From Escherichia phage vB_EcoM_01, in sequence record PP129558: a stretch of DNA of 64,000 nucleotides; one strand, written 5' to 3'. Positions 1-64,000 of the stretch are shown here, piece by piece. How positions within the stretch are numbered: position 1 is the first letter of the stretch; every line of letters starts with the position of its first letter. The translations under genes and the position numbers were made by a program. The notes under the pieces were generated by a model that worked only from the letters and a program-made list of their open reading frames with translations, searched no databases and was not told where the DNA came from.

Positions 1-236
<236 letters not shown>

Positions 237-682
237 GATAAATAAGTGTTTGTGTGATTTATAATCAGGTGGCCCACCTTGTCGCTATGTTGGCATGAGC
301 CTTGCATAAGTCATTGAATACGAATGATAATTATTCTCATTCGCATGATATTTGGGAATTGTCGCTGCGTGGACCTGACGGCCCGAAAATTCGCGTTAAG
401 CACTTCTTACGTATGCGCCATGATTTTTGCCATATGATATTGATTCTATTAGATATTCTTGCCATGATTGCCATGAAACAGGGTGTCCCGAAATAATCTC
501 TCCCCGTGGATATTTTGGGTTACTTTTTATACAAGAGTGGGGTGTCAAAAATAATCGGTATATATGGGATAATTGATAGGAATCCCCTATGATAATTCGA
601 TTGTAATTCCTTAAGATTGATCGTATGATGTTGGTGATTGATGATTGCCATGAAAGATGGCTAACGATGAGAGGAGATTATC
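237..682 (+). promoter_or_regulatory. Non-coding leader with repeated ATGATTGCCATGAAA-type motifs upstream of the first gene
   Basis: 15-nt motif at 464-478 and 641-655, related copies at 417-438 and 459-470; no ORF with RBS. Confidence 0.35.
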
Positions 683-1057
683 ATGCAAGAGAGTAAAAAT
701 GTTCCGTTGAGTAGTGCAACATTACTTCGCTTCTATAAAGCATGGATTGCCAACTATCCTGCAATGAATCGCACAACGAGTGGCTTATGTGGTTGTCTGG
801 TAGATTATGTAAATGATTTTGTTGGTGAGACACCTAGAGAAGAAGATAGAAAATGGCGTGATCATTTGTTGGACCGTTTGAAATATGAAATGAGGAAACA
901 ATTTACATGTGCAGGGCTGGACTACAATCTTCCGTTCAATGTGGATTGCATGGATTACCTTTCAGAGTGTATAAACTTGGCGTGTCATACCAACACGTTA
1001 CGTCTTCAGTGGGTGAAAGATCGGATTGAAGATGCAAATAATGCTTGCATTGAATAA
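683..1057 (+). CDS. Hypothetical protein; member of 5-copy paralog family (GLCxCL ... GL..PF ... RxxWVKxR)
   Basis: GAGGAG RBS; motifs shared with ORFs at 4886, 8106, 11403, 12708. Confidence 0.5.
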   Translation: MQESKNVPLSSATLLRFYKAWIANYPAMNRTTSGLCGCLVDYVNDFVGETPREEDRKWRDHLLDRLKYEMRKQFTCAGLDYNLPFNVDCMDYLSECINLACHTNTLRLQWVKDRIEDANNACIE

Positions 1058-1106
1058 AGATGTTTGTATAATGGATGACATAACAGATAGCCAATGAGGA
1101 GATGAA

Positions 1107-1316
1107 ATGAAGAATTTGAAAACTGTCACAATGTTCTTGACTGATCCTACACGTGTGCAAGCACTGGCTAAAGCCAGCCGTGTAGCTGTAGAATTCCAAA
1201 ACTTTAAGCCGTCCGTTGTGACAGGCAGTGAAACGTGTGTTATCGATTTCATTAACGAATACTTCCGAGGGAATCCGGTTGGTCGTTACTTTATTAAGGG
1301 TCTGAAGGATGCATAA
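1107..1316 (+). CDS. Hypothetical protein
   Basis: ORF with GAGGAG RBS. Confidence 0.4.
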   Translation: MKNLKTVTMFLTDPTRVQALAKASRVAVEFQNFKPSVVTGSETCVIDFINEYFRGNPVGRYFIKGLKDA

Positions 1317-1539
1317 TATGAAACGCATGAAAATTCGTATTGAGAATGATGGTGGTTATAAAGGATTGGCACATGCAAAATTTCCACTTGTGTTGGAAGC
1401 TACAGTGGAATACAGTGGGCTTGCTCATGTACGATTCTCGAAGATGATGGAAGTGCAGGAATGGTTTTGGGACGAGATAGATGCACGAGAAGGGGAAGAT
1501 TATGTTTTCTTTCCTCATGAATATAACATTGTTTATTAA
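1309..1539 (+). CDS. Hypothetical protein; C-terminal W-F-W-D-E-I-D...DYVFFPHEYNIV motif shared with ORF 5596..5817
   Basis: ORF; paralog similarity read by eye. Confidence 0.4.
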   Translation: MHNMKRMKIRIENDGGYKGLAHAKFPLVLEATVEYSGLAHVRFSKMMEVQEWFWDEIDAREGEDYVFFPHEYNIVY

Positions 1540-1542
1540 AGG

Positions 1543-1791
1543 TTGTGTGCAATGATCACACCACAACAGAACGCAGCAGCAATGGATCTTCTTGATAGTT
1601 TGTATTTCGATAATTGGTACTCTGAATGTGAATGGATGAATATGCAAACTCTGAAAGAGAAGACAGAAGCGTTGATTACAGTAGATCAATTTCTTGCAGA
1701 GACGGAAAGAATGAATTATGATATGGCATCTCGCGCACGACGCGTTTCCATTTTCAATAAAATGTTAGCATTATGGGGAGGTAGAAAATGA
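1543..1791 (+). CDS. Hypothetical protein
   Basis: ORF in dense same-strand array. Confidence 0.4.
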   Translation: MCAMITPQQNAAAMDLLDSLYFDNWYSECEWMNMQTLKEKTEALITVDQFLAETERMNYDMASRARRVSIFNKMLALWGGRK

Positions 1792-2249
1792 GACAATTCA
1801 CTGTACTGGCAGCTTATGTGCAATGTGTTCACGACTATGTTAGTGCTCATACAGGTGTGCTGGAAGTTACCAGTAAAATTGAAGGTAATATGGGTACTGT
1901 CTGTGTGCAACATACTTTATCCAATGTACCGTTTAAAGTGTTCACTGTTGTAGCTGCCGATTACAATCGTGTAGATGTGCGTTTCTTGGATCATAATTTT
2001 CGTAACGCGCTAGATAATATCGAAGATTATCTTCCCGTGAAACCTTTGTCATTTCCACCAAATCGTGCAAATAATGTAGTGACAAATCTTAATGAAAGGA
2101 ATGTGGCTATGCACAAAAAAGTCCGTCAACTGAAAACGCTGATGGAAATGCAAGAAGAGATTGAAAAAGAACTGAAAGAAGATTTTGGTATGCTTCCAAA
2201 AGACGCTTTGAAATGGTATGATGAGTTAGGAGGAGAGAACAATGTTTAA
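1788..2249 (+). CDS. Hypothetical protein
   Basis: ORF, GGAGG RBS, start overlaps upstream stop. Confidence 0.45.
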   Translation: MRQFTVLAAYVQCVHDYVSAHTGVLEVTSKIEGNMGTVCVQHTLSNVPFKVFTVVAADYNRVDVRFLDHNFRNALDNIEDYLPVKPLSFPPNRANNVVTNLNERNVAMHKKVRQLKTLMEMQEEIEKELKEDFGMLPKDALKWYDELGGENNV

Positions 2250-2691
2250 AGAAGGTCATGTTTACCGTTTCCAGGATGAAGATTATATGCGACTATATTC
2301 TACCTTTGATAACAGTATTGCTGCTATCATCGGAGAGAATTTTTTCGAGGTGTTGAGCACTGATGCAAATGGTAATATCTTGTCAATGGTTGTGATAGGT
2401 ATGAGGGACGGTATTATCACTGCTGGCGATGGGGATCGTTACATAATCAATTCTGCTCATATAGATTATTTTGTTGACGGCGGTGGTCGTGGAAAACCCC
2501 AAGAAGAGCCTGTTGATACAACAAAAGAAGAGTGGTATGTTGTAATGACTGGTGACACCTGTATCTCTGGATCTCAAAGTTATGAAGAAGCTTTGAAAGA
2601 AGCAGCAGAGCATAAAATGACTAATCCTACAGAAGAGGTTGAAGTTTATAAACGTTTGGTTGTTGCTACCATCGGCGTATCTTTTGTTTAA
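2242..2691 (+). CDS. Hypothetical protein
   Basis: ORF with AGGAGGAG RBS. Confidence 0.45.
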   Translation: MFKEGHVYRFQDEDYMRLYSTFDNSIAAIIGENFFEVLSTDANGNILSMVVIGMRDGIITAGDGDRYIINSAHIDYFVDGGGRGKPQEEPVDTTKEEWYVVMTGDTCISGSQSYEEALKEAAEHKMTNPTEEVEVYKRLVVATIGVSFV

Positions 2692-2703
2692 AAGGGGNNT
2701 NTT

Positions 2704-3141
2704 ATGTTNAAAGCTAATGCTGTTTACTGTTTCAAAAGTAAAGCTGCCTGTGAAGCTTTCTCTGTGATCTCGGATGAAAATTTCAAAATGGCAGCTTTGA
2801 TTGAAGGGTCTTGTTTTCGCGTCGAAGATGTTAGTGAATCAGGGTCTGTTTGCTCATTGACTTTATTGGACAGCGGGGATATTATTGAAGCTGGACAGTA
2901 TCCGTTCAGAAGTTGGGAGATATTGTTAGCTCGCGGAGAGCGTAACTTTTTTATGTGCGTGTCTGCGGGGGAAGTTGTGAAAGAAACTAAGGATGTTTCT
3001 GTTTACAATTCTGAATTTATAAGTTATAGTGAGTATCAACATCTGGAAGGCATTGTTGGTCACTTGTTATCTCTGATTGACATTGAATGTGACCTTCCTG
3101 AATCATTGAAAGAAGAGTTGAAAGCATTAGATCTGCTGTAA
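2704..3141 (+). CDS. Hypothetical protein (ambiguous bases near start)
   Basis: ORF; N bases at 2698-2709. Confidence 0.4.
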   Translation: MXKANAVYCFKSKAACEAFSVISDENFKMAALIEGSCFRVEDVSESGSVCSLTLLDSGDIIEAGQYPFRSWEILLARGERNFFMCVSAGEVVKETKDVSVYNSEFISYSEYQHLEGIVGHLLSLIDIECDLPESLKEELKALDLL

Positions 3142-3168
3142 TGTTTCGCACAACGAAAGGAGAATAAG

Positions 3169-3468
3169 ATGAATCTGACTGAACAGTTACGCCGTATTGC
3201 AAAAGAAGCTTCCTTCAACTTCCCTGTTGAAGAAGTGATCGAGACATGTTTTGCTGAAGCACGAGCGGGAAACTCTTCAAGAAATTTCACGCCATCTGAT
3301 TTTGGTCTGGATAATTCCCCTACCCACCCAGGGGCGATCTACAATCAGGTGAAGTGGATGGATGAAGCAGTAGCAATTCTTCGTGAGCGTGGGCTTATTG
3401 TTTATAAAGAAATGGATTTGAACGGGGCATACGAGTGGATCACTATTGATTGGTCGGAGGTGAAATAA
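3169..3468 (+). CDS. Hypothetical protein
   Basis: ORF with AAGGAG RBS. Confidence 0.45.
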   Translation: MNLTEQLRRIAKEASFNFPVEEVIETCFAEARAGNSSRNFTPSDFGLDNSPTHPGAIYNQVKWMDEAVAILRERGLIVYKEMDLNGAYEWITIDWSEVK

Positions 3469-3677
3469 TGGTTACTATCACATTGACAGTTACACAAGAG
3501 CAAGCAGAAGAATTACGTGATGCACTGGCATATATGGGACGCGCTTATTATATGCCTCACAAATCTCAAGATGTTTTTGCTACAGCCGTTGAGAAAGCTT
3601 TAAATAAATACCAAGAAACTCATGCCGTTCCTAAAGTATCAGCGGAAGAGTTTGGCACTTGGCACGAAGTTCACTGA
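3450..3677 (+). CDS. Hypothetical protein
   Basis: ORF with GGAGG RBS. Confidence 0.4.
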   Translation: MVGGEIMVTITLTVTQEQAEELRDALAYMGRAYYMPHKSQDVFATAVEKALNKYQETHAVPKVSAEEFGTWHEVH

Positions 3678-3687
3678 GGAGGTTTCG

Positions 3688-3921
3688 ATGAAAGGTAACA
3701 AGATGAAAGTTAATCAAGTGCCGAGCGCATACACTTTGTGGCTTGCACGAGCGTTACACCAGACGATCAAAAACCCTAAGAAGCCAATGAAGAGCGGGAA
3801 GAAGTTTATGTCTAAGGGCAAAACAACCTTTGGCTTCACTCGTATGTCTGTTAAGATGAAAAGACTGGGGTACAAGCCAAACTACGCTCGTTACCCTTCT
3901 GAATACAACTGGTTTGACTAA
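3688..3921 (+). CDS. Hypothetical Lys-rich basic protein
   Basis: ATG at 3688 preceded by GAGGAGG; table ORF 3622 trimmed to RBS-supported start. Confidence 0.4.
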   Translation: MKGNKMKVNQVPSAYTLWLARALHQTIKNPKKPMKSGKKFMSKGKTTFGFTRMSVKMKRLGYKPNYARYPSEYNWFD

Positions 3922-4019
3922 AAGGAGGAAGATTATGGCTACTTTTCAACAACTGAAAGATGTTTCACGTTTAGTAAGAAAAATCCGAGAAGCAGACGCT
4001 GCTGCTGTCTCTTATACAN

Positions 4020-4609
4020 NNNNNNNNNNNNNNNNNNNNNNNNNNNNNNNNNNNNNNNNNNNNNNNNNNNNNNNNNNNNNNNNNNNNNNNNNNNNNNNNN
4101 NNNNNNNNNNNNNNNNNNNNNNNNNNNNNNNNNNNNNNNNNNNNNNNNNNNNNNNNNNNNNNNNNNNNNNNNNNNNNNNNNNNNNNNNNNNNNNNNNNNN
4201 NNNNNNNNNNNNNNNNNNNNNNNNNNNNNNNNNNNNNNNNNNNNNNNNNNNNNNNNNNNNNNNNNNNNNNNNNNNNNNNNNNNNNNNNNNNNNNNNNNNN
4301 NNNNNNNNNNNNNNNNNNNNNNNNNNNNNNNNNNNNNNNNNNNNNNNNNNNNNNNNNNNNNNNNNNNNNNNNNNNNNNNNNNNNNNNNNNNNNNNNNNNN
4401 NNNNNNNNNNNNNNNNNNNNNNNNNNNNNNNNNNNNNNNNNNNNNNNNNNNNNNNNNNNNNNNNNNNNNNNNNNNNNNNNNNNNNNNNNNNNNNNNNNNN
4501 NNNNNNNNNNNNNNNNNNNNNNNNNNNNNNNNNNNNNNNNNNNNNNNNNNNNNNNNNNNNNNNNNNNNNNNNNNNNNNNNNNNNNNNNNNNNNNNNNNNN
4601 NNNNNNNNN
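4020..4609. other. Assembly gap (N run) with duplicated flanks and adapter remnants
   Basis: 3856-4006 repeats at 4630-4780; CTGTCTCTTATACA at 4007-4018 and ACACCACGTCTG at 4610-4621. Confidence 0.8.
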
Positions 4610-4708
4610 ACACCACGTCTGTTGTNNAGATGAAAAGACTGGGGTACAAGCCAAACTACGCTCGTTACCCTTCTGAATACAACTGGTTTGACTAAAAGGA
4701 GGAAGATT

Positions 4709-4885
4709 ATGGCTACTTTTCAACAACTGAAAGATGTTTCACGTTTAGTAAGAAAAATCCGAGAAGCAGACGCTGCTGTGCGGAATGCACTAACGCCAGC
4801 AGAGCGTGAAGATCTTGAAGAGGAGGTGAAAACAGCCGAGAATGCTTTTGCTGCGTATCTTTCAACACTGTATACAGGAGGTTAA
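4709..4885 (+). CDS. Hypothetical protein (5' end also present in duplicated flank at 3935)
   Basis: AAGGAGGAAG RBS then ATG; 59 aa. Confidence 0.4.
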   Translation: MATFQQLKDVSRLVRKIREADAAVRNALTPAEREDLEEEVKTAENAFAAYLSTLYTGG

Positions 4886-5200
4886 ATGTCAGAGGAACTT
4901 AAAGAATTTTATCAGGTATATCATAACTGGCTATTAGCTGGTGCTCCAGATAATAATCCTTTCTGGCATGATAAAGGGTTATGTAGCTGCCTATATCTTT
5001 GGTCTGGTGGTTATGATGACCTAAATTATGAAATGCAAATGCAATTCCGCGAAGCAGGTTTGTCTGAAGAATACCCGTTTGATGATGGGGATTGGTTTAA
5101 ATATGATTTTGCACAAAGAAACGGGCTGCTACATTTGAATGCTGCTCGTATAAAATGGGTAAAAGATCATGCCACACAGGAGGATGTGCAATGCCTATAG
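4886..5200 (+). CDS. Hypothetical protein; paralog family member (GLCSCL ... GLSEEYPF ... RIKWVKD)
   Basis: ORF with AGGAGG RBS; family motifs. Confidence 0.5.
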   Translation: MSEELKEFYQVYHNWLLAGAPDNNPFWHDKGLCSCLYLWSGGYDDLNYEMQMQFREAGLSEEYPFDDGDWFKYDFAQRNGLLHLNAARIKWVKDHATQEDVQCL

Positions 5201-5391
5201 TGTTTGTTTTCTTGGCAATTGTTATGGTGGTTCTTTTCGCTGCATGGCTTTGGGATTTTGACCCAGGAGCCGCGCAGCAAAGAGCTACAGACTTGAAAGA
5301 ACAATGTATTGTGCTCAAACATGAACGAAATGCGGAGAAATTTCTTGACCTGGAGTGTGATCGCCTTGTAAGATACAAGCAAGATAAATAA
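5191..5391 (+). CDS. Hypothetical small membrane protein
   Basis: Hydrophobic N-terminus IVFVFLAIVMVVLFAAWLW; AGGAGG RBS. Confidence 0.35.
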   Translation: MPIVFVFLAIVMVVLFAAWLWDFDPGAAQQRATDLKEQCIVLKHERNAEKFLDLECDRLVRYKQDK

Positions 5392-5405
5392 CCTTGAGGT
5401 GCAAA

Positions 5406-5594
5406 ATGGTAATTGAGATTAAACTTGAACATGCTGGGGCTGTTGCCTTGATCGCACAAATGCTTGGAGCAAAGATTGAAGAAGTGTATATCAACGCCTG
5501 GAGCGTAGAGATTGATGTTCCTATGGACAACATTGCTAATCGCTTGCTGGTGGCAGAGTGTGAACGCACCAACATAATCTACAAAGGAGCATAA
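5406..5594 (+). CDS. Hypothetical protein
   Basis: ORF with GAGGTG RBS. Confidence 0.35.
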   Translation: MVIEIKLEHAGAVALIAQMLGAKIEEVYINAWSVEIDVPMDNIANRLLVAECERTNIIYKGA

Positions 5595-5595
5595 T

Positions 5596-5817
5596 ATGAA
5601 AATTAGAGTTTGTGATGTATTGGGTTATGTTGGTTTTGAGAATGTTCAGATTCCTTTTGTTGTTGAAGCACATCTTGTTAGTGAGGATATGACAACATTC
5701 TTTGTTACGATAGAAGAAATGTCCAAAGTTGAGGGATGGGAGTGGTTTGAAGAAGATGTTTGGGAAGGTTGTGATTACGTATTTTTCTCTGACGAAGTGA
5801 ATGTTCTTGCGGAGTAG
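5596..5817 (+). CDS. Hypothetical protein; C-terminal DYVFF motif paralog of ORF 1309
   Basis: ORF with AAGGAG RBS. Confidence 0.4.
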   Translation: MKIRVCDVLGYVGFENVQIPFVVEAHLVSEDMTTFFVTIEEMSKVEGWEWFEEDVWEGCDYVFFSDEVNVLAE

Positions 5818-5819
5818 GT

Positions 5820-6026
5820 ATGTCTTGTTTTACAAAAGCAGTATCCATATGTAAGAAACAGTATGAAAGTGATTACGGAATATTTAATATTCCAGTAGAT
5901 CATACAGTGTATTGTTCATGTGGTAGCAGAATGAAGAAAACAGTGATTTATGCGGATAATGGAGATGAACTTGTTCCAGTTATGGTTTGCAAAGCTTGTC
6001 ATTCTGTTAAAACATTAAAAGCGTAA
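5820..6026 (+). CDS. Hypothetical small Cys-rich (zinc-ribbon-like) protein
   Basis: CSCGS ... CKACHS spacing. Confidence 0.4.
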   Translation: MSCFTKAVSICKKQYESDYGIFNIPVDHTVYCSCGSRMKKTVIYADNGDELVPVMVCKACHSVKTLKA

Positions 6027-6121
6027 GGAGTCGGGACACCCGACGATTGGAGCTAAAAATTTTGCGTACAACCCTTTCCGCCCAACAGGGGCGCGTCGGG
6101 TAAATAAAGAGGAGAGTTTAT

Positions 6122-6520
6122 ATGAAAAAGATCATTGTAGGTTTATTGCTACTCGTTGCATCACTTGGAACAGCAAATGCGTCTCAAGTTTATGAGTGTG
6201 TGTCAGATGTGGTTGTTAAAAATCTGAAAGGTGAAGTGATTTCTGGTCCTAAGAAAATGGCTTCTGTTGTCATTAATAAAGATAACTCCTTTATCCTTAA
6301 AAATTCAGGTGGTGCTTTGATGAGTGGCATTCTGCAATACACAGGAGAAAAAAGTAAAGATGGTAGTGCTATGTACGGTTCACAACAATTTATTGGCACT
6401 ACTGAAGTAGTAATGATGCGCACAGAGTATCGAGACACTTTGGCTTGGTTTGCATTTCTAAAAAATGATAAAACAATAACGAATGTTCTTACTCTAGAAG
6501 CTGATTGTACGCAACGATAA
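6122..6520 (+). CDS. Hypothetical secreted protein with N-terminal signal peptide
   Basis: MKKIIVGLLLLVASLGTANA signal-like N-terminus; GAGGAG RBS. Confidence 0.5.
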   Translation: MKKIIVGLLLLVASLGTANASQVYECVSDVVVKNLKGEVISGPKKMASVVINKDNSFILKNSGGALMSGILQYTGEKSKDGSAMYGSQQFIGTTEVVMMRTEYRDTLAWFAFLKNDKTITNVLTLEADCTQR

Positions 6521-6529
6521 GGGGGATTT

Positions 6530-6976
6530 ATGACTAAAATGAGACATTACGCTGTAAACTGCAACGATGTTTGGCGTTTGTGTCCTGATGATCCGACAGA
6601 AGGCACATTTGTAAGATATGAGGATTATAAAGAGTTATCGGATGCTGTAGTCGCATTGTTAACAGATATCCGTTCACGTTATCCAGGACAAGATTTCACT
6701 TGCCCTCACATCAAACTTCTTGCCCTTCTGGTAGAAGGTGAGAAAGAAGTGGAAGATGGCTTCAAGCGTGTAGAGTATCAAGGTGAAACTTTAGAGGTTC
6801 CTGAATTTGTTAATTATATTGCAACAGATTCGAGTGGCGAGCGTTATGGCTACAGCCATAAGCCAGAGATTCCTGATTGGATTCCCGCTTGGAGATATTC
6901 CGTTAGTACCGGAGACTATATCTTCCTTGGTGTAGGTAGTAGTAAGGATTGGCGTTTCTCTTTGACAGAGGTTTAA
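6530..6976 (+). CDS. Hypothetical protein
   Basis: ORF with GGGGG RBS. Confidence 0.45.
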   Translation: MTKMRHYAVNCNDVWRLCPDDPTEGTFVRYEDYKELSDAVVALLTDIRSRYPGQDFTCPHIKLLALLVEGEKEVEDGFKRVEYQGETLEVPEFVNYIATDSSGERYGYSHKPEIPDWIPAWRYSVSTGDYIFLGVGSSKDWRFSLTEV

Positions 6977-6980
6977 TAAT

Positions 6981-7244
6981 ATGAAAGAGACATTGCCAGC
7001 AGCATACCGTTTGAATGATGAACGTATTTGGGAGTGGACCGACGTTTCTTGTTTTTACCCTGAAATAGTTCAATATTGGCGAGCAAAAGGGTGTGTTGTA
7101 GTTATCAACCCTTGTGGACCAGTGGATGAAGATTGCTTGTATCTCGATGGAAAGTGGCACAGTTATTGTCGCTGGCCTTTTGAGTGGATGTGTAAAGAAG
7201 ATCTCCCAGAGGGTTGGGAGTATCCAAAAGCAAATAGGAGATAA
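6981..7244 (+). CDS. Hypothetical protein
   Basis: ORF. Confidence 0.4.
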   Translation: MKETLPAAYRLNDERIWEWTDVSCFYPEIVQYWRAKGCVVVINPCGPVDEDCLYLDGKWHSYCRWPFEWMCKEDLPEGWEYPKANRR

Positions 7245-7245
7245 T

Positions 7246-7608
7246 ATGTCTAAAGATTTTGTTGAAGTGTTTGTCAAAGATGAAGAAACTGGTTTAGGCA
7301 CGGGTTTCATTTGTGAAGAAACTTTTAAACGTGAACAAGAAAAAGCTATCCTTATGCGAAACTATGATCATGCATTAGAACAATGGAAAAATGCAGAACA
7401 AAAATGCAAAAACCTTTATGCAGAAAATAGAAAACTACAAGATCAAATGGAGTTGTTAGCTATCAGTTTACGATCTCTCATTTTGGCTGTAGAAGACGGT
7501 TTTAAAAATCCAGATGGTTTTCCTGTGAGCGATATTGAACATGATTTGTATCTTGCTCGTGGTGCTTACTTTTATGTTAAACAGAAGTCTGTAGAAGGAG
7601 AGAAGTGA
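7246..7608 (+). CDS. Hypothetical protein
   Basis: ATG at 7246 after GGAGA RBS; table ORF 7114 trimmed. Confidence 0.45.
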   Translation: MSKDFVEVFVKDEETGLGTGFICEETFKREQEKAILMRNYDHALEQWKNAEQKCKNLYAENRKLQDQMELLAISLRSLILAVEDGFKNPDGFPVSDIEHDLYLARGAYFYVKQKSVEGEK

Positions 7609-7805
7609 TGGAAGAAAAACTGGAACGTATTATCGAGTTAGCCATGTCTATTGGCTACGACGATTGTTTTCTCCAAACTATTGGAGAAACACAGAACGAT
7701 TACGACTCTTGGGTGAAAGAGTTGGAAGAACTCAAAACTTCCTTGATTGCTGACTTTGCTGAAGCCGAGGATAAAGCAGATCGTTACAACTATCTGTGTC
7801 GATAA
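7608..7805 (+). CDS. Hypothetical protein
   Basis: ORF with GAAGGAGAG RBS. Confidence 0.4.
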   Translation: MEEKLERIIELAMSIGYDDCFLQTIGETQNDYDSWVKELEELKTSLIADFAEAEDKADRYNYLCR

Positions 7806-7808
7806 ACC

Positions 7809-7836
7809 TTGACATTTATTTTATGTATGGTATACA
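7809..7836 (+). promoter_or_regulatory. Sigma70-like promoter (TTGACA-N16-TATACA)
   Basis: Consensus -35 with AT-rich -10 upstream of gene 7868. Confidence 0.45.
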
Positions 7837-7867
7837 TACATTATCAACGTGAGCAAGGTGGTGTAAT

Positions 7868-8140
7868 ATGAATAAAGATCGGTTTCTTTCTTTAGTCGCG
7901 GAAGCTCCTTTTGATGTTCTTGGGGTGAGATTATGGAAAGACAGAAACTATGGGTTAGATGTTCAAACATACTCTCTTTGGTTGGTTGGGGAGCACAGCT
8001 TAGATGAAAGCTTGTGCATGGGTAGGGATTCTCGTTCCCTCTGTTTAAAGTTCAGAAGCTTAGAACGCGCAAACAAAGAGCAAGAAAAACTAACGAGGTG
8101 GCTAAATGAAAACAAGCACAAGGTTGATGGAGTTTTATAA
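7868..8140 (+). CDS. Hypothetical protein
   Basis: ORF downstream of promoter. Confidence 0.4.
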   Translation: MNKDRFLSLVAEAPFDVLGVRLWKDRNYGLDVQTYSLWLVGEHSLDESLCMGRDSRSLCLKFRSLERANKEQEKLTRWLNENKHKVDGVL

Positions 8141-8432
8141 AATTTATCTAGCATGGATTGATGTTGGTGCTCCTGATGGTAAACCTTTTCGGCGGGATTG
8201 TGGTTTGTGTGCCAACTTGTTCGATTATGTGCACAGAGGTAATTACAACCCCATTATAACAACCTTGTCAGATGAAATGCACGCACAGTTTTACCACAAA
8301 GGGTTGAGTCAAGCACTCCCTTTCAATGAGAACTACGATGCATATATCTTAGAATCAGATGCAGAGGTATGTCACCTGAACGTGGACAGGATTAATTGGG
8401 TAAGAGATCGTATTGCAGAGGAGGATGAATAA
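8106..8432 (+). CDS. Hypothetical protein; paralog family member (GLCANL ... GLSQALPF ... RINWVRDR)
   Basis: ORF; family motifs. Confidence 0.5.
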   Translation: MKTSTRLMEFYKIYLAWIDVGAPDGKPFRRDCGLCANLFDYVHRGNYNPIITTLSDEMHAQFYHKGLSQALPFNENYDAYILESDAEVCHLNVDRINWVRDRIAEEDE

Positions 8433-8659
8433 TGTCGGATTATAACTGGTATGAACTTGAGGCTGTTTGTCAGTTTTATGACTCAATAGTTCTGCGTGAT
8501 CCAATCTGTCAAGAATTGAGTCGCCGTGCAAGTGCATTGGCAATCCGTGTTAAAATAAACGGTTGGAACGCAGATTTGGAAAAAGAGTTGGAATTTCTCT
8601 TAGAAAACACGCGGGTCTTCCGCAAAGTGTTCCCTGAATGGTTTGAGATGGAAGAATGA
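8432..8659 (+). CDS. Hypothetical protein
   Basis: ORF with GAGGAGG RBS. Confidence 0.4.
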   Translation: MSDYNWYELEAVCQFYDSIVLRDPICQELSRRASALAIRVKINGWNADLEKELEFLLENTRVFRKVFPEWFEMEE

Positions 8660-8877
8660 TCATGTGGATTGTGCGTCTTAAGTATGATGGCCCTAATCCT
8701 TGGGTGAGAACAGTTTGCGGATGTGATACTAAAGAGTCAGCAGATAAAGCTGGAAGAATGATAAGTGCCTTTTATAATAGTAAACCTCTTTGTTTAGAAA
8801 TGTCTGGTGTGGTTTGTATGAGCATGTTCGAATACTACTCTTATGAGATCAAAGAACACCAAGGGGAATGGAAATAA
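8656..8877 (+). CDS. Hypothetical protein
   Basis: ORF overlapping upstream stop. Confidence 0.4.
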   Translation: MIMWIVRLKYDGPNPWVRTVCGCDTKESADKAGRMISAFYNSKPLCLEMSGVVCMSMFEYYSYEIKEHQGEWK

Positions 8878-8881
8878 ATAG

Positions 8882-8910
8882 TTGACAGAAGGATCTGTCT
8901 TTGTCATAAT
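8882..8910 (+). promoter_or_regulatory. Sigma70-like promoter (TTGACA-N17-CATAAT)
   Basis: Motif upstream of gene 8940. Confidence 0.45.
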
Positions 8911-8939
8911 CATCTCATCGAAACAAAGAGGAGAAAATC

Positions 8940-9395
8940 ATGAAAAAATTTATTTGCACCCGTTCCACTAACAGTGATATCCTTGTAGGTAAGGTTATCA
9001 AAGGAGAACTCTTCCATGCAAACGGTAAGAAATATATTCTGCTGAAAGATTCTTTCAACGGGGAATATCCGCGCTGCACTTTCTTCAATTACAACACTCC
9101 ATTTGCTTTAGAAGGAGATGCTTGGGACTGGGCTGAACTTCATCCTTTCTGTGAAGATGGACAGACAGAAGAGCAGGAAGAATCTACGGGAAGTTTACGT
9201 GATAAACTGCGTAATAAAGCACTGCAAGCAAATTCCCATTTTACTGAAATGGTAGACGCCGTTCTATTAGAGANNNAAGANNGNGCAAATGTTGTAGCTA
9301 CAATGCTACGTGCAAAAGGTTTGGATGTAACATTGGCAACCGCAGAGCACAGTATTTTTGGGATTATCAAACACATCGTTATTAGTTGGAACTAA
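8940..9395 (+). CDS. Hypothetical protein (contains ambiguous bases)
   Basis: ORF with GAGGAG RBS. Confidence 0.45.
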   Translation: MKKFICTRSTNSDILVGKVIKGELFHANGKKYILLKDSFNGEYPRCTFFNYNTPFALEGDAWDWAELHPFCEDGQTEEQEESTGSLRDKLRNKALQANSHFTEMVDAVLLEXXXXANVVATMLRAKGLDVTLATAEHSIFGIIKHIVISWN

Positions 9396-9405
9396 AGGAG
9401 AGAAT

Positions 9406-9705
9406 ATGCAAGTTGAAGACCTGATCCACATTCTGAATAAAGCTAAAGAGAAGGGTGCTATCAAAGACTGGAAACGTGAAACAAGTGAAGATTTATCTCA
9501 TTGTTGCCGAGAGTTTTACATCGAAGGTATTGCTAACGATCATTATACTATCGAATGGTATATCAACTTAATGACCCTTAAGCACGGTTCGTTTGAGGTT
9601 TGGTTTGATGACATTGATGTAAATGGTTTTCATCCTGGCTATAAAATCGCTATGCAGTTATCTTATCGTAGAGAAGTTGTAGCACATTTGGGTTTACATA
9701 ACTAA
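9406..9705 (+). CDS. Hypothetical protein
   Basis: ATG at 9406 after AAAGGAGAG; table ORF 9358 trimmed. Confidence 0.4.
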   Translation: MQVEDLIHILNKAKEKGAIKDWKRETSEDLSHCCREFYIEGIANDHYTIEWYINLMTLKHGSFEVWFDDIDVNGFHPGYKIAMQLSYRREVVAHLGLHN

Positions 9706-9715
9706 GGAGAAAAGA

Positions 9716-10039
9716 ATGCAAGCAGTTGTTAACGAAGCTATTATGAACTTATCCTTCTTGTTGGCTGGTTTAGGAGGTGTTCTCATAGGTTTGGCTCTTA
9801 TCTGGTGTATTCGTCGATTAATCGGGTACCGACAAAAAGGTGTTTCATGTTTTGTATCTTACAATTTTACAACTGCTTACAGCAATGAGGTTGGATCTGG
9901 CAATGCTCAAGCATTTTTACCAACATATCCTCCTACGGTGGAAGATATTCGAAACTTGGAAGTAGAACTTATGGGACTAAGTGATAACTATACATCTCTA
10001 GTTATTCAAAATATTTTTCGACTAAAACAGGAGGCGTGA
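9716..10039 (+). CDS. Hypothetical membrane protein
   Basis: Hydrophobic segment LSFLLAGLGGVLIGLALIWCI; AAGGAG RBS. Confidence 0.4.
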   Translation: MQAVVNEAIMNLSFLLAGLGGVLIGLALIWCIRRLIGYRQKGVSCFVSYNFTTAYSNEVGSGNAQAFLPTYPPTVEDIRNLEVELMGLSDNYTSLVIQNIFRLKQEA

Positions 10040-10252
10040 ATGAAGGTACATTACCCTCATCCCTTTGATCCTAAAAACAAAGCCGTAATTCTTCGTCAGT
10101 GGCAACGGGTTTGTCGTACTAAATGTCCAATCAATAGCCCACACAATGTAGACAAGGACTATCTTGGGACATTTGTTGAATACACTTACATAGACAAAAA
10201 CAAGCGTAAACAACATGTCGAGGAATACTGCTTAAGAGTAGAATGGCTGTAA
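10040..10252 (+). CDS. Hypothetical protein
   Basis: ORF with AGGAGG RBS. Confidence 0.4.
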   Translation: MKVHYPHPFDPKNKAVILRQWQRVCRTKCPINSPHNVDKDYLGTFVEYTYIDKNKRKQHVEEYCLRVEWL

Positions 10253-10264
10253 ATAATAAATACC

Positions 10265-10293
10265 TTGACAAGTGTTTATTCGTTTTGTAAAGT
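10265..10293 (+). promoter_or_regulatory. Sigma70-like promoter (TTGACA-N17-TAAAGT)
   Basis: Motif upstream of recombinase gene. Confidence 0.45.
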
Positions 10294-10322
10294 GAGAATA
10301 CAGCAATGGTTTAGGAGTGGTT

Positions 10323-10994
10323 ATGAAAAAGTTTGTTGTTTACAGTCGTCTTTCTAAACAGAAAAAAGGTGAGGCACAATATGGTATGGAGAGCCAAGAG
10401 AATGATATCCGTTACTTCTTAGACTCTGTGCCTGATGCGGAAGTTATTGGTCAATTTTCTGAATACTATTCGGGTAAGGGCGATTGGAAGCAACGTAAGG
10501 AACTGGTTAAAGCGGTTGAAATGTGTAAAGCTACCGGAGCAACTTTATTGGTAGCTAAAGTTGACCGCTTGGGTCGTAACAACGCCTCCGTAGCAACTCT
10601 TCTAGAAATGATTGATGTTAAGATAGCCATCATGCCAGACGCAGATAAAATGGTTATACAGCTTCTGTCTGTTCTGGCTGAACAAGAAGTTAGAGGTATT
10701 GCTGATCGTATTAAAAAGGGGCTTGCTGTAGCAAAAAGCAAAGGTGTTTTATTAGGCAGTGCTAATCCTAAAACTGCCGCTGCACGTAGAAAAGGAAAAA
10801 TGGAATACAACTCTGTTAAAGCAGACGCTTTTGCAGAGACATTCCGTGAACGCTTGGAGATCCTTAGAGATTTAAATACACCTTACAAAACTATTGCTGA
10901 AAAATTCAATAGTAAGAAAATAGCAACAGCACGTGGTGGTAAATGGGATGCTAAAACTGTTTCTCGTTTGTGTGCCAGACTGAACATTAAATAG
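10323..10994 (+). CDS. Small serine recombinase (resolvase/invertase family) with C-terminal DNA-binding region
   Basis: N-terminal YSRLSKQ (candidate catalytic Ser) and VDRLGRN motifs typical of resolvase catalytic domain. Confidence 0.6.
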   Translation: MKKFVVYSRLSKQKKGEAQYGMESQENDIRYFLDSVPDAEVIGQFSEYYSGKGDWKQRKELVKAVEMCKATGATLLVAKVDRLGRNNASVATLLEMIDVKIAIMPDADKMVIQLLSVLAEQEVRGIADRIKKGLAVAKSKGVLLGSANPKTAAARRKGKMEYNSVKADAFAETFRERLEILRDLNTPYKTIAEKFNSKKIATARGGKWDAKTVSRLCARLNIK

Positions 10995-11002
10995 GAGAGG
11001 AT

Positions 11003-11413
11003 ATGAAACAAGAAAATGAATCTATAGATCACTTAATCATGCTGTCAGCCCTTTTTGCCGGATGGGACGTATTTTTTGAAAATTTGTTCAATTCTGCTAC
11101 AGATGGTTCCGATTTTATGCGCCAGTTTAAACGACGAACTGTTGAGGACTATGCTTTCTATTCAGGTCGGATTGAAAAAGGTTACGAAGATACAAATACA
11201 ACACTCACCATTAAAGTTTTAGATGTGATGTTTAGTGTTATAGATGCTATCGACGAAAGTCTTCCGATCCTAGATAATTGTAATACGAAAGCCTATGTTT
11301 ACAAAATAGCTCGTGCTTATGTGTCTGCAAACAGTTGTCTTCTTTCCACCCAAATTGCGGTGAACAATCTTGCCAACTTGTTCGATGAAGGAGAAACTTT
11401 TTATGACAATTGA
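11003..11413 (+). CDS. Hypothetical protein
   Basis: ORF with AGGAGAGG RBS. Confidence 0.4.
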   Translation: MKQENESIDHLIMLSALFAGWDVFFENLFNSATDGSDFMRQFKRRTVEDYAFYSGRIEKGYEDTNTTLTIKVLDVMFSVIDAIDESLPILDNCNTKAYVYKIARAYVSANSCLLSTQIAVNNLANLFDEGETFYDN

Positions 11414-11768
11414 TTTGAAGTGTAAGAGGATTCTTTTAGATTTCTATAATAATTGGTTAGAACACCTCCGTCTCTTTCCACGAGAAAGTGGTTACGCTGA
11501 TGTTGGCTTATGCCGAGGTCTACGTATGTATATAAGTGATGAATTTCGAGCCGATCATTCTTTAGCATATTCTGTTTATGGTATGCAATTAGCCAGTTTT
11601 GAAAATGCTGGTTTAGATACAACTTTCCCGTTTAACACAGCAAAATCTTTTGAGCAAGAGTGTAAGGAAAAACGTTGCATGTTTAATGAAAAACGTGTAC
11701 AGTGGGTTAAGGAGCGAGTTAAACAACTGGAACAAGAGTTAGATTTCTTCTATGATGAGGCAGAATAA
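11403..11768 (+). CDS. Hypothetical protein; paralog family member (GLCRGL ... GLDTTFPF ... RVQWVKER)
   Basis: ORF; family motifs. Confidence 0.5.
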   Translation: MTIDLKCKRILLDFYNNWLEHLRLFPRESGYADVGLCRGLRMYISDEFRADHSLAYSVYGMQLASFENAGLDTTFPFNTAKSFEQECKEKRCMFNEKRVQWVKERVKQLEQELDFFYDEAE

Positions 11769-12040
11769 TGGATAGACAAACCTTAAAAACAATGGCAGAT
11801 GCCACTAATTCCCCGTACTTTGAAAAAGTAAGTAAATTGGTAGCTCAAGCCGCAGAGGAAGGATATTATAACATAAACATCCACAACCCAAGTCTTATAC
11901 TAGAAATGCCAAGTGATAAGAAGATACAAGAGAGTATCTGTGAAGGTATTGTTAGTTATTGGCGCGAGCGTGGGTGTGGTGCAAACATGGCTTTAGACAG
12001 TGCAAACATTGTAAGATATATAAATATTTCTTGGGGGTGA
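11768..12040 (+). CDS. Hypothetical protein
   Basis: ORF. Confidence 0.4.
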   Translation: MDRQTLKTMADATNSPYFEKVSKLVAQAAEEGYYNINIHNPSLILEMPSDKKIQESICEGIVSYWRERGCGANMALDSANIVRYINISWG

Positions 12041-12044
12041 TTTT

Positions 12045-12656
12045 ATGATTCAATGCACTCATATCCAAATTACTTGGAGAGATGAACTTTACCATTTAGG
12101 ACAATTTACTGTAGGGGAAACATACCCTGTCATTAAACATAATCCTAACATCGCAAACTTTGACAGGATGGTTCTTGTTGAGGACGATTTAGGTCAAACT
12201 TATTCTTTAGATCTAAAATATCCGTTTTCTTACGGCTACGATTGGATCGTTACTTTTGAAGACGTGGAGGAAAATAAAGCAATGAACGAAAAAAATTCTT
12301 GGTATTATCGTTGTGAACTGCCGCCAGTAGGCGAAAAGGTTATCTTTGTTCCTGATTTGGAAAGATATTCTTGGGACAGTTCTTATTCTGTTCCTAAAGA
12401 AGGCACCGAAGTTGAAGTTATTGCACATCGCACAACTTCGCATGGTAACGATGTAGCAGTTGTTTTCTGGGATGATGAAGGCGCTGCTTGTGCAGGTGGC
12501 TTTGTTGCAGGTAATTTTGAACCCCTGCCAGATCCTTTGAAGGAGGCAATTTTAGGCGTAGCTTCTTTTGGACTCTCTTACACATCTGCACAAGAGATCG
12601 TAGAAGGTATTTTAAACGGTACCGTTCCAAACGAAATTTTTAAACAGATTAAATAA
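12045..12656 (+). CDS. Hypothetical protein
   Basis: ORF with GGGGGTG RBS. Confidence 0.45.
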   Translation: MIQCTHIQITWRDELYHLGQFTVGETYPVIKHNPNIANFDRMVLVEDDLGQTYSLDLKYPFSYGYDWIVTFEDVEENKAMNEKNSWYYRCELPPVGEKVIFVPDLERYSWDSSYSVPKEGTEVEVIAHRTTSHGNDVAVVFWDDEGAACAGGFVAGNFEPLPDPLKEAILGVASFGLSYTSAQEIVEGILNGTVPNEIFKQIK

Positions 12657-12661
12657 TAATT

Positions 12662-12690
12662 GCACCCCGTTCTGCGGGGTGTTATTGTAT
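12662..12690 (+). terminator. Rho-independent terminator-like hairpin (CACCCCG-TTCT-GCGGGGTG + T-rich)
   Basis: GC stem then TTATTGTAT directly after stop of gene 12045. Confidence 0.5.
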
Positions 12691-12707
12691 ACGTAAAGGA
12701 GGCGCTA

Positions 12708-13046
12708 ATGTATTACACTGAAGACTACATATTGTATAACTTTTTTAAAGGCTGGTTGGAATGGGCGGAAAAAGCTCCTGTTGGAGATTGTGTTTTTCCT
12801 TGGGACTCTCGTCAAGGTTTGTGTCGTTGTTTGGAAGACTGGCTTATAACCACAAGCTACAATTCAGAGACTAAGAAATCTACATCAAAGAGACTAAAAA
12901 TGTTATTTGAAGAAGATGGTTTAGATCCGATTTATCCTTTCGGTGCTGAAAGCTTCCACAATGGTCTTTTTCTTGGCACTCAACATTATGACAAAGATCG
13001 CGTAGATTGGGTAAAAGAAAAGGTAGCACAGTATGAATGGGGCTAA
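12708..13046 (+). CDS. Hypothetical protein; paralog family member (GLCRCL ... GLDPIYPF ... RVDWVKEK)
   Basis: ATG at 12708 after AAAGGAGG; family motifs. Confidence 0.5.
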   Translation: MYYTEDYILYNFFKGWLEWAEKAPVGDCVFPWDSRQGLCRCLEDWLITTSYNSETKKSTSKRLKMLFEEDGLDPIYPFGAESFHNGLFLGTQHYDKDRVDWVKEKVAQYEWG

Positions 13047-13236
13047 GACTTATCATCGTTGGTTAGAAAGTTATATTAAGAAATGTGAACTTGGTGTTCC
13101 AGGCTATACTTACGACACGGACGAGATTCTTGATGAAATGGAAGTTTGGTTTAAAGAGCCTCGTGAACTATTGGAAAACATTCTAATGGCTTGGGATGGT
13201 ACGGCACAAAGCATTGAAGGAGGTAGAAATGAGTAA
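13033..13236 (+). CDS. Hypothetical protein
   Basis: ORF, weak RBS. Confidence 0.35.
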   Translation: MNGAKTYHRWLESYIKKCELGVPGYTYDTDEILDEMEVWFKEPRELLENILMAWDGTAQSIEGGRNE

Positions 13237-13365
13237 GAAATTGTTTAATATTCGTGAGAACCGTGATGGATCGTTCTCTGTAGTCAATGAGTTTAACGTT
13301 TCGGTTGGGACTTTTATTACTAAACGTCAAGCAGAACAAGTAAGAGATACTTTAAACAAGTAAAT
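13229..13365 (+). CDS. Hypothetical small protein (44 aa)
   Basis: ATG after GAAGGAGG RBS. Confidence 0.3.
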
Positions 13366-13380
13366 TTTTAAGGGGGACTT

Positions 13381-13800
13381 ATGTTAGGTAAGATCAAAGC
13401 TTTTTTCAAACGTATTGTTGAAGGAAGTCCAACAGAAGGTGCATTAGGAAGATCTCTAACAGGAGAACCACTTGCCATAATTTCTATCAGTCGGCATGGT
13501 GGATATTCCATTCGACAAACACCTTTAGGTATAGAAGGTAGTATGCTTTCTTGGACAATATCTCAAGTTGGTGATAACAGACTTGCAGCTATAGCGTTAC
13601 TTCGTGGGGAGTATGACCACTGTTTATCAGCATCTTGTAAGAAGCACCTCATAGAGCACATTAGAGACAGAGTAGAAAGAGAAGGCGGATACTTCTTCGA
13701 AACTAAGAGAAACGAACAAGGAACTCTTGACTTCACTAAGGTTTACTGGGACAATCATACTCGTCAAACTGTTGAACAACTTCTGGAGGAAAGATGTTAA
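13381..13800 (+). CDS. Hypothetical protein
   Basis: ORF with AGGGGGA RBS. Confidence 0.45.
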   Translation: MLGKIKAFFKRIVEGSPTEGALGRSLTGEPLAIISISRHGGYSIRQTPLGIEGSMLSWTISQVGDNRLAAIALLRGEYDHCLSASCKKHLIEHIRDRVEREGGYFFETKRNEQGTLDFTKVYWDNHTRQTVEQLLEERC

Positions 13801-14003
13801 AAGCTTTTGCTGTATACTCTACTGTAGGATTCTTTTATTGGATTATAGTTGTTGTTGGATGTTGGTTGGGTTCTTCTGTTGTGATGGGAGAATGGTTAAC
13901 ATACAATGTATTTGAATGGGATGTAGTTTGTAGATCATTGCTTGTTATATGGACTGCTATTGTTTGTTGGATAACTGTTAGTCTAACATTAGATCTATAT
14001 TGA
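13794..14003 (+). CDS. Hypothetical small membrane protein
   Basis: Two hydrophobic segments. Confidence 0.35.
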   Translation: MLKAFAVYSTVGFFYWIIVVVGCWLGSSVVMGEWLTYNVFEWDVVCRSLLVIWTAIVCWITVSLTLDLY

Positions 14004-14363
14004 TTAATAGATGGTAGATAGATGATCATAGTTTATCTACCTTCACTTACGTTTCATACCTCACTATCGTGAGTAACATGAAACATTATTATATAGAAAT
14101 CTACTACTCGCTATCGCTCGTAAACATATGTTTAGGGTACCATATTTTTTTGAAAAAGTCAATGCTGACTCACCTATCAATTATCTGTTTAAGATAAGTC
14201 TTACCTATCAATCTAACTCTTAACTAGTATTGCACCTATAGTAAGACTATTCCTATAGTTATTAACCATCTTCTTCTGTAGAATGTAATTAGATCCTTGA
14301 CAAACTCACAAAGCTTGTGTTACATTGTGTCTCACAGGTGAATAATACCGAACAGGAGGAAGA
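14004..14363 (+). promoter_or_regulatory. 360-bp non-coding region with repeated CCTATCAAT / CCTATAGT motifs and a TTGACA-N17-TTACAT promoter (14297-14325)
   Basis: No ORF with RBS; direct repeats; promoter-like motif before gene 14364. Confidence 0.4.
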
Positions 14364-14579
14364 ATGAGTTCCAATTTTCTATACAAAGCAAAAGATTCAC
14401 GAGATGGAGAGAACCATTGGTGGTTGATCACAGTAGATGGTGTTATCATCCTACCGTGGGACGGAGAGACGAAAGTTCAAATACTAGAGAAAGTAAAAGG
14501 TGTTAGTTTTAATGTTAGTCATGACATAACAACTTTCAAAGCTTTTGCTATGAATCCTAGTCTTGTTGCTGAATGGTAA
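14364..14579 (+). CDS. Hypothetical protein
   Basis: ORF with AGGAGG RBS. Confidence 0.45.
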   Translation: MSSNFLYKAKDSRDGENHWWLITVDGVIILPWDGETKVQILEKVKGVSFNVSHDITTFKAFAMNPSLVAEW

Positions 14580-14592
14580 TCCAGGAGAAGAT

Positions 14593-14811
14593 ATGACTAA
14601 AATGTATGCAGCCGTTGATAAGCTGGATGGGTCTGATTCTGTTTTTATTTTGAATAAAATGGGTGTCTTAGTTTATGCCCGAACTTCTCAAAACATAGAG
14701 CACCAAGTGGAAGCAGCACAAATTTTAGAGCAAATAACCCCTCCATACCTATACTCAAATGTTGAGCGTTTTAACGATGCACTTGGTTTGACGTTAATAG
14801 CGGAATGGTAA
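14593..14811 (+). CDS. Hypothetical protein
   Basis: ATG after AGGAGAAG RBS. Confidence 0.4.
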   Translation: MTKMYAAVDKLDGSDSVFILNKMGVLVYARTSQNIEHQVEAAQILEQITPPYLYSNVERFNDALGLTLIAEW

Positions 14812-15011
14812 TAATGGCGAAAATGTTGAAAATTGATAATGTCGTAACAATCACTACGTCCATACCTTGTCCTCCTATGTCTTGCCCCTATTGTGGTGGT
14901 GCAGGATATGTTATGGCGGATGTAGGTCAAATTTACGAGTGTAACCCGTGCAAAACCACAGGTTATATCCAAATAGAATCAGAGGAGAAACACTATGAGC
15001 CAAAACGCTAA
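14805..15011 (+). CDS. Small protein with DnaJ-type zinc-finger repeats (CxxCxGxG x2)
   Basis: CPYCGGAGY and CNPCKTTGY motifs. Confidence 0.4.
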   Translation: MVIMAKMLKIDNVVTITTSIPCPPMSCPYCGGAGYVMADVGQIYECNPCKTTGYIQIESEEKHYEPKR

Positions 15012-15444
15012 AGAAAAAGAAGTAATCACGGTAATCCGTCAGATGGAAGGTGCCGAAAACAATGCTTTTGTTACTAAGATTCTTCTTAATATCTTTGAAG
15101 ATGTTATTTTAAACAATCCTGGTCATAAAGATTATCAGTATGATGTTATGATGGGTGCTTTGCTTGAGATTAACAAAAACACTTTTGCTGAATATGAGCA
15201 ACACATGCTTTTACCAGAGGAAGATCAGGATTATTTGTTATCTGGTGCTTTAAGTGCACAAGAAAATTTCTACCACGTTCTTAATATGGCTTATGCAGAT
15301 GAACTTGCTGTCTCCCTTGAAGAGCGGATTCAAATGGTTCGTGACGTAATGAATGAACAAATCCAAGAAGTTGAAGATCTGGTAGCAGAGCCTTTAGCAG
15401 AAATTCGTGCAGCTATTGAAAAACAAAAAGGAACTCAATCATGA
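14995..15444 (+). CDS. Hypothetical protein
   Basis: ORF with GAGGAG RBS. Confidence 0.45.
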   Translation: MSQNAKEKEVITVIRQMEGAENNAFVTKILLNIFEDVILNNPGHKDYQYDVMMGALLEINKNTFAEYEQHMLLPEEDQDYLLSGALSAQENFYHVLNMAYADELAVSLEERIQMVRDVMNEQIQEVEDLVAEPLAEIRAAIEKQKGTQS

Positions 15445-15606
15445 TGCAAGTAGGTGATGTGGTTTGTCTTAAAGGTGCAAACAAACAAATGACAGTAATA
15501 GAAAGTTATGGTGAATCTTGTAAAGTAACTTGGTTTGATGAAAACGGGGAGTTGCAACACGCTATATTCGATCAAAAAGCTTTGAGGAAGGTTGAAGAAA
15601 AAGAAT
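15441..15606 (+). CDS. Hypothetical small protein (55 aa)
   Basis: ATG after AAAGGA; fills gap between genes. Confidence 0.35.
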
Positions 15607-15868
15607 GAGCCATCCGTCAATATTTTTCTGTTTTGTAGATCTTGAAAACGAGTCTTTAATCGTTGATAGTGAGGGTTACTTCACTTATTGGGAATCCGAG
15701 CACGAAACTATAAGTGTAGTGAAAGAAATTATGCAAACCAATCCAAACCTACCAGCGCATAAGTACGGTATTGCAAAAGTGTTTGTTACTAAAACAGAGT
15801 ACACAAAAGAGCGAAGCACTTTGTACCATAATATTGAAGTGATTCACTATTTCAAAGATGTTATTTAG
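15605..15868 (+). CDS. Hypothetical protein
   Basis: ORF. Confidence 0.4.
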   Translation: MSHPSIFFCFVDLENESLIVDSEGYFTYWESEHETISVVKEIMQTNPNLPAHKYGIAKVFVTKTEYTKERSTLYHNIEVIHYFKDVI

Positions 15869-15876
15869 GAGGTTAT

Positions 15877-16485
15877 ATGGAAGAGAAGATTTGGGATGGT
15901 AAAGATCCTTTAGAAGTTGGACACGTAGCGCGTGTCAAAAAATCTACTACAGGTCCTGGTTTTTCTGGTTTGTATCATATACCAGAAGAAGGTCAGCACG
16001 TTACAATTTTGGCTCGTGACAAACAAAACGGAGCAACGCCTGTGTGGATTGTTCGTTGGTATGACAAAGATCTTAACATTTGCTTGTCACCTATTATGGC
16101 TCATTTGCTGGAAGCCCCTTGCTCTGAAGAAGCTCTAATTTTTGTTTCGGCTTTTCAGAAAGCCACAGGTTTAACATTAGATGCAAAAGATGTGCAAAAA
16201 GCATTTGACATTATTCAGGAAGACAACGATACTACATCTAACGACGAACTGGTTGAAGTTACAATCTTATCTTCAGCAGATATCCGAGAGATTGATAATT
16301 GTGATTTTCCAATCACATTTAAAATGTCGCAGAAAGACATGCAGTCATCTGGAAGTTGTTTTGGTATACCTCGTTGGTTTTTTGATTCTATCAAAAATTC
16401 TACTACAGAGGGATCAGACTATGATCAAGATGACATGCTTTGGTTCTTAAAAAACCGAGAGATTGTTCTCTCACCACTTAAATAA
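15877..16485 (+). CDS. Hypothetical protein
   Basis: ORF with AGGAGG RBS. Confidence 0.45.
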   Translation: MEEKIWDGKDPLEVGHVARVKKSTTGPGFSGLYHIPEEGQHVTILARDKQNGATPVWIVRWYDKDLNICLSPIMAHLLEAPCSEEALIFVSAFQKATGLTLDAKDVQKAFDIIQEDNDTTSNDELVEVTILSSADIREIDNCDFPITFKMSQKDMQSSGSCFGIPRWFFDSIKNSTTEGSDYDQDDMLWFLKNREIVLSPLK

Positions 16486-16495
16486 GGAGAAATAA

Positions 16496-16597
16496 TGGTT
16501 TCATTTATCGTAGGTGTAGTTGTAGGCTATCTTATTAACAAATATCAAGACGTTATCACGGCAAAAGTAAAAGACATTTTAGACTCATCTAAATAAT
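16496..16597 (+). CDS. Hypothetical tiny membrane peptide (33 aa)
   Basis: AAGGAG RBS; hydrophobic. Confidence 0.3.
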
Positions 16598-16648
16598 CTA
16601 TCAAAGCTGCATCTTCAATAGGTGCAGCCTTTTAAAAGGAGATATGGC

Positions 16649-16822
16649 ATGACTAAACGCACTGATTTTAAATGTATGCATTGTGGGAAATCTTTTGGGG
16701 ATCATCAAGCTCGCACATTCAACTGTCCACGTAAAGGTCGCGGAAATTTTAAAGGTTTTAATCCCGCACATGTTTATTCTCCAGATTACGATAAGCCAGA
16801 AGAAGAAAAATTTGTTATTTAA
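16649..16822 (+). CDS. Hypothetical small zinc-finger-like protein
   Basis: CMHCG ... CPRKG; ATG after AAAGGAG. Confidence 0.4.
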   Translation: MTKRTDFKCMHCGKSFGDHQARTFNCPRKGRGNFKGFNPAHVYSPDYDKPEEEKFVI

Positions 16823-16834
16823 TAAGGAGGTCAT

Positions 16835-17116
16835 ATGGAACTCGTTCAAGAATTGTATAATGCTTTAGGAGCAAAAGGAAAAGATTGGCCCGAACATGCG
16901 CTTATTGCTATAAGAGACTCCGATGGTGAGATTAAGTTTTCAAGTGTAAGTAAAGAGCACATCGTAGAAACAAAACTGGGTATTTACATGCGTGGAACTT
17001 ATTGCTTATTCAACACCAGAATGGTAGAAGCTCCTGTTATTGAAGATGGAACAAAAGATTGCCCCACAATCGTAACAAAAGCTGAATATGAGAAGTTTTT
17101 CTACGCTAAGGCTTGA
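16835..17116 (+). CDS. Hypothetical protein
   Basis: ORF with AAGGAGG RBS. Confidence 0.45.
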   Translation: MELVQELYNALGAKGKDWPEHALIAIRDSDGEIKFSSVSKEHIVETKLGIYMRGTYCLFNTRMVEAPVIEDGTKDCPTIVTKAEYEKFFYAKA

Positions 17117-17160
17117 CACAGAAACAATACTATAGGATAGTGATCCTATCGTAGCAATAG

Positions 17161-17183
17161 AACCCGCTTCGGCGGGTTTTTTC
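17161..17183 (+). terminator. Rho-independent terminator (CCCGC-TTCG-GCGGG + T6)
   Basis: GC stem, UUCG loop, T run. Confidence 0.65.
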
Positions 17184-17207
17184 ATATCTGTAGCAATAGG
17201 AGGTCGT

Positions 17208-17438
17208 GTGTTAAATAAAATCGAAGAAGGTTGTATGGCATTTTTGGTAGATAACCCGTTTCCCTTTATGGTTAAGGTCCATGTAGGAGAGTATTTAGGT
17301 TATGACGAATGGGATTGTAGTATCAATAGTGAAATGCACCACTACCAACCAACAATACTTAAGACGGATCAAATGGCGCGTATTACAGTAGAGGATGAAT
17401 TGATCATTGAGTTATACGAGAGAGCACTACACAAGTAA
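17208..17438 (+). CDS. Hypothetical protein
   Basis: ORF after AGGAGG. Confidence 0.4.
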   Translation: MLNKIEEGCMAFLVDNPFPFMVKVHVGEYLGYDEWDCSINSEMHHYQPTILKTDQMARITVEDELIIELYERALHK

Positions 17439-17480
17439 GCTAGAACCCACCTAAATCGAACAGAGACGCTCTAAAATAGA

Positions 17481-17509
17481 AAAGGCACCCACTTGGGTGC
17501 CTTTGTTTT
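17481..17509. terminator. Terminator-like hairpin at strand switch (GGCACCC-ACTT-GGGTGCC + T-rich)
   Basis: Between convergent genes. Confidence 0.5.
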
Positions 17510-17780
17510 ATTCTTCGTTAGATTGCGTTTCAGAGGCGTTAAATTCGGTTTCAGTACAGCTTGCTAGGTAACTTATGTTTTGCATCACTACAACTACAGG
17601 TGTTTGAAGTTTATCTTCTAGCCCAGCAGCCACTTGAGCCAAGGCGTTATCAATATTTGATTTCCTAACGCCTGTTCCATGCCCTGTTGCCAAGTAAAGA
17701 TTACCTTCCCCTTTTTGTGTAGCATTGGCAAAGTAGTAAACGTAATGTGCAAGGTAGTAATCACGGATTTCTTCAGTCAT
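17508..17780 (-). CDS. Hypothetical protein
   Basis: ORF with AGGAGA RBS. Confidence 0.4.
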   Translation of the reverse strand: MTEEIRDYYLAHYVYYFANATQKGEGNLYLATGHGTGVRKSNIDNALAQVAAGLEDKLQTPVVVVMQNISYLASCTETEFNASETQSNEE

Positions 17781-17798
17781 TTTATTCTCCTAATAAGA

Positions 17799-17816
17799 AA
17801 GGGGCCGAAGCCCCTT
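17799..17816 (-). promoter_or_regulatory. Intercistronic GGGGCTTCGGCCCC hairpin (UUCG tetraloop), copy 1 of 3
   Basis: Identical 14-nt hairpin also at 29844-29857 and 36012-36025. Confidence 0.5.
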
Positions 17817-17823
17817 GAGTGGT

Positions 17824-18624
17824 TTATTTGTTTAAGTGGTCTTCGACCATTTTAATGAAACCTTCATTGCTGAAGGCTGTTGCAGCTTTTTCTCGGTAAA
17901 CAAAAACTCCACGATCTTCATAGAGAAGTGTTTCTTCGTAATTAACTCCAGGGTTAACTACAACCATTTTTGTTCCGATGTTAAGAGCAGGAAAAAGCTC
18001 CCAGTTAAAATTGATAACTTGATTAGAGCAACCCACTACAATCACCATATCTTGAGCCGTCAAGCCGTCTAAGATGTGGTACATATCGTTATACAATGGG
18101 GCAGTCTCCCCAAAGAACACTACATTGGGCTTCACATACTTGTAATCATCTACATCGATAGCAGCATAGCCAACATCTTTGATGATTCTATTGTCTACGA
18201 TCACTTCAGGCAGGAAGCCGTGAACATGTAGAACATCTTCATGAACAACACCTGCTTGTTCCAGAAGATCATCTACGTTTGTCGTGATGTTGATAACACG
18301 ATCACAGCCGTACTCTTGGAACCACTCTGCGATCTGGTAATGCGCAGCGTTAGGAGACACACTATCCATCTCTACGCGACGTTTATTGTAGAAGTCATGA
18401 GTTTTACGGTAGAGGTTGTATCCCTCTGCATCTAATCCACCAACAGCGCCAGGAACACACTGTTCTTGCTGGTAGCCAGCACGGAAATTGAAAATATCGC
18501 ACACTTCAGAAAGGTCGTATTCATCCCACAAAGCTTTCCCACTATCTGTATCAGTGCGGAAAGTACGTACACCGCTATCGGCGCTTAGACCCGCGCCGCT
18601 GATCACTATTAATCGTCTTGGCAT
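17824..18624 (-). CDS. Sir2-family (sirtuin-like) NAD-binding protein without visible zinc-ribbon module
   Basis: ISGAGLSADSGVRTFR, TNVDDL, HG, VVFFGE, VVGCS motifs; GAGGAGG RBS. Confidence 0.7.
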   Translation of the reverse strand: MPRRLIVISGAGLSADSGVRTFRTDTDSGKALWDEYDLSEVCDIFNFRAGYQQEQCVPGAVGGLDAEGYNLYRKTHDFYNKRRVEMDSVSPNAAHYQIAEWFQEYGCDRVINITTNVDDLLEQAGVVHEDVLHVHGFLPEVIVDNRIIKDVGYAAIDVDDYKYVKPNVVFFGETAPLYNDMYHILDGLTAQDMVIVVGCSNQVINFNWELFPALNIGTKMVVVNPGVNYEETLLYEDRGVFVYREKAATAFSNEGFIKMVEDHLNK

Positions 18625-19112
18625 TCTTCCTCCTCATAATCATCATAATCTTCGTCATCCAAATCGTACACTTCGTCTTGAGAATAACTCACTTCAAAGT
18701 AAATATCAAACTCCGCAAACAAACGTAGAATGTTGGACATGCTGTAATAATTATCGTAGGCAGATTCAGCTTCATAGTAAACATAAAGCAAATGGTTAGC
18801 CTTATCATCTTCCAAATATTTCCCGTCTGCATACGCATAGTCTGCATATGCTTTACCTGCATCTTCCACAAGAGAACGATCAAGCAGAGTAGGAAATGGT
18901 TTCTCTTTTTCTTTTAGTTTGCTCACCAACCAGTGTGCAATATCATGCCAATCTGCATCCTCTCCGCTGAAGCAGCTTGCGACTTCGCCAAACTTGGCAT
19001 CTCCTAAGTCTCCGCTAATAGTGATCATGGTTGAACTATTGTAACCACAAGTCTCGCAATTTGAACAACTGTTGTGCACATGAATTTCTACTTGAAACAT
19101 ATTTCCTCCCAT
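18609..19112 (-). CDS. Hypothetical highly acidic protein, start-overlapped with Sir2-like gene
   Basis: D/E/Y-rich C-terminus; 16-nt overlap with downstream gene. Confidence 0.4.
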   Translation of the reverse strand: MGGNMFQVEIHVHNSCSNCETCGYNSSTMITISGDLGDAKFGEVASCFSGEDADWHDIAHWLVSKLKEKEKPFPTLLDRSLVEDAGKAYADYAYADGKYLEDDKANHLLYVYYEAESAYDNYYSMSNILRLFAEFDIYFEVSYSQDEVYDLDDEDYDDYEEEECQDD

Positions 19113-19114
19113 AA

Positions 19115-19145
19115 AAGAAAAGCCCCCTGAAACAGGAGGCTTTGT
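19115..19145 (-). terminator. Terminator-like hairpin on minus strand
   Basis: GCCTCCTG-TTTC-AGGGGGC + T-rich on minus strand. Confidence 0.45.
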
Positions 19146-19158
19146 TCAGATATCGGCA

Positions 19159-19771
19159 CTATACCAGACTTTCAAGGTATTTGTCAAGGGCTTCTTGATC
19201 ACCTTGACAAACATAGCAACGGAAGTCTTGAGCCGAAGGTTGTTTATTTTCATCCCAGTCCCAATAAACATTACCCTTATAACGTGAACCAGGAAACTCA
19301 AAAGAGGCTGTATGTGTAATGTATCCTGGGCCACCAGTGAAATCACAGAATGAGAATTGAGGATATGCCGCCTTTACTGCCTCAATAAACCAAGCTTTAC
19401 GATCTAAGGCTTCATTGATGCTATATGCATGTCTCTCCATTTCTTCCCAAGTTTTCCAGACACTTCTCTCATCAGGAGAAAAGACAAGCNATTCNGGANG
19501 NGNANNNAGNNGACTCCTCCAGTTTTGAGTAATCAAAAGCAGAATATACCCACCAACCATCCTCCAGTAAGGCTTTGATAGGGACGAAGCCTTTATCAGC
19601 ATATTGATCGAATTGTTTGACACGGTGGCTTGTGCAGTCTTCAAACTCACATTCTAAACGATATGCACCTTTTCGACGAGCCTCAAGACCGTGTGTACTG
19701 AAAATAACAACACTTCCTTCACCATCATTACGATCTACTTGATAAGCAACTACTGGTTTTGAATTTGACAT
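19159..19771 (-). CDS. Hypothetical protein (ORF interrupted by ambiguous bases at 19490-19512)
   Basis: Two table ORFs in same frame across N-containing stretch. Confidence 0.4.
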
Positions 19772-20454
19772 TATTTCTCCTTATCTAGAAGATTGTTAGA
19801 CAAAAACACGGCACGAGCAAAACCACGTGCGGTTAGGGATCTAAGTTGTTTTGTTTTTGCACTAGCTCCACCTAAGCTTTTCCAACCCCAGAAGCAGCCT
19901 ATATGATCTACTGGTTTCTTCACTGGTTGAACAAAACCATTGCCGTGCCAAATACAAGTTTTCTTTGTATACCCATCACGGGTAGGCATTTTAGGATGAA
20001 AGCTTCCTTCCTCTTCAAACAAATACTCACCATACTCATAAGGATCAAAGTAAAAATCGGGTTTACGCCATAAGGTTGAAAGTTTACCTACTGGGTTCTC
20101 AATCATCCAAGGAACATTATATTTGTTACCCAAAGCTTCCACTACACGAATATTAGCTAAAGCTTCATCCAATTCCTCTGTGCTGCGTTCGTGTTTGCTA
20201 CCACTACCTGCTAACATAGTGCAAGGTGGAAATCCAAAAATAATATCGGGTTTAGGTATCCCATGATCTTCAGGGTTGAATGTAGAATCTATCCAGGCAT
20301 TCACATAGGTTATGTTTGGGTGCTCCATCCTAACCTCGTATTTACCGTGATCCCCTTCATCAGCGTTTACACAAAAACACTTGTGACCTGCTTCGGCATA
20401 ACGTAACACCATGATCCCAGATCCGTCAAACATAGACAAAACTGTTTTACTCAT
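19771..20454 (-). CDS. Short DNA (cytosine-5)-methyltransferase-like protein
   Basis: FDGSG (motif I-like), GFPPC (motif IV-like), ENP (motif VI-like). Confidence 0.45.
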   Translation of the reverse strand: MSKTVLSMFDGSGIMVLRYAEAGHKCFCVNADEGDHGKYEVRMEHPNITYVNAWIDSTFNPEDHGIPKPDIIFGFPPCTMLAGSGSKHERSTEELDEALANIRVVEALGNKYNVPWMIENPVGKLSTLWRKPDFYFDPYEYGEYLFEEEGSFHPKMPTRDGYTKKTCIWHGNGFVQPVKKPVDHIGCFWGWKSLGGASAKTKQLRSLTARGFARAVFLSNNLLDKEK

Positions 20455-20860
20455 TACCCCTCCATTCAAGACAAGCCATAACTTTACGCCAATCACTTTC
20501 TGTAAGAAAAATCTCGTTTGCTTTCTTCCACAAATCTAAATCGTGAAGGGTTGGAATACGATATGTTAGTTCACAGAATCTATGCTCTGCTTCTGTAATA
20601 TAACCAAAATGCAGAGCCACATCGTGAAACCAACACCAACCATGCATCTCTCGAACAACATGGTCATGTTGAGACATTATTTTATGCCGTAAACCTAACC
20701 AACAAGGAACAGATACTTTAGTAGTCTTTAATCTGTGTTCAACAGTATTAGAGTATTCAATAATAGCTGTCAGTTTCAATCGTGCTTTTTCTAAATCCTC
20801 ATGCGTCACTTTGAAATAACTTTCTGAAAGATATCCACACATATTAATAACCTCCTTCAA
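20447..20860 (-). CDS. Hypothetical protein
   Basis: ORF. Confidence 0.4.
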   Translation of the reverse strand: MKEVINMCGYLSESYFKVTHEDLEKARLKLTAIIEYSNTVEHRLKTTKVSVPCWLGLRHKIMSQHDHVVREMHGWCWFHDVALHFGYITEAEHRFCELTYRIPTLHDLDLWKKANEIFLTESDWRKVMACLEWRGNE

Positions 20861-21785
20861 AAGGCTTTACTACATGTTGATTAGCTTTAAAACGTTCAAC
20901 ATAGTCGTTTTCGCCCATGTTTTCATATAGCTTAATAACAACATAAAAGTTTTCCCAAGCATATTCCCTAAACCAACCACTAGTGATGGATGTGCAGACT
21001 TTAGATAAAGCCATTATAAAACTTTGCTTAGGGGTTGGACCTCCGATCTCTTCACCGAAAGGAATTTGTGAACGTTCCAAAGCCAAAACACACGCTTCTT
21101 CATAAACACCTAACAGCCGCACATGTTTTGGTTGAGCAAAAAACTTTTCTTTGCTGGTCATAACTTCACTTCCATCTTTCATATAAGATTTATATGCTGG
21201 AGCATCCATTAACGCGATTGCTTCATGGATAGAATCATGATCATAAACATACGGAACCTCGTCACCTTTAAAGAACTCTTTACTTTTTACGTTTAAGTTC
21301 GGATGAGAGTAAGTGTATGTTTCTCTCTCACGCAACTCATAAATACTCTTAAGATTTTCTGGGATCTTTGCGCCCAGTGACCGCATGAAATGAATATCTT
21401 TCATAGTTTTAAAGAAGTGAGGACTATCCTTTTTAAAACGATGACTCATTTTAAGAAGGTAGAGCACATCTAAAGGAGCAACAACATGTCCAGCGTAAGT
21501 TCGACGAACATCATCAGAATCTTCACAATAACTAATCAAAGCTTCTGTGCTATCTCCTTGAGAAGCAATATCGTATTCCAAATGTGCACCAGCTATCATT
21601 TTGACATGGCCTTTGTTCCCTTTACGTTCTACAAGTTCAACAAACTCGTCTTGAGAGAACATTTTTGATAATTCTTCCCACTCTTGTTCTGTACACAGGT
21701 AATCTAAATCTACACAAGGGCGATACAAGTCTTTTCCCATGCCCATAGCATGAATTTGTAATGCACGGCTACCAATTAACACCAT
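20844..21785 (-). CDS. Hypothetical protein with N-terminal GS...DxD motif (possible nucleotidyltransferase fold)
   Basis: LIGSRA ... CVDLD near N-terminus; weak. Confidence 0.35.
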   Translation of the reverse strand: MVLIGSRALQIHAMGMGKDLYRPCVDLDYLCTEQEWEELSKMFSQDEFVELVERKGNKGHVKMIAGAHLEYDIASQGDSTEALISYCEDSDDVRRTYAGHVVAPLDVLYLLKMSHRFKKDSPHFFKTMKDIHFMRSLGAKIPENLKSIYELRERETYTYSHPNLNVKSKEFFKGDEVPYVYDHDSIHEAIALMDAPAYKSYMKDGSEVMTSKEKFFAQPKHVRLLGVYEEACVLALERSQIPFGEEIGGPTPKQSFIMALSKVCTSITSGWFREYAWENFYVVIKLYENMGENDYVERFKANQHVVKPFEGGY

Positions 21786-21845
21786 AATATTTCTCCTCTA
21801 TTGGTTGATAGGTTAAGTTTATCAAGCTTCCAGATTCCTGTCAAT

Positions 21846-21866
21846 AAAAAACCCGCCGAAGCGGGT
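21846..21866 (-). terminator. Rho-independent terminator on minus strand (CCCGC-TTCG-GCGGG + T6)
   Basis: Same stem as the plus-strand terminator at 17161. Confidence 0.6.
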
Positions 21867-21875
21867 TATTATTTA

Positions 21876-22148
21876 CTAACACATTGAGGAAGAAGAGATC
21901 CAAACACCTCTTGTGGTTAAACCATTTTCATCCAACTCTACACCATAATCTTCACAAATGAAATCAATATAGTGATCTGCGGCTGGCGTTCCTGTAGGGT
22001 AATAAGTTTCTCCGTTACCGTAGTCACCTATCCAAGCTTGTTCCTGAAACTGTTCACAAAGTTCTTCAATTTCCTTACGAAACTTTCTTTGTGCTTGTTC
22101 CATCTCTTTAACTTTCTTTTTTATCAGCAGTTCGCCTTCAGACTCCAC
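21876..22148 (-). CDS. Small acidic protein with C-terminal GVWISSSSMC tail
   Basis: ORF; tail shared with neighbours. Confidence 0.45.
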   Translation of the reverse strand: MESEGELLIKKKVKEMEQAQRKFRKEIEELCEQFQEQAWIGDYGNGETYYPTGTPAADHYIDFICEDYGVELDENGLTTRGVWISSSSMC

Positions 22149-22157
22149 AATCTCTCC

Positions 22158-22376
22158 TTAACAGCTACTACTGTGCCAAACGCCTTGAGAATTAACAACG
22201 AAACCATCATCACCTTCACCATAACAAGAAGAGGATTGCCAATCTTCAAAACAGATTGCGTCATCTTCTAAACTAAGACCAAAACCAGCATCTTCAGCTT
22301 CTTTTGTAAGTTCGTCCACCAAAGCCATAATAGCTTGGGCTTTTTCAGTTAATTCTTCAACATTACGATAACTCAT
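22158..22376 (-). CDS. Small acidic protein with internal WQSSSC and C-terminal GVWHSSSC
   Basis: ATG after GAGGAG RBS. Confidence 0.45.
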   Translation of the reverse strand: MSYRNVEELTEKAQAIMALVDELTKEAEDAGFGLSLEDDAICFEDWQSSSCYGEGDDGFVVNSQGVWHSSSC

Positions 22377-22684
22377 TAGTATTTCTCCTCTGGTTGGAAA
22401 ACGGAACGACAGGCCCACATAGAAGCTTCTTTCAACTTAGTCTTTGCTATTGAAATTTGGTCAAGGCGGGTGGATATATTGGTAGACTCTTCCAAATCTT
22501 CACAATCATCCAGTTCAGCCCACAATTCAGACATTAGAGCATCAAAGATTAATCCTAATCGAACTTCAGCATCTTTAATAGCATTCACTTTACCAATTTT
22601 GTCATCGGTATGCGGTTTATAACCTTTGATATCTTCGATTCCCACTTTACCTCCTATTAACAACTTAAAGAAGATGGATGCCAA
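22376..22684 (-). CDS. Hypothetical protein (weakly supported, overlaps neighbours)
   Basis: ORF only; no clear RBS. Confidence 0.3.
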   Translation of the reverse strand: MASIFFKLLIGGKVGIEDIKGYKPHTDDKIGKVNAIKDAEVRLGLIFDALMSELWAELDDCEDLEESTNISTRLDQISIAKTKLKEASMWACRSVFQPEEKY

Positions 22685-22854
22685 TTTGTTCCAGTATTCT
22701 CATTTTCATCTTCTGGATCATAATAACCACCCATCCCATATTCAGGGGAGAAACTGAAACCTTCACCAGTCTCGTCTGCTAACTGCTCTGCTTCCGCTAA
22801 AGCCTCATAAGCTGCTTTTACGGCTTCTTCTACTGTTTTAAACTTGGTCGTCAT
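22657..22854 (-). CDS. Small acidic protein with C-terminal NWHPSSLSC tail
   Basis: ORF; tail motif. Confidence 0.45.
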   Translation of the reverse strand: MTTKFKTVEEAVKAAYEALAEAEQLADETGEGFSFSPEYGMGGYYDPEDENENTGTNWHPSSLSC

Positions 22855-23128
22855 AAAATTTCTCCTCTCCTAAAGACATGTTGACATGAAATGCGCGGTA
22901 TGTAAATTCGTTGTCCGTTGTGTTAGAATAAAACTCAAATTGAACAACACCGTCTTGAGAAGACAAATACATGCCAATTTGAACTGTTCCTTCTGGTACC
23001 AGGTAAGCATACTCTGGGCGTAGTGTTACATTGTAAAAATAAAGTTCCCCAACACCCATTTCATCCCAAGCTTCCCAAGCGGTAACGAAGTTACTTTCAA
23101 AACTTGTTACTGATCCGAACTCTGCCAT
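22838..23128 (-). CDS. Hypothetical protein
   Basis: ORF. Confidence 0.4.
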   Translation of the reverse strand: MAEFGSVTSFESNFVTAWEAWDEMGVGELYFYNVTLRPEYAYLVPEGTVQIGMYLSSQDGVVQFEFYSNTTDNEFTYRAFHVNMSLGEEKFYDDQV

Positions 23129-23619
23129 AAAACCTCCTCAATCTTGTAGTTTGACTCCATCTCCAACACATTTCCACGAACGTCTCTCCGAAGAAAGGCA
23201 TAAGCTTTATTAGGTATTGTAGACTCATATTTAACCATATCTGGCACAGCAAAAGATACTACTACTCCTGCTGGGCTTCTGTCAAGAGCCTTATTAATAT
23301 TTCTAAGGATATCGTTAGCCAAGATTTCTGCCAATTCTCCAAGAACAGTTTCGGTTATATCTTTATATCCCATTAAATATTTGTTGATATCTTTCATCTC
23401 TGTATTGTTCAGAGTATAGTCCAAAGGATAGAAATTCAAAGCGGAGTCACTTTTATGTGTCCACATGAAATGCACCCGATCCGAGCAGAATCGTAACCCT
23501 CTACGAAGAATATCTTCTACAACAGGCAGAATTTCTTTTGTCACATCATTAACCATGTTGTAATCTAAGATTTCTGCCAAGTTTGTTCTTTGTTCACCAC
23601 GTTTACGTCTAGGAATCAC
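23107..23619 (-). CDS. Hypothetical protein
   Basis: ORF. Confidence 0.4.
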   Translation of the reverse strand: MIPRRKRGEQRTNLAEILDYNMVNDVTKEILPVVEDILRRGLRFCSDRVHFMWTHKSDSALNFYPLDYTLNNTEMKDINKYLMGYKDITETVLGELAEILANDILRNINKALDRSPAGVVVSFAVPDMVKYESTIPNKAYAFLRRDVRGNVLEMESNYKIEEVLWQSSDQ

Positions 23620-24187
23620 TTGTTATCGCCCTCATTACCAAAGGTCGTAGAAAATCGTAAATCTCTTGTTTTGTTTTCCCACGAATGTTTAAACAAGGAA
23701 CATTATTGGCTTTAGCTATCTTCCAAGCCGTAGCTGTTCCACCTTTTGCATCTCCATGTTTATCAGTATTAGCACAAGCCAACAAGAAACATGATGGAGC
23801 AGGATTCTCCAAATCTCTGCCTAACACTTGATGCACATTACGTTGGTGCAATTTTCTAGCACCCTGCTTAAGCTTTTCATAAGCTGGGTGAACATCTTTG
23901 ATCCATTGCACAGAGATAGCATAGTTCATTGTATCTGGTTTTGCAAGAACAATAACATCACCTGGAATCTGATTACCTTTGAAATTTTCCCAAGGAACAT
24001 AAATCTCCTTGTTAGTAGGATTTTCAGACTCTTGGACACCTGTTTCAAAAGCAGAATCACTACCCTCTGCCTTCCCAGACCGTAATTTAAACCCAAGGTT
24101 TGAAAGCCATTTCCCTATGCCTACCATCAAAGCCCACTCTTCTTCAGATATGTCCCTACTTCCAACTCCCGTATAGAACAGTTCTGC
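23609..24187 (-). CDS. DprA/SLOG-like Rossmann-fold protein
   Basis: GVGSR ... SGKAEGSDSAFETG ... GGTATAWKIA pattern; GAGGTG RBS. Confidence 0.4.
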   Translation of the reverse strand, partial: AELFYTGVGSRDISEEEWALMVGIGKWLSNLGFKLRSGKAEGSDSAFETGVQESENPTNKEIYVPWENFKGNQIPGDVIVLAKPDTMNYAISVQWIKDVHPAYEKLKQGARKLHQRNVHQVLGRDLENPAPSCFLLACANTDKHGDAKGGTATAWKIAKANNVPCLNIRGKTKQEIYDFLRPLVMRAITSDS

Positions 24188-24197
24188 CATAATCACC

Positions 24198-24506
24198 TCA
24201 ACAAGTAATTTCAAAAGGTGTATAGGGTTCCGTATTTCTCATGATCCAAGGACTGCTAGGATTGCTCGGATCATAAGGACCAAAAGGTTTTATGGTAGGT
24301 TGTGTTTCTTTCTTCTGAATCTCTTCAAAAATACGACGAAGTTCAGAATATTCTTGATCCACCATAAGATTCGGTGCATCTGATTCTACAGCTTGCAGGT
24401 TATCTTCCTTAAGAACAATCTCACGAACAAGATTAACATCTTCTGTTTCTAAGATAACTTCTTTACGGATATTACCTACACTTTGAATAATTGTAATCTT
24501 ATACAT
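24198..24506 (-). CDS. Hypothetical protein
   Basis: ORF. Confidence 0.4.
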   Translation of the reverse strand: MYKITIIQSVGNIRKEVILETEDVNLVREIVLKEDNLQAVESDAPNLMVDQEYSELRRIFEEIQKKETQPTIKPFGPYDPSNPSSPWIMRNTEPYTPFEITC

Positions 24507-25249
24507 TAATCCTCCTCAAGAGTTGAATAAAATTGAAGACCACCGTCCATATCGAAATAAGCAAATGTTAAGTTATTATTGAACACAGATCCAGTATCCA
24601 TATAAACACGATTCGCATTGATAATAGGTGTTTTTACATAAGAGTGTCCATGAAACACATAATCCACACCCATCACAACAGGAAGTTTCATTCCCTCTTT
24701 AGCACAGTCTACCATATCTCTGTCCCACATAAGTGCTTCAGCAAAACGGTTTTCCTGTGTTTTTGTCATCTTCGAAATGTATTCTGGAATATCTGTTACA
24801 GGGAGATATTCCAAAGAAGATGGATACCCACCATGAATAAACGCAAGTTTCATGCCTCTGTAGTTAACAATGAGAACAACAGGTAAATCTTCTGTCATCA
24901 TTGCTAAGGCTGTAGCTCCTTCTTCACCACATTCTTCAAAGACCGTATATCCTCCATTTTGATACCAACACTCGTAGTAGCTACGATCTCCTTCCAGCAT
25001 ACCTTTAATCATCATGTCTTCATGATTGCCACGAATAGCATAGCGATTGTGTTTACGAGTAAATTCTAAAACACAACGAAAGTTTTGCTTTCCACGGTCA
25101 GTAAGATCTCCTAGAGATACAACCACATCTGTATCTCGGATACCTAACTTTGCCTTTCCTTTTTCATACAAATTATAACAACCGTGTAGATCTCCAATTA
25201 TAAAAAGATCTTGATCGCTTTTAACAGTAATTTCTCTGTGTATGATCAC
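24506..25249 (-). CDS. Ser/Thr protein phosphatase (calcineurin-like metallophosphoesterase, PP-lambda type)
   Basis: GDLHGCY, GDLTDRG, GNHE motifs. Confidence 0.75.
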   Translation of the reverse strand: MIIHREITVKSDQDLFIIGDLHGCYNLYEKGKAKLGIRDTDVVVSLGDLTDRGKQNFRCVLEFTRKHNRYAIRGNHEDMMIKGMLEGDRSYYECWYQNGGYTVFEECGEEGATALAMMTEDLPVVLIVNYRGMKLAFIHGGYPSSLEYLPVTDIPEYISKMTKTQENRFAEALMWDRDMVDCAKEGMKLPVVMGVDYVFHGHSYVKTPIINANRVYMDTGSVFNNNLTFAYFDMDGGLQFYSTLEED

Positions 25250-25575
25250 TTATCCTCCTCAAAATCTAAGAAAATAAAAATATTCACCTTTCCTTCAATC
25301 TCTTGTTCTAAAACAAGATCGGCAAATTCTGCATAAGCTTTCTCTTCAACTTTTTCAATATGTTCTGCGGCATCTTTAAAAGGCGTATCCCCATCCACCT
25401 TTACTAATAAGAAAAGAGATCGCATTTCGACGTTTTTACTGTTACGAGGAAGGAAATCTACAGCTTCAACAATTCTCCAACCCAAATAGCCAGGGGTTTT
25501 ATGAATCTCCCCTAAATACTTTTCTAAGATTTTACGACCCTCGTCGATAAGGGCTTGTTCTGTAGTAATTTCCAT
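25246..25575 (-). CDS. Hypothetical protein
   Basis: ORF. Confidence 0.4.
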   Translation of the reverse strand: MEITTEQALIDEGRKILEKYLGEIHKTPGYLGWRIVEAVDFLPRNSKNVEMRSLFLLVKVDGDTPFKDAAEHIEKVEEKAYAEFADLVLEQEIEGKVNIFIFLDFEEDK

Positions 25576-25585
25576 TCCTTCCTCC

Positions 25586-26158
25586 TCAAATTATTAACGA
25601 AACCGCATGACTAAATCTTGGTTCAGATATAACCTCTGCTACAGTCACATATGTATCGTGCAGCCAAAAAGATTCTACTCTACAAACACAAATACCGTTG
25701 ATAATGAAATCTACACAGGCTTTATTATTTTCGCACACTTGTTGACTATAAACAACCCCTAAAGAGTCATAAAGTGATCTCACTGTTGCTACCATTTCAT
25801 CTGTTTCGTCTTCCTGTGAAACAAAGAAAACGAATACAGACAAGTTATTAGCGAAAGTATTGCTATTCTCTACTTCAACCGACTTACAAGGTAAAAAGGA
25901 GTAATATTTACCGTTAGGTATCAATTTCGCCTCAACCTGGTTAAGTATGCTTTGAGATGGTTTTGTTACATAAAAAAGATTTTCTGTTGGGTTTTCAACA
26001 TTACTCCTTACTATGCAACGAGTGGGGTTCGAAGGATCAAAAACATGATCGAAATCGACACACACAGGTAAGTTAACAACTTTAAACTTTTTGCTAAGAA
26101 TGCTTACTGCTGTAAAAATCAAACCAGCATTTATTTTGCCAGTGAAAGTTGAACGCAT
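25586..26158 (-). CDS. Hypothetical protein
   Basis: ATG after GAGGAG RBS; table ORF trimmed. Confidence 0.4.
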   Translation of the reverse strand: MRSTFTGKINAGLIFTAVSILSKKFKVVNLPVCVDFDHVFDPSNPTRCIVRSNVENPTENLFYVTKPSQSILNQVEAKLIPNGKYYSFLPCKSVEVENSNTFANNLSVFVFFVSQEDETDEMVATVRSLYDSLGVVYSQQVCENNKACVDFIINGICVCRVESFWLHDTYVTVAEVISEPRFSHAVSLII

Positions 26159-26172
26159 AACTACTCCTCGGA

Positions 26173-26367
26173 TCATTCTACCAAAGAGAATTCCGCCTCT
26201 TCCAGGTAGATTACAGACCTTGTTGCATGATATTTAACGCTCCAGAAATTACCTTCGCGCCGTAAAAGTATCTCATTCACATCAAGATTGCTTAGAAAAA
26301 CCATATAACTTAAAGCTTGTTGACGCGTTGAGAATTGTTTCTCTAAAAGTTCTTCTCCGCTCTGCAT
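26173..26367 (-). CDS. Hypothetical protein
   Basis: ORF. Confidence 0.35.
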   Translation of the reverse strand: MQSGEELLEKQFSTRQQALSYMVFLSNLDVNEILLRREGNFWSVKYHATRSVIYLEEAEFSLVE

Positions 26368-26412
26368 AATCCCTCCTTAAAATACTCCCTCCGAAAAGGG
26401 AGTATAAGTATA

Positions 26413-26616
26413 TCACGTAGTTGTTATGTTGTCTTCTTGGATTCTAGAATCCACTTCTGCAAACATATCTTCTGCACTGTAATTATTTCCAGTCCAGCGT
26501 GATAAAAGGATAGCACCAATCTCTTTTGCATGAGATTCGGACTCCGCATAAACGTTAGTCCCAGTGTCACCTTTTTTCTTTTCATGTGCATAAATGCAGT
26601 AATAATTGTAAGCCAT
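26413..26616 (-). CDS. Hypothetical protein
   Basis: ORF. Confidence 0.35.
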   Translation of the reverse strand: MAYNYYCIYAHEKKKGDTGTNVYAESESHAKEIGAILLSRWTGNNYSAEDMFAEVDSRIQEDNITTT

Positions 26617-26852
26617 TAATCTTCCCAGTCATTGCCCTCGGTAGAGTGAACTAAAGCTCGCACGATACCACCGTAATCTACTGCCTGATTTGCAGCATGT
26701 TCGGCATAAACTTCAATGGCTTTTTTGAAGAAAAGAGCAGTAGCTGCTTCAATATTATCCATTTCGCCATCTACGTCAGTAGAAAGTGAAAGGTTGAGGC
26801 TTTCATCTACTTCATCAAAATCAATAGCCACTGTCATAATTAGTTTACCCAT
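26616..26852 (-). CDS. Hypothetical acidic protein
   Basis: ORF. Confidence 0.35.
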   Translation of the reverse strand: MGKLIMTVAIDFDEVDESLNLSLSTDVDGEMDNIEAATALFFKKAIEVYAEHAANQAVDYGGIVRALVHSTEGNDWED

Positions 26853-26864
26853 AGTTCACACTCC

Positions 26865-27374
26865 TTAAACAAAATAAAATGGTTGAGAGAGGCCCAAACG
26901 ATTCTTTGGGTCGTATACATACCAAGCGTATGCTGTCTTATCTGTTCCACCTGCAACAAACGAAGGCCGTTCTGAAAGGACTATAAGGTTTGTTGGTGGA
27001 TTCTTTTGATGGAACTCTCGTCGTTTCTTTGACTCCAAGAAGCCCAACCGAAGAAGATAAATACAAACATCCGCCTCTTTTAAGCTCTTTTCCAAGAACT
27101 CCATTGCTAACTTAAATGGAGGATTTGTGATTATAATGTCGGGACGATTTTCCCATTCATGACTAAAATAATCTTTACCTTCTTCAAGTTCGCAATATTC
27201 TGAACCTTCAGGAAAATGGCGATAAATCGCTTCAGCTTCACCTCTGCAAGGTTCTGCAAAAACCCAACCTTCTTCCTTTAGATTTTTGAAATCTATAACA
27301 CTAAACAAACTATTGATTGCTTTTTGCGGTGTCGGATAATAATCGCTCGTTGGGCGATCATAATCTAATGCCAT
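26865..27374 (-). CDS. DNA N6-adenine (amino) methyltransferase
   Basis: DYYPTPQ near N-terminus and catalytic NPPF motif. Confidence 0.6.
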   Translation of the reverse strand: MALDYDRPTSDYYPTPQKAINSLFSVIDFKNLKEEGWVFAEPCRGEAEAIYRHFPEGSEYCELEEGKDYFSHEWENRPDIIITNPPFKLAMEFLEKSLKEADVCIYLLRLGFLESKKRREFHQKNPPTNLIVLSERPSFVAGGTDKTAYAWYVYDPKNRLGLSQPFYFV

Positions 27375-27792
27375 CTAAAATCTCCTCTTTTGTAATATTA
27401 TCCAACTCTTTAAAGGATGAAATCTCGTTTAATAATCCTATTTGATCAGCCTCTAGAGGATAAGTGTTTTTATCTGTTTTTCTAGACAGAATATCTTCAA
27501 CAAACTTATCAATAGCCAAAGAAGAATCATAAAATTTTAAAAGTTGGTAATCCATAGGAGATATTTTGTCATCTCTTAGAAATATTTCTAACATGTTTTC
27601 AGGAGTATCGTGGTTTAGTTTATGTTCACCAAAAATATTAACTTCGTAAACATCTTTGCCAAACCAACGTTTTTTCTTTTCAACAGTATAGGTTTTTGCC
27701 ACCAGACCATCTAAACAGTTTCTTGCCCTCTTACATGTTTGACGGTAAGAGTGGATAGCGCCTTCAACAAACTTAGCAGGAACTTGTAACAT
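27358..27792 (-). CDS. Hypothetical protein
   Basis: ORF. Confidence 0.4.
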   Translation of the reverse strand: MLQVPAKFVEGAIHSYRQTCKRARNCLDGLVAKTYTVEKKKRWFGKDVYEVNIFGEHKLNHDTPENMLEIFLRDDKISPMDYQLLKFYDSSLAIDKFVEDILSRKTDKNTYPLEADQIGLLNEISSFKELDNITKEEILDGIRL

Positions 27793-27837
27793 TATTAATC
27801 TCCTATGTTTAAGAAATGCCCCCGAAGGGGCAGTTTG

Positions 27838-28530
27838 TTAAATAGCGGTTCCTTCGAAATCCGCCACATTTACGAGATTAATATTTTCAGATTTAGAAGT
27901 CAAGTTGTTTTCTGCAACAGATTTTTCTTCAGTATCCGCCTCGTTACCTGCCACGTTACGAGGTTCTTCTTCACCGTAGGGATTACCGAATTTCAAAAGA
28001 TTGATCAATTCTTCTTTGGAGAAGTTTTCTAAATCATCGTCTGTTAATTCAATAATCTCGTCTTGTTCTTCAATAAATGTTTCACCACCAGAAAAAGCAT
28101 CTCGCTTTTTAGCTACTTCCATAGCCTGTTCTGGTGTTGCCCCTGCATCAAGAGCAGCTAAAGCAAAGTCTGACCCACTTCCTACCGCATAATATTCTTC
28201 ATCAATCGGATATGCACGTGTTGGGTTGTTACCTTCGTGCAGGAAAATACGTCCGTCTGGATGAACAACAAGTGCAATAAACTCTTCATCTTCTTTATCT
28301 GGATCAGAGTGAATCATCAAACCAGGGACAGCATCACGTGCTGCTTCGCACTGTAGATTTTGTTCAAACCATTGAAAGAAAGAAAGCACGGAGGTCAGAC
28401 GACCAGCACCACCTACAAGGTAATCTCCAATTTTTCGGACCTTTTTGAAATTAATAGAATCTACACGTCCACCAAAAGTTACCTTACCATCACTCAAAAT
28501 CTTATTTTTGGTTGCAATAATTGTCGTCAC
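27838..28530 (-). CDS. HslV-like N-terminal-nucleophile peptidase (proteasome beta-like) with acidic C-terminal extension
   Basis: MTTIIATKN (Thr after Met), KKVRK, GGAGR, AVGSGSDFALAA resemble HslV. Confidence 0.65.
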   Translation of the reverse strand: MTTIIATKNKILSDGKVTFGGRVDSINFKKVRKIGDYLVGGAGRLTSVLSFFQWFEQNLQCEAARDAVPGLMIHSDPDKEDEEFIALVVHPDGRIFLHEGNNPTRAYPIDEEYYAVGSGSDFALAALDAGATPEQAMEVAKKRDAFSGGETFIEEQDEIIELTDDDLENFSKEELINLLKFGNPYGEEEPRNVAGNEADTEEKSVAENNLTSKSENINLVNVADFEGTAI

Positions 28531-29033
28531 TATTCTTCCTCCTCTGTTAATGTTTTAAGAACCGCTTTCCCACCATTCACATATTTGCAGATGTATTCTA
28601 TCGCACGTAGTGTCTCTTTGTCAACAAAAATTTGATCAGACGTTGCGAGCGGGTTATTAAGAAGATCACTGCAATCACGAACAAGCAGTGCTTTCTTATT
28701 AAACAAATTACTTAAGAACAGTAACTTCGCCTCTTCTTCTGTTATGTGCAGAAGGCTAGGATCGGAGCCAGCTATTCCTATTATACAATCAAACAAGCTT
28801 TCTTTACTATCAGAAAGTTCTTGAAAATGGTTTAAAAGCCAATCTTCTCCTAGACACCAACATTTAAACATTTCCAGTTTATCTCGGAGGGTCATATTCT
28901 CTAAAGTAAGAGCAATCTCTTTTTCAATATGGTTTACACAAATTTGACGAAATTCGTTAGGTTTTACGAGTCCCGTTTGATAGCACTCATCTATACCGCT
29001 TCTTCCGATAGCTATTGTTGCTACACCCATCAA
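28530..29033 (-). CDS. Hypothetical protein
   Basis: ORF. Confidence 0.4.
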   Translation of the reverse strand: MMGVATIAIGRSGIDECYQTGLVKPNEFRQICVNHIEKEIALTLENMTLRDKLEMFKCWCLGEDWLLNHFQELSDSKESLFDCIIGIAGSDPSLLHITEEEAKLLFLSNLFNKKALLVRDCSDLLNNPLATSDQIFVDKETLRAIEYICKYVNGGKAVLKTLTEEEE

Positions 29034-29065
29034 TCCTCCTTATAAATGGCTTCCCTGCCATGTTA

Positions 29066-29824
29066 TTAAATAAACACTTCAGTAATCAGTTTAGACAAAC
29101 GTCCACGTTTATTATCGTCCGTTGTCAGTTCAACGTATCCAATAAAATCTACAATTGGCTCACGAACACCTTCTTCATTTTCTGGATATAAAAGTTCCAA
29201 AATTTGATGCAGACCATTGCTACGTTTTTTAATTGCATATGTCTGGCGAACATCGCCTAATACAATAACATGCGTATTAATACCTGCACGTTCAATAAGA
29301 AGTTTAAGTGTTTCTGTTGACATAAGTTGTGCTTCGTCAATAATGACGATTGTATTATCCAGGGTGGCCCCCAACAAATAGTTAGGAATATTCAATTCGA
29401 TCTTACCTGATCCAATATCGTTTTCCAATTTGTTGGCTGTCATGAATTGCTGGAAAATACGTTTTGTAGATTCATAGTGTGCTGCTAGTTTATCTGTTTT
29501 ATCTCCAGACAAGAAACCAATCTGGTCATCTCCGACTTCAGTAGGGTTCTTGATAAAAAGTAGTTTACGGAAGTCTCCTGAACGAAGCATCTGCAAAGCT
29601 TTCCATAAAGCAACAGAGGTTTTACCAGTCCCTGCCGGAGCATTTACAACAGTCAGATCATTCCAAATCATGCTTTGAACAATCTTATTTTGGTCCCCTT
29701 CAGGCATAAATTCATCTAAACGGTAATCGTCATTACCTACCGCTTTTGCTGCATAACGGCTTTCAATCTTTGCTGAATTAGCCAGTTTCTGCCGTTGTGT
29801 TTTAGCTGCGGTTTTATTTCCCAT
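29066..29824 (-). CDS. phoH: PhoH-like P-loop ATPase
   Basis: Walker A APAGTGKTS; Walker B IIDEAQ; start set at internal ATG with AAAGGAG RBS. Confidence 0.75.
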   Translation of the reverse strand: MGNKTAAKTQRQKLANSAKIESRYAAKAVGNDDYRLDEFMPEGDQNKIVQSMIWNDLTVVNAPAGTGKTSVALWKALQMLRSGDFRKLLFIKNPTEVGDDQIGFLSGDKTDKLAAHYESTKRIFQQFMTANKLENDIGSGKIELNIPNYLLGATLDNTIVIIDEAQLMSTETLKLLIERAGINTHVIVLGDVRQTYAIKKRSNGLHQILELLYPENEEGVREPIVDFIGYVELTTDDNKRGRLSKLITEVFI

Positions 29825-29843
29825 AGTAGCACTCCTTTTAGAA

Positions 29844-29857
29844 GGGGCCGAAGCCCC
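29844..29857 (-). promoter_or_regulatory. Intercistronic GGGGCTTCGGCCCC hairpin, copy 2 of 3
   Basis: Identical to copies at 17803 and 36012. Confidence 0.5.
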
Positions 29858-29861
29858 TTTA

Positions 29862-30362
29862 TTAGTTGTAAGCATCTAAAGTTCCAGAAGTCAGAACTTT
29901 AATTACTCGTTCAGCACGGTTTGGCGTCTGGCTATACCATCGGCTTTTACGCATGTTTTTACCTGCTTGAGTATAATATGCATTGCTGATTAAAGTCAAG
30001 CTATTTTGAAACCCTTCAGCACCTTTTAACCCCAACTGGAAAACCATGTTGATTATTCCCAATTTACGAGTATCACTCACCTTATCATAGATTGGTGATA
30101 AGATAGCACTGTTTTTTATGTCTCTCTTCACTTTTGCAACATCATCAGCAAAGATTTGACGGGCTTCTTTTTCTGTGATAACTCCATTGGTCTTACGACC
30201 AAGAAGATTATCTAAGATTTGAATAGCCTTTGCTTTATCTTTTATTTTAGTCAGAAGGTGTCCTATGCCGACTGTCCAATAACCAAGATGGTCTTGATAA
30301 ACAGTAAGCTTCAGTCCTTCATCGACTCGTAGCATATCAAACTCATCTACTACTTTAGCCAT
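29862..30362 (-). CDS. T4-type lysozyme (endolysin, muramidase)
   Basis: LRVDEGLKLTVYQD ... GYWTVGIGHLLT and SRWYSQTPNRAERVI closely match T4 gene e lysozyme. Confidence 0.85.
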   Translation of the reverse strand: MAKVVDEFDMLRVDEGLKLTVYQDHLGYWTVGIGHLLTKIKDKAKAIQILDNLLGRKTNGVITEKEARQIFADDVAKVKRDIKNSAILSPIYDKVSDTRKLGIINMVFQLGLKGAEGFQNSLTLISNAYYTQAGKNMRKSRWYSQTPNRAERVIKVLTSGTLDAYN

Positions 30363-30364
30363 TT

Positions 30365-30520
30365 ACTTCCTATTCGTCGTCTCCTACTCCGTGATCCAAC
30401 TCATTAAACAACAGGTGTTCTGGAGAAGTTTCACGTTTTGGTTTCGTTTTCTTTATGTTGGACTTCAGCTCATTTGCCAAAGCACGAGAAAAGATCTTAC
30501 GTTTCTGTTTACTTTTCATA
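30365..30520 (-). CDS. Hypothetical small basic protein (51 aa)
   Basis: Small ORF filling gap; Lys-rich. Confidence 0.3.
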
Positions 30521-30524
30521 ATTG

Positions 30525-30785
30525 TTACTCCGCAATTTGAGCCATGAGATCACGCAGTTCGGTAAAACCGCCTACGTATGTTACCTCCCCGTTCACTTCA
30601 GACAGAATTTGTGGAAATGTGCGTGGAGGAACTCCGGTAAGATCAACAACTGTTTTAGTCATTGATTCTAAATCATAGTCTTGGTCAAGACTTAAATATT
30701 CAAACTGTTTATTGCGCATGGTTAATAGTTGTTTTGACATTTCACAAAATTGACAGTTAGGTTTACCAAAAATTACAAATTCCAT
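30525..30785 (-). CDS. Glutaredoxin (NrdH/Grx-like redoxin)
   Basis: CQFC active site, TFPQI, GGF motifs. Confidence 0.75.
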   Translation of the reverse strand: MEFVIFGKPNCQFCEMSKQLLTMRNKQFEYLSLDQDYDLESMTKTVVDLTGVPPRTFPQILSEVNGEVTYVGGFTELRDLMAQIAE

Positions 30786-31627
30786 TACCTCTCCTTATTA
30801 AGTAATACTGCTAAAGACTGTTCAATACCTTTATTTAAATCTGATTTTGTAAGATAGTGACTGGTTACTAGTTGTGACTTCACCGGACGTGCTGCTGGAG
30901 CATTATAGGTTGAAGCTGATACCGCCGATATCTTAACAGGTTCTGGCATCTGTGTCAAGATCTTTTCCGCAAACTCCGCCCAAGAAATAAGATGGCTTCC
31001 TGCAAAATGGTAAGTCTTAACAGACCTTGACCAACCTGTTTTTAATACTTCAAAAATAGCTTCTGCTAAATCTGGAGCATATGTTGGACAAGAGAACTGA
31101 TCAGCAACAATAATAAAATCACGTTGTCCATCATTATAGCGAGACAACATGGTTTTTAGAAAGTTATTTCCAAATTCACTATATACCGAGGCTGTTCGAA
31201 TAATATATGCATTTGGATTAACTCCTCGCACCATTTTTTCACCAAGTTCTTTCGTATACCCATAATTGTTTATTGGGTTAGGTGTAGTATCTTCAAAAAT
31301 AGGATGAGAATAATTAAAAATATAGTCTGTAGAAATATGCACAAAATCAATTCTAAGTTTGCTGCACACTGCTGCAATGTTTGCAGGTCCATACGCATTA
31401 ACAGCCAAAGCAGTAGCAAAATCCTGTTCAGCTTTATCTACAGCCGTATAAGCGGCGCAATTAATAACGCCATCTACATAATCTTCAACAATAGCGTTTC
31501 GCACAGCTTCAAAATTTGTAATATCTACACGTTCTTTAGGATAAATTAAAGATACATTTGAAGGAGCCACTTTACGTAAAGCTTGTCCCAGTTGTCCATT
31601 ACCACCCAATACCAGATATGTTAGCAT
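30785..31627 (-). CDS. rmlD: dTDP-4-dehydrorhamnose reductase
   Basis: N-terminal GGNGQLG Rossmann motif, YGYTK (YxxxK), last in rml gene order. Confidence 0.75.
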   Translation of the reverse strand: MLTYLVLGGNGQLGQALRKVAPSNVSLIYPKERVDITNFEAVRNAIVEDYVDGVINCAAYTAVDKAEQDFATALAVNAYGPANIAAVCSKLRIDFVHISTDYIFNYSHPIFEDTTPNPINNYGYTKELGEKMVRGVNPNAYIIRTASVYSEFGNNFLKTMLSRYNDGQRDFIIVADQFSCPTYAPDLAEAIFEVLKTGWSRSVKTYHFAGSHLISWAEFAEKILTQMPEPVKISAVSASTYNAPAARPVKSQLVTSHYLTKSDLNKGIEQSLAVLLNKER

Positions 31628-32187
31628 ACACCCTCGCTACGTAACTGTTGAAAAGATTTAGCCATTGCATCTTTTGTTGATAGAATAGGTTTAAAACCTT
31701 CGTCAAAAATCATATCGAAGCCCCAATCGATCCCTATATCAGGATCATCCCAACGTAAACTTTGTTCACTAGAAGGGTCGTATGGAGTTGTGCATTTGTA
31801 TTCAAAGATAGCATCCATACTCAAAACTATAAAACCATGTGCCAAACCAGGTGGAAGCCAAAACTGCGTATGGTGCCGTGCACGAAGAACAACACCGTCC
31901 CAAGCACCGTAAGTTGGACTATCTTTACGTAAATCTACAGCGAAATCCAAGACTTCTCCGCTTACACAACGAACAAGCTTACCTTGCGGGTTATTTGTTT
32001 GAAAGTGCATTCCTCGCAAAACACCGAAGTTTGATTTAGACATGTTATCTTGAACGAAAGTTTGTCTACCAATGATATCTTCGTATTTTTGTTCATTATA
32101 TGTTTCTAAAAAGAAACCACGATCATCTTTATAAACATCTGGTTTGATAATTACCGCACCTTCAATTTTTGTTTTTTCTACTTTCAT
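31621..32187 (-). CDS. rmlC: dTDP-4-dehydrorhamnose 3,5-epimerase
   Basis: [15 protein letters not shown] motif; ATGA start/stop overlap with rmlA. Confidence 0.7.
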
Positions 32188-33062
32188 TTTCTCTCCGCTA
32201 ATTTGAGTAGGTATTGCCCGTACTCTGTTTTCTTCAGTGAGTTTCCATGATATACCAAAGTCTCTAAAGAAATCCACCCTTTTTTGAAAGCAATTTCTTC
32301 CAGGCACGCAATCTTCAATCCTTGACGGTTCTCAATAGTCTGCACGAATTGACCAGCTTCCATCAGACTGGCGTGTGTTCCTGTGTCAAGCCAAGTAAAT
32401 CCTCGTCCGAGAACTTCCACTTGTAACTTCCTGTCTTCGAGGTAGCTGCGATTGATATCTGTGATCTCCAGTTCTCCACGCGCGGAAGGGGTTACTTCTA
32501 ATGCACGTTGAACAACAGAGTTATCATAGAAATACAAACCTGTGACAGCATAATCTGATTTAGGATTTTCAGGTTTCTCTTCAATAGAAATAGCTTGACG
32601 ATTACTCCCAAATTCAACCACACCAAATCGTTCAGGATCTTTCACCAAATACCCGAAGATACAAGCTCCGCCACAAACATCTACCATCTCACTGGCGTTA
32701 ATCAGTAGTTTACCAAAGCTTTGTCCGAAGAATAGGTTGTCACCTAAAATAAGAGCAACAGAGTCTTCTCCGATAAAATCTTTACCGATGATGAAAGCGT
32801 CCGCAAGACCTCGTGGCTCGGATTGGATTGCGTAAGTGAGTTTTATCCCAAACATAGACCCATCTCCGAGAAGATACTCAAAGTCTTCCTGATCGCCTGG
32901 TGTGGTGATGATTAAGATATCCTTAATGTCAGCCAACATCAATACCGATAAAGGGTAGTAGATCATGGGTTTGTCATACACAGGGAGCAATTGCTTGCTC
33001 ACACTGCGTGTTACCGGATGAAGGCGGGTTCCACTTCCTCCCGCCAAAATAATACCTTTCAT
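32184..33062 (-). CDS. rmlA: Glucose-1-phosphate thymidylyltransferase
   Basis: [19 protein letters not shown]-terminus. Confidence 0.85.
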
Positions 33063-33070
33063 AACCCTCC

Positions 33071-34063
33071 TTAAATCTTCTCACTCCACCATTGAGGGTT
33101 GTTTAAGTACCATTCAATCGTTGAGTAGAGATCTTGTTCAAATGTAGAGTTTGCACTCCAACCCAGTTCAGACTCTATTTTAGAAGGATTGATTTCATAA
33201 CGCAAGTCATGTCCTTTACGATCTTCAACAAAAGTTATCAAGTTGGAAGAAGGGTAGGTTCCTGCTTCTGGATGTACAGTATCCATGTAGTCACAAACCA
33301 TATAGATGATCTCCATATTGGTTTTGGGATTACGTGTTCCAACATTATACGTTTGACCTGGTTCTCCACCTGTTGCCACTTGAAGAATAGCTCGCGCATG
33401 ATCCTCAACAAAAAGCCAGTCTCGCACCTGATCGCCTTTACCATACACCGGAATCTCTTTATTCGTCAAGATACTTGTGATGATTTTTGGGATCAGCTTT
33501 TCTGGATGTTGATAAGGTCCAAAGTTATTGGAGCAGTTGGTTATCACAACAGGTAAACCGTAGGTACGGTACCAAGCTTTCACAAGATGGTCAGATGCTG
33601 CCTTAGACGCACTGTACGGGCTTGAAGGGGCATAAGCTGTCTCTTCGGTAAAGGGAACGCCAGAGTCTGCCATATCACCGTACACTTCGTCTGTGGAGAC
33701 GTGTACGAACATCTTCAGTTTATTTTTTGGGAGGAGCCTTGCAGCTTCCAATAAATTGTATGTACCAATAATATTGGAGTCGATGAAAACTCGTGGATTC
33801 TTGATAGAATTATCCACATGACTCTCTGCCGCTAAGTGAATGATGAAATCGGGATTGCACTCTACTACTAAACTTTTTACTTGGGCTTCGTTTGCCAAAT
33901 CTGTCATGCTTAGTTTAACGTGAGTGATATCGCCTACATTCTCAATATCTGCTGCATAGCTCATCTTATCAACGACAAAAACTTCGTTATTAGGATCTTG
34001 ACAAAGAGAGCGCACCACGGCACTCCCAATAAAACCAAGACCACCTGTTACCAGATAGCGCAT
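33071..34063 (-). CDS. rmlB: dTDP-glucose 4,6-dehydratase
   Basis: TGGLGFIGS Rossmann motif; YSASK catalytic motif. Confidence 0.85.
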
Positions 34064-34072
34064 CAGTTCTCC

Positions 34073-34399
34073 TTACCAGACGTTTTGTGATACTAATGTT
34101 TCAGTTTCAATATTATACTTATTAAGCAGTTCAAAATAGATCTCATTCGCTTTTTTATTTAAGCTTGTGAGGTCTATGGCACAAGCACCACAGCCGCTAC
34201 ACAGCTTGACACCGAAGACACAATCTTCAGGATCTGCATCGTACCACGGGGAAATGTTGTCCAAGCCCAAACCTTCGCAGAGAAACCAATTAAAGTCCCC
34301 ATCGAACTGGTCTTCAACTTGTGGGTCGTCTCCAAATATTTCTTTCCATTTATCATATGGTGCACCCTGTAACATATGCCATTCGATATCAATACCCAT
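34073..34399 (-). CDS. Hypothetical Cys-rich protein
   Basis: CSGCGAC cluster. Confidence 0.4.
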   Translation of the reverse strand: MGIDIEWHMLQGAPYDKWKEIFGDDPQVEDQFDGDFNWFLCEGLGLDNISPWYDADPEDCVFGVKLCSGCGACAIDLTSLNKKANEIYFELLNKYNIETETLVSQNVW

Positions 34400-34553
34400 T
34401 ATTCATCTCCTCCTCTTCTTGAGCAGCTTTAATAATTGCTTCATAAATATCGTAAGCAATACCTCCACAACATCTAGCTTCGAAAGCTATTGCTTCTGCA
34501 ATGTGATCTGTTAATTCTCGTGGAATGCGGACATACTCTTTTTCACTCTCCAT
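34389..34553 (-). CDS. Hypothetical small acidic protein (54 aa)
   Basis: Small ORF overlapping neighbours at both ends. Confidence 0.3.
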   Translation of the reverse strand: MESEKEYVRIPRELTDHIAEAIAFEARCCGGIAYDIYEAIIKAAQEEEEMNNGY

Positions 34554-34695
34554 CTTCTACCTCCAACCCTTCTTTTTCAAAGACTACTACTCGTCCCTCA
34601 CCATGACAATTCAGGCAAGGAAATGTTACCATAATTTCCACTTCCATCTGTCCCGTCCCACCGCACACAGGACAAAAAATAAGTTTTTCAGCCAC
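34543..34695 (-). CDS. Small DnaJ-type zinc-finger protein (50 aa)
   Basis: CPVCGGTG and CLNCHGEG; GTG start after AAGGAGG. Confidence 0.35.
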   Translation of the reverse strand: MAEKLIFCPVCGGTGQMEVEIMVTFPCLNCHGEGRVVVFEKEGLEVEDGE

Positions 34696-34904
34696 TATTC
34701 CTCCTTAATTATTTCAAACTTGGCAACACCATTTACAATAATATGACCACAAGACATAACTCCTAGCCAAGGATCGCCGTTTTTCTTCAGGCGTTTACCG
34801 AATACATCACAAAAACCATTCTTCATTTCAGAGGCTTCATAAGAAGCCCCTTTGTCAAAAACGTCTTTGAATGTGTCGATTATACCAACACATTTCAAAA
34901 TCAT
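34695..34904 (-). CDS. Hypothetical protein
   Basis: ORF. Confidence 0.35.
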   Translation of the reverse strand: MILKCVGIIDTFKDVFDKGASYEASEMKNGFCDVFGKRLKKNGDPWLGVMSCGHIIVNGVAKFEIIKEE

Positions 34905-35989
34905 TCGAAGTCAAGCTCCTCATCATCAGAGAGATCTTTGTTAGCTGAATTCAATTTGTAGTTAGTTAACTGAATCTCTTGGGCTGCTGACTGAATCAAA
35001 TCAGGATTCAACCATTTTTCCATCCAAGCTAAAGGACTATGTTTAGGTGCTTTAAACTTGGCTTTCATTTTCAATCGACGATAAATAGGGGCAGCATTGA
35101 AATAAACCCACTGTTTAGACAATTCGGCGTTAAGACCTACAATAAAACGCCCTTCACTAAACAGGTAGTCACACCACTGTTCCTCTTGTTCAACAACAGT
35201 GTCGAGAATCAAAGTCAACTCTTCGATATTGTCTTCGTAAATTTTACGCCAAATTGGGTCATGCATCAATGCATCAATTACAGCATAATCCATCTTAACA
35301 TGCAAGATTTCATCTAGCATAATTTTCTGGATCAGTTTACAAGCCCCAACAAACAGTTGTTGTTCTGCCATAGCAAAAGTAGCAGAGAAGGAAGATATAA
35401 ACTGAATACCTTCTAATCCAATCAGGGCTACCATCCCTTTAAGAATCAGCAGTCGAAGTTCATCGTTAGCTTCAATCAATCCTAGAGCATACTTATGACC
35501 AGCTTCTTCCAACTGACCCATGATATCAGCAATGATACCCATACGATTGAAAATTTTATCATTAATCATAATCTGATTGATGACTTCGATTGGATCTGGA
35601 GTACATTGACGGATTATTTCAGAATACGTTAACGCATGGAGAACTTCCATTTCACTCTGCTTCATCATCATAGCACAGGCTTCATTGTTACTCAAGAATG
35701 GAGAGAACAAAGTGATGATTGATTTTGCAAGAGAATCATTTTCCCATTGGAACGATAAGTTTTTAATCATAACATCATAGTTGTTTTTAGAACAAGCTAC
35801 GAAATCTTTACGTGTCTGATCCAGATTGACTTCATTCTCATCCCAATCTTGTGCTTTTTGAAGTTTGTAGAGTTTGTGCATCTCTGGATAAGTTACGTTA
35901 ACAGAATCAAAGATCCCTAATTGTTCCCCTAAAAATACTGGATATTTTCCTGTTTTGTAAACTTCATTGTGTAAATTAATTGCTGCCAT
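34901..35989 (-). CDS. nrdB: Ribonucleotide reductase small (beta) subunit
   Basis: Size and position next to nrdA; assigned mainly by context and family resemblance. Confidence 0.75.
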   Translation of the reverse strand: MAAINLHNEVYKTGKYPVFLGEQLGIFDSVNVTYPEMHKLYKLQKAQDWDENEVNLDQTRKDFVACSKNNYDVMIKNLSFQWENDSLAKSIITLFSPFLSNNEACAMMMKQSEMEVLHALTYSEIIRQCTPDPIEVINQIMINDKIFNRMGIIADIMGQLEEAGHKYALGLIEANDELRLLILKGMVALIGLEGIQFISSFSATFAMAEQQLFVGACKLIQKIMLDEILHVKMDYAVIDALMHDPIWRKIYEDNIEELTLILDTVVEQEEQWCDYLFSEGRFIVGLNAELSKQWVYFNAAPIYRRLKMKAKFKAPKHSPLAWMEKWLNPDLIQSAAQEIQLTNYKLNSANKDLSDDEELDFE

Positions 35990-36011
35990 TTAAAATTCTC
36001 CTCAATAAAAA

Positions 36012-36025
36012 GGGGCCGAAGCCCC
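36012..36025 (-). promoter_or_regulatory. Intercistronic GGGGCTTCGGCCCC hairpin between nrdA and nrdB, copy 3 of 3
   Basis: Hairpin + T-run then GAGGAG RBS and nrdB ATG; duplicated at 37013-37026 by assembly. Confidence 0.5.
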
Positions 36026-36123
36026 TAGTTTCATCACATCTTGCAAGCTTCACAACCACCATCAGAATCTTCTTGTGCTAAAGAGTCTGCTGATTTTGTT
36101 CTACTATTAAGGTAATACAATGA

Positions 36124-36975
36124 NNNNNNNNNNNNNNNNNNNNNNNNNNNNNNNNNNNNNNNNNNNNNNNNNNNNNNNNNNNNNNNNNNNNNNNNNNNNN
36201 NNNNNNNNNNNNNNNNNNNNNNNNNNNNNNNNNNNNNNNNNNNNNNNNNNNNNNNNNNNNNNNNNNNNNNNNNNNNNNNNNNNNNNNNNNNNNNNNNNNN
36301 NNNNNNNNNNNNNNNNNNNNNNNNNNNNNNNNNNNNNNNNNNNNNNNNNNNNNNNNNNNNNNNNNNNNNNNNNNNNNNNNNNNNNNNNNNNNNNNNNNNN
36401 NNNNNNNNNNNNNNNNNNNNNNNNNNNNNNNNNNNNNNNNNNNNNNNNNNNNNNNNNNNNNNNNNNNNNNNNNNNNNNNNNNNNNNNNNNNNNNNNNNNN
36501 NNNNNNNNNNNNNNNNNNNNNNNNNNNNNNNNNNNNNNNNNNNNNNNNNNNNNNNNNNNNNNNNNNNNNNNNNNNNNNNNNNNNNNNNNNNNNNNNNNNN
36601 NNNNNNNNNNNNNNNNNNNNNNNNNNNNNNNNNNNNNNNNNNNNNNNNNNNNNNNNNNNNNNNNNNNNNNNNNNNNNNNNNNNNNNNNNNNNNNNNNNNN
36701 NNNNNNNNNNNNNNNNNNNNNNNNNNNNNNNNNNNNNNNNNNNNNNNNNNNNNNNNNNNNNNNNNNNNNNNNNNNNNNNNNNNNNNNNNNNNNNNNNNNN
36801 NNNNNNNNNNNNNNNNNNNNNNNNNNNNNNNNNNNNNNNNNNNNNNNNNNNNNNNNNNNNNNNNNNNNNNNNNNNNNNNNNNNNNNNNNNNNNNNNNNNN
36901 NNNNNNNNNNNNNNNNNNNNNNNNNNNNNNNNNNNNNNNNNNNNNNNNNNNNNNNNNNNNNNNNNNNNNNNNNNN
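36124..36975. other. Assembly gap (N run) flanked by 148-bp exact duplication
   Basis: 35976-36123 equals 36976-37123. Confidence 0.8.
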
Positions 36976-37034
36976 ATTAATTGCTGCCATTTAAAATTCT
37001 CCTCAATAAAAAGGGGCCGAAGCCCCTAGTTTCA

Positions 37035-39275
37035 TCACATCTTGCAAGCTTCACAACCACCATCAGAATCTTCTTGTGCTAAAGAGTCTGCTGATTTTGT
37101 TCTACTATTAAGGTAATACAATGATTTGCCACCCAGTCTAGCAAAATTCAAAATAAACTGCATCTCAGCTTTCACGGATAAACGTCCACCTACCAATTTA
37201 GAATAATCTAGCCAAGAATCACAAGAAATTCCTTGGTCAGTAAACTTGGTAAAGATACCATACATTTCTGCAAGGTCTTTAGCCGGAGTATCCCAGGCAG
37301 ATTGGTAGAACATTTTCAGTTTTTCGTAGTCTGGAACAATAAATAATACACTACCTTTCTGACTTTGTTTATACATAATGGTATCACGAACAGGATACAG
37401 AGAGTTAGTAGTATTGCTTACCAAACTGCTGGACTCATTAGGTGCAATAGCAGCCAATACACTGTTACGGATACCACCTTGTTCAATGATTTCAGCACGT
37501 AAGCCTTCCCAGTCCATTTTAAGATCAAAATTACCGATACTATCTACTGTTTTAGCATAAGTGTCAATTGGTAGCCAACCTTGAGGCCATTTGGTCTTAT
37601 CGATCCATTCTGCATTACCTTTTTCCTTAGCCAGACGCAGAGAGGCTTTTGCCAACCAGAAGTAATGACGTTCTGCAAGTTCATGCATTAATTTTTTAGC
37701 ATAAGCATCTGAATAATTTACAAAATTACTTGCCAAGTAATGCGCTAAGTTTGTAATGCCTACACCAATAGATCTACGTGCTTTAGCAGTTATTTCGTTA
37801 TGTTTAAATGGATAATCCATTGTTTCAATAACGTTGTCAATTGTCAATACAGTGTAGTATGCAACATCTTCATATTCTTCAGGTAATACACGACCAGCAA
37901 CAATAGAAGATAAGAAGCATAAAGCCAATTCTTGATCTTCTGTATTCTCACCAGTAAAGAGATCCGGCATACTGTGGAAAGCTTTAGTTGGTAAGAAGAT
38001 CTCTTGACACAGGTTTGATTGATACACCGTATCCAGGAAAGGTGTATGGTTGTTAACGTTGTCAGCAAAGAACATGTAAATACGTCCTGTTTCTGCACGT
38101 TGAACAATAATCTCTGTCAGAAGATCACGAGCCTTAACAAATTTTTTCTTAATGCGACGACGGCTTACTTTGTCATAAACTGCATCAAACTCTTCTTCAC
38201 TTTTATACAAAGCTTCATAAAGTTCTGGAGCATCATCACAACTAACTAACATCCAATCTTCGTTTTTTGCTGCTCGACGCAAGAATGAACGGTTAACAAC
38301 AATAGAATAATCCAGTTTGTCTACTCGTTTATCTATAGGTGTTGTTGGATTCTTCAGTCGAATCAGATCGTCGAAGTCTGGTTCAAGTATGGTAAAGGTA
38401 ACTGTAGCACTACCTCCACGGCTTGCTTGCTTCGAAGCTCCAACACTATCTTCCATCCATTTCAGATATGGAAGAAGACCACCATGAATAATACGATTAT
38501 TCTTAACACCTTGACCTGTGGCACGAGTTTGAAGATTAACACCAATACCTGCGTTATTTAACGTATACTCATGAGCTAAGTAATTAGCAATGGCTAAAGA
38601 CTCTGCTGTATCGTCTGCGCGGAATAAACAACAAGACGCACTTCCTTTGATTGGAGTTCGTAGAGTTGTCAGATACGGCGATGGCAGATTAATCTTAAGA
38701 TCGCTAACATAAGTATAAAGTTTTTTAATATCTTCTATACGGCGTTCTTTTGGTTGGATCTCCATAACCTTCATTGCGATACCAATGAAAAGAAACTGTG
38801 GAGACTCATGCACAACATCGTTTACTGCATCTCGAATAAGATATTTATCTACCATCTGACGTAAAACAGAATAACCATAAGTTAGATTTTTATTATGCTT
38901 TACAATCTTACCGATTTCTTTGATCTCTTCATCAGTATAATCCATTTTAGCCCAATGTCCACGTTCTACCATATCATGATAAAAGGTATTCAGTGAAGGG
39001 ATACTGTGGTATCCCCCATGAGCCTGTTTGTAAATCATACCCAGAAGAAGTCTTCCTGCCATATCACTGTAAGCTTGTGTTTTCTTGTCAATACACGCTG
39101 CAATCATTGCTTTATGCAGATCACGTGTAGACACACCGTCATAACACCGCTTCACAGCTTCTAATTCAATTTCAGACCAGTTTAGTTTACCTGCTGCAAA
39201 TTCAGACCACTTGCGAAGTTTTTCTGGATTAAACTCCTCTGTCTTACCGTTAGATTTAGTTACAAAACGAATCAA
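37035..39275 (-). CDS. nrdA: Ribonucleotide reductase large (alpha) subunit, class I
   Basis: 746 aa; multiple conserved Cys including C-terminal pair; context with nrdB and glutaredoxin. Confidence 0.8.
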   Translation of the reverse strand: MIRFVTKSNGKTEEFNPEKLRKWSEFAAGKLNWSEIELEAVKRCYDGVSTRDLHKAMIAACIDKKTQAYSDMAGRLLLGMIYKQAHGGYHSIPSLNTFYHDMVERGHWAKMDYTDEEIKEIGKIVKHNKNLTYGYSVLRQMVDKYLIRDAVNDVVHESPQFLFIGIAMKVMEIQPKERRIEDIKKLYTYVSDLKINLPSPYLTTLRTPIKGSASCCLFRADDTAESLAIANYLAHEYTLNNAGIGVNLQTRATGQGVKNNRIIHGGLLPYLKWMEDSVGASKQASRGGSATVTFTILEPDFDDLIRLKNPTTPIDKRVDKLDYSIVVNRSFLRRAAKNEDWMLVSCDDAPELYEALYKSEEEFDAVYDKVSRRRIKKKFVKARDLLTEIIVQRAETGRIYMFFADNVNNHTPFLDTVYQSNLCQEIFLPTKAFHSMPDLFTGENTEDQELALCFLSSIVAGRVLPEEYEDVAYYTVLTIDNVIETMDYPFKHNEITAKARRSIGVGITNLAHYLASNFVNYSDAYAKKLMHELAERHYFWLAKASLRLAKEKGNAEWIDKTKWPQGWLPIDTYAKTVDSIGNFDLKMDWEGLRAEIIEQGGIRNSVLAAIAPNESSSLVSNTTNSLYPVRDTIMYKQSQKGSVLFIVPDYEKLKMFYQSAWDTPAKDLAEMYGIFTKFTDQGISCDSWLDYSKLVGGRLSVKAEMQFILNFARLGGKSLYYLNSRTKSADSLAQEDSDGGCEACKM

Positions 39276-39291
39276 CTTCTCCTCCCTATTA

Positions 39292-39546
39292 TTAATGCAT
39301 ATTCAAAACATCTACATCATAACCGAACTTCATTTCATTAAAAAGTCCATTAGCATATAGAAAACCTTCAAAATGAGTTATGTCATCAAACCCTTTTGCT
39401 TTTGCTCGACGGTCTGCTTCTTGTCTTTTAGGAGATAAACGTTTTGAAGTGTCTAGAATTACAGTTACATTACAACCAACAGTTTCATCAAAATAGACTT
39501 CGATTTCACAGCCTTCATATTTATTATCAGTCATTGTCCCTCTCAT
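39292..39546 (-). CDS. Hypothetical protein
   Basis: ORF. Confidence 0.35.
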   Translation of the reverse strand: MRGTMTDNKYEGCEIEVYFDETVGCNVTVILDTSKRLSPKRQEADRRAKAKGFDDITHFEGFLYANGLFNEMKFGYDVDVLNMH

Positions 39547-39953
39547 TGATTAGTATCATCTGCTTTCGCAGGATCATAAGAGTTACCGAAATCATCCATC
39601 TTAATATGTGACGCACCCCAACCTGTAAATTCTTCATCACCAAAATGAAAAATATCATTTTCTTGGTAGATTCGTTTAAAACCACAATTAGGTGAAACAG
39701 GGAAAGTGAAAAGCGTTGTATTTGCAAACACTACTCGCTTATCGTTATTGCTTCGGATATTCACATTACGCTCAACAGAATAGTGTGAATCTTCAGCCAT
39801 ACCCAGCATTACAAGCGACGCTCTAATAACAGCATTTTGTTTCTCGTGTGGGATATTGCCATTGTGTTTATTTGATTCTAGTTTCCAGATAGGGGTAGAC
39901 ATTACAGTAGACATGCTTACGGTAGCCCAAGTTGTAGTATTTACTAATGACAT
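39543..39953 (-). CDS. Hypothetical protein in nucleotide-metabolism cluster
   Basis: ATG after AAGGAG RBS; no confident motif. Confidence 0.4.
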   Translation of the reverse strand: MSLVNTTTWATVSMSTVMSTPIWKLESNKHNGNIPHEKQNAVIRASLVMLGMAEDSHYSVERNVNIRSNNDKRVVFANTTLFTFPVSPNCGFKRIYQENDIFHFGDEEFTGWGASHIKMDDFGNSYDPAKADDTNQ

Positions 39954-40051
39954 ATTTTCTCCTTCATTTTGAATGGGAGGACTCACCTCCTCCCAGTATT
40001 GTGCTATATTATACTAAAACTAATACTAAAGTCAATAATTATTTAAACAGA

Positions 40052-41050
40052 TCACCATTTAGTATGATTTGTTAAAAGTTGACGATGTTGAATCCAGCCT
40101 TTGAAATTGCCAGACCAAAACTTACCATTACGATCTACATGGGTAATACCTGGTTCCCAAGAGTTAAAATCCCAAGGAGCATTGATAAACAAATCTTCAA
40201 AACAGTTCTCTCCATATTGTTCGCATGTTTCTTGCATTGGAGTCGCTTGATGTTCAAACGGAGAAGCATGAACCTTGCGCCCAGTCAGCAAACGACCATA
40301 GATATCTAAAGCTTTATCTTTAGTTGCATTTAAACGACGATAGCTAACCTGTGCACAACACGAAGCTGAAATAGCTTTGGCTTCTTCCAAAGTAAGCACA
40401 ACAACTTCTCCAGATTCATCTTGAACGTAGTATCCACCAAAAACAAAATGATCGTCACCTTCTGTGCCAATATTATCATAGAAATGGTCTACATAAGGTG
40501 TGTGCCATTGCCCTGGTTTCAGCACTTCTGGTGTAGATTCTTCATACTCTTTGTGCATCTCTTTAGCCAAAGCTTCGATAGTAGGATCGGCTTCTTTGTC
40601 ATCACGTAGCCACCAGAAATTTTCATATTCTGTTGCTGTCAGAACTGTTTTAATTCGTTGGAAAGGTTCCAGAAGACGGTTTGCAACTTGTTTGTGGTAC
40701 CCTGCCAAAGAGAATTCTTCTGCAAAACGTGCTGCACTAAGCGCGGCAAGATCCCACCACTCTTGAGCAGTATAACCTGCATCAATAAGAGCGTCATGAT
40801 CAACACCTTTATCCTGCATACCAGGTTGGTTAGCCCCAAAACGATAAGGACGAGCAGGTTGATTTCGCACCATTTCAATCAGTGTTTTAACAGGTATAGC
40901 ACGGCTAGAAGCAGCATTACGACTGAACAGGCGGTGAGTCATCAATTCTGAATGAATAATACGTGGATATTCTAGTTCAAAAGTTACAATCTCTTTTCCG
41001 TCTTCAGTGATGGAATGCGCAATAATACTAGCCGAAATCTGTTTTGTCAT
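40052..41050 (-). CDS. thyX: ThyX-like flavin-dependent thymidylate synthase (variant THR in place of RHR)
   Basis: ELMTHRLFSRNAASSRAIP resembles ThyX RHRxxxxxxxS signature; 332 aa is longer than typical. Confidence 0.55.
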   Translation of the reverse strand: MTKQISASIIAHSITEDGKEIVTFELEYPRIIHSELMTHRLFSRNAASSRAIPVKTLIEMVRNQPARPYRFGANQPGMQDKGVDHDALIDAGYTAQEWWDLAALSAARFAEEFSLAGYHKQVANRLLEPFQRIKTVLTATEYENFWWLRDDKEADPTIEALAKEMHKEYEESTPEVLKPGQWHTPYVDHFYDNIGTEGDDHFVFGGYYVQDESGEVVVLTLEEAKAISASCCAQVSYRRLNATKDKALDIYGRLLTGRKVHASPFEHQATPMQETCEQYGENCFEDLFINAPWDFNSWEPGITHVDRNGKFWSGNFKGWIQHRQLLTNHTKW

Positions 41051-41059
41051 TTTTTCTCC

Positions 41060-41668
41060 TTAGTTTTTAAAATTGTTCAAAGTGTTAAAAACATCCAAAC
41101 ATGTTAGCCACTGATCTTCTAAACCTGTGATCACAACATTTGGTTTTTTCTTTAGTTCTTCTAGATGGTTATCTTTATAAGGCGTATTAAAATATATTTT
41201 AACCACTTCATCTGGAAAATATAGTAGGTTATCAGCCCTGTCATCTATTGCTATATCACAAGGCAATAAATATTTTTCTTTCGTAGCAAAAAAGCCGTTG
41301 CCAGATCCTTTGCTAAAATCAATCGTATCTAATGTTCTTAAAACATGCTTATGTTTAGAACTTAAGTGACCACCTTTTGTCACACTTGCGATCAAAAGAT
41401 TGCTACCTTTTCTTGAAACATACTTTAAGAAATCTGGCATACCTGTAACAAAACCCATTGTATCATAGAGATGAGGATTATCCAGAAATCCGTAAGGATC
41501 TATGTTGAACTCTTCCCTGAAACCAGGAAAATAGTTGGTAAGATCGTAATCTGCATTTTTTGTGAATGTGTCGATTTTAACACCAAGTCCACTAATCTTA
41601 TTCAACCATTCTAACCAAGCAACATCTAATGGAGCCACAACTAAATCCCAATCACATACTATCTGCAT
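41060..41668 (-). CDS. HAD-superfamily phosphatase, possible 5'-deoxyribonucleotidase
   Basis: N-terminal VCDWDLV (DxD); context. Confidence 0.45.
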   Translation of the reverse strand: MQIVCDWDLVVAPLDVAWLEWLNKISGLGVKIDTFTKNADYDLTNYFPGFREEFNIDPYGFLDNPHLYDTMGFVTGMPDFLKYVSRKGSNLLIASVTKGGHLSSKHKHVLRTLDTIDFSKGSGNGFFATKEKYLLPCDIAIDDRADNLLYFPDEVVKIYFNTPYKDNHLEELKKKPNVVITGLEDQWLTCLDVFNTLNNFKN

Positions 41669-41704
41669 AAAACCTCCTCTCTCTTTTAGTATAGTTATCT
41701 TATA

Positions 41705-42280
41705 CTAACTTTCAATTTCCTGCAATAGGATTTTGACTATTTGTTTACGGCGTTTAGCTACTGTGCTTTCAGGTTCTATTTTACGCTTCTTCAACCAAGC
41801 TTTATCTTTCTTAGCTCTACACAAAGCTATCGCTTCTTTTTCAGCTTTTGCTTCTTCAAAAGATATGCCTTGCTTGTCTGCATAAGCAAGAATAGAGTTG
41901 CACAATTTACAAACCATGCGCAAATCTTCTTCTTTCACATAGATTAAACGGAAAACAAAAAGAGGAATATCATCAAAACATTGAAGTTGTTTTGCTGCGT
42001 GAATATGATCCACTTGGAAGTCTTTCATTCCTCCTCTATGTCCACATATTTCGCACTCACAATTCCAAACTTGTTTTGGTTTTCCAGTTTTCTTGTCTAT
42101 CATCACATTGCCGTCTTTATCTACGCGATCAACTTTAAAACGCCTTGCATTGATAACCTTAATTTTATTAGGGTGTCTCATCCATGCTTTTCTAAAACAT
42201 CCTCTAAGATAAGTATAAAATTCCGCTTGTGTTTTCCAGGGTGTTCCTTCACCCCACATTATTTTTGGTTCACCTGCCAA
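41705..42280 (-). CDS. HNH endonuclease (free-standing, homing-endonuclease-like)
   Basis: CECEICGH ... VDHIHA ... CKLCNS. Confidence 0.65.
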   Translation of the reverse strand: MAGEPKIMWGEGTPWKTQAEFYTYLRGCFRKAWMRHPNKIKVINARRFKVDRVDKDGNVMIDKKTGKPKQVWNCECEICGHRGGMKDFQVDHIHAAKQLQCFDDIPLFVFRLIYVKEEDLRMVCKLCNSILAYADKQGISFEEAKAEKEAIALCRAKKDKAWLKKRKIEPESTVAKRRKQIVKILLQEIES

Positions 42281-42329
42281 TATTGCTCACCTTTTTAGCT
42301 GTATATTCCCCTGGTGGGATATTGTGTTT

Positions 42330-42357
42330 AAAAAACAAAAGGCGGTCTAACCCCGCC
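42330..42357 (-). terminator. Rho-independent terminator on minus strand upstream of HNH gene
   Basis: AAGGCGG-GGTTAGA-CCGCCTT + T-rich on minus strand. Confidence 0.5.
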
Positions 42358-42447
42358 TTGCACATTGTTTCTGGAATAGTCAAAGTTAGTAAAAGTTTAT
42401 CACCTTTTCGGTTGAATATTTTATAAACTTCTCCTGCTCCATATTGT

Positions 42448-42849
42448 TTAGTATTGCTCGCCACTAATACGTTCCTTAAGTTGTTTAATAGCTTCAACTG
42501 CATCTACATAAGAAGAGTTATACATGTGTTTCAGTGCCACTCGGATTAAAGGATCTTTTGTGAAGAAATCAATAAGAAGCATAGCTTGATCATGTTTAGC
42601 TGCATTTGTCATAGATGGATAATTTTCACGAACCATATACGTGTTATTTTGCATAAGGGTTCTTTCTAGTTCGATACAATGAATAGCTTTATCTAGGTTA
42701 ATCTGACGTTCACCTTTAATACGTGTTGCGTATTTTGCCAATTTGCAAAAACAAGGTGTGCCACCAACCAAATAAGTTAGTTCGATAGGTTGCATTGCCA
42801 TTTTTGTGTAGTGATCACCGTCAACCTGATTATCAAAAGCATTAGACAT
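42448..42849 (-). CDS. Conserved phage protein of unknown function (GDHY motif)
   Basis: VDGDHYTKMAMQPIE N-terminal motif. Confidence 0.4.
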   Translation of the reverse strand: MSNAFDNQVDGDHYTKMAMQPIELTYLVGGTPCFCKLAKYATRIKGERQINLDKAIHCIELERTLMQNNTYMVRENYPSMTNAAKHDQAMLLIDFFTKDPLIRVALKHMYNSSYVDAVEAIKQLKERISGEQY

Positions 42850-43114
42850 AATTTTCCTCCTGAATTCCTACTGCGCCTTCTTCTGGGTAATCTGTATAAT
42901 AAGCTACCCTACCTTGATAGATAACATCACCATCATCATTGTAGATTGCTGTATCTTCTTGAATTGTTATTTTAACGTCAAGTAAATCGGGGTCTTTCTC
43001 GATGGTGTAGTTTAAACCTAACATTTCAAACAGTTCGAAAATTTCGTTACCTGTTAATGTAATGCTCATATTTCCTCCTTTTATTGTGGTTAGCAGAGTA
43101 TACACTAATATCAA
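42842..43114 (-). CDS. Hypothetical protein
   Basis: ORF. Confidence 0.4.
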   Translation of the reverse strand: MILVYTLLTTIKGGNMSITLTGNEIFELFEMLGLNYTIEKDPDLLDVKITIQEDTAIYNDDGDVIYQGRVAYYTDYPEEGAVGIQEENYV

Positions 43115-43155
43115 ATTTTTGTCAATAAAAAAGGGAGCAATAAGCTCCCTGATTA

Positions 43156-44115
43156 TTAGATTCCAATAATAGTTGCTGCTCGTTTATCTTTGGATCTGGT
43201 GTTTGCTCTACTACGTGACAAACCTCCACAAGATTCACAACGAATGATATCGAAAGAACTTACCGCAGTGTGGTATTGTTTACCAGTAACAACGTGAACG
43301 TGATCACTGCCACAACGAGAACAACGGACCTTCTCATCTGGGTAATAAGCGGATAAGTTAGGATGCTGTGGAATCCACGGAAGGATTTTCATATACAAAT
43401 CACGGAGCGAAACAACATCACCATCATTGTAAATCTGCATACGTTCAAAAGCATCACGATCACCTTCACAACATGCTTTCCATAAAGGGAACCCCTCGTT
43501 ATCCAGTTTTTCACTTTCTGTTTCGAAATATGCTCCCATTTCTTTAAGGGAATTGGAAGGAAGTGCAAATTGTTTCTTAGCTGCCTTCAATGTATCAACA
43601 ACTACATAATTAGAAGGAGGAGCCATATCGTGATATGCAAATCGTTGGTTAATGTATGCACGGTCAAACTTATATCCGTTGTGTGCCACAACTACATCTG
43701 CCTCATTCAGAAGGTTCCAAAGATCTTGGCAAAGCTCCCAATCATCTGTATGATCAATATCAAAAAGAGGATAAGAAGACAAGTTCTTACCTTCCACTTC
43801 ACCAGTATACAGGTCGGCAGAAGAGTAAGATAACAAATAACCCCTACGAATTACTTGATCTGGAGAAATGAAGGCTTTGAATCGACGGAAAGTATATGCA
43901 ATCTCTGGTGCAGTTTCAACATCAATAATTTTAATAACTGGTTGTTTCTTTTTAACTGGCTCTTGTTTACTTGCTCCGAATCGTGCAAGGAAATCGTTCA
44001 CTGTGCTTTTTCTTGTTGGACTACCTAAAACAATTGCTGCAATATTGCGAGAAGACATACCCTCTGCACTCATACTAAGGATATCTGCTTTCTGCTCTTC
44101 TGTTAATCTGCTCAC
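43156..44115 (-). CDS. DEDD-family 3'-5' exonuclease with N-terminal HTH-like region
   Basis: IIDVETA, VVAHNGYKFDR, YNDGDVV exo motifs; C-terminal Cys cluster. Confidence 0.6.
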   Translation of the reverse strand: MSRLTEEQKADILSMSAEGMSSRNIAAIVLGSPTRKSTVNDFLARFGASKQEPVKKKQPVIKIIDVETAPEIAYTFRRFKAFISPDQVIRRGYLLSYSSADLYTGEVEGKNLSSYPLFDIDHTDDWELCQDLWNLLNEADVVVAHNGYKFDRAYINQRFAYHDMAPPSNYVVVDTLKAAKKQFALPSNSLKEMGAYFETESEKLDNEGFPLWKACCEGDRDAFERMQIYNDGDVVSLRDLYMKILPWIPQHPNLSAYYPDEKVRCSRCGSDHVHVVTGKQYHTAVSSFDIIRCESCGGLSRSRANTRSKDKRAATIIGI

Positions 44116-45230
44116 TCTGCCTCCTGTTGCGAGATGTATGACTGAAGCATACTCTCAAATGTTGTATCGTCATTATCCCAGCGTTTCATGTATACCAACT
44201 GGAAAATTGTTTCTATCCATTCATCTGTTGTCATATGGACTTCTTCTCCATCCCAAGAAGTAAAATTAACACCATCTGGGAACCATGAGTAGTAAGTATC
44301 TTTAACTGTTTGGAAAAGTTCTGCTTGAGTTTTACAAGCTGAAAGAAGATTAAAACAAGTAATATCTCCGAACTTAATATCAAAATCTTGATAAGGTCGG
44401 ATACTATCTGTTTTATCTCCCATTAGCATCTGATATGCTAACCAGTAACTGCCCCAACCTTTAACTTCTTTCTTTTTACCTTTATCTACGATCCATATGT
44501 CGCCAATAGACTCGTCAATAAGAATTATATCTGGATTTTTAAATACTCCATCCTCTTTGTAGAAATTAAAAAGGATACTAGGAGTATGTAAACTATCTTT
44601 ATCTATAGATACAACGATATAAGAAAATTTACCCGTCCTTTTATAATCTTTATAACCTTGGAAACCATACTTCTCTAACTCATCATCAGCTTCTATTACA
44701 GTAACAACATCACCATTGTGGAACTCCACAAGATAATCTTTGGTTTCTGAAAGCTGGAGTGGTTTGATATCTAATCGTTCAGATTTATATTCTACAGGCA
44801 TTTTGAAGGCGTGTCTGAAAGTTTTTCCTACGCCAATAACTCCGCAATATTTTTCTAAACGTAGATGTTTTAGAATACCTAAGACTTTTGTTTTAGCTGC
44901 TTGGAAGGTGTGTCCGATATCTTCTGGCGGGTATTGCTTATCAATGATTTCGAACTCTTCCTTTGTGAAGGGACGTTTGTTTTTGGAGGCTCTTTCTGCA
45001 TTTGTATCTCCTAGCCAACCTCCAATTTTAGTCTTGCTTTTACCCCAAAACTCTGTCTTATTTTTAAATTCCTTTTGAGCACCTGAAGGGATGTGCTTCG
45101 CAATGATTGTTCTTTTCTCTAATGCAGACGCTGCTTGGAAAGCGATCTGATCGTAATCAATTGCAGCTATTGTTTCTTCGTTGACATATAAATGAAGATC
45201 TTCAGGTTTAATTAAAATATAACCGCTAAT
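44112..45230 (-). CDS. rnh: T4 RNase H-like 5'-3' exonuclease / flap endonuclease; start codon uncertain (no in-frame ATG/GTG/TTG upstream of 44801)
   Basis: IAAIDYDQIA and MGDKTDSI resemble T4 RNase H; ORF open to stop at 45240 with GGGGGG SD and in-frame ATT at 45230. Confidence 0.55.
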   Translation of the reverse strand: MSGYILIKPEDLHLYVNEETIAAIDYDQIAFQAASALEKRTIIAKHIPSGAQKEFKNKTEFWGKSKTKIGGWLGDTNAERASKNKRPFTKEEFEIIDKQYPPEDIGHTFQAAKTKVLGILKHLRLEKYCGVIGVGKTFRHAFKMPVEYKSERLDIKPLQLSETKDYLVEFHNGDVVTVIEADDELEKYGFQGYKDYKRTGKFSYIVVSIDKDSLHTPSILFNFYKEDGVFKNPDIILIDESIGDIWIVDKGKKKEVKGWGSYWLAYQMLMGDKTDSIRPYQDFDIKFGDITCFNLLSACKTQAELFQTVKDTYYSWFPDGVNFTSWDGEEVHMTTDEWIETIFQLVYMKRWDNDDTTFESMLQSYISQQEAE

Positions 45231-45243
45231 ATTTCCCCCCTAA

Positions 45244-45453
45244 TTATTCATCGTCATCCTCTGTTGAGAATGTTTTAGTATACGGACATTGACGACTTTT
45301 CGGGATTGCTATAACTTCATCTTGGTTAGCGTTAGAATAGTAGCAATATTTTGTATTGCCATTAACTTCAGAATCAGACAAGATTAAAGTAATTTGACCT
45401 GCTGCTACTGTGAAACTAAAAGCTAAAAGAACGACTGTCAGAATCTTTTTCAT
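45244..45453 (-). CDS. Small secreted protein with signal peptide
   Basis: MKKILTVVLLAFSFTVAAG N-terminus. Confidence 0.45.
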   Translation of the reverse strand: MKKILTVVLLAFSFTVAAGQITLILSDSEVNGNTKYCYYSNANQDEVIAIPKSRQCPYTKTFSTEDDDE

Positions 45454-45456
45454 AAC

Positions 45457-45490
45457 GCCTCCTAAAAAGCCTACCTCATTAAGTAGGTAG
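45457..45490 (-). terminator. Terminator-like hairpin on minus strand
   Basis: GCCTACCT ... AGGTAGGC + T-rich. Confidence 0.45.
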
Positions 45491-45525
45491 GCATAATATC
45501 ATAACTAATCCCGCAAGTCAAGAAC

Positions 45526-46404
45526 TTATTTAAGGATTGTTGCTTTGGTTAAATCTTCCATCAGACCTCGAATCTCATTGAAGCACAGAAGGACCGAAGC
45601 TTCAATACTACCTTCTTCGTCTGCAAAATATTTCGGAAAACGTAGTTTAGAAAGTTTAAACTCTTTATCCACTACAAAATCTACAACACCGTCATATTCA
45701 AGACCGATTGCAACAACATCTTTACCATCTTCTTTTAGTTCGACAGCTTTAGACTCGTATAGGGATTCTTTACTCCAAACAACAACGCCCTCGCTATCCT
45801 CCATTTTGATATAATTTCCGAGAGTAATACGATCTGCTTCGTGATTCTCCAGCAATTCACCAAAACCTTTCACAATAGCTTCTTCATGCACACTAAAACC
45901 TACCGAAGGGAAAGTCCCCAGAACGGAACGGAGGAAAGAAGTAATCTCTTCTGCAACCTTTTTACTTCCATTAAGAACATAAAGAAGATTCGTAGTTTTA
46001 TCCAGAACCACATAATTGAAGAAATCTTCCGGTTCGGTTTCTGGGAGCAGACCAAATTCAATATCAGCTTTCAGGACTTTCATGTCTTCTTTAGCTACAA
46101 AGAATTCTTGGCCTTGGCTTTCCATATCTACTCGAATTTCTTCCAGGCGTTCATTAAGAAGACGTTTAACTTTCTTCTTGTCAACTTTCTTAACAGATTG
46201 ACCAACCTGGAGGAGTTCCAGATCGGAGAACTCTTTTACGTATTTCCCATCATCTTCAAAACGAACCAGACCAATAGTATGGGCTTGAGATCCTTCGGCA
46301 GGTACAAAGTCAATCGGAAATTCGTTGAACTCGTTCAGAGACGCTACAGAAGCATTATCACCAGCAACCATCGGAAGTGCAGATTTAAAAGATTTAACGA
46401 ACAT
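45526..46404 (-). CDS. Hypothetical protein
   Basis: ORF. Confidence 0.4.
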   Translation of the reverse strand: MFVKSFKSALPMVAGDNASVASLNEFNEFPIDFVPAEGSQAHTIGLVRFEDDGKYVKEFSDLELLQVGQSVKKVDKKKVKRLLNERLEEIRVDMESQGQEFFVAKEDMKVLKADIEFGLLPETEPEDFFNYVVLDKTTNLLYVLNGSKKVAEEITSFLRSVLGTFPSVGFSVHEEAIVKGFGELLENHEADRITLGNYIKMEDSEGVVVWSKESLYESKAVELKEDGKDVVAIGLEYDGVVDFVVDKEFKLSKLRFPKYFADEEGSIEASVLLCFNEIRGLMEDLTKATILK

Positions 46405-46461
46405 ATATTTCCTCCTATTATTTAACTCTCACAATAACCGCCCCGAAGGGCGGCTTACAGA

Positions 46462-47190
46462 TTATTTCTTAGCAATGATTTTTGCAATATCAGGTTTAAC
46501 AAAGGTAGAAGGCTTCATGATCTTACCTTTATCATCAAAGAACACATACACTTTCTGTTTTTCATTATAAACAGCATGAACACCAGTGTATGCCCCTTCT
46601 GGACGATTGGCATTTCGTTCTTCAATTGCAGCGCATTCTTGTGCAATGGCTGAATCGATATCCGAAGTTTTCCAAGTTTTCAGCAACTGTTGTTTAGTTG
46701 GATACTTGGAATCATTACTTTTCAATACCTCTTTAATAACTTTCTTTTCTGGATATTTTGAACGGATTAGAGTGTCACGAGACATACGCATAATACCAGC
46801 AGCCATTAGTGCCATTTGAACTGGCTCTGTAAATGTTTGTTCCAAAGCATCAAAATCAGTATACACAGTTGGAGTAAAAACATCGCCTACAACATAGTCC
46901 AAGAAATTCATCGTATGTTCTTCACCAAAGAACATGTAAGTAAGATAACTGGATACTACAAAAATATCCGCTGCTGCATCCAAGAGTTCTACATGATCGT
47001 TTACTTTCGCGGCTGTTTCATACTCTTTAAGCTCTTCACGAACGAACCCGATTTGGGACATAAATAGCTCTTGAGTGAATTCAGGTTGTTCACCACCTCG
47101 TGCTTTGGCATTCCAATCAATTACGTGCTTTGCTGCATTTTTGAAAAATTCAGTATCGAATTTAATATCTTTAAAAAAATTCTCGATCAT
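46462..47190 (-). CDS. MazG-like nucleoside triphosphate pyrophosphohydrolase (tentative)
   Basis: REELKEYETA (EExxE) and ELLDAAADI (ExxD) motifs. Confidence 0.45.
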   Translation of the reverse strand: MIENFFKDIKFDTEFFKNAAKHVIDWNAKARGGEQPEFTQELFMSQIGFVREELKEYETAAKVNDHVELLDAAADIFVVSSYLTYMFFGEEHTMNFLDYVVGDVFTPTVYTDFDALEQTFTEPVQMALMAAGIMRMSRDTLIRSKYPEKKVIKEVLKSNDSKYPTKQQLLKTWKTSDIDSAIAQECAAIEERNANRPEGAYTGVHAVYNEKQKVYVFFDDKGKIMKPSTFVKPDIAKIIAKK

Positions 47191-47199
47191 TATAACTCC

Positions 47200-47382
47200 T
47201 TATTTAAAATAGCTTTCTAGAAAGTTGCTAATATTTACTACAGACTCACCCATGTAAATCCCTGCGAAACCGAAAACAAGCATACGTGGAATATTGAAAT
47301 ACCATTTATCTGCCGGAAAAGATGCCAGAATTACGATAGCAATTGCTATCAACATCATAAGAATTGTTGCTAAAATTATCAT
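47200..47382 (-). CDS. Small hydrophobic membrane protein (lies in duplicated segment)
   Basis: MIILATILMMLIAIAIVILA; GGAGG RBS. Confidence 0.35.
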   Translation of the reverse strand: MIILATILMMLIAIAIVILASFPADKWYFNIPRMLVFGFAGIYMGESVVNISNFLESYFK

Positions 47383-47622
47383 AAAAATGCCTCCAGGTAT
47401 TTTGCACAATGATAAGCTAAGAACATTTTTCCTCCTTATTCTGCTGGTTCCCAAGTGCCTGGGATCATTTCTCGAATACGATAGCAATTGCTATCAACAT
47501 CATAAGAATTGTTGCTAAAATTATCATAAAAATGCCTCCAGGTATTTTGCACAATGATAAGCTAAGAACATTTTTCCTCCTTATTCTGCTGGTTCCCAAG
47601 TGCCTGGGATCATTTCTCGAAT
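47339..47622. repeat. Exact tandem duplication of ~142 bp (probable assembly artifact)
   Basis: 47339-47480 identical to 47481-47622, includes 3' end of ligase gene. Confidence 0.7.
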
Positions 47623-48708
47623 ACGAACACCAACAGGTTTTGTTGGAATACCTTCATCTGAAAATTCTTCATACTCTATTTCAACGAACTGATTAATCAA
47701 GGTAGAAGCATTCTCTGCTTTACGATAATTGATAGTCTCATGAGCATCTTTACGCATTAAGAATTCGACTACTTTACCATTTTCCATCTCACCTGTCAAC
47801 ACTCCATCACCATTTTTATCACTTTTTGAATTTGTTACTTTAACTTCAAGGGTGTGGCGAGGCTTACGTTTAATAACGTCATAAGAACGTTTATCAAATT
47901 CGTAAACTCCGTGAGCATTACGATATACTACACCTTCAGCTTTCTCAAGTAAAGCTTTTTCATAGAAAGCATCAAACTGTTCTTGGTTTTCAATATACTC
48001 TGTATGAACTACGCAAATAAGCTCGTCAAGACCATAATCTTCAACTACTGCCTTAAGAGCAGCAAGAACATCAACACGTTTTTCAAACGGTAGATCTGGA
48101 ACTGGAATATCGTATACGTAATAATTCAGCAAAGGTGTATTTGCATTATGCTTCTTCCAGGCACTGTTAATTTGTTGCAGACTAAGGACACCTAACCCAG
48201 CAAACACTTCACCATCAAGAGGATGACCAACAACTTCACTAATAAAGTTTGGAATACCTTTCCAATGAGGTGGCAGGTTATACACTTCTCCAGCTTTTGA
48301 TAAACACTCCCCTTTCATGTTAATCATAGAACGTAACCCGTTCAGTTTGTATTGTGCATAACCAGGGAACACAACCCTTTCAGGATAATCTTTATAATCC
48401 TGGCATTTCATTGGTGTGGAAGGAACATGGTTTTCAGCTTCTTCTTTTGTTTTATAATAGCCATTCTTTAACTGTTTTGTCCATTTGGCAAAAGCTTCAA
48501 GTTCAGCTTGTTCTTCTGGTGTTGTTTCATTGGAACGACCGATGTTTTTTGCTTCTGCTGTATAAGATTTTTCTGTGATTTTTCCACCTACCCTTCCATG
48601 AGCTACAGTAACAACTGCACCATCTGTATACACTGTCCACTGTTTAAGTTTTCCTTTTGAATCTTTACCATACAGCGTTTGATTTGTTTGTTGCATTAGT
48701 CCTCCCAT
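47581..48708 (-). CDS. ATP-dependent DNA ligase
   Basis: KLNGLR adenylation motif, DGEVF, 375 aa. Confidence 0.6.
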   Translation of the reverse strand: MGGLMQQTNQTLYGKDSKGKLKQWTVYTDGAVVTVAHGRVGGKITEKSYTAEAKNIGRSNETTPEEQAELEAFAKWTKQLKNGYYKTKEEAENHVPSTPMKCQDYKDYPERVVFPGYAQYKLNGLRSMINMKGECLSKAGEVYNLPPHWKGIPNFISEVVGHPLDGEVFAGLGVLSLQQINSAWKKHNANTPLLNYYVYDIPVPDLPFEKRVDVLAALKAVVEDYGLDELICVVHTEYIENQEQFDAFYEKALLEKAEGVVYRNAHGVYEFDKRSYDVIKRKPRHTLEVKVTNSKSDKNGDGVLTGEMENGKVVEFLMRKDAHETINYRKAENASTLINQFVEIEYEEFSDEGIPTKPVGVRIREMIPGTWEPAE

Positions 48709-48917
48709 TTAAAAACTGAAATTTTCAATCTGTTACACACTTCATCCAAATCTGCGTCGAGTAACGTTGTAGATGTTGCCAACATATAATCAATGCTTGT
48801 GAAACCTTGCCCTTTGGCATAGTCAAGCATATCTTCATACATATCTTCAAGATCACCGTCATCAAAAGTAGCTAGAAAATCCTCGTCCCCACTACGAACA
48901 TAAAATGCAGTACTCAT
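48696..48917 (-). CDS. Hypothetical acidic protein
   Basis: ORF. Confidence 0.35.
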   Translation of the reverse strand: MSTAFYVRSGDEDFLATFDDGDLEDMYEDMLDYAKGQGFTSIDYMLATSTTLLDADLDEVCNRLKISVFKWED

Positions 48918-49102
48918 TCATCTTCATCCCAAGATTCAAAAACGCAGCAATCATCGGTTTCTATAATACCAACACGTCCGCAGGTATTGCAAGTGATTTT
49001 ATCACCGTAGAATAAATAATTTTTATCACCCTCTGTGTTTACAGTTATGTCATTACTACCACAAGGGCAAGTCAGCCAACCAACAACGATATCTTTTTTC
49101 AT
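48914..49102 (-). CDS. Small zinc-ribbon protein
   Basis: CPCG ... CNTCG. Confidence 0.4.
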   Translation of the reverse strand: MKKDIVVGWLTCPCGSNDITVNTEGDKNYLFYGDKITCNTCGRVGIIETDDCCVFESWDEDE

Positions 49103-49111
49103 AATCCCTCC

Positions 49112-49438
49112 TTAAGCGTTCAGTTCGTTGTTGAGTTCGTAAATCTCTTCTTGAAGAGCATCAATCTCTTCCTCCAAACGGGAGATCTCTTCTTTTAGAT
49201 ATACCATTTCTGATTCTTTCTCTTCTAATTCATTTTCAAATTTTACTTTATTCGCCTCATTTTCATAATGCAGTTCAGCGTAATCATCACGCATTTGTTC
49301 AATAAGATGAATCAGAGATAAGATATAGTTATCCCCAGTTTCATCTCGCCACTCTTCCCCGTGGCGCAAGATTGTGATTCGTCCAGTATCTTCATCTAAA
49401 ATTGTCTCATATTTACGATCATCTGTATAAATCTGCAT
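49112..49438 (-). CDS. Hypothetical coiled-coil protein
   Basis: Heptad-rich E/L C-terminus. Confidence 0.4.
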   Translation of the reverse strand: MQIYTDDRKYETILDEDTGRITILRHGEEWRDETGDNYILSLIHLIEQMRDDYAELHYENEANKVKFENELEEKESEMVYLKEEISRLEEEIDALQEEIYELNNELNA

Positions 49439-49447
49439 TATTTCTCC

Positions 49448-49852
49448 TTATTGAAGTTTAAGTGAACCACGAAGACGCTTCTCTTGCTGATCACGAATAT
49501 ATTGTGGAACCTCGTGAATTGAATCATTACCGTGCCTATTTTCAACAACTAAAGAGATAACTTGATAACCAAACTCTTCAGCAAGAGTTAGATAAGGTTT
49601 AAGTTCTTTCTCTGTGGTTGAAGTGTTAGAAACAATAATCTTGTTAAGATTAGATGCCATAGCATCACGAACAATACTCTGACACCATGCGTGTGCTTTA
49701 CCTACATTTTCTGGCTTCCAATCGTAAACACCACTTTCTGTGTAATGATATTGATCTGCCTCACAGATAGGCCAATAACCTTCAGAAATAATTTCTGCTA
49801 CTGTAGATTTACCAGCACCTGAAACGCCACGTAAAATGATAAGTTGTTTCAT
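49448..49852 (-). CDS. Polynucleotide 5'-kinase (T4 Pnk kinase-domain-like P-loop kinase)
   Basis: Walker A GVSGAGKST at N-terminus, ~134 aa, adjacent to ligase. Confidence 0.6.
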   Translation of the reverse strand: MKQLIILRGVSGAGKSTVAEIISEGYWPICEADQYHYTESGVYDWKPENVGKAHAWCQSIVRDAMASNLNKIIVSNTSTTEKELKPYLTLAEEFGYQVISLVVENRHGNDSIHEVPQYIRDQQEKRLRGSLKLQ

Positions 49853-50785
49853 TTATCCTCCAAAGAAGTTTTCGATTTTTTCACGTCGCTCTTGCTGATT
49901 TAAAGCAGCCCATTGAGTCTTCGTAAAATTATTTCGAATCCATTCTAACAAAGCGTAATATTCTTCGTCAACAATTTGTTTGGCATTTTTTGGATTATCC
50001 CAAATCAGATCCCACTTTTTATCTCCACCGCGCATAAGAAACTTCTTAGTAAGATAGTGTGGTGATTTAATTTTTAAAAGTAAGTTGAACGGATAGTTTG
50101 TTTCACGAACTACAAACCCTTCGTGTTTACAATGCTTAGACATTTCAACAACATCTGAAAACTTAACCATTGGATGAACTTCAGGACGCTTAAATTTGGT
50201 GACAGAAGCAATCCCATCAAGAGCACCTTCAGGTAACATAAAACTTGTCCCATCAGGATTTTGAATTCTGGCACCAATTAAGTATGCACCTGGTTCTTCT
50301 TCGACAATATGTGGATCAGAAGGATCACAGATTTCAAAAAGGAAAGTTGCTTTTGCACTCTCTGTCCATTTGATGAAATGTTCTATGTCATCACACTCTG
50401 AAACAATACGATTCTTTGCAATACTTGCAAAATCTGATTCAAGGCTTCCTGTTGTCGATACAATAAGCTGACCTTTATATACACCTACAGAGGCCATAAA
50501 ACCATTTACTTTACGAACCACATCTACAAATTCATCCGCTGGTAGATCTGTGCCATTCTCAAAACGATTAAAAATCTTAGTGAAAGGCCAAATAACAACA
50601 TTGTCATCAGCGTCAACAACGATTCCGCGACATTCTAGAAGACGAGAATCAATGTTCCACAGGTTATCCCAGAAAACTTTGTTCTTATACTTAAGAACAG
50701 ATAGACCAGAATACTCTCCTTCTTTATATGTTTTCTTATGAACTAAACCTTTTTCAACCAAATCGTCGCAATTAAATTTAGTCAC
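49853..50785 (-). CDS. Nucleotidyltransferase-type ligase, probable RNA ligase
   Basis: KVNGFM (KxNG), EGFVVRE, LLKIKS motifs; RNA assignment from operon context. Confidence 0.5.
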   Translation of the reverse strand: MTKFNCDDLVEKGLVHKKTYKEGEYSGLSVLKYKNKVFWDNLWNIDSRLLECRGIVVDADDNVVIWPFTKIFNRFENGTDLPADEFVDVVRKVNGFMASVGVYKGQLIVSTTGSLESDFASIAKNRIVSECDDIEHFIKWTESAKATFLFEICDPSDPHIVEEEPGAYLIGARIQNPDGTSFMLPEGALDGIASVTKFKRPEVHPMVKFSDVVEMSKHCKHEGFVVRETNYPFNLLLKIKSPHYLTKKFLMRGGDKKWDLIWDNPKNAKQIVDEEYYALLEWIRNNFTKTQWAALNQQERREKIENFFGG

Positions 50786-50786
50786 A

Positions 50787-51338
50787 TTACTCTCCTTTGA
50801 TTATTTTGTGATGGTCTACAGTTACGATATCTCGTTTACTCATCATAGAAATTATCTCATCAAAATGTAAGATTTTTCCATGTGCATCCCAACCCACATC
50901 TAACATTTTACCATAAGCTTCATCAGGGAAAGATCCGTGGGAATGCCCATGTAGCATGATTGATCCACGACCTTGTTTATTCCAGGAGGCCATAGGGTAA
51001 TGGCTTAAGACGAAGAACAGCTTCTGATATTTCACTTCGTCATAATACACCACTTCTCCATACTCTGCAAGCACTTCTCGGTGTTTGCTGTAATCATGGT
51101 TCCCAACACAATAAGTGATATCCCCTTGGAGGCGGGAAGCAATCTTACGGGTATCTTCTTCAGTCCCGAAACAGAAGTCACCCAAATGCCACATCTTGAC
51201 ACCTGGACTCGTAGCGCATTTATTCCATGCTTCGATCAGTGCTTCTGTCATGTGGTCCATATCTTCCCACGGTCGATATTCAGGAGCAAACTCTCGTATA
51301 CGTTTGTGCATAAAATGCAAATCACTTGTAATAAACAT
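50787..51338 (-). CDS. Calcineurin-like metallophosphoesterase (candidate 2',3'-phosphatase of repair cassette)
   Basis: SDLHFMH, GDFCFG, GNHD, HGHSH motifs. Confidence 0.6.
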   Translation of the reverse strand: MFITSDLHFMHKRIREFAPEYRPWEDMDHMTEALIEAWNKCATSPGVKMWHLGDFCFGTEEDTRKIASRLQGDITYCVGNHDYSKHREVLAEYGEVVYYDEVKYQKLFFVLSHYPMASWNKQGRGSIMLHGHSHGSFPDEAYGKMLDVGWDAHGKILHFDEIISMMSKRDIVTVDHHKIIKGE

Positions 51339-51694
51339 TAGTATAATCCCTCGCTAAATAGGTCACGATCATGACCATTACGTTCGTAGTCAATCTGGTC
51401 TGCGTGTTTTGCAATAATGTATGCATCTTCACGACTCCACCAATTGTAGTATTGATCAATAAAACCTTGATTGTTTGGAAGACAATGCACTTTATCAAGC
51501 ACACCTGCTTCTTTCAATACATTCAATTGTGCTGATAATACAGGATTTGCATGTCGAACACAAGGAATAATTAACTCTTCACCATTATTCAAAATATATT
51601 TATTCGCAGCACAGACGATAACACGTTGCGCATAATGACCCTCACCAATCCAGGTAAGAGGTTGGTAACAAATGTTCTGATCAATACTACTCAT
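51338..51694 (-). CDS. Hypothetical protein
   Basis: ORF. Confidence 0.4.
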   Translation of the reverse strand: MSSIDQNICYQPLTWIGEGHYAQRVIVCAANKYILNNGEELIIPCVRHANPVLSAQLNVLKEAGVLDKVHCLPNNQGFIDQYYNWWSREDAYIIAKHADQIDYERNGHDRDLFSEGLY

Positions 51695-51912
51695 TAAGTT
51701 TCTCCTTAATAGTGAACACGAATCATTTTAATACCATAACGCAGCATGGATTCTTTTGCAAGCATATAACACGTTGCGCATAATGACCCTCACCAATCCA
51801 GGTAAGAGGTTGGTAACAAATGTTCTGATCAATACTACTCATTAAGTTTCTCCTTAATAGTGAACACGAATCATTTTAATACCATAACGCAGCATGGATT
51901 CTTTTGCAAGCA
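51619..51912. repeat. Exact tandem duplication of ~147 bp (probable assembly artifact)
   Basis: 51619-51765 identical to 51766-51912. Confidence 0.7.
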
Positions 51913-52210
51913 TGAATTTATCCCCAGCGGCGGGGTTAGAAGTATGCACGAAAATGGTAGGTGAACCAAAGCAAGGTTTACCAAACGCCAGAAGTTCTTC
52001 CAGGTACAGGAAAACATCATACCCATCTTGGTCTGACTCCATACCCAAATCGTTGTCAAAATGCCACTCGTCTACAAAACGATAACCCTTCTGCACCTCA
52101 TTCATGTAACGAGAGGCAAGAAGTTCCTGTGAGGTTTTAAACCAGATTGCATCTGGACAACCATAATCTTTTGGATCACGTAAATCATCAAGCCAAATAA
52201 TAGTACCCAT
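51854..52210 (-). CDS. Hypothetical protein with N-terminal IIWLDDxRDP motif
   Basis: ORF. Confidence 0.4.
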   Translation of the reverse strand: MGTIIWLDDLRDPKDYGCPDAIWFKTSQELLASRYMNEVQKGYRFVDEWHFDNDLGMESDQDGYDVFLYLEELLAFGKPCFGSPTIFVHTSNPAAGDKFMLAKESMLRYGIKMIRVHY

Positions 52211-52220
52211 ATAACCTCCT

Positions 52221-52691
52221 CTAAGCTGGCATTATTAAAAAAGAACTCTCCACTTCAAAATGCCAATCATCCACAAGCCCTGATTCCCAATCCTTCTCTT
52301 CATGGAAAGAGCAAATCCAACGGTACATACCTGGCGGTGTATTCTCAACATCTTCTGGCAACCCGTAATCCAAAGCTGTCAAACCGTTCTCTGTAAAACT
52401 AGGATGGAGATTAGGAGCTTTCAATACAGAAACCATGCCTCCAACATCTACAGCCACAATCCACTCTGTCATGTATGGGCTGTCATATTGAGGCTCATCA
52501 GAACCTACCTCAACAGCCTCTGTGCGTAAGATGATAATAGCCTGCTCTGTGATTGGGGCTTTGACAATATAACCTTGGTCCTCAAAAAGATCGATAACCT
52601 CGAACTCATCGCCGTTTTCGACACCATAACTCTTATTCAAAGAGATAAACTTCGGGTTATCATCGTAAGCTTTAGTTACTTTAATTTTCAT
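52221..52691 (-). CDS. Hypothetical protein
   Basis: ORF. Confidence 0.4.
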   Translation of the reverse strand: MKIKVTKAYDDNPKFISLNKSYGVENGDEFEVIDLFEDQGYIVKAPITEQAIIILRTEAVEVGSDEPQYDSPYMTEWIVAVDVGGMVSVLKAPNLHPSFTENGLTALDYGLPEDVENTPPGMYRWICSFHEEKDWESGLVDDWHFEVESSFLIMPA

Positions 52692-52912
52692 TTTTCCTCC
52701 TTCACTTTAACCTCAAATTCTACAGGCTTACCCTCAATGTAAAAACACTGATACTCTGCCTTATCATCCTCATCACGAGGCCAAGTTACCAAGGAGTTAT
52801 AGCAATCTTCTGGTGCTTTGAAGATGGTTTTAGTCTCCACAGTAACATTCCCATTAAGTGTTGCCAATACCACCCAACCAGCTACAGGGATCATAGTGTC
52901 TCCACTTTCCAC
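52688..52912 (-). CDS. Hypothetical protein
   Basis: ORF. Confidence 0.35.
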   Translation of the reverse strand: MESGDTMIPVAGWVVLATLNGNVTVETKTIFKAPEDCYNSLVTWPRDEDDKAEYQCFYIEGKPVEFEVKVKEEK

Positions 52913-53073
52913 GTTTTACCATTATCAACCAAGGTCTTTGCTACAGCATACTCCTTCCCATTAACAAGGAAATAATAAACTATAAAAGATTTCCCGATTG
53001 TTACTGTCTTAGTAACCTCTACACGTTTAACACCTTGCATGTATTTTGCCTTACCGGAATAGAGTAAAATCAT
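52891..53073 (-). CDS. Hypothetical protein
   Basis: ORF. Confidence 0.35.
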   Translation of the reverse strand: MILLYSGKAKYMQGVKRVEVTKTVTIGKSFIVYYFLVNGKEYAVAKTLVDNGKTWKVETL

Positions 53074-53351
53074 TTTGCATTCCTCTTGTTGTTGATAACA
53101 TCCATAGCAGTATATGGTTTATTAGTGCCATGATACTCCAGAATCATTGGAGAGCCTTCTTGCACTACTTCAAAGATACCATAAACAGAACTTTCAGCAA
53201 ATACCATTTGCTTCGTGCCTTCATCGTTTACAACGAGAGAAAACTTCTTGCCTGTCCCGTTGAGGATCTCGTATTTCTTGCCAGCAGTGAATAATCCAGA
53301 GTACCACTCATTATCTGTTGCTTTTACACACTTCAGGAAAGTCTTGATCAT
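53070..53351 (-). CDS. Hypothetical protein
   Basis: ORF. Confidence 0.4.
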   Translation of the reverse strand: MIKTFLKCVKATDNEWYSGLFTAGKKYEILNGTGKKFSLVVNDEGTKQMVFAESSVYGIFEVVQEGSPMILEYHGTNKPYTAMDVINNKRNAK

Positions 53352-53463
53352 TTCTTTTTGCTCCTCTTTTTAGATTTCTCATACAAACCTAACACAGCCG
53401 CTTCTTTTGCACAAGTAGGAACTGAAGTCATTCCTCTTCTTTTTGCTTCTGGCAGTTGCAAAG

Positions 53464-53844
53464 TCCATATTCNGTCTCTTATNNNNNNNNNNNNNNNNNN
53501 NNNNNNNNNNNNNNNNNNNNNNNNNNNNNNNNNNNNNNNNNNNNNNNNNNNNNNNNNNNNNNNNNNNNNNNNNNNNNNNNNNNNNNNNNNNNNNNNNNNN
53601 NNNNNNNNNNNNNNNNNNNNNNNNNNNNNNNNNNNNNNNNNNNNNNNNNNNNNNNNNNNNNNNNNNNNNNNNNNNNNNNNNNNNNNNNNNNNNNNNNNNN
53701 NNNNNNNNNNNNNNNNNNNNNNNNNNNNNNNNNNNNNNNNNNNNNNNNNNNNNNNNNNNNNNNNNNNNNNNNNNNNNNNNNNNNNNNNNNNNNNNNNNNN
53801 NNNNNNNNNNNNNNNNNNNNNNNNNNNNNNNNNNNNNNNNNNNN
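53464..53844. other. Assembly gap (N run) with duplicated flanks
   Basis: 53322-53463 repeats at 53860-54002; AGAGACAG adapter remnant at 53845-53852. Confidence 0.8.
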
Positions 53845-53879
53845 AGAGACAGCTTTTACACACTTCAGGAAAGTCTTGA

Positions 53880-54233
53880 TCATTTCTTTTTGCTCCTCTT
53901 TTTAGATTTCTCATACAAACCTAACACAGCCGCTTCTTTTGCACAAGTAGGAACTGAAGTCATTCCTCTTCTTTTTGCTTCTGGCAGTTGCAAAGTCCAT
54001 ATTCCCCACCAATAGATTTGGTCTGCCGTGAGTGGTTCAGCCATTGGATCTGCCTCCTGCTCCTCAAGACGTTGCAACGCTTCTTCAATCTTCTCGATTG
54101 GTGTGTCAAAGACGAATGCCTCCGTATCAAACTTATCTTTCTTAGGAACTGATTTGGCTACTTTGAGAACCTCGTTTTTCGGTTTCTTAGTAACGTTCTT
54201 TGGCTTTGATAACTTCTTCGGTGTTTTCGCCAC
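53880..54233 (-). CDS. Hypothetical Lys-rich protein
   Basis: ORF. Confidence 0.4.
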   Translation of the reverse strand: MAKTPKKLSKPKNVTKKPKNEVLKVAKSVPKKDKFDTEAFVFDTPIEKIEEALQRLEEQEADPMAEPLTADQIYWWGIWTLQLPEAKRRGMTSVPTCAKEAAVLGLYEKSKKRSKKK

Positions 54234-54426
54234 TTACTACCTCCATACGATCTAAAAAGTCATTCACAAATCTCCAGTAACGTTGACCTGTTCTAAGATC
54301 TTCATAGATAACCACAGGATCAAACACTTTAGATATTCCGGCAGGTTTTGGAAATTCCACTACTGTATATAAACCACCTTTTGCTACACAAGAATAGGTT
54401 ACGCCTGTAATTGGATAGTTGCTCAT
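54187..54426 (-). CDS. Hypothetical protein
   Basis: ORF. Confidence 0.35.
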   Translation of the reverse strand: MSNYPITGVTYSCVAKGGLYTVVEFPKPAGISKVFDPVVIYEDLRTGQRYWRFVNDFLDRMEVVSGENTEEVIKAKERY

Positions 54427-54617
54427 TTCTTTACGTACTCCATGATTGGGGTATGGTCGCCAGTAAGCGTAACACGGCTGTAGGACACATCTTGTGTCTT
54501 CAATGTATCAATCCACTCTAAGAAGTGTTCTTTAGCTTCTGTGTAGTTCTGTGTGCCTTTAACAACGTGTATACCATCTAGCGTTACACGGAATACCATT
54601 TGAATAACGTCTTTCAT
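54423..54617 (-). CDS. Hypothetical protein
   Basis: ORF. Confidence 0.35.
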   Translation of the reverse strand: MKDVIQMVFRVTLDGIHVVKGTQNYTEAKEHFLEWIDTLKTQDVSYSRVTLTGDHTPIMEYVKK

Positions 54618-54730
54618 TTCTTACCTCCTTTGTTGTCAAAGTAGCTTACCAGAACATCGTGAACCACACACATGGCAAAAATCAGAACAATTGTTGCCAG
54701 GATTGGGTTCTCACTAATTAGTGCTATCAT
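54614..54730 (-). CDS. Tiny membrane peptide (38 aa)
   Basis: ATG after GGAGGTGG; hydrophobic. Confidence 0.3.
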   Translation of the reverse strand: MIALISENPILATIVLIFAMCVVHDVLVSYFDNKGGKK

Positions 54731-55037
54731 CTTTAACCACCTCCAATTGCCTTTCGAGTTTGACTCTGTTTGAGAACTGATAATGACACAACTTACATTG
54801 CATGTCAACAATCTGATCGTGATTTAACCCTACAATTTTAACTTCCTTTGCACCATCCCACTCCAAATACTCAAAGCCATCTAAATGATTACTCTTGTCC
54901 AACAGGAATGCTATCTGCTGCCATTCAATCTGAATATCATTTAAATGATATGCTGCACAGAAGATATCCTCATAGTAAAAGACGATCATTGTCATTGCTT
55001 CGTCTAGTACAACTACCTCTTGTCTTGTAAATCTCAT
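54714..55037 (-). CDS. Hypothetical protein (first gene of minus-strand block)
   Basis: ORF with GGAGG RBS. Confidence 0.4.
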   Translation of the reverse strand: MRFTRQEVVVLDEAMTMIVFYYEDIFCAAYHLNDIQIEWQQIAFLLDKSNHLDGFEYLEWDGAKEVKIVGLNHDQIVDMQCKLCHYQFSNRVKLERQLEVVKDDSTN

Positions 55038-55049
55038 TCTAGCCTCCTA

Positions 55050-55517
55050 AACGCGTCTCTGACACACTTTTTATATATAAGATGATAAATCACCTTACCT
55101 AGTAAGTAAACTTGCTCTACGAGCCTCTTATGAAGCTTATGTTATAGGCTATACTATTACTACCTGTTTAAGCAAGGTTTTGCACACAGAAATAATTTTT
55201 TAATAAAACTCTTGACTTTTGTGTTCGAAGTATGCTACCCTAGAAATCTATTAACGAGCGCAGCGAGTTAAGGTTTTAGGTTGTTGATGTAGTACTCTGT
55301 ACTCAAGTACTGTACTCCGTACTAGATTAATAATTATTAAATATTAATAATAAATAATTATTAGATCTAACAAACAGGTACAGTGTATCAGAACTGGTAC
55401 GTACAGATCAACTTCTATCAATTAAAAATAAAATAATAAATTATTATAAATAATACTTGATCTATAGATCAGTATGAAGTACAGTACGTAACATCTTAAC
55501 AAGAATGGAGGTGTGCA
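55050..55517. promoter_or_regulatory. AT-rich divergent intergenic control region with GTACT(C) iterons and a perfect palindrome
   Basis: Five GTACT repeats 55292-55324; palindrome TGATCTATAGATCA ~55458-55471; no ORF. Confidence 0.5.
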
Positions 55518-55703
55518 ATGATTAGTGAGAATCCGTGCAAATGGCATCATGTGCCTATTAAAGATTGTATGTCTTGTAATCCACGTTCTATTTATAACAT
55601 TGCATCTTATGATGATGACAATGTGTTAGACGATGATGAAGGCTGGGAGGATTTAGATTGGACTGGTTATGAAACCAAAAGGGATAAAATTATTCCTAGT
55701 TGA
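55518..55703 (+). CDS. Hypothetical small Cys-containing protein
   Basis: ORF with GGAGG RBS. Confidence 0.4.
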   Translation: MISENPCKWHHVPIKDCMSCNPRSIYNIASYDDDNVLDDDEGWEDLDWTGYETKRDKIIPS

Positions 55704-55740
55704 CTTAAGATATCCTTCGTGCTAAACTAGAAGTGAGGAG

Positions 55741-55992
55741 ATGCCGATCACTCCCCATTTGGGGTTCGAAGGATATATGCAAAATAGCTTTTATTTTAGG
55801 TGCCGTGCTTGTAATAGGCATTTGACAAACCACTCCAGACGTGATAAAAATGGAGTCATCAAGGAATCAGACCTCTGTTCTATTTGCACAGGTTTGGCTT
55901 TTGATGATAGTCCCGAAAGGGTTTATCAGCATCAATATATAACAGACGTTCTCGTGTCAAACTTGGTAGAGGACGAACAACTAACAGATTAG
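55741..55992 (+). CDS. Hypothetical zinc-ribbon-like protein
   Basis: CRACNRH ... CSICTG. Confidence 0.4.
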   Translation: MPITPHLGFEGYMQNSFYFRCRACNRHLTNHSRRDKNGVIKESDLCSICTGLAFDDSPERVYQHQYITDVLVSNLVEDEQLTD

Positions 55993-56000
55993 GAGGAACA

Positions 56001-56249
56001 ATGTCTCTATTAGAAAAACACGTGTTTGAAGATGGTAACGGCAATGCAGTTTTTCTTTTCCATCCAGAAAAATACACATCTGAAAATAATGGTACAACTT
56101 CTATTGTAATCACTAAAGATGTTAAAGTTATTGATTTCTTGGCTCTGATGCGAGAGATGGATCTTGAAATTAATACTTTTAACGCAGAAGCTTTGGTTGT
56201 TGCTCTTCTGGAAAAGAAAGATAGTGAAGAAGTAGCAGAATATGCTTAA
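56001..56249 (+). CDS. Hypothetical protein
   Basis: ORF with AGGAGG RBS. Confidence 0.4.
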   Translation: MSLLEKHVFEDGNGNAVFLFHPEKYTSENNGTTSIVITKDVKVIDFLALMREMDLEINTFNAEALVVALLEKKDSEEVAEYA

Positions 56250-56256
56250 ATAACTA

Positions 56257-56286
56257 TTGACAAACGTATCCTTCATATGTTAGGAT
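56257..56286 (+). promoter_or_regulatory. Candidate sigma70-like promoter ahead of ncRNA/tRNA region
   Basis: TTGACA at 56257, TAGGAT 18 nt downstream. Confidence 0.35.
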
Positions 56287-56299
56287 ACGTTCATCAAGT

Positions 56300-56490
56300 G
56301 TGGTAACAGGGTCGTTGATTTTTGTTAAGAGGGGCTTGCACTGCGGTAGTGTTAGAGACTACTTCTTCAGAGGTTAGCTACCAAAGAGGAAAAGGAATAG
56401 TCTCGGCTCAAGAACTTTTACGCTGAAAGTTGGGCTTGGTCTTAGAGAATGTAGCGATTCTCTACAATCGTCAGCGTCTCTGTTACCACA
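56300..56490 (+). ncRNA. Candidate structured small RNA closed by a long-range helix
   Basis: GTGGTAACAG (56302-) pairs with CTGTTACCAC (56480-); internal hairpins GAGACTA/TAGTCTC and AGAGAAT/ATTCTCT; no ORF. Confidence 0.35.
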
Positions 56491-56495
56491 TTTAT

Positions 56496-56570
56496 GGCCC
56501 TGTAGCTCAATGGGAGAGCTGTCGGCTCATAACCGATAGGTAGCTGGATCGAAACCAGCCAGGGCCACCA
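56496..56570 (+). tRNA. tRNA with CAT anticodon (Met, or Ile via lysidine)
   Basis: Hand-folded cloverleaf: acceptor GGCCCTG/CAGGGCC, anticodon loop CTCATAA, CCA encoded. Confidence 0.65.
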
Positions 56571-56572
56571 AC

Positions 56573-56647
56573 GTCTTTATGGTGTAATGGATAGCACAGG
56601 AGTCTTCTAAACTCTTAGTCAAGGTTCGATTCCTTGTAAAGACACCA
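56573..56647 (+). tRNA. tRNA-Arg (anticodon TCT)
   Basis: Acceptor GTCTTTA/TAAAGAC, T-arm CAAGG-TTCGATT-CCTTG, loop CTTCTAA. Confidence 0.6.
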
Positions 56648-56844
56648 GAACATTTTAACATGAATTAGCTCAAGTGATTTGAACCCACTACTGATCATGG
56701 TGGCAGAGAATGAGGCAAGTATGTCAGACATTATAAACAAAGGCCACGGTTATATTAGAAGACATAAATGCTCGAAGAGCACCGTTCGTGGAGAGCGGGG
56801 GTTGGTGGAGTCACCATTCATGGTAAAATGTTTTAAAAAACTAT

Positions 56845-56879
56845 TGACAACTAACATTATTTTATGTTAGATTATAAGT
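56845..56879 (+). promoter_or_regulatory. Sigma70-like promoter upstream of tRNA-Ser genes
   Basis: TTGACA at 56845; TTAGAT/TATAAG -10 candidates; upstream A tract. Confidence 0.4.
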
Positions 56880-56881
56880 AT

Positions 56882-56972
56882 GGAAGGGCAAATCGACGTG
56901 GCGACGAAAACGGTCTTGAAAACCGCCGAGCTTGAAAGAGCCTTGGGAGTTCGACTCTCCCTCCTTCCGCCA
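56882..56972 (+). tRNA. tRNA-Ser (anticodon TGA), long variable arm
   Basis: Acceptor GGAAGGG/TCCTTCC, loop CTTGAAA, T-arm GGGAG-TTCGACT-CTCCC; D-arm irregular. Confidence 0.55.
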
Positions 56973-56977
56973 GATTA

Positions 56978-57063
56978 GGTAGATTGGTGAAATGGTAGCC
57001 ACGACAGTTTGCTAAACTGTAGTCGGAAACGGCGTGTAGGTTCGAGTCCTACATCTACCGCCA
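56978..57063 (+). tRNA. tRNA-Ser (anticodon GCT), long variable arm
   Basis: Acceptor GGTAGAT/ATCTACC, anticodon arm ACAGT-TTGCTAA-ACTGT. Confidence 0.7.
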
Positions 57064-57193
57064 AGTTCTTTTTAATGTAGCTTACTTTAGCAGAGTAAAT
57101 CTTCGGCAAGTGGCGGTAACCACTTTACCGATACCTCATAGTTAGTGGTGAGAACACTGGCTATTTTAAAAAGAATTTAAATATTAGTATTTA

Positions 57194-57281
57194 GGTGAGT
57201 TAATTCCGTAGGGGTAGCGGGGCAGACTGTAAATCTGTTATCATTGCGATTCGGGTGGTTCGACTCCATCACTCACCACCA
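57194..57281 (+). tRNA. tRNA-Tyr (anticodon GTA), long variable arm
   Basis: Acceptor GGTGAGT/ACTCACC, loop CTGTAAA. Confidence 0.6.
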
Positions 57282-57287
57282 AATTAA

Positions 57288-57373
57288 GATGAGTTGGCTG
57301 AATGGTTTAAGCGGCGGACTGTTAATCCGTGTTCGAAAGAACAATATAGGTTCGAATCCTATACTCATCGCCA
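57288..57373 (+). tRNA. tRNA with long variable arm, anticodon uncertain (best fold reads GTT)
   Basis: Acceptor GATGAGT/ACTCATC, T-arm ATAGG-TTCGAAT-CCTAT; D-arm poorly formed. Confidence 0.45.
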
Positions 57374-57463
57374 GAATTATGGACTTGTAGAGTTAAGGTA
57401 AACCCCCAGTCGCCAATAGGCTTCTGGAATTGCAGGTATCGAATCCTGCCGAGTCCCAGCATT

Positions 57464-57538
57464 GCTCCTATAGTATAATGGCTATTACAACGGTTTTGTA
57501 ATCCGTGGATCTCTGTTCGATTCAGTGTGGGAGCACCA
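57464..57538 (+). tRNA. tRNA-Thr (anticodon TGT)
   Basis: Acceptor GCTCCTA/TGGGAGC, loop TTTGTAA, T-loop TTCGATT. Confidence 0.55.
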
Positions 57539-57811
57539 ACACAACATTAAGAGCACTGTGATTGATCGTCGTATCCTGTGCACAAGGTCTGCTCGAAAGA
57601 CAGTGTTCTTAGTATTGTGTTGATCACAAAAAGAGTCACCCGAAACTTGACCGGAGTAGGGTTGGATGGGGCAAAATGAGAAGCGGCTCTCCCATCGACA
57701 GCAACGAAGAATAATATTTGACTTTGGTTTTGTATTATTTTAAGTTAGCTTACCGAACGTAGGGCTAGTCACCCAACGGGATACTCGTCACTGTCCCAAT
57801 CAATAAAAGTC

Positions 57812-57840
57812 TTGACAACAAATAGTAAAATGTAGTATAG
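57812..57840 (+). promoter_or_regulatory. Sigma70-like promoter (TTGACA-N16-TAGTAT) inside tRNA region
   Basis: Motif upstream of tRNA-Gly. Confidence 0.45.
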
Positions 57841-57852
57841 TAAATATATAGG

Positions 57853-57926
57853 GCGTTCTTGGTGTAGCGGTAGCATTCCGTCCTTCCAAGTCGGCGGCAC
57901 GAGTTCGATCCTCGTAGAACGCTCCA
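57853..57926 (+). tRNA. tRNA-Gly (anticodon TCC)
   Basis: Acceptor GCGTTCT/AGAACGC, T-arm ACGAG-TTCGATC-CTCGT, loop CTTCCAA. Confidence 0.6.
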
Positions 57927-58024
57927 AATTATTTAATAAAGGGTTGCCAGAAAACTTTCTCTTTTACTCATGGTTTTCTCCTTCTCTCACACTTCTTCTG
58001 GTTGCCCTTCATTAAATGATTTAT

Positions 58025-58100
58025 TGGTTTGTAGTGTAGTCCGGTAGCACACGACACTTTGACTGTCGTAGGTTTGGTTCAAATCCAGACAGACCAGCCA
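58025..58100 (+). tRNA. tRNA-Gln (anticodon TTG)
   Basis: Acceptor TGGTTTG/CAGACCA, anticodon arm CGACA-CTTTGAC-TGTCG. Confidence 0.65.
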
Positions 58101-58267
58101 TATAACGGAATTTAGCTCAGTTTGGTAGAGCGTACGCTTTGGGAGCGTAGGGTCGCAGGTTCGAATCCTGCAATNCNGACAGACCAGCCATATAACGGAA
58201 TTTAGCTCAGTTTGGTAGAGCGTACGCTTTGGGAGCGTAGGGTCGCAGGTTCGAATCCTGCAATTCC
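58088..58267. repeat. Exact ~90-bp tandem duplication spanning tRNA-Gln 3' end and tRNA-Pro, N bases at junction (probable assembly artifact)
   Basis: 58088-58177 equals 58178-58267; Ns at 58175 and 58177. Confidence 0.7.
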
Positions 58268-58272
58268 GACCA
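58196..58272 (+). tRNA. tRNA-Pro (anticodon TGG); a redundant copy at 58106-58182 lacks a proper 3' end
   Basis: Acceptor CGGAATT/AATTCCG, anticodon arm TACGC-TTTGGGA-GCGTA, T-loop TTCGAAT. Confidence 0.65.
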
Positions 58273-58278
58273 ATTAAA

Positions 58279-58352
58279 TGTTTCGTAGTTCAATGGTAGA
58301 ACCCACGACTGATAATCGTGAGACACAAGTTCGATTCTTGTCGAAACAACCA
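58279..58352 (+). tRNA. tRNA-Ile (anticodon GAT)
   Basis: Acceptor TGTTTCG/CGAAACA, anticodon arm CACGA-CTGATAA-TCGTG. Confidence 0.7.
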
Positions 58353-58430
58353 GTTTCCCGTTAGACTTACAGGATAAGAGATCCACAATTTATTGTGACG
58401 CTGGTTCGAATCCAGCACGGGATACCTAAT

Positions 58431-58509
58431 AGCGGGATAGAGGAGTCTGGTCGTCCTCGCCAGTTTCATATGCTGGAGATCATTGGTTCAAATCCAATTC
58501 CCGCCTCCA
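58431..58509 (+). tRNA. Second tRNA with CAT anticodon (Met/fMet or Ile2), A1-C72 mismatch
   Basis: T-arm ATTGG-TTCAAAT-CCAAT, anticodon arm CCAGT-TTCATAT-GCTGG. Confidence 0.5.
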
Positions 58510-58623
58510 AATATCGCTTGCCAGCGGTATCTTTGAAGACCTTGCCTGGTTCCTTCTAAGATGGAGGGGTGCGACTCCTTAACGCACAATTATAATAAAT
58601 CATTTCAAATTAACAGTATTTAT

Positions 58624-58650
58624 TAGCCTCCTTATTGGAGGCTTTTTGCT
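58624..58650 (+). terminator. Rho-independent terminator after tRNA cluster
   Basis: AGCCTCC-TTATT-GGAGGCT + TTTTT. Confidence 0.55.
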
Positions 58651-58666
58651 ATCTATTGAATAAAAC

Positions 58667-58695
58667 TTGACTTATTATTTTTTATATGTTAAGAT
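58667..58695 (+). promoter_or_regulatory. Sigma70-like promoter (TTGACT-N17-TAAGAT)
   Basis: Motif upstream of gene 58717. Confidence 0.4.
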
Positions 58696-58716
58696 AAAGT
58701 TTAGGAGGATTTTATT

Positions 58717-59013
58717 ATGCCTAAACTAAAACGTGGTCGTGGAAGACCAACAGCCGAAATGCAACAGATTTACGCAATGGATGCGGCGCAAGCAAGTGTA
58801 AAAGAATTATTTGCAGAGCATTATTTAGAAGCTATGCGGTATATTGTTGAACTTGTTAATGATAAGGATGCAGCAAAACCTCTCCGCTTCCAAGCAGCTA
58901 AAGCTATTAAAGAGCAAGTAGAAGAATGGTTAGAAGAACATTATGAAGCTATGGAAGAAGAAACCCCTGCCGTGCAGAATACAGATGACGTTCCTAAAAA
59001 GATCGTAATCTAA
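58717..59013 (+). CDS. Hypothetical protein with N-terminal RGRGRP basic motif (possible DNA-binding)
   Basis: AGGAGG RBS; KRGRGRPT AT-hook-like motif. Confidence 0.45.
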   Translation: MPKLKRGRGRPTAEMQQIYAMDAAQASVKELFAEHYLEAMRYIVELVNDKDAAKPLRFQAAKAIKEQVEEWLEEHYEAMEEETPAVQNTDDVPKKIVI

Positions 59014-59153
59014 TCCCTCTCCTCTCTTGGGGCTTTGCCCCTCCTCCTTGTTATTTTTAACACCCCTCTCCGAAAGGTTAGGGGCTTTTTTATTTTTAAT
59101 GCTTGCAATTGTATATCATTTTATGATAAGATCAGATATGAGGAGGATAAAAT

Positions 59154-59324
59154 ATGCGCAATTTTGTAGTTAAAAATGATTTTAACCGTTCTTCTTATCA
59201 TAAAGATAAAAAGAATGATTACACACGGGTTTGGAACTTGGAGGAAGAACTTTATGATGACAGAGAAGACTTGGGAAGAGATCCTAGCGGAGGCTCAACC
59301 AATGGAAGTGAAGAAGATAGTTAA
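59154..59324 (+). CDS. Hypothetical small protein (56 aa)
   Basis: Strong GAGGAGG RBS then ATG; preferred over out-of-frame table ORF 59176..59391. Confidence 0.35.
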   Translation: MRNFVVKNDFNRSSYHKDKKNDYTRVWNLEEELYDDREDLGRDPSGGSTNGSEEDS

Positions 59325-59374
59325 CAACGCCCCTTCTCTTCCTAAAATAAAATTTTATGAGGAAGTAGAAGATA

Positions 59375-59767
59375 ATGAATCTAAAGACTAAAACTGTATT
59401 AAGTTTTGTTTTAATTGTTGTTCTTATTCTTGCCGGAATGTTTGCTTATAACAAGATACGTGAGTCTGGCTACAAAGATGGTGTTGCCTATCAAACGCAA
59501 GTATATCAAGCAGCCCAAGCAAAAGCAAAACAAGATTTTGATGTTCTTCAAAAAAGAGCAGATGAAGAAAGAGCATTATTAAATACTCAAATAAACAACT
59601 TGTCTAAAAACAATGCACAATTAAAAGCAGATTTAGAGAAGAAGAAACAAACGATCAATGAGGATACAACGAATTATGCAAAAACTAATTCTGGCAGTAT
59701 GTCTTGCTTTGCCCCTAATGATGACGGGTTGTTCATCATCAACAAAAGTTTCCCCAGTTCTTATTGA
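59375..59767 (+). CDS. i-spanin (Rz-like): N-terminal TM anchor plus coiled-coil periplasmic domain
   Basis: TM segment VLSFVLIVVLILAGMFAY; charged coiled-coil; contains nested out-of-frame lipoprotein ORF. Confidence 0.55.
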   Translation: MNLKTKTVLSFVLIVVLILAGMFAYNKIRESGYKDGVAYQTQVYQAAQAKAKQDFDVLQKRADEERALLNTQINNLSKNNAQLKADLEKKKQTINEDTTNYAKTNSGSMSCFAPNDDGLFIINKSFPSSY

Positions 59768-60002
59768 TGAGTGTAAGGCTGTAGCCATAGAAAAGGTTAA
59801 AGGTCCAGATTCGGACTTGATGGATAAAGTATCGACACCTGTGCCATACACTAAAAATCAAATTGCAAAAGGGGTTAGTAGATCTGAAGTTGTTAACAAC
59901 CAAACTCAAAACAATGCTCTTTGGGAGCAAGATAGACGAAAGGTTCTAGGTTTACAAACATATATTAAAACACTGCAAGAAAAAGGTATTATTGCTGAAT
60001 AA
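59676..60002 (+). CDS. o-spanin (Rz1-like) outer-membrane lipoprotein, overlapping Rz in another frame
   Basis: Signal peptide with lipobox-like LMMTG-C; GAGGAT RBS; 92-nt overlap with Rz 3' end. Confidence 0.5.
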   Translation: MQKLILAVCLALPLMMTGCSSSTKVSPVLIDECKAVAIEKVKGPDSDLMDKVSTPVPYTKNQIAKGVSRSEVVNNQTQNNALWEQDRRKVLGLQTYIKTLQEKGIIAE

Positions 60003-60011
60003 GGAGGGAAT

Positions 60012-62087
60012 GTGGCAAAGAAAAAGGCAGCAGGTAGTTTAGCTGGAGTAGATATTGAAGTAAAGGCTCAACCAGGTAAACAGACTCTTGCAATGGATTT
60101 AATGCCAGAAGTTATGATTTATGGTGGTGCCGCTGGATGTGTTTCGGCTGAAACGGAATATCTTACAAAAGATGGTTGGAGGCAGATTAGTGAATATTCG
60201 GGAGAGGATATTTACCAATACAATCCTAAGAATAAGCGTTTAGAATTGGTAACACCTTATTTTGTAGAATATGATTTAAATGGAGATAACCTATACAGAA
60301 TAACAAATGGTGTAGGATTGTTCCAAGAACTTAGTATGGAACACCGTTTTGTATTCTATAAGAAAAAGAAATCAAAGAAACATTTCGAGATTCTTGTAGG
60401 AGATCTTATTGCATTACAGCAAATAGGAAAACCCCTGCAAGGTTATGTAGAAAATCCATTCGGTAAACGTGTTCCTTTTAACATACCTGGTAAAAAGAGC
60501 ACTTACTTAAAAATACACGAGGTTATTTCAACAGATGATAAGAAATATTGTTTTGAGACTCCAAGCAGCTATATTGTCTTTAGACGTGGCGATCACTGCT
60601 TCGTTACTGGGAATAGCGGCAAGTCTCGTCTGCTATTGCTGAAAGCTTTAAAATACGCCTACAAAGACCCTTTGTTTGGTGGAATACTTTTCCGTAAGAA
60701 CACCACTGCTCACCGTAAACCAGGTGGTCTGTTTACAGAAGCAAAACGTTTGTATCTTCCTTTACAACCACACGTAAAAGAAAGTACAATGGATATCATT
60801 TTTGAAGCCACTGGTGGTGGAACCCTCAAATTTGACCATTTGGAAAATGATAACGTAACAGCAGAAACAAACCATCAGGGTACACAGTATTCAATGGTAG
60901 GTTTTGACGAGTTAACCCACTTCACACAATATGAAATGCTCTATCTTCTGGGACGTATGCGTTCAGAGTCAGAAACAAGTTTCATGTTGTGCACATGTAA
61001 CCCTGACGCAGATAGTTGGGTTTTGAATTGGGTGTTACCTTATCTTGATGAGGGTGGTTATCCTAGAGAAGATATGTGTGGTAAACAAAAATATTTCATC
61101 ATTGTTAACGATGAACCTGTTTTTGCTGACACACCTGAAGAACTGAAAGAAAAATATCCAGAAAACTGTTTCATGGAAAACCCTAATACAGGGGAGACAG
61201 TTGTTATTGAACCACAAACTTTCGTATTTATTGGTGGGACAATATTTGATAACCCAGAACTCATTAGGCTTAACCCTAATTACCTAGCACAGCTTAAATC
61301 ACAAACAGCGATCAAAAGAGCACAGCTTCTGGACGGTTGTTGGTTTGCACGTATCCAGAAAGAATCTTTCTTTCAACGTGAATGGTTACATAAAATATCT
61401 TATAAAGATGTTCCTAACAATCTTAAACTAATGCGAGCATGGGATAAAGCTGTTTCAGTTCCTACAGAAACTTACCGTTATCCAGACTATACAACATCTG
61501 TCAAAATGGGTAAAGATCAAGATGGTAATATCTACATCTTTGGCGACTATGATTATGATGCTGTGGATGAGAAAAGTAAAATTTTCGGAAGGTTTCGAAG
61601 ACTACCTGGGGAAAGGGATAATTTGATTCTAAATCAATGTAAGATTGATGGACCAGAAGTTACAGTAGTGCTTCCTAAAGACCCATCTGGTGCTGGGACA
61701 ATAGAATACACAGAGTCTGCAAAGAAACTTATTCTAGAAGGTTTTGTTGTTAAACCAGATGCTATGCCAGGTAACAAGAAAAAGCTTCAGCGTTTTATGC
61801 CTTTTAGTAGTGCGTGTCAAAACGGCTTTGTTTATATTGTTGAAGATTCTTTCCCTAATGTGGAAACTTTAACCCACTTTTATAAAGAATTGGAATCTTT
61901 CAATGGTGAAAGATCTACAGCCACTATTAAAGATGACATTCCCGATGCTGCTGCCTCTTGTTTTAATACTCTGTCAAAAGAGAATACTTTCAAAGCAGTA
62001 GCAATCCCTACAACAACAAATGCTCCTACAGGATACAGTAGAATGAACAGCGGATTTCACCAACCGTATAGTGTCCGTAAAAGATAA
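60012..62087 (+). CDS. terL: Terminase large subunit (ATPase + nuclease), interrupted by a probable mini-intein
   Basis: Walker B MVGFDE; P-loop GGAAG / SGKS split by ~159-aa insert; GTG start after AGGAGGG. Confidence 0.75.
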   Translation: MAKKKAAGSLAGVDIEVKAQPGKQTLAMDLMPEVMIYGGAAGCVSAETEYLTKDGWRQISEYSGEDIYQYNPKNKRLELVTPYFVEYDLNGDNLYRITNGVGLFQELSMEHRFVFYKKKKSKKHFEILVGDLIALQQIGKPLQGYVENPFGKRVPFNIPGKKSTYLKIHEVISTDDKKYCFETPSSYIVFRRGDHCFVTGNSGKSRLLLLKALKYAYKDPLFGGILFRKNTTAHRKPGGLFTEAKRLYLPLQPHVKESTMDIIFEATGGGTLKFDHLENDNVTAETNHQGTQYSMVGFDELTHFTQYEMLYLLGRMRSESETSFMLCTCNPDADSWVLNWVLPYLDEGGYPREDMCGKQKYFIIVNDEPVFADTPEELKEKYPENCFMENPNTGETVVIEPQTFVFIGGTIFDNPELIRLNPNYLAQLKSQTAIKRAQLLDGCWFARIQKESFFQREWLHKISYKDVPNNLKLMRAWDKAVSVPTETYRYPDYTTSVKMGKDQDGNIYIFGDYDYDAVDEKSKIFGRFRRLPGERDNLILNQCKIDGPEVTVVLPKDPSGAGTIEYTESAKKLILEGFVVKPDAMPGNKKKLQRFMPFSSACQNGFVYIVEDSFPNVETLTHFYKELESFNGERSTATIKDDIPDAAASCFNTLSKENTFKAVAIPTTTNAPTGYSRMNSGFHQPYSVRKR
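60138..60614 (+). other. Probable mini-intein (159 aa) in terminase Walker A motif
   Basis: Starts with Cys (CVSAETEYL), ends ...FVTGN followed by Ser; removal restores GGAAGSGKS. Confidence 0.55.
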
Positions 62088-62090
62088 TTG

Positions 62091-62119
62091 TTGACAAAAG
62101 TCACTTTAAAGTGTATTAT
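62091..62119 (+). promoter_or_regulatory. Sigma70-like promoter (TTGACA-N17-TATTAT)
   Basis: Motif between terL and downstream gene. Confidence 0.5.
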
Positions 62120-62188
62120 AACTAGATAGGTGAGGTTGTATATAATACAGCCTTGCCTTAACGATTTTATACCTGACTGGAGGAACAA

Positions 62189-63754
62189 GTGTCAACAGGA
62201 AAAAGAACGTACACTAAAAAGTCAGAATACTGGGACAAAGGTGCTGCAAATAAAGCTGCTCTCTCTCCAACAAAAGAGGCAGAGAAAGAGAAAACGTTAC
62301 TCCTGTCACCTGAAATAGGAACGATCGGATTAAACTCAATCAAAGCATTTACGAATTTCATGCAACCTTATGAGACTCGTTTCCCAGAATGTATTCGCAC
62401 TTTTAAAGAGATGGGTGAAGACCCTGATGTAGCTACTGCTCTTGATGCTACATATATCTTTGTAGATAGAGCATTCTTTGATTTCAAGATAAAATACAAT
62501 GTAAACTCGGCAAAGTCAAGAAAAGCTGCTAAGTTTATTGATTACATGTTACGCAATATGCAAGCCCCTCTACGTCAATATGTTAGATCACTTTTGACAT
62601 ATAAGCAATATGGTTTTGCATTTGCAGAGAAAGTTTATGAGTTGGATGAAGATCCTAAAAGTCCTTACTTTGGGTATTGGCGATTAACCAAACTGGCTTT
62701 TAGACCACAAGACACTCTTCACATGGCTCAACCTTTTACATATTCGGCAGACGGACGTTCTATTCTATCTGTTAACCAGAATATCACCAATACGATGTTA
62801 GCTCCAGGCAATACAACTTTAGAAACTGGTATTAAAGAAATTCCTTTCAGTAAAGTTTTATTTGTTGGTAGCAACATTACAGAGAATAACCCACTAGGAG
62901 TTAGTCCGCTTTTAGCTGTATATCGTAGCTGGCGTGAAAAATCTCTTATTCAGGAATTTGAGGTTATTGGGGTATCTAAAGATTTAGGTGGTATGCCAGT
63001 TCTTAAGGTTCCAAGTGACATTCTAAACAGGGCATCTTTAGATCCTGCTGGGGATGAAGCACAATCTCTTCGAGTTCTCCAAGCCAACATCGCTAACCTG
63101 CACTCTGGTGAGCAAGCCTACATGGTATTGCCTTCAGACGTTTATGAAGGCACAGTGATGCGTCAATACGATCTTGTATTCCAAGGTGTTGATGGCACAG
63201 GTAAACAGTTTGACACTCAAGCACTAATCAAACAACGCAAGCTAGATATTTATAACCGCTTTGGTGCGGGTGTGTTGATTATGGGTGATGGTGATGCAGG
63301 AAGTTTTGCGCTTTCTGACAACAAACAAACACTATTGTCTCATTTTATTGAGCGAGATGTAGATATTGTTGTAGAAGCTATAAACTCTCAACTGATCCCT
63401 CAAACACTACGACTAAACAATATCTTCCTTTCTGATGAAGATATGCCTAAGTTTGTCAGTGGTGAAATGGGTGATCCTGATATTGAAGTAAATGCTAAAG
63501 CTATTCAGCAGTTGGTAGCCTCTGGTGCAATACCTTTAACCCCAGAAGTTATTAACGAGTTCCTTGAAAAAATTGGTTTTGAATATCGCATCCCTGACGA
63601 TATTGTTGCCAATAAAGAGAAATTCTTTGAATTCATGGATAACTATATGCCTGACAAAACTTCACGATCAGGAGATGGTTTAGCTACAGCGGGAACTGGA
63701 ACATCTGATACTGTTTCTGCTTTAGATCCTTCAGCACAAAACCTGTCGAATTAA
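62189..63754 (+). CDS. Probable portal protein
   Basis: 521-aa ORF directly after terL; assigned by position and size only. Confidence 0.5.
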   Translation: MSTGKRTYTKKSEYWDKGAANKAALSPTKEAEKEKTLLLSPEIGTIGLNSIKAFTNFMQPYETRFPECIRTFKEMGEDPDVATALDATYIFVDRAFFDFKIKYNVNSAKSRKAAKFIDYMLRNMQAPLRQYVRSLLTYKQYGFAFAEKVYELDEDPKSPYFGYWRLTKLAFRPQDTLHMAQPFTYSADGRSILSVNQNITNTMLAPGNTTLETGIKEIPFSKVLFVGSNITENNPLGVSPLLAVYRSWREKSLIQEFEVIGVSKDLGGMPVLKVPSDILNRASLDPAGDEAQSLRVLQANIANLHSGEQAYMVLPSDVYEGTVMRQYDLVFQGVDGTGKQFDTQALIKQRKLDIYNRFGAGVLIMGDGDAGSFALSDNKQTLLSHFIERDVDIVVEAINSQLIPQTLRLNNIFLSDEDMPKFVSGEMGDPDIEVNAKAIQQLVASGAIPLTPEVINEFLEKIGFEYRIPDDIVANKEKFFEFMDNYMPDKTSRSGDGLATAGTGTSDTVSALDPSAQNLSN

Positions 63755-63782
63755 AAATATTTAATATTTTTTAATTTTTCTA

Positions 63783-63811
63783 TTGACAAAACAACAAATA
63801 TCCTGTAGACT
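63783..63811 (+). promoter_or_regulatory. Sigma70-like promoter (TTGACA-N17-TAGACT)
   Basis: Motif upstream of partial gene. Confidence 0.4.
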
Positions 63812-63847
63812 AAGATTTATGGGATATCTGTTTTTAAGAGGTTTCAA

Positions 63848-64000
63848 ATGGAACTCAATAAAGATACACTGTGGGAACTCTTCAAAACCTTCGCTGGTTT
63901 TAAAGAGAATTCTGAATCCCAACAAGATTCTATACCATCTCAAAAACCTGAAACTCTAGTCAAACAAAATAAATTTGATGAAGAAAAGATGCAGGTTATT
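63848..64000 (+). CDS. Hypothetical protein, 3'-truncated at window end
   Basis: ATG after AAGAGG RBS; ORF open to window edge. Confidence 0.4.
   Translation, partial: MELNKDTLWELFKTFAGFKENSESQQDSIPSQKPETLVKQNKFDEEKMQVI

Follow-up and report, generated by a model that had tools for sequence, protein, structure and literature searches.

The genome of Escherichia phage vB_EcoM_01 carries four consecutive rml genes (rmlB-rmlA-rmlC-rmlD) that are predicted from their sequences to encode a working dTDP-L-rhamnose pathway. We tentatively propose that the activated sugar feeds the phage's own glycosyltransferases and that the resulting glycan is placed on virion proteins; we infer both the link and the acceptor, and consider this reading possible, somewhat short of an even chance. 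The stretch analysed here (hereafter, the window) comprises 64,000 nt of record PP129558. The phage is a phAPEC8-like Phapecoctavirus, and published Phapecoctavirus genomes match the window at 98% identity. The features discussed below are listed in Table 1.

Table 1. Positions of the rml genes and neighbouring features in the window.
Feature	Position	Strand	Product or match	Remarks
Phage lysozyme	29862-30362			
Glutaredoxin gene	30525-30785	minus	Pfam PF00462, 38.1 bits	
rmlD	30785-31627	minus	dTDP-4-dehydrorhamnose reductase, 280 aa	
rmlC	31621-32187	minus	dTDP-4-dehydrorhamnose 3,5-epimerase, 188 aa	
rmlA	32184-33062	minus	glucose-1-phosphate thymidylyltransferase, 292 aa	GC 43.3%
rmlB	33071-34063	minus	dTDP-glucose 4,6-dehydratase, 330 aa	GC 42.2%
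108-aa conserved ORF	34073-34399	minus	phrog_15453, function unknown	directly upstream of rmlB
nrdB	34901-35989			
Terminator-like hairpin	36011-36026	minus	AGGGGCTTCGGCCCCT + T run	upstream of nrdB; consensus scan only
nrdA	37035-39275			

A preliminary description of this DNA had proposed a complete RmlB-A-C-D pathway in a phage, to be checked by a profile search of the four proteins. Each protein exceeds the cut-off of its own NCBIfam equivalog: RmlB (TIGR01181, 431.5 bits against 365.1), RmlA (TIGR01207, the short RmlA type, 468.6 against 360.65), RmlC (TIGR01221, 225.0 against 155.75) and, narrowly, by 13 bits, RmlD (TIGR01214, 237.6 against 224.05). The Pfam results agree, and the signature motifs quoted earlier for the four proteins can all be found in the translations. 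The closest solved structures to RmlB are Salmonella RmlB (1g1a, E 6e-112) and E. coli RffG (1bxk); the phage protein keeps the Rossmann GxxGxxG motif, and its STDEVYGD and YSASK motifs align with 1g1a. RmlA is closest to 4ho0 (E 6e-126; 2e-119 for E. coli RffH, 1mc3), aligns over its full length with 4ho0, 1mc3 and 1h5r, and retains the GGSGTRL motif. RmlC matches Salmonella RmlC (1dzr, E 4e-56) and conserves its catalytic residues, namely the His of RGxHFQ (LRGmHFQ), the Lys of GKLVRC and the Tyr of YK. Reading rmlC as a 228-aa ORF with a GTG start was rejected as an over-extension, and the ATG at 32187 yields a protein of RmlC length. With equivalog cut-offs passed, full-length alignments to solved enzymes and catalytic motifs kept, the proposal of a complete pathway was upheld. 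RmlA would join dTTP and glucose-1-phosphate, RmlB would dehydrate the product to dTDP-4-keto-6-deoxyglucose, RmlC would epimerise this at C3 and C5, and RmlD would then reduce it with NAD(P)H to dTDP-L-rhamnose.

The last of these steps is where a different end product might be considered. RmlD is the most divergent of the four proteins (54% identity to phi92). Among solved structures it comes nearest to Firmicutes proteins (Bacillus anthracis 3sc6, E 3e-44, and Clostridium 1vl0), with Salmonella 1kbz reaching only 3e-29; it is closer to Firmicutes-type enzymes, and scores below the enterobacterial RfbD model NF007440 (118.7 against 308). Together with the narrow TIGR01214 pass, these features could fit a Tll-type RmlD-like reductase with the opposite C4 stereochemistry, which would produce dTDP-6-deoxy-L-talose. 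We consider this improbable, as the RmlD equivalog cut-off is nevertheless passed and all PDB matches to E 6e-20 were deposited as RmlD-type dTDP-4-dehydrorhamnose reductases. The motifs GGNGQLG, STDYIF and YGYTK are present, and the latter two align with 3sc6 and 1vl0.

The genes are as tightly coupled as the preliminary description had stated. The start codon of rmlC lies on the rmlA stop codon (ATGA), giving an overlap of 4 nt (32184-32187), rmlC and rmlD overlap by 7 nt (31621-31627), and the spacer between rmlB and rmlA is 8 nt. The placement of the cluster between nrdAB and glutaredoxin/lysozyme also held, the flanking genes having been located in the window by ORFs and profiles. A 1-nt overlap (TAATG) joins rmlD to the glutaredoxin gene, which is predicted to be translationally coupled to it. 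The glutaredoxin probably serves ribonucleotide reductase rather than the sugar pathway; notes in the phi92 record number the nrdB and glutaredoxin homologues of the Vequintavirinae phage PVP-SE1 as gp139 and gp141, two genes apart. On the minus strand, only three weak terminator-like sites, each with 3 G-C pairs and lying inside rmlB and rmlA, were listed between the hairpin at 36011 and another at 29841-29860. The hairpin upstream of nrdB is likely to mark the start boundary of a unit comprising nrdB, small ORFs, rmlBACD, the glutaredoxin gene and lysozyme, and from this arrangement rmlBACD is probably co-transcribed with nrdB and glutaredoxin. A promoter scan around the cluster returned 35 matches, compared with 28 +/- 5 in shuffled sequence, and so showed no excess.

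In 70 phage records the cluster occupies this locus, with 80-99% nucleotide identity; among the 30 phage records listed, identity to the locus was 96.9-98.5%. Across the subfamily Stephanstirmvirinae it occupies the same slot between nrdB and glutaredoxin, and RmlC is present in approximately 129 Stephanstirmvirinae records, compared with 132 that contain the subfamily major capsid protein. The cluster is under purifying selection: dN/dS ranges from 0.01 to 0.3 overall, with values of 0.04 for rmlB (versus phiWec179), 0.03 for rmlA, 0.014 for rmlC and 0.11 for rmlD. The GC content of rmlB-rmlA is 3-4 points above the window mean of 38.8%. Beyond this, nothing pointed to an artefact in which bacterial rfb DNA was mis-assembled into the phage contig. 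The chance of this is negligible, since the locus recurs in 70 independent phage records and is syntenic in other genera, the best E. coli chromosomal identity to it is only ~65%, and the rml genes overlap, and are predicted to be translationally coupled to, flanking phage genes; mis-assembly was ruled out by the 70 records, the synteny with phi92 and the comparison with E. coli genomes. A recent capture from E. coli was likewise ruled out, as none of 5,426 E. coli genomes matched the cluster at more than 80% identity.

The presence of an rml cluster in these phages is already known: annotations date from 2012 and discussion from 2020. All four genes are annotated in phAPEC8 (JX561091) and phi92, and the locus, gene order, flanks and four gene names described here are the same as in phAPEC8 (JX561091 / NC_020079), nieznany, Ro121c4YLVW and ESCO13; there is no difference of substance from phAPEC8 and other Phapecoctavirus clusters. 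The phi92-like phages (Justusliebigvirus) share the synteny nrdA - HNH - nrdB - small ORFs - rmlB-A-C-D - glutaredoxin - lysozyme - PhoH, with Rml proteins that are only 54-71% identical to those in the window at the amino acid level. This level of identity suggests long-standing vertical inheritance of the cluster within the subfamily. The pathway is a textbook one and the therapeutic phage genus is well sampled, so the cluster itself adds nothing new; the sharpened question is what use these broad-host-range phages make of activated rhamnose. Olsen et al. (2020; PMC7552041) described the complete dTDP-rhamnose biosynthesis pathway as "peculiar" and proposed DNA glycosylation, while Maffei et al. 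(2021; PMC8594841) doubted DNA modification, citing restriction sensitivity. Our search of the literature on rhamnose, glycosylation and DNA modification in phAPEC8- and phi92-like phages found hypotheses only and no experimental evidence. A glycostain study that detected no glycoproteins in ten phages (PMC12894461) was given no weight here, as those phages could not be linked to this family. DNA, virion proteins and host surface polysaccharide, the candidates named in the preliminary description, remain the right list of acceptors.

The four genes are not retained equally. Both rmlB and rmlA are absent from approximately 17 of the 64 Phapecoctavirus records, and RmlA at >=90% identity is found in only 47 records, compared with 64 for RmlC at >=95%. 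ESCO37 exhibits a clean loss of rmlB-rmlA with rmlC-rmlD intact (PMC10269720). The window belongs to the allele group with rmlB-rmlA, whereas ESCO37, anhysbys, nepoznato and similar phages are without it. In ESCO37, the 108-aa ORF abuts rmlC, and this ORF thus appears to mark the edge of the rmlB-rmlA insertion/deletion; it occurs as two alleles with ~61% amino acid identity to each other. Compared with phiWec179, the RmlB and RmlA proteins of the window are 94-97% identical and RmlC and RmlD 63-65%, and the sequences indicate that rmlB-rmlA has been exchanged between lineages. The higher GC content of rmlB-rmlA also sets the two parts of the cluster apart.

E. coli makes dTDP-4-keto-6-deoxyglucose via RffH/RffG for enterobacterial common antigen (ECA). 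To our knowledge, RmlC and RmlD occur only in E. coli strains with rhamnose-containing O-antigens. The rmlB-rmlA part of the cluster has a match of ~65% identity in all 5,426 E. coli genomes searched, and nearly all matches in a 30-row sample fall on a chromosomal locus annotated rffG and rfbA. The dispensability of rmlB-rmlA in some phages fits the presence of these host rffG-rffH isozymes. We therefore envisage rmlC-rmlD as a putative indispensable core and rmlB-rmlA as a flux-boosting accessory, which together would supply the infected cell with dTDP-L-rhamnose whatever its O-serotype. This split and the natural isolates lacking rmlBA provide ready-made genetic material for experiment.

The retention of rmlC-rmlD alone in ~17 phages could also reflect a metabolic diversion, in which RmlC/RmlD drain host dTDP-4-keto-6-deoxyglucose from ECA or O-antigen synthesis, or the pathway buffers dTTP, with the glycosyltransferases being unrelated. 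The host intermediate is universal, and the cluster is apparently co-transcribed with nucleotide-pool enzymes. We regard this as very improbable. In most of the phages, rmlA and rmlB persist under strong purifying selection (dN/dS 0.03-0.04), and these genes would raise flux into the pathway and so are not needed for a drain. Additionally, dTDP-rhamnose feedback-inhibits RmlA, so that unused product would shut the pathway down, and the glycosyltransferase module is found in the same genomes as rmlC.

That no glycosyltransferase is recognisable near the cluster, as the preliminary description had noted, applies to the 64-kb window, where none of the 37 larger ORFs scanned gave a match, and none is annotated in the region of EF1-1 that is syntenic to it. 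The statement does not extend to the genome, as EF1-1 contains four tandem glycosyltransferase genes, and in close relatives these lie ~75 kb from rml, adjoining primase/helicase and DNA polymerase genes. The module lies outside the window, and its presence in vB_EcoM_01 itself is deduced from close relatives (97-98% identity). One carrier is Ro121c4YLVW, whose rml region shares 98.4% identity with the window, and the phi92-like phages have the module too. One member, GT-c, occurs in 126 enterobacterial-phage records and shows the same split in identity as RmlC; these records include Ro121c4YLVW and anhysbys, a phage with rmlCD only. The predicted folds are GT-A/GT2-like and GT-B/GT4-like (pLDDT 89.5 and 93). 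Structural comparison gave unspecific matches, among them enzymes of lipid-linked glycans and the T4 DNA glucosyltransferases; a PDB sequence search with three kinds of glycosyltransferase returned nothing useful. Two distant large phages have a gene for an RmlB-like SDR inside the glycosyltransferase module.

These four tandem glycosyltransferases would be the consumers of dTDP-L-rhamnose, building a rhamnose-containing glycan. The candidate acceptors rank as virion proteins, then host envelope glycans, then DNA. The DNA idea of Olsen et al. follows from the position of both modules among replication and nucleotide-metabolism genes, and would entail rhamnose or a rhamnose-containing glycan on a modified base, comparable to the glucosyl-hydroxymethylcytosine of T4. 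In T4, alpha- and beta-glucosyltransferases act on hydroxymethylcytosine and require host UDP-glucose, a dCMP hydroxymethylase and a dCTPase. Unlike in T4, no equivalent of dCMP hydroxymethylase/dCTPase was found in the window ORFs scanned or in EF1-1. More broadly, nothing that could supply hydroxylated bases, such as a dCMP/dUMP hydroxymethylase or a TET/JBP oxygenase, turned up in the 37 larger window ORFs scanned (Pfam) or in the complete EF1-1 annotation, which includes structure-based calls; small or very divergent proteins could escape both searches. The sole find was a divergent ThyX. The phi92-like relatives with these gene sets are reported to be exceptionally susceptible to restriction-modification (PMC8594841, PMC10844046), which, together with the lack of a hydroxymethylase/TET gene, argues against DNA as the acceptor. 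The similarity of the glycosyltransferases to T4 and TAGT enzymes also appears weaker than that to ordinary glycan and protein glycosyltransferases, and in small phages the same module lies beside packaging genes. DNA hypermodification seems rather improbable; a variant in which rare, site-specific rhamnosylation leaves most restriction sites sensitive is conceivable, but less likely than a virion glycan coat.

Alternatively, the phage could remodel the host envelope by adding rhamnose-containing sugars to LPS core, O-unit, ECA or another lipid-linked glycan, masking receptors and so either sparing progeny from adsorbing to debris or keeping out superinfecting phages. We view this as unlikely. 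The annotation of EF1-1 lists no flippase, polymerase, ligase or Gtr-type membrane protein, and GtrA flippase, the bactoprenol transferase GtrB, GtrC and O-acetylase were all absent from this annotation and from the window ORFs scanned. None of the four glycosyltransferases matches a membrane-protein family in Pfam or PHROGs, the phages are strictly lytic with a short cycle, and known seroconversion cassettes differ in appearance. The enzyme families and chemistry are those of bacterial rfb/rml and rff loci (RfbBDAC of E. coli and Salmonella; RffG/RffH of the ECA cluster). However, the gene order is B-A-C-D in the phage and B-D-A-C in those bacteria, nucleotide identity is ~65%, and the phage cluster lies in a nucleotide-metabolism block with no adjoining wzx/wzy or O-antigen glycosyltransferases.

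The preferred acceptor would be one or more virion structural proteins, bearing a glycan coat as in Che8 or chloroviruses. Giant viruses that glycosylate their capsids or fibrils (chlorovirus GDP-fucose/rhamnose, mimivirus UDP-L-rhamnose) do so by UDP/GDP routes of eukaryotic type, not by the dTDP route of bacteria, and with enzymes unrelated to phage Rml. In a tblastn search of a phage database, GT-c had no relatives beyond its own family other than approximately 330 mycobacteriophage glycosyltransferases (E 1e-8 to 1e-5, 25-28% identity over ~130 residues). Those sampled were mostly from cluster F and included the 3'-end glycosyltransferase of Maravista; by this comparison, the relationship to the cluster-F enzymes appears weak but significant. 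Che8, a member of cluster F, carries capsid glycans, according to the statement in PMC11256854 that cites Freeman 2023. We counted these relatives in favour of a virion acceptor, together with the position of the module upstream of terminase and portal genes in small phages. The cluster-F system has no nucleotide-sugar pathway, and glycosylation has been shown for Che8, whereas it is a prediction for the phages described here.

Several observations count against the virion reading. Both modules lie among replication and nucleotide-metabolism genes in Stephanstirmvirinae, the similarity of GT-c to mycobacteriophage proteins is weak (26% over 130 residues), and the structural matches of the glycosyltransferases are generic. 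The glycosyltransferases could also use host UDP-sugars only, with rhamnose going elsewhere. The major capsid protein has no C-terminal extension, sought as a possible glycosylation tail, relative to Vequintavirinae homologues, an observation of little weight. A 92-aa conserved ORF beside GT-a, checked as a possible acceptor, is acidic with no Ser/Thr-rich tract, which speaks neither for nor against that role.

The broader proposal that Stephanstirmvirinae coliphages (phAPEC8-like and phi92-like) coat at least one virion protein with a rhamnose-containing oligosaccharide, using a conserved module of three to four enzymes and their own dTDP-L-rhamnose, is more doubtful, though conceivable. If true, it would provide the first case of a glycosylated virion in phages that infect Gram-negative bacteria, extending phage virion glycosylation beyond mycobacteriophages, and the glycan could affect antibody recognition and clearance of phages used in therapy cocktails. 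The module could also mark a wider, unrecognised class of glycan-coated phages, including smaller phages in which it is found beside the terminase gene. In at least six of these smaller phages, a GT-c/GT-b(/GT-d) module lies 0.2-5 kb upstream of the terminase and portal genes, an arrangement similar to the right-end location in cluster F. In one of them the gene immediately before the module is tail-fibre-like, and in another it is an Ig-domain structural-like ORF.

The four consecutive minus-strand ORFs of Escherichia phage vB_EcoM_01 encode, as the preliminary description had proposed, a complete RmlB-A-C-D pathway for dTDP-L-rhamnose; each exceeds the curated NCBIfam equivalog cut-off of the expected enzyme (see table), and the Pfam domains agree. 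All four proteins align over their full length with Rml enzymes of known structure, and their catalytic residues are kept: RmlB with Salmonella 1g1a (E 6e-112; STDEVYG and YSASK present), RmlA with 4ho0 (6e-126) and E. coli RffH 1mc3 (2e-119), RmlC with Salmonella 1dzr (4e-56; His, Lys and Tyr kept), and RmlD with B. anthracis 3sc6 (3e-44; STDY and YGYTK present). RmlD scores only slightly above its cut-off and falls short of the enterobacterial RfbD model, which leaves dTDP-6-deoxy-L-talose as a minor alternative to dTDP-L-rhamnose. The described tight coupling and setting also hold: rmlA and rmlC share an ATGA overlap, rmlC and rmlD one of 7 nt, the end of rmlD overlaps the glutaredoxin start (TAATG), and the flanking genes are nrdB, nrdA, glutaredoxin and phage lysozyme. 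A longer GTG ORF considered for rmlC was rejected as an over-extension, the real start being the ATG at 32187.

Coordinates of the rml genes and of other features in vB_EcoM_01 (PP129558) and related loci
Feature	Record	Position	Strand	Details
rmlB	PP129558	within 30785-34063	minus	330 aa; TIGR01181, score 431.5 (cut-off 365.1)
rmlA	PP129558	within 30785-34063	minus	292 aa; TIGR01207, score 468.6 (cut-off 360.65)
rmlC	PP129558	within 30785-34063	minus	188 aa; TIGR01221, score 225.0 (cut-off 155.75)
rmlD	PP129558	within 30785-34063	minus	280 aa; TIGR01214, score 237.6 (cut-off 224.05)
108-aa ORF	PP129558	34073-34399	minus	upstream of rmlB; phrog_15453, function unknown; CSGCGAC motif
149-nt direct repeat	PP129558	35975-36123 and 36976-37124		exact; 1001 bp apart
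N-masked runs	PP129558	4019-4609; 36124-36975; 53483-53844
ORF spanning the repeat	PP129558	36034-36990
Annotated FAD-dependent thymidylate synthase	PP129558	40052-41050	minus	332 aa; Pfam Thy1 35 bits, profile positions 59-191
NT5C-like deoxynucleotidase	PP129558	41060-41668		E 5e-5; 23.7 bits (cut-off 24.8)
'Dcm' or 'DNA methyltransferase' of relatives' annotation	PP129558	19771-20496	minus	no Pfam match at E <= 0.01
Neighbour of annotated Dcm gene	PP129558	20844-21785		DUF7277 and DUF7275
SIR2-family protein (PF02146)	PP129558	17824-18624		early region
HslV/proteasome-like peptidase	PP129558	27838-28530		early region
Serine recombinase/invertase	PP129558	10317-10994		early region
tRNA gene cluster	PP129558	56496-58509	plus	11 genes: Met x2, Arg, Ser, Asn, Thr, Gly, Gln, Pro x2, Ile
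Four tandem glycosyltransferases	EF1-1	112.3-115.4 kb
TerD-like block (L004)	EF1-1	116.7-127.3 kb		outside the window
RmlB-like SDR	L006	2667-3737		between GT-d and GT-c
RmlB-like SDR	L020	8622-9683		between GT-d and GT-c

The cluster is not an artefact and is under selection. Mis-joining of bacterial DNA into the contig is ruled out by synteny with phi92 (Justusliebigvirus), by conservation across related phage records and by the lack of any match above 80% identity in 5,426 E. coli genomes. The gene order in phi92 is identical (nrdA, HNH, nrdB, small ORFs, rmlB-A-C-D, glutaredoxin, lysozyme, PhoH), with Rml proteins 54-71% identical in amino acid sequence, and tblastn recovered RmlC in approximately 129 Stephanstirmvirinae-type records and the subfamily major capsid protein in 132. 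According to the phi92 record notes, the homologues of nrdB (gp139) and glutaredoxin (gp141) in PVP-SE1 (Vequintavirinae) are numbered two genes apart, which suggests a Stephanstirmvirinae-specific insertion of the rml genes. The dN/dS values were 0.03-0.04 for rmlB and rmlA (against phiWec179, dS 0.5-0.7) and, against ESCO37, 0.014 for rmlC and 0.11 for rmlD.

The segment matches 70 phage records, among them Escherichia phages nieznany and vB_EcoM-Ro121c4YLVW (98.4% identity); identity is 95-99% for 64 of the records and 80-90% for the other six. Nearly all belong to Phapecoctavirus (Stephanstirmvirinae), whose type phage phAPEC8 is one of them, and carry the same four gene names; from this annotation and from discussion in the literature, the cluster was already known. 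Its interpretation as a pathway is sound. Our literature search found no experimental evidence on the rhamnose acceptor, whose identification is what remains worthwhile; natural isolates lacking rmlBA and a conserved glycosyltransferase module offer handles. Four records labelled Campylobacter jejuni (MG065650, MG065645, MG065656 and MG065689, 'Campylobacter phage B15/A145/C3/A110a') show ~98% identity with Phapecoctavirus phages of E. coli or contain matches to genes of Justusliebigvirus, and their host labels look doubtful.

The two halves of the cluster differ in distribution. Just 47 records have an RmlA that is at least 90% identical, against 64 with an RmlC that is at least 95% identical. 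In ESCO37, rmlB and rmlA are cleanly missing, as has been noted (PMC10269720); rmlC and rmlD remain intact and conserved there, and rmlC directly adjoins the 108-aa ORF located just before rmlB in the window. This ORF has two alleles, only ~61% identical, among phages otherwise 98-100% identical, so that the edge of the rmlB-rmlA indel is also a recombination boundary. Compared with phiWec179, RmlB and RmlA are 94-97% identical, whereas RmlC and RmlD are only 63-65% and NrdB 88% identical, so the rmlB-rmlA pair has passed between lineages. GC content is 42-43% in rmlB-rmlA, 37-38% in rmlC-rmlD and 38.8% in the window.

This split agrees with host biochemistry. The rmlB-rmlA part was matched at ~65% identity in all 5,426 E. 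coli genomes, at a chromosomal locus annotated rffG plus rfbA in nearly all of a 30-row sample, the pair of the ECA cluster usually named rffG-rffH; dTDP-4-keto-6-deoxyglucose is thus always available from the host. RmlC and RmlD are known only from strains with rhamnose-containing O-antigens. We read rmlC-rmlD as the part indispensable to the phage, and rmlB-rmlA as a flux booster.

That no glycosyltransferase is recognizable nearby stands for the window, where Pfam scanning of the 37 larger ORFs returned SIR2, resolvase, HslV-like protease, RNA ligase, phosphoesterases, a divergent ThyX and DUFs, but fails genome-wide in relatives. The complete genome of EF1-1 has four tandem annotated glycosyltransferases (GT-a to GT-d) ~75 kb from the rml genes, between primase/helicase and endolysin genes; they are confirmed by PHROGs (E 1e-78 to 1e-148), and Pfam gave only weak GT1/GT4-type matches. 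GT-c (227 aa) was found in 126 enterobacterial-phage records, which divide by identity as those of RmlC do and include Ro121c4YLVW and anhysbys, a phage with rmlCD only; pathway and module are therefore two near-universal signatures of one subfamily. AlphaFold models of the glycosyltransferases are confident (pLDDT 89.5 and 93), and the predicted folds are those of glycan-building enzymes, which do not name the acceptor. Beyond the module, the EF1-1 record is annotated with a TerD-like stress protein, tellurite resistance, a VWA protein, a phosphoribosyltransferase, a phosphatase and two hydrolases, a block that may be akin to the 'Ter-linked nucleoside-like metabolite' gene sets of Anantharaman, Iyer and Aravind.

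An IMG/VR scan with a GT-c alignment, mapped by tblastn, yielded 27 loci. All large Stephanstirmvirinae-like phages have the order endolysin ... GT-d, GT-c, GT-b, GT-a, 92-aa ORF, primase/helicase, PolA. An RmlB-like SDR (4,6-dehydratase/epimerase family, 29-32% identity to RmlB) interrupts the module in two distant large phages, an arrangement that ties the module directly to nucleotide-sugar modification. Seven loci from smaller phages (six distinct phages, one a prophage of Serratia sp. M24T3) carry GT-c and GT-b, with or without GT-d, 0.2-5 kb upstream of TerS/TerL and portal genes, a placement judged in L034 from ORF sizes only; the module directly follows a tail-fibre-like gene in one and an Ig-domain structural-like ORF in another.

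We rank a virion protein first as the acceptor, tentatively and at somewhat less than an even chance, ahead of the host envelope and then DNA, the remainder being spread over other options. Virion-protein glycosylation fits the late-gene context of the module in small phages and the homology of GT-c to mycobacteriophage enzymes, and giant viruses provide a precedent for viruses that supply both an activated deoxyhexose and the transferases. Apart from members of its own family, GT-c had relatives in the phage database only among mycobacteriophage glycosyltransferases, ~330 in number (E ~1e-8); those sampled were mostly from cluster F, including a 3'-end gene of Maravista, and the capsid of the cluster F phage Che8 bears glycans (PMC11256854, citing Freeman et al. 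2023). No extra C-terminal tail was seen on the major capsid protein. Remodelling of the host envelope, with which the resemblance of GT-a to lipid-linked-glycan enzymes is compatible, is unlikely, given that no flippase, ligase or Gtr-type gene is annotated in EF1-1 and that the phages are lytic.

Olsen et al. (2020; PMC7552041) remarked on the complete dTDP-rhamnose pathway, found its location among DNA-metabolism genes 'peculiar' and proposed that hydroxymethylated nucleotides are rhamnosylated; the restriction-modification sensitivity of these phages is nonetheless exceptional (Maffei et al., 2021; PMC8594841), and both points were restated by Vitt et al. (2024; PMC10844046). DNA glycosylation is also suggested by the gene neighbourhoods of both modules, and the glycosyltransferases resemble TAGT and the T-even beta-glucosyl-HMC alpha-glucosyltransferase at a sub-threshold level. 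We consider it less probable still than envelope remodelling: besides this sensitivity, no enzyme creating a hydroxylated base was found among the scanned window ORFs or in the EF1-1 annotation, and the module also adjoins packaging genes in small phages. Bearing on the same question, the annotated thymidylate synthase is unusually long and matches Thy1 weakly and partially; the deoxynucleotidase-like ORF adjoining it falls just below its cut-off.

The 149-nt repeat flanks and enters an N-masked run; it comprises the initial 15 nt of nrdB, the hairpin between nrdA and nrdB, and the final ~90 nt of nrdA; the ORF that spans it therefore opens with the NrdB residues MAAIN and closes with the NrdA C-terminus. 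The sequence is single-copy in ESCO37, and an HNH endonuclease gene occupies the site in nieznany, EF1-1 and phi92. The repeat may stem from duplication of the 3' end of nrdA in tandem, from insertion of a homing endonuclease whose flanks were duplicated, or from faulty assembly. The masked run at 53483 is likewise the site of an HNH endonuclease gene (phrog_953) in EF1-1, and there are many further masked runs of 1-4 nt. The tRNA cluster lies upstream of the genes for spanin, terminase and portal.

Follow-up and report, generated by a model that had tools for sequence, protein, structure and literature searches.

A ThyX-like protein with a re-ordered chain and an altered signature motif in a phAPEC8-like Escherichia phage

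The chemistry of the flavin-dependent thymidylate synthase ThyX gives tetrahydrofolate, not dihydrofolate. In canonical ThyX (PF02511/TIGR02170; TM0449, 1O26; M. tuberculosis, 2AF6; A674R of PBCV-1, 4FZB), the segment from Ser30 to His53 (T. maritima numbering, used here for all canonical residues) precedes the core. The canonical enzyme binds FAD and forms a homotetramer in which three subunits share each active site. The family signature, RHRX7S, is ascribed to Myllykallio et al. (2002) in PMC2826268. In the canonical active site, Ser30 contacts the flavin C4=O, His53 stacks on folate or flavin, Arg78 contacts dUMP and also stabilises the anionic form of the reduced flavin at N1/C2=O, and Arg174 is a ligand of the uracil; Tyr91 is strictly conserved, and flavin oxidation is about 1000-fold slower in the Y91F variant (PMC11940539, PMC6514825). 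A homologue, PolB (4P5A), methylates UMP or dUMP at C5 in polyoxin biosynthesis, and its sequence is collinear with that of ThyX. ThyA and its phage derivatives (dUMP and dCMP hydroxymethylases, 5-hydroxy-dCMP synthase) hold the same metabolic position and carry out C5 chemistry on pyrimidine deoxynucleotides, but their fold and mechanism are unrelated to the ThyX type. These derivatives show that phages can retool C5 enzymes for base modification.

The DNA analysed here (the window, 64,000 nucleotides of record PP129558 from Escherichia phage vB_EcoM_01) matches phAPEC8-like E. coli myophages (Phapecoctavirus, Stephanstirmvirinae) with 99% identity over 6 kb. An earlier note, made from the window's letters, had pointed to a ThyX-like ORF without naming its strand; the ORF is real and lies on the minus strand (Table 1). 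Escherichia phage KKP 3954 encodes a protein 100% identical to the ORF product, and proteins of phAPEC8-like phages that match it with 99% identity are named "putative thymidylate synthase". The ORF is already annotated and is a routine member of a family known to the databases. The gene context given in the earlier note (nrdAB, a HAD phosphatase and a small ORF) was also correct, with all of these genes on the minus strand. The NT5C-like gene upstream ends in a stop codon that shares bases with the ribosome-binding site of the ThyX-like gene. A terminator-like hairpin and a promoter-like sequence follow each other further upstream, and this pair probably marks the start of a transcription unit of which the ThyX-like gene would be the last gene.

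Table 1. Features of the ThyX-like gene, its product and its surroundings (positions in the window; aa, residues of the ThyX-like protein)
Feature	Coordinates	Strand	Remarks
rmlD-rmlC-rmlA-rmlB, complete set (dTDP-L-rhamnose pathway)	30785..34063	minus	
nrdB, class Ia ribonucleotide reductase small subunit	34901..35989	minus	context
nrdA, class Ia ribonucleotide reductase large subunit	37035..39275	minus	context
Two small ORFs of unknown function	39292..39953	minus	one is 39543..39953
Near-consensus sigma-70-like promoter, TTGACT-16-TATAAT	40035..40008	minus	3' of the ThyX-like ORF, before the next gene; consensus match only
ThyX-like ORF, phrog_85 type, rearranged	40052..41050	minus	332 aa, ATG start, TGA stop
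C-terminal tail, aa 269-332	40055..40246	minus	family-specific; conserved S313-G-N315, Q321, invariant R323
Relocated segment, aa 219-268	40247..40396	minus	by alignment, the N-terminal helices, T. maritima residues about 20-60
Connector, aa 176-218	40397..40525	minus	family-specific, mostly beta strands in the model, invariant W182-H183-x-P185
ThyX core, aa 20-175	40526..40993	minus	collinear with T. maritima residues 59-200; has R125, N144, R149
Insertion within core, about aa 54-94			family-specific; invariant G77-M78
Altered signature, aa 35-53, ELMTHRLFSRNAASSRAIP	40892..40948	minus	
AAGGAG ribosome-binding site, 5 nt from ATG	41056..41061	minus	read from sequence
NT5C-like HAD gene, 5'(3')-deoxyribonucleotidase candidate	41060..41668	minus	Pfam 23.7 bits, cut-off 24.8
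Near-consensus sigma-70-like promoter after hairpin	43125..43097	minus	consensus match only
Terminator-like hairpin	43150..43132	minus	consensus match only; a terminator is also annotated in NC_048196
MazG/PRA-PH-like nucleotide pyrophosphohydrolase	46462..47190	minus	PF01503, phrog_671

Several further observations concern the surroundings. The NT5C-like protein resembles the cytosolic 5'(3')-deoxyribonucleotidase and belongs to phrog_420, labelled "unknown function" in PHROGs; a dNMP phosphatase is an unexpected neighbour for a dTMP synthase, and the NT5C-like protein may influence the pools of dUMP and dTMP. The MazG-like gene is part of the same block of replication and nucleotide-metabolism genes. 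The rml set adjoins a gene called glutaredoxin in both reference phages examined. One of our references, the fully annotated genome NC_048196 (phage Schickermooser), carries four glycosyltransferase genes (103701..106845) between the helicase and the endolysin, in the replication module. The BASEL authors describe dTDP-sugar machinery as having no protective effect against restriction.

The window also contains a run of 852 N (36124..36975) between exact direct repeats of 149 bp (35975..36123 equals 36976..37124, offset 1001 bp). The duplicated sequence spans the 3' end of nrdA, the nrdA-nrdB spacer and the start of nrdB, and it yields a spurious ORF of 318 aa (36034..36990, "MAAIN...X...CEACKM"). 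In the reference phages nrdA and nrdB are directly adjacent, and the duplicated stretch looks like an artefact of assembly, scaffolding or masking and not like biology. Other N runs (4019..4609, 53483..53844, and many of 1-4 bases, e.g. within 157..159, 9274..9284 and 19490..19511) indicate that the window stems from a draft or masked record, so that ORFs across N runs are unreliable.

The relationship of the 332-aa protein to ThyX is secure, as profile searches supported what the earlier note had proposed. Pfam Thy1 (PF02511) matched with 35 bits, above its gathering cut-off of 24.8, although only aa 22-175 aligned with profile positions 59-191; a ThyA match was absent from the Pfam results for this ORF. 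The NCBI equivalog model for thyX, TIGR02170, gave 31.6 bits, far under its cut-off of 87.9. In PHROGs, the protein was assigned to phrog_85, "thymidylate synthase", with an E value of 2e-109. Detection depended on the depth of the profile. Neither a phmmer search with the single sequence nor a shallow profile of homologues with at least 62% identity found a ThyX match among the PDB sequences; only a profile built from 122 diverse representatives of the family reached ThyX. An AlphaFold2 model calculated from 62 homologues (mean pLDDT 84.5, pTM 0.84) has the ThyX fold, and only 128-160 of its residues superpose sequentially on canonical ThyX. The fold, the conservation of motifs and the non-collinear order of the chain are shown for this protein. 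There was no closer likeness to PolB than to dUMP-specific ThyX, and neither sequence nor gene context gave the phage protein any special likeness to PolB.

Phage SP-15 carries a hypermodified base in place of about half of its thymines. When the model was searched with Foldseek, it also matched a Bacillus phage SP-15 "thymidylate synthetase" of 413 aa in BFVD (A0A127AWA5) weakly (E 0.019, probability 0.99). That protein is not a phrog_85 member and may be a ThyX-fold enzyme of a hypermodification pathway.

The phage protein does not contain the canonical signature. Where RHR would stand, it has Thr38-His39-Arg40, followed by seven residues and Ser48. The THR variant that the earlier note had singled out is indeed present in ELMTHRLFSRNAASSRAIP (aa 35-53), but it is the signature of the whole phrog_85 family and not a peculiarity of one gene. 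Among 122 full-length representatives of clusters at 50% identity, Thr38 is found in 117, His39 in 121, Arg40 in 98, Ser48 in 120, and Arg50 and Ala51 in 121 each, a conservation of the THR motif far beyond chance. Some 20 positions show little or no variation among these clusters, including all aligned dUMP ligands and the equivalents of His53 and Ser30. The protein under study is a typical member: tblastn matches are collinear with it over 95-100% of its length at 29-100% identity, the common motifs (THR..SSRA, WHxP, SYR, HxSPFEH and QxR) are all present, and no notable difference from the rest of the family was seen.

The family is widespread in phages. By tblastn, the protein was found in 1034 phage records, 993 of them collinear over at least 80% of the length. 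The carriers include phAPEC8-like, rV5-like, N4-like, phiCbK-like and phi92-like phages, ICP1, several groups of Pseudomonas phages (e.g. phiMK and VCM), and phages of Flavobacterium, Stenotrophomonas and Achromobacter. Their usual annotation is "putative", "FAD-dependent" or "ThyX-like" thymidylate synthase; the roseophage homologues have been listed with N4 gp30 as their closest match. When 1.84 billion cluster representatives (50% identity) were scanned exhaustively with HMMER, at least 5000 matched, 1634 of them with E values below 1e-30. A search of 185,579 species genomes with two exact peptide patterns, of limited sensitivity, found 10 loci, all on contigs of metagenome-assembled genomes, and no cultured cell with a phrog_85 protein as its sole thymidylate synthase. 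By this limited test, the phrog_85 type looks restricted to phages. The ten contigs, 7-129 kb in length and assigned to Bacteroidota, Chloroflexi, Gammaproteobacteria and Opitutia, are probably phage contigs that were mis-binned.

The extended length mentioned in the earlier note was borne out as well: the protein has 332 aa, compared with 216-270 aa in solved ThyX-family chains, tags included. A relocated segment and family-specific insertions account for the difference, with about 110 extra residues in conserved elements that canonical ThyX does not have. Frameshift or gene fusion as a source of the extra length was rejected because length and order are conserved throughout the family. The family aligned with T. 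maritima ThyX with the pieces out of order. The profile of 122 representatives gave three matches: positions 26-55 aligned with native residues 61-90, positions 137-176 with residues 160-199, and positions 215-258 (...SASCCAQVSYR...HASPFEH) with chain residues 31-72, i.e. native residues 19-60 (SAVRAARVSF...HETPFEH). The helical segment of the Ser30...His53 type, which comes first in canonical ThyX, follows the core here (aa 226-268).

This order was examined further by moving aa 219-268 ahead of aa 21 in silico. The re-ordered sequence scored 52.5 bits with Pfam Thy1, now over profile positions 14-191 (native 35 bits over 59-191), and 50.6 bits with TIGR02170 (native 31.6), the latter still below the equivalog cut-off of 87.9. 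In hhalign comparisons of the family with T. maritima ThyX, the native order produced two separate matches with scores of 41.5 (E 1.8e-5) and 31.9 (E 5.7e-4). After re-ordering, there was a single collinear alignment over T. maritima residues 20-201, with a score of 74.1, an E value of 5e-11 and a probability of 97%. Control constructs, consisting of the core alone or with the C-terminal tail placed ahead of the core, stayed at 26-32 bits and gained nothing.

By sequence, the segment that bears the flavin-contacting Ser and the His stacking on flavin or folate comes after the core in the phage protein and not before it. The chain may be a clean circular permutation in which the strands at aa 202-219 correspond to canonical beta1-beta2, or the helical segment alone may have been transposed. 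No significant alignment with T. maritima residues 1-19 was obtained for the N-terminal strand (aa 6-14) or for aa 196-225, and for the connector (aa 176-218) a canonical ThyX counterpart was not aligned.

Active-site residues were mapped with hhalign, and all equivalences given here are assignments by sequence alignment. The dUMP ligands appear to be kept: Ser88, Arg90, Arg147 and Arg174 correspond to Ser48, Arg50, Arg125 and Arg149, each present in 120-122 of the 122 representatives. The alignment also pairs His79 with His39, Arg80 with Arg40, Ser83 with Ser43, Asn85 with Asn45 and Asn169 with Asn144; the equivalents His39 and Asn45 are invariant or nearly so among the representatives. On the relocated segment, Ser30, His53, Glu58 and His59 would be represented by Ser236, His261, Glu266 and His267, with Ser236 and His261 invariant despite their position after the core. 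The nucleotide site looks intact, and it looks uracil-specific because Arg149, the Arg174 equivalent, is invariant.

The flavin side of the site is different. Arg78 is replaced by Thr38 and the catalytic Tyr91 by Ala51 (Ala in 121 of 122 representatives). Further changes with respect to canonical ThyX are Glu86 to Ala or Ser and Arg74 to Ser or Ala, and Arg80 is only partly conserved. The flavin site has presumably been partly rebuilt by invariant residues specific to the family. Arg30, Lys120, His183, Arg238 and Arg323 are candidates for compensating the lost residues.

Inteins are typically found in conserved active-site motifs. In this family, proteins of about 520-680 aa are interrupted by inteins or homing-endonuclease inserts (Intein_splicing with HNH, or LAGLIDADG). 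There are 11 interrupted homologues; Pfam scans of some of them showed inserts of the HNH or the LAGLIDADG type. At least five insertion sites are seen (after His33, Arg40, Phe42, Ser48 and His261, query numbering), all within active-site motifs. The location of all inteins inside these motifs marks them as the stretches of the gene with the highest conservation, and it fits functional importance. Domain fusion as an explanation of the long homologues (about 630-680 aa) was rejected, since the Pfam-scanned ones contained inteins or homing-endonuclease domains and most others had intein-like junctions.

The reference genome NC_048196 was inspected for other genes of thymidylate synthesis. ThyA, canonical ThyX, dCMP deaminase, dUTPase and dihydrofolate reductase are all absent from its annotation; NrdAB, NrdDG, glutaredoxin and a MazG-like pyrophosphohydrolase are present. 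Searches of the window and the whole reference genome by tblastn agreed with this, the best E value being 0.93 with E. coli ThyA, and nothing being found with T. maritima ThyX. ThyA homologues occur in 4423 phage records, and none of 40 such records sampled across the ranking came, by name, from a phrog_85 lineage; this is a sample and not a full intersection. In other carriers, too, the gene was seen near genes of nucleotide metabolism, close to a dCTP/dCMP deaminase in N4-like phages and a few kb from nrdA in ICP1. The E. coli chromosome has a G+C content of about 51%. That of the window is 38.8%, which suggests a thymidine demand above that of the host. Relatives of the rV5-like and phi92-like groups were exceptionally sensitive to restriction-modification systems (BASEL), and phage JohannBauhin of that collection has a homologue with 53% identity. 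The restriction sensitivity of relatives with a homologue argues against a protective hypermodification of thymidine.

We favour the reading that the ORF encodes the phage's own flavin-dependent dTMP synthase, a genuine if unorthodox enzyme of a phage-specific ThyX branch, and put its probability at roughly 0.7. A sole thymidylate synthase in the reference genome, AT-rich DNA and restriction-sensitive relatives together make ordinary dTMP synthesis the most likely function. By analogy only with canonical ThyX, we infer FAD binding, oligomeric state, substrate and product. The protein would be an oligomeric FAD enzyme reduced by NAD(P)H, taking the methylene of CH2-tetrahydrofolate onto flavin N5 and passing it to C5 of dUMP, where it would be reduced to the methyl group. 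The products would be dTMP and tetrahydrofolate, and dihydrofolate reductase would not be needed. Its partners would be the aerobic and anaerobic ribonucleotide reductases, glutaredoxin, the NT5C-like nucleotidase and the MazG-like pyrophosphohydrolase, and their joint effect would be to supply more dTTP for a genome of 39% G+C replicating in E. coli. A search of the literature, mainly open-access papers and preprints, found no enzymology, genetics or complementation for the phrog_85 type. The loss of Arg78 and Tyr91, the presence of the second Arg of RHR in just 98 of 122 representatives and the low equivalog score also speak against the favoured reading. The earlier note had left the choice between a divergent thymidylate synthase and a pyrimidine-modifying enzyme; divergence within the ThyX family is upheld, and base modification seems less likely than dTMP synthesis.

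Formation of a modified pyrimidine nucleotide instead of dTMP, for example 5-hydroxymethyl-dUMP through a trapped exocyclic methylene intermediate, is unlikely. The product could feed DNA hypermodification, perhaps together with rmlABCD and glycosyltransferases, and the rml set of this phage and the four glycosyltransferase genes in the replication module of the reference would fit such a pathway. So would the replacement of Tyr91 and Arg78, residues that the canonical enzyme uses in its flavin chemistry and in methylene transfer, and the precedent of the hydroxymethylase and 5-hydroxy-dCMP synthase activities that evolved among phage ThyA homologues. However, the family is carried by many lineages, including N4-like phages, ICP1, phiMK-type Pseudomonas phages and phiCbK-like phages, for which we know of no report of thymidine replacement, and the N4-like stretch examined had neither rml nor glycosyltransferase genes. 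With no other thymidylate synthase in the reference genome, a drain on dUMP would moreover compete with the host's route, the only one to dTMP.

We also give a low probability to a mechanistically distinct clade of flavoenzymes, with a flavin site rebuilt by His183, Arg323, Gly77-Met78, Arg30 and Lys120 and, in some or all phages, a C5-modified dUMP as product instead of plain dTMP. Such a product, e.g. 5-hydroxymethyl-dUMP, could be decorated by the dTDP-sugar and glycosyltransferase genes of the phage. A weaker version needs no other product: the protein would be a naturally permuted ThyX that makes dTMP although Arg78 and Tyr91 are absent.

It is very unlikely that the protein keeps the ThyX fold but no longer transfers methyl groups, and instead binds nucleotides or flavin in a regulatory role or acts as a decoy, for example by sequestering dUMP or interfering with host metabolism. 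The degraded signature (Arg78 to Thr, Tyr91 to Ala, Arg80 variable) and a score well under the equivalog cut-off would be compatible with inactivity, but the near-invariance of about 20 positions, the placement of the homologues' inteins exactly in these conserved motifs, and the replacement of ThyA by phrog_85 in phages, as far as sampled, all argue against it. Methylation of another uracil substrate, either UMP, as by PolB, or uracil in RNA or DNA, is the least probable of the readings considered.

Within the literature that we searched, mainly open-access papers and preprints, we found no description of the re-ordering of segments or of the exchanges of Arg78 and Tyr91 for Thr and Ala, and both the topology and the active-site changes appear to be undescribed. 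The phrog_85 proteins are among the commonest nucleotide-metabolism enzymes of virulent phages, their function has been assigned by homology alone, and the label "FAD-dependent thymidylate synthase", given in more than 1000 phage genomes, is best taken as putative. These proteins have a re-ordered chain and lack two residues regarded as essential in the canonical mechanism; if they are active, nature has already tested what a ThyX active site can do without, with relevance for the design of ThyX inhibitors and for the flavin-methylene mechanism. With tetrahydrofolate as its product, an active enzyme should also free the phage's dTMP supply from host ThyA and dihydrofolate reductase, and trimethoprim-type antifolates may then hit dTMP synthesis of the phage less than that of its host.

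Follow-up and report, generated by a model that had tools for sequence, protein, structure and literature searches.

The gene for a predicted 5' nuclease in Escherichia phage vB_EcoM_01 (PP129558) raises the question of where translation begins in a conserved reading frame that offers no canonical start codon. The window, namely the 64,000-nucleotide stretch of this genome that was analysed, comes from a phAPEC8-like Phapecoctavirus, and the nuclease frame lies on its minus strand, where it is open from a TAG at 45242-45240 to a TGA at 44114-44112. The first ATG, GTG or TTG in the frame is the ATG at 44801, which is preceded by 146 sense codons. The first-pass annotation had pointed out that the frame is open above 44801, that this upstream part contains no in-frame ATG, GTG or TTG, and that it encodes an N-terminal IAAIDYDQIA motif (approximately 45170-45141), and all of this holds on re-reading of the minus strand. 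From base composition, a stop-free stretch of 146 codons has a probability of ~7e-5, and at the empirical start-codon frequency of 5.1%, a run of 143 codons without ATG, GTG or TTG has one of ~5e-4. In the 26 other ORFs of the window that reach 200 codons or more, start-free runs do not exceed 109 codons. Of the 66 open frames with 150 codons or more, the nuclease frame is the single genuine start-less outlier; the start-less frames at 36.1-37.0, 3.9-4.7, 53.4-53.9 and 2.4-2.8 kb are artefacts of N-runs or of antisense reading.

The nuclease gene belongs to a three-gene unit, the upstream edge of which is marked by a promoter-like site and a terminator-like hairpin (Table 1). The TAA of the preceding 69-aa ORF (45246-45244) is located 13 nt before an in-frame ATT, in a stop-to-Shine-Dalgarno (SD) arrangement that is kept across the clade, and the phi92 counterpart of this ORF, gp086, carries a signal peptide annotation. 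An in-frame ATG at 45251, overlooked in the first-pass annotation, lies beyond the upstream TAG and reads ATG AAT AAT TAG, being closed by that stop.

Table 1. Features of the nuclease locus (window coordinates; all on the minus strand)
Feature	Position	Strand	Basis or remark
Promoter-like site TTGACT-17-TATTAT	45521-45493	-	consensus scan
Terminator-like hairpin after the promoter-like site	45492-45469	-	terminator annotated in Schickermooser too
Upstream 69-aa ORF, signal-peptide-like N-terminus	45244..45453	-	
Mini-frame ATG AAT AAT TAG, outside the gene	45240..45251	-	in the nuclease frame only in the 6-G allele
Shine-Dalgarno element UAGGGGGG	45235..45242	-	duplex with 16S 3' end, -10.9 kcal/mol
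Spacer AAAT, 4 nt, SD to start codon	45231..45234	-	
ATT, inferred start codon (AUU, read by fMet-tRNA)	45228..45230	-	comparative contexts and ESCO13 annotation
Full-length nuclease CDS, 372 codons + TGA, predicted FEN-family 5' nuclease	44112..45230	-	
IDYDQ motif, end of strand beta1, in the un-annotated N-terminal part	45147..45161	-	
Internal ATG (Met144), start in most GenBank annotations	44799..44801	-	no SD, duplex +0.4 kcal/mol
EADD acidic motif, residues 180-183	44682..44693	-	
DKD acidic motif, residues 210-212	44595..44603	-	
GDKTD motif, residues 271-275, H3TH-region acidic pair	44406..44420	-	
GTGA overlap of nuclease TGA and GTG start of the DnaQ-like exonuclease gene	44112..44115	-	
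DnaQ-like exonuclease gene, downstream of the nuclease	43156-44115	-	

The N-terminal 143 codons are real coding sequence under purifying selection. Over codons 2-143, pN ranges from 0.16 to 0.26 and pS, which is saturated, from 0.68 to 0.80; tblastn with the full-length query covers at least 80% of it in 900 of 1232 phage records, and the 143-aa N-terminal part alone matches PHROG 107 (E = 5e-7). An alternative reading takes the 229-aa protein from the ATG at 44801 as the sole real product and the 143 codons above it as untranslated or as a decaying remnant. Public records lean this way, as the short form is the sole ORF annotated in most of the GenBank/RefSeq records inspected, ~50 annotated close records carry no feature over the N-terminal region, and 385 contigs of the protein collection carry the 229-aa sequence. 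Nevertheless, the reading is very unlikely: the internal ATG lacks an SD, the upstream codons remain open and under purifying selection where synonymous sites are saturated, and they encode several predicted beta strands and an Asp25 that none of 50 homologues lacks (Asp27 is kept in 90% or more of the sequences). Moreover, Met144 is not conserved outside the subfamily, other lineages having Leu, Ala, Thr or Gln in its place, and canonical-start orthologues are full length (~365-380 aa). Orthologues that begin at the downstream Met and lack the N-terminal motif, which had been raised as the observation that would speak against an upstream start, are not what is found, since the orthologues keep the motif.

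The product of this full-length frame is a predicted flap-endonuclease-family (PIN-like) 5' nuclease of 372 aa. Its AlphaFold model (pLDDT 96.1, pTM 0.90) is confident from residue 1 and places several beta strands within residues 16-137, and the top 14 Foldseek matches all belong to the FEN / 5'-3' exonuclease family; the model accordingly has the alpha/beta fold of FEN type that is known from solved FEN structures. The EADD, DKD and GDxxD motifs are invariant and align to EADD132, SSDGD157 and GDKKD200 of T4. T4 RNase H, T5 D15 FEN, E. coli ExoIX and mycobacterial FenA share with the phage nuclease the EADD, (S)xDxD and GDxxD acidic motifs and the beta1-Asp-helix N-terminal motif, whereas identity to them is 12-21% and the phage protein is ~100 residues longer. 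In T4 numbering, the acidic metal-binding set of the family comprises D19, D71, D132, D155, D157, D197 and D200. Asp25 sits at the end of beta1 like T4 D19, an equivalence drawn by motif and secondary structure only, while the T4 D71 position aligns with Gly133, which is invariant, and conservation falls instead on a second Asp (Asp27, in DxDQ). Sequence profiles reach this family poorly. Specifically, the window protein has no Pfam match even at E <= 1, PF02739 (5_3_exonuc_N) included; PF02739 is matched by 16 of 50 homologues, and the six that were re-scanned score 23-27 bits, under the gathering cut-off of 34.3, over profile positions 28-146 only, missing beta1. Pfam, NCBIfam and PDB sequence searches with the single protein or a 50-sequence profile returned nothing useful, and hhalign against the genuine T4 RNase H is weak (E = 0.0023, probability 12.5%) and does not reach the N-terminus.

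Translation of this 372-aa nuclease, with a probability that we put at about 0.85, would begin at the AUU codon at 45230-45228, the in-frame ATT at 45230 that had been noted earlier and is present as described. The SD ahead of it forms a duplex of -10.9 kcal/mol, against -10.2 and -10.3 kcal/mol for the neighbouring genes. In the relatives, the homologous start codon was collected from 66 loci that reduce to 44 unique contexts, and it is ATC in 10 of them, ATT in nine, TTG in nine, ATG in seven, GTG in five, ATA in three and CTG in one; these contexts are related by descent and not phylogenetically independent, so the counts inflate the number of independent events. No codon other than ATG, GTG, TTG, CTG, ATT, ATC or ATA occurs at this position in the 44 unique contexts, and the chance of an all-NTG outcome at an ordinary Leu/Val position is ~9e-4. 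In four loci (L016, L084, L085 and L087), the ATC is immediately 3' of an in-frame TAA, which leaves no room for an upstream extension. The rare AUU start that the first-pass annotation had offered as one of two options is strongly supported by this combination of only initiator-compatible codons in the 44 contexts, a strong SD and a stop directly upstream in four loci.

Between SD and start, the orthologous contexts read have 3-5 nt, with a longer case of 6 nt in an ATG user (L019), and the near-cognate users of the clade have SD energies between -9 and -13 kcal/mol, with one exception (L099) at -4.2. Such contexts also bear on initiation at another near-cognate codon just downstream, for which the ATT codons at 45218 and 45212, four and six codons on, are candidates: both are in frame and ahead of the catalytic motif, and the window sequence alone is insufficient to exclude them. 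We consider a start at either of them unlikely, as neither has a good SD context or spacing (-5.5 and -2.4 kcal/mol, respectively), their positions hold ordinary sense codons (CTA, TTA) in other lineages, and the Gly-Tyr pair that follows the proposed start at 45230 is conserved out to Vequintavirinae, where it stands directly behind an ATG, GTG or TTG start.

The G-run ahead of the AUU occupies 45240-45235, its first G being the last base of the TAG, and not 45234-45239 as the first-pass annotation had placed it. It is five G long in most records, six in the window as well as in three further records, and seven in BI-EHEC, while the sequence downstream of it is identical across the 5-, 6- and 7-G alleles. 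Since its length varies, no sequence on its upstream side can be coding, and comparison of the alleles locates the run in the untranslated spacer, outside the coding sequence. A homopolymer of differing length is also a place where a sequencing or assembly error might be suspected, with a true ATG or GTG at 45230, or another run length that puts a canonical start in frame, and at six G the upstream ATG at 45251 does fall in frame. The probability of such an error, the other option raised earlier, is next to nil. Across a 223-base segment containing the ATT, identity to the 64 close genomes, all assembled independently, is 98.2-99.6%; ATT is seen in all nine close records or loci read directly, and ATT, ATC, ATA or CTG stands at the homologous position in diverged genera. 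Furthermore, no G-run length yields a canonical start, as with six G the frame of the ATG meets the TAG at its fourth codon and with five G the nuclease frame reaches the upstream ORF only across its TAA, and a canonical start is likewise missing from lineages in which there is no G-run (AGGAGG nn TAA ATC).

The same alleles weigh on recoding, in which an N-terminal extension would be added by ribosomes that start at the ATG at 45251 and read through the TAG at 45242-45240, or that leave the 69-aa ORF by a frameshift or by read-through. In the window, that ATG shares the frame of the nuclease behind a modest SD (GAGGA, -5.8 kcal/mol); in relatives with five G, the upstream ORF shares that frame too, with its TAA as the sole barrier, and in a metagenomic lineage (P0005, 444 aa), the two ORFs are fused with Gln in place of the stop. 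Recoding in the window is nonetheless extremely improbable. The frame relationship shifts with five, six or seven G among nearly identical phages, and with five or seven G the mini-frame is no longer in register with the nuclease frame; a fusion with the upstream ORF is discarded on account of these broken frames and of the signal peptide, which would be senseless on a DNA nuclease. Read-through of the TAG or a genetic-code oddity is rejected on the same broken frames. Neither a slippery heptamer, on direct reading of the sequence, nor a strong downstream structure (weak fold, z = -2.0) is present, and TAA directly precedes the start in other lineages. Conservation begins exactly at the ATT/ATC codon, while the codons before it vary by lineage.

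A near-cognate codon at the proposed start is shared with a group of relatives. The loci with such codons fall into a single clade, composed of Stephanstirmvirinae and a metagenomic sister group, in which protein identity goes down to ~50%, and none of its sampled members has a canonical start, whereas sister lineages have TTG, GTG or ATG at the homologous position. This distribution points to a single ancient switch to a near-cognate start, with the codon drifting since then among AUU, AUC, AUA and CUG. Over the first ~143 codons, in-frame ATG, GTG and TTG are depleted ~3-fold.

As for the mechanism, the strong SD UAGGGGGG, 4 nt upstream, would position the AUU at the P site of the ribosome, where initiator fMet-tRNA would pair with it despite a third-position mismatch. 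Ribosomes that end the 69-codon ORF would stop 13 nt upstream, over the SD, and may re-initiate at the AUU, so that translational coupling to the upstream ORF may contribute. The local mRNA fold pairs the SD and the start in part and weakly (z = -2.0), and a regulatory role of this structure was dropped on account of that weakness. AUA, AUC, AUU and CUG form a measured near-cognate class with 1-2% or 0.02-3% of the AUG rate (bioRxiv 10.1101/063800); as codons of the AUU class initiate at ~0.02-3% of that rate in E. coli, synthesis of the nuclease would be low. Proteomic or Ribo-seq evidence on the start of this nuclease was not found in the literature searched. That the weak start is a selected feature, and not a tolerated accident, is a tentative idea to which we give the smaller share of belief; if it were selected, the nuclease dose would be held to a few percent of the AUG level. 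Possible reasons include toxicity of the nuclease in excess, the avoidance of msDNA-sensing retron defences, which FEN-type phage nucleases can trigger (PMC12475279), and a dependence on IF3, through which expression could rise as host translation control decays in infection.

Initiation of this kind is already known, and the AUU start described here is almost certainly, on sequence comparison, a further case of what infC and pcnB display. The E. coli infC gene, which codes for IF3, likewise has an AUU start behind an SD, and there the AUU serves feedback by the gene's own product (autoregulation). Such feedback is, of the two genes, known for infC only. IF3 discriminates against AUU-type start codons, as a passage of PMC9723500 states. 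The E. coli pcnB gene, for poly(A) polymerase I, has an inefficient AUU start and a product harmful in excess, and, according to PMC2939334, which cites Binns & Masters 2002, a downstream AUG was at first taken for its start. The phage gene resembles it as a nucleic-acid enzyme with an AUU start, most annotations of which also begin at a downstream ATG, and a dosage-limiting rationale for the weak start is suggested by this likeness. Conversely, the pcnB start is experimentally proven and the phage start is inferred, and in the phages the start codon drifts among AUU, AUC, AUA and CUG clade-wide, in a viral gene that stands right behind an upstream ORF. In Streptomyces, the GTC start of sigR is, as described in part of PMC5472188, repressed by IF3, which was demonstrated experimentally; in both cases, a non-canonical start would set or regulate expression via IF3 discrimination, although sigR uses another codon class and is a cellular regulator and not a viral gene. 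Lastly, the T4 rnh gene begins with ATG, as read in the T4 sequence, in contrast to the ATT here.

The near-cognate start is almost certainly a habit of the whole phage clade that nearly all public annotations have missed, and gene callers restricted to ATG, GTG and TTG are unable to mend the nuclease annotation. The literature searched on phAPEC8 and ESCO13 start codons and on phage ATT starts does not discuss the nuclease gene. The corrected 372-aa model bears on function prediction, structure prediction and phage engineering, and the clade would represent a clean natural case of near-cognate initiation (AUU, AUC, AUA, CUG) in a phage that infects E. coli, for which the sister lineages with TTG, GTG or ATG provide an internal evolutionary control. 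It is also a tractable system in which to ask whether the weakness of the start is selected to cap the nuclease dose and whether IF3 or coupling modulates it in infection. Nine records read directly (eight Phapecoctavirus and a related Klebsiella phage) hold only the 229-aa C-terminal fragment, which is devoid of the invariant Asp25 and of several predicted strands, and in records from related genera, the starts are placed at chance GTG or TTG codons. Among ~57 annotated close relatives, the N-terminal part is covered by annotation in ESCO13 only (KX552041.2; product YP_009786567.1 in RefSeq), where the CDS is annotated from the same ATT, with an RBS feature and without comment.

Comparative sequence evidence gives good support to the nuclease being a near-cognate-initiated gene that would be translated from an AUU start, a reading sustained by the start codons of its orthologues, by its Shine-Dalgarno sequence (SD) and by the conservation of its N-terminus. 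Direct reading of the minus strand gives the order T-TAG-GGGGG-AAAT-ATT-AGC-GGT-TAT, in which the TAG closes the frame on its 5' side, and no further stop follows until the TGA. The earliest ATG, GTG or TTG of this frame in the ORF listing is the Met144 codon, leaving 146 sense codons without a canonical start. The chance of a 146-codon open run is P ~7e-5 from base composition, and that of a 143-codon start-free run is P ~5e-4 with ATG, GTG and TTG together at their empirical in-ORF frequency of 5.1%; in the window's 26 other long ORFs, start-free runs reach at most 109 codons, so that the pattern is improbable as a chance event. The minus-strand reading and the ORF listing confirm, with small corrections, the first-pass annotation of a frame open 5' of 44801 and devoid of canonical starts: the GGGGGG run it reported is present one base away from where it was placed, and the absence of an in-frame ATG holds 3' of the TAG, an in-frame ATG ended by that same TAG (ATG AAT AAT TAG) having been overlooked. 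Every other apparent start-less outlier in the window is either a masked N-run or an antisense frame. The N-runs, accompanied by scattered single N, make several reading frames look open, with neither start nor stop codons; these frames are not biology.

Coordinates of the features discussed (in the window unless a locus is named)
Feature	Position	Strand
Promoter-like site and terminator hairpin	~45.5 kb	
In-frame ATG overlooked earlier	45251	minus
Stop TAA of upstream 69-codon ORF (direct reading)	45246-45244	minus
TAG closing the nuclease frame	45242-45240	minus
G run	45240-45235	minus
Proposed nuclease start ATT	45230-45228	minus
N-terminal region	44802-45227	minus
Asp27 codon	45150-45152	minus
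Spurious small CDS	44879-45001	minus
Gly133 codon	44832-44834	minus
Internal ATG (Met144)	44801	minus
Nuclease stop TGA	44114-44112	minus
GTGA overlap	44112-44115	minus
DnaQ-like exonuclease gene	43156-44115	minus
Terminator	43.15 kb	
Masked N-runs	4019-4609, 36124-36975, 53483-53844	
Spurious small CDS, locus L002	999-1121	
Spurious small CDS, WPEC1 (L140)	1330-1554	
'Exonuclease' CDS, WPEC1 (L140)	1632-2623	

An assembly error, either in the homopolymer or through an ATG misread as ATT, had been proposed as the alternative to an AUU start, and it is rejected. The window belongs to a phAPEC8-like Phapecoctavirus (Stephanstirmvirinae) and shares 99.7% identity with Schickermooser in the nuclease region; the 223 bases spanning the ATT are 98.2-99.6% identical to 64/64 matching phage records, and ATT was read directly in 9/9 close records or loci inspected. 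The run counts five G in most records, six in the window, PNJ1809-36, ETEC-TG and 536P1, and seven in BI-EHEC, differences that, as recorded, are compatible with both real variation and homopolymer sequencing error. The SD duplex energy moves from -9.3 to -11.4 kcal/mol with run length, and the AAAT ATT AGC GG that follows is identical in all compared records whatever the G count. Since runs of 5, 6 and 7 G are all represented in phages that are almost identical, the upstream sequence stands in each of the three possible frames relative to the nuclease; therefore, nothing 5' of the run can belong to the nuclease protein, which removes together the assembly error, a TAG read-through from the upstream in-frame ATG and a fusion with the upstream signal-peptide ORF. 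In the metagenomic homologue P0005 (444 aa), Gln stands in place of the stop that lies between that ORF and the nuclease (…DEDDEQEGNI…), so that gene callers predict a fusion protein; the nuclease of this lineage is probably still initiated internally, at an Ile codon.

The first 143 codons are truly coding. Specifically, tblastn with the conceptual 372-aa protein matches 1232 phage records, 900 of which extend over 80% or more of its length, and codons 2-143 show a non-synonymous divergence from relatives of just 0.16-0.26 versus a saturated pS of 0.68-0.80. In the IDYDQ motif, all of 50 homologues have Asp25 and at least 90% have Asp27, and the 143-aa part alone suffices for a match to PHROG 107 ('exonuclease'; E = 5e-7). 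The SD duplex energy is -10.9 kcal/mol for the ATT and -10.2 and -10.3 kcal/mol for the neighbouring genes, versus +0.4 kcal/mol for the annotators' internal ATG, which is without an SD and encodes a Met144 not kept outside the subfamily. Across 31 orthologues compared, in-frame ATG, GTG and TTG amount to 1.5% of the N-terminal region in the near-cognate clade versus 4.7% in canonical-start relatives, ~3-fold fewer (Mann-Whitney p 1e-4, kinship among sequences being ignored), and to a similar 5.0% versus 6.2% of the C-terminal regions; the N-terminal depletion could be the result of selection against initiation at internal codons that follow a weak start.

Orthologues were drawn from GenBank phages, IMG/VR and metagenomes, with the start position anchored by the conserved peptide after the start, (S)GY... 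or SxF.... At the homologous codon, 44 unique contexts (66 loci) carry ATC (10), ATT (9), TTG (9), ATG (7), GTG (5), ATA (3) or CTG (1), and none carries any other codon. The set coincides exactly with the codons differing from AUG by at most one base on which E. coli ribosomes initiate: AUG, GUG and UUG at 10-100% of the AUG rate, and AUA, AUC, AUU and CUG at 1-2%, for which another assay gives 0.02-3% (bioRxiv 10.1101/063800). Leu and Val codons at a normal hydrophobic position inside a gene would all be NTG with P ~9e-4, given the codon usage of the same genes. In the contexts read, the codon lies 3-5 nt after an AGGAGG-like SD, except for one ATG user (L019) with a 6-nt spacer. In four loci (L016, L084, L085 and L087), ATC is the first codon past an in-frame TAA (AGGAGGnnTAA-ATC GGn TAC) and the first canonical codon comes only 35-142 codons later, past the catalytic Asp. 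L017 (ATA) and L018 (CTG) are closely related and differ at exactly the homologous codon. A neighbour-joining tree places every near-cognate user in one clade, composed of Stephanstirmvirinae-like phages and a metagenomic sister group, and none of its sampled members has a canonical start; the sister of the clade is an ATG user, and Vequintavirinae-like lineages carry TTG, GTG or ATG. Most simply, the clade would have switched to a near-cognate start once, long ago, and the codon would then have drifted among AUU, AUC, AUA and CUG. The gene offers an unusually informative comparative record for near-cognate initiation.

Searches of Pfam, NCBIfam and PDB sequences with the window protein return no match, and some distant homologues give sub-threshold PF02739 matches. 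The AlphaFold2 model, built on a 50-sequence alignment and of very high confidence (pLDDT 96.1, pTM 0.90), matches the plastid exonuclease 9l55 (score 16.0), mycobacterial FenA 6c33 (14.4), ExoIX 3zd8 (13.8), T5 FEN 1ut5 (13.7) and T4 RNase H 1tfr (13.1), in an order concordant with the Foldseek ranking. Against the T4 RNase H sequence, hhalign aligns EADD, S(I/S)D(K/G)D and GDK(T/K)D and, together with the fold matches, this makes the initial 'T4 RNase H-like' label right at the family level. The family-specific active site appears to depart from that of classical FENs both in the invariant Gly133 that hhalign sets opposite T4 Asp71 and in the conserved second Asp two residues on from Asp25 (Asp27, DxDQ). 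The modelled nuclease is best described as a divergent FEN of greater length, with an apparently altered set of acidic residues. A 229-aa product from Met144 would lack Asp25 and every one of the predicted strands (residues 16-25, 39-46, 93-100 and 127-137).

The nuclease start combines a strong SD, a 4-nt spacer and AUU, and the upstream ORF stops 13 nt 5' of the AUU, effectively on the SD. At the other end, the nuclease TGA overlaps the GTG start of the DnaQ-like exonuclease ('DNA polymerase exonuclease subunit') gene, whose strong SD lies within the nuclease 3' end, so that the two genes look translationally coupled. This three-gene unit is bounded by a promoter-like site with a terminator hairpin and by a second terminator. 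Initiation by fMet-tRNA at the AUU would proceed at a few percent of AUG efficiency, re-initiation by ribosomes terminating at the upstream ORF may assist, and the outcome would be a low nuclease dose. The closest precedent is pcnB, with an AUU start, an enzyme harmful in excess and an N-terminus initially mis-assigned to a downstream AUG (PMC2939334). The lack of a canonical start in every sampled member of the clade and the N-terminal depletion of ATG, GTG and TTG hint that the weakness of the start is selected. A speculative rationale for a low dose is retron triggering: a type I-A retron is triggered by the T3, T5 (D15) and T7 nucleases, which the cited paper groups with the T4 and T5 flap nucleases, through cutting of msDNA, and the T4 nuclease does not trigger it (PMC12475279).

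The start of this gene is a widespread annotation error. Among 60 close records listed, the N-terminal region is annotated as exonuclease only in ESCO13 (KX552041.2), whose CDS starts at the ATT and includes an RBS feature; its 372-aa product has the accessions AQM50955.1 and YP_009786567.1 and belongs to a UniRef100 cluster of 12, and the ESCO13 paper makes no mention of the start codon. The 229 aa from the internal ATG are annotated in Schickermooser, phAPEC8, PNJ1809-36, Ro121lw, EF1-1, BI-EHEC, TSP7_1, ETEC-TG and, likewise, Klebsiella phage phi1_175008; phi92 has a downstream GTG start with the note 'No RBS identified; weak Prodigal statistics', phiWec179 a chance TTG start and, in a large protein collection, gene callers begin the protein at a wide range of chance positions. 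In several GenBank records, the 'empty' N-terminal region is occupied by spurious CDSs of 30-40 aa (phAPEC8 gp266, Ro121lw_00103, WPEC1 CDS144/CDS145, ETEC-TG CDS0151/CDS0152); in the window, the counterpart of the 40-aa one falls inside the nuclease gene, out of frame. In WPEC1 (PV659873), the 'exonuclease' CDS is truncated at its 3' end, and the place of the DnaQ-like exonuclease after it is taken by a tail-completion gene in the opposite orientation, the result of either a rearrangement or a join made in the assembly.
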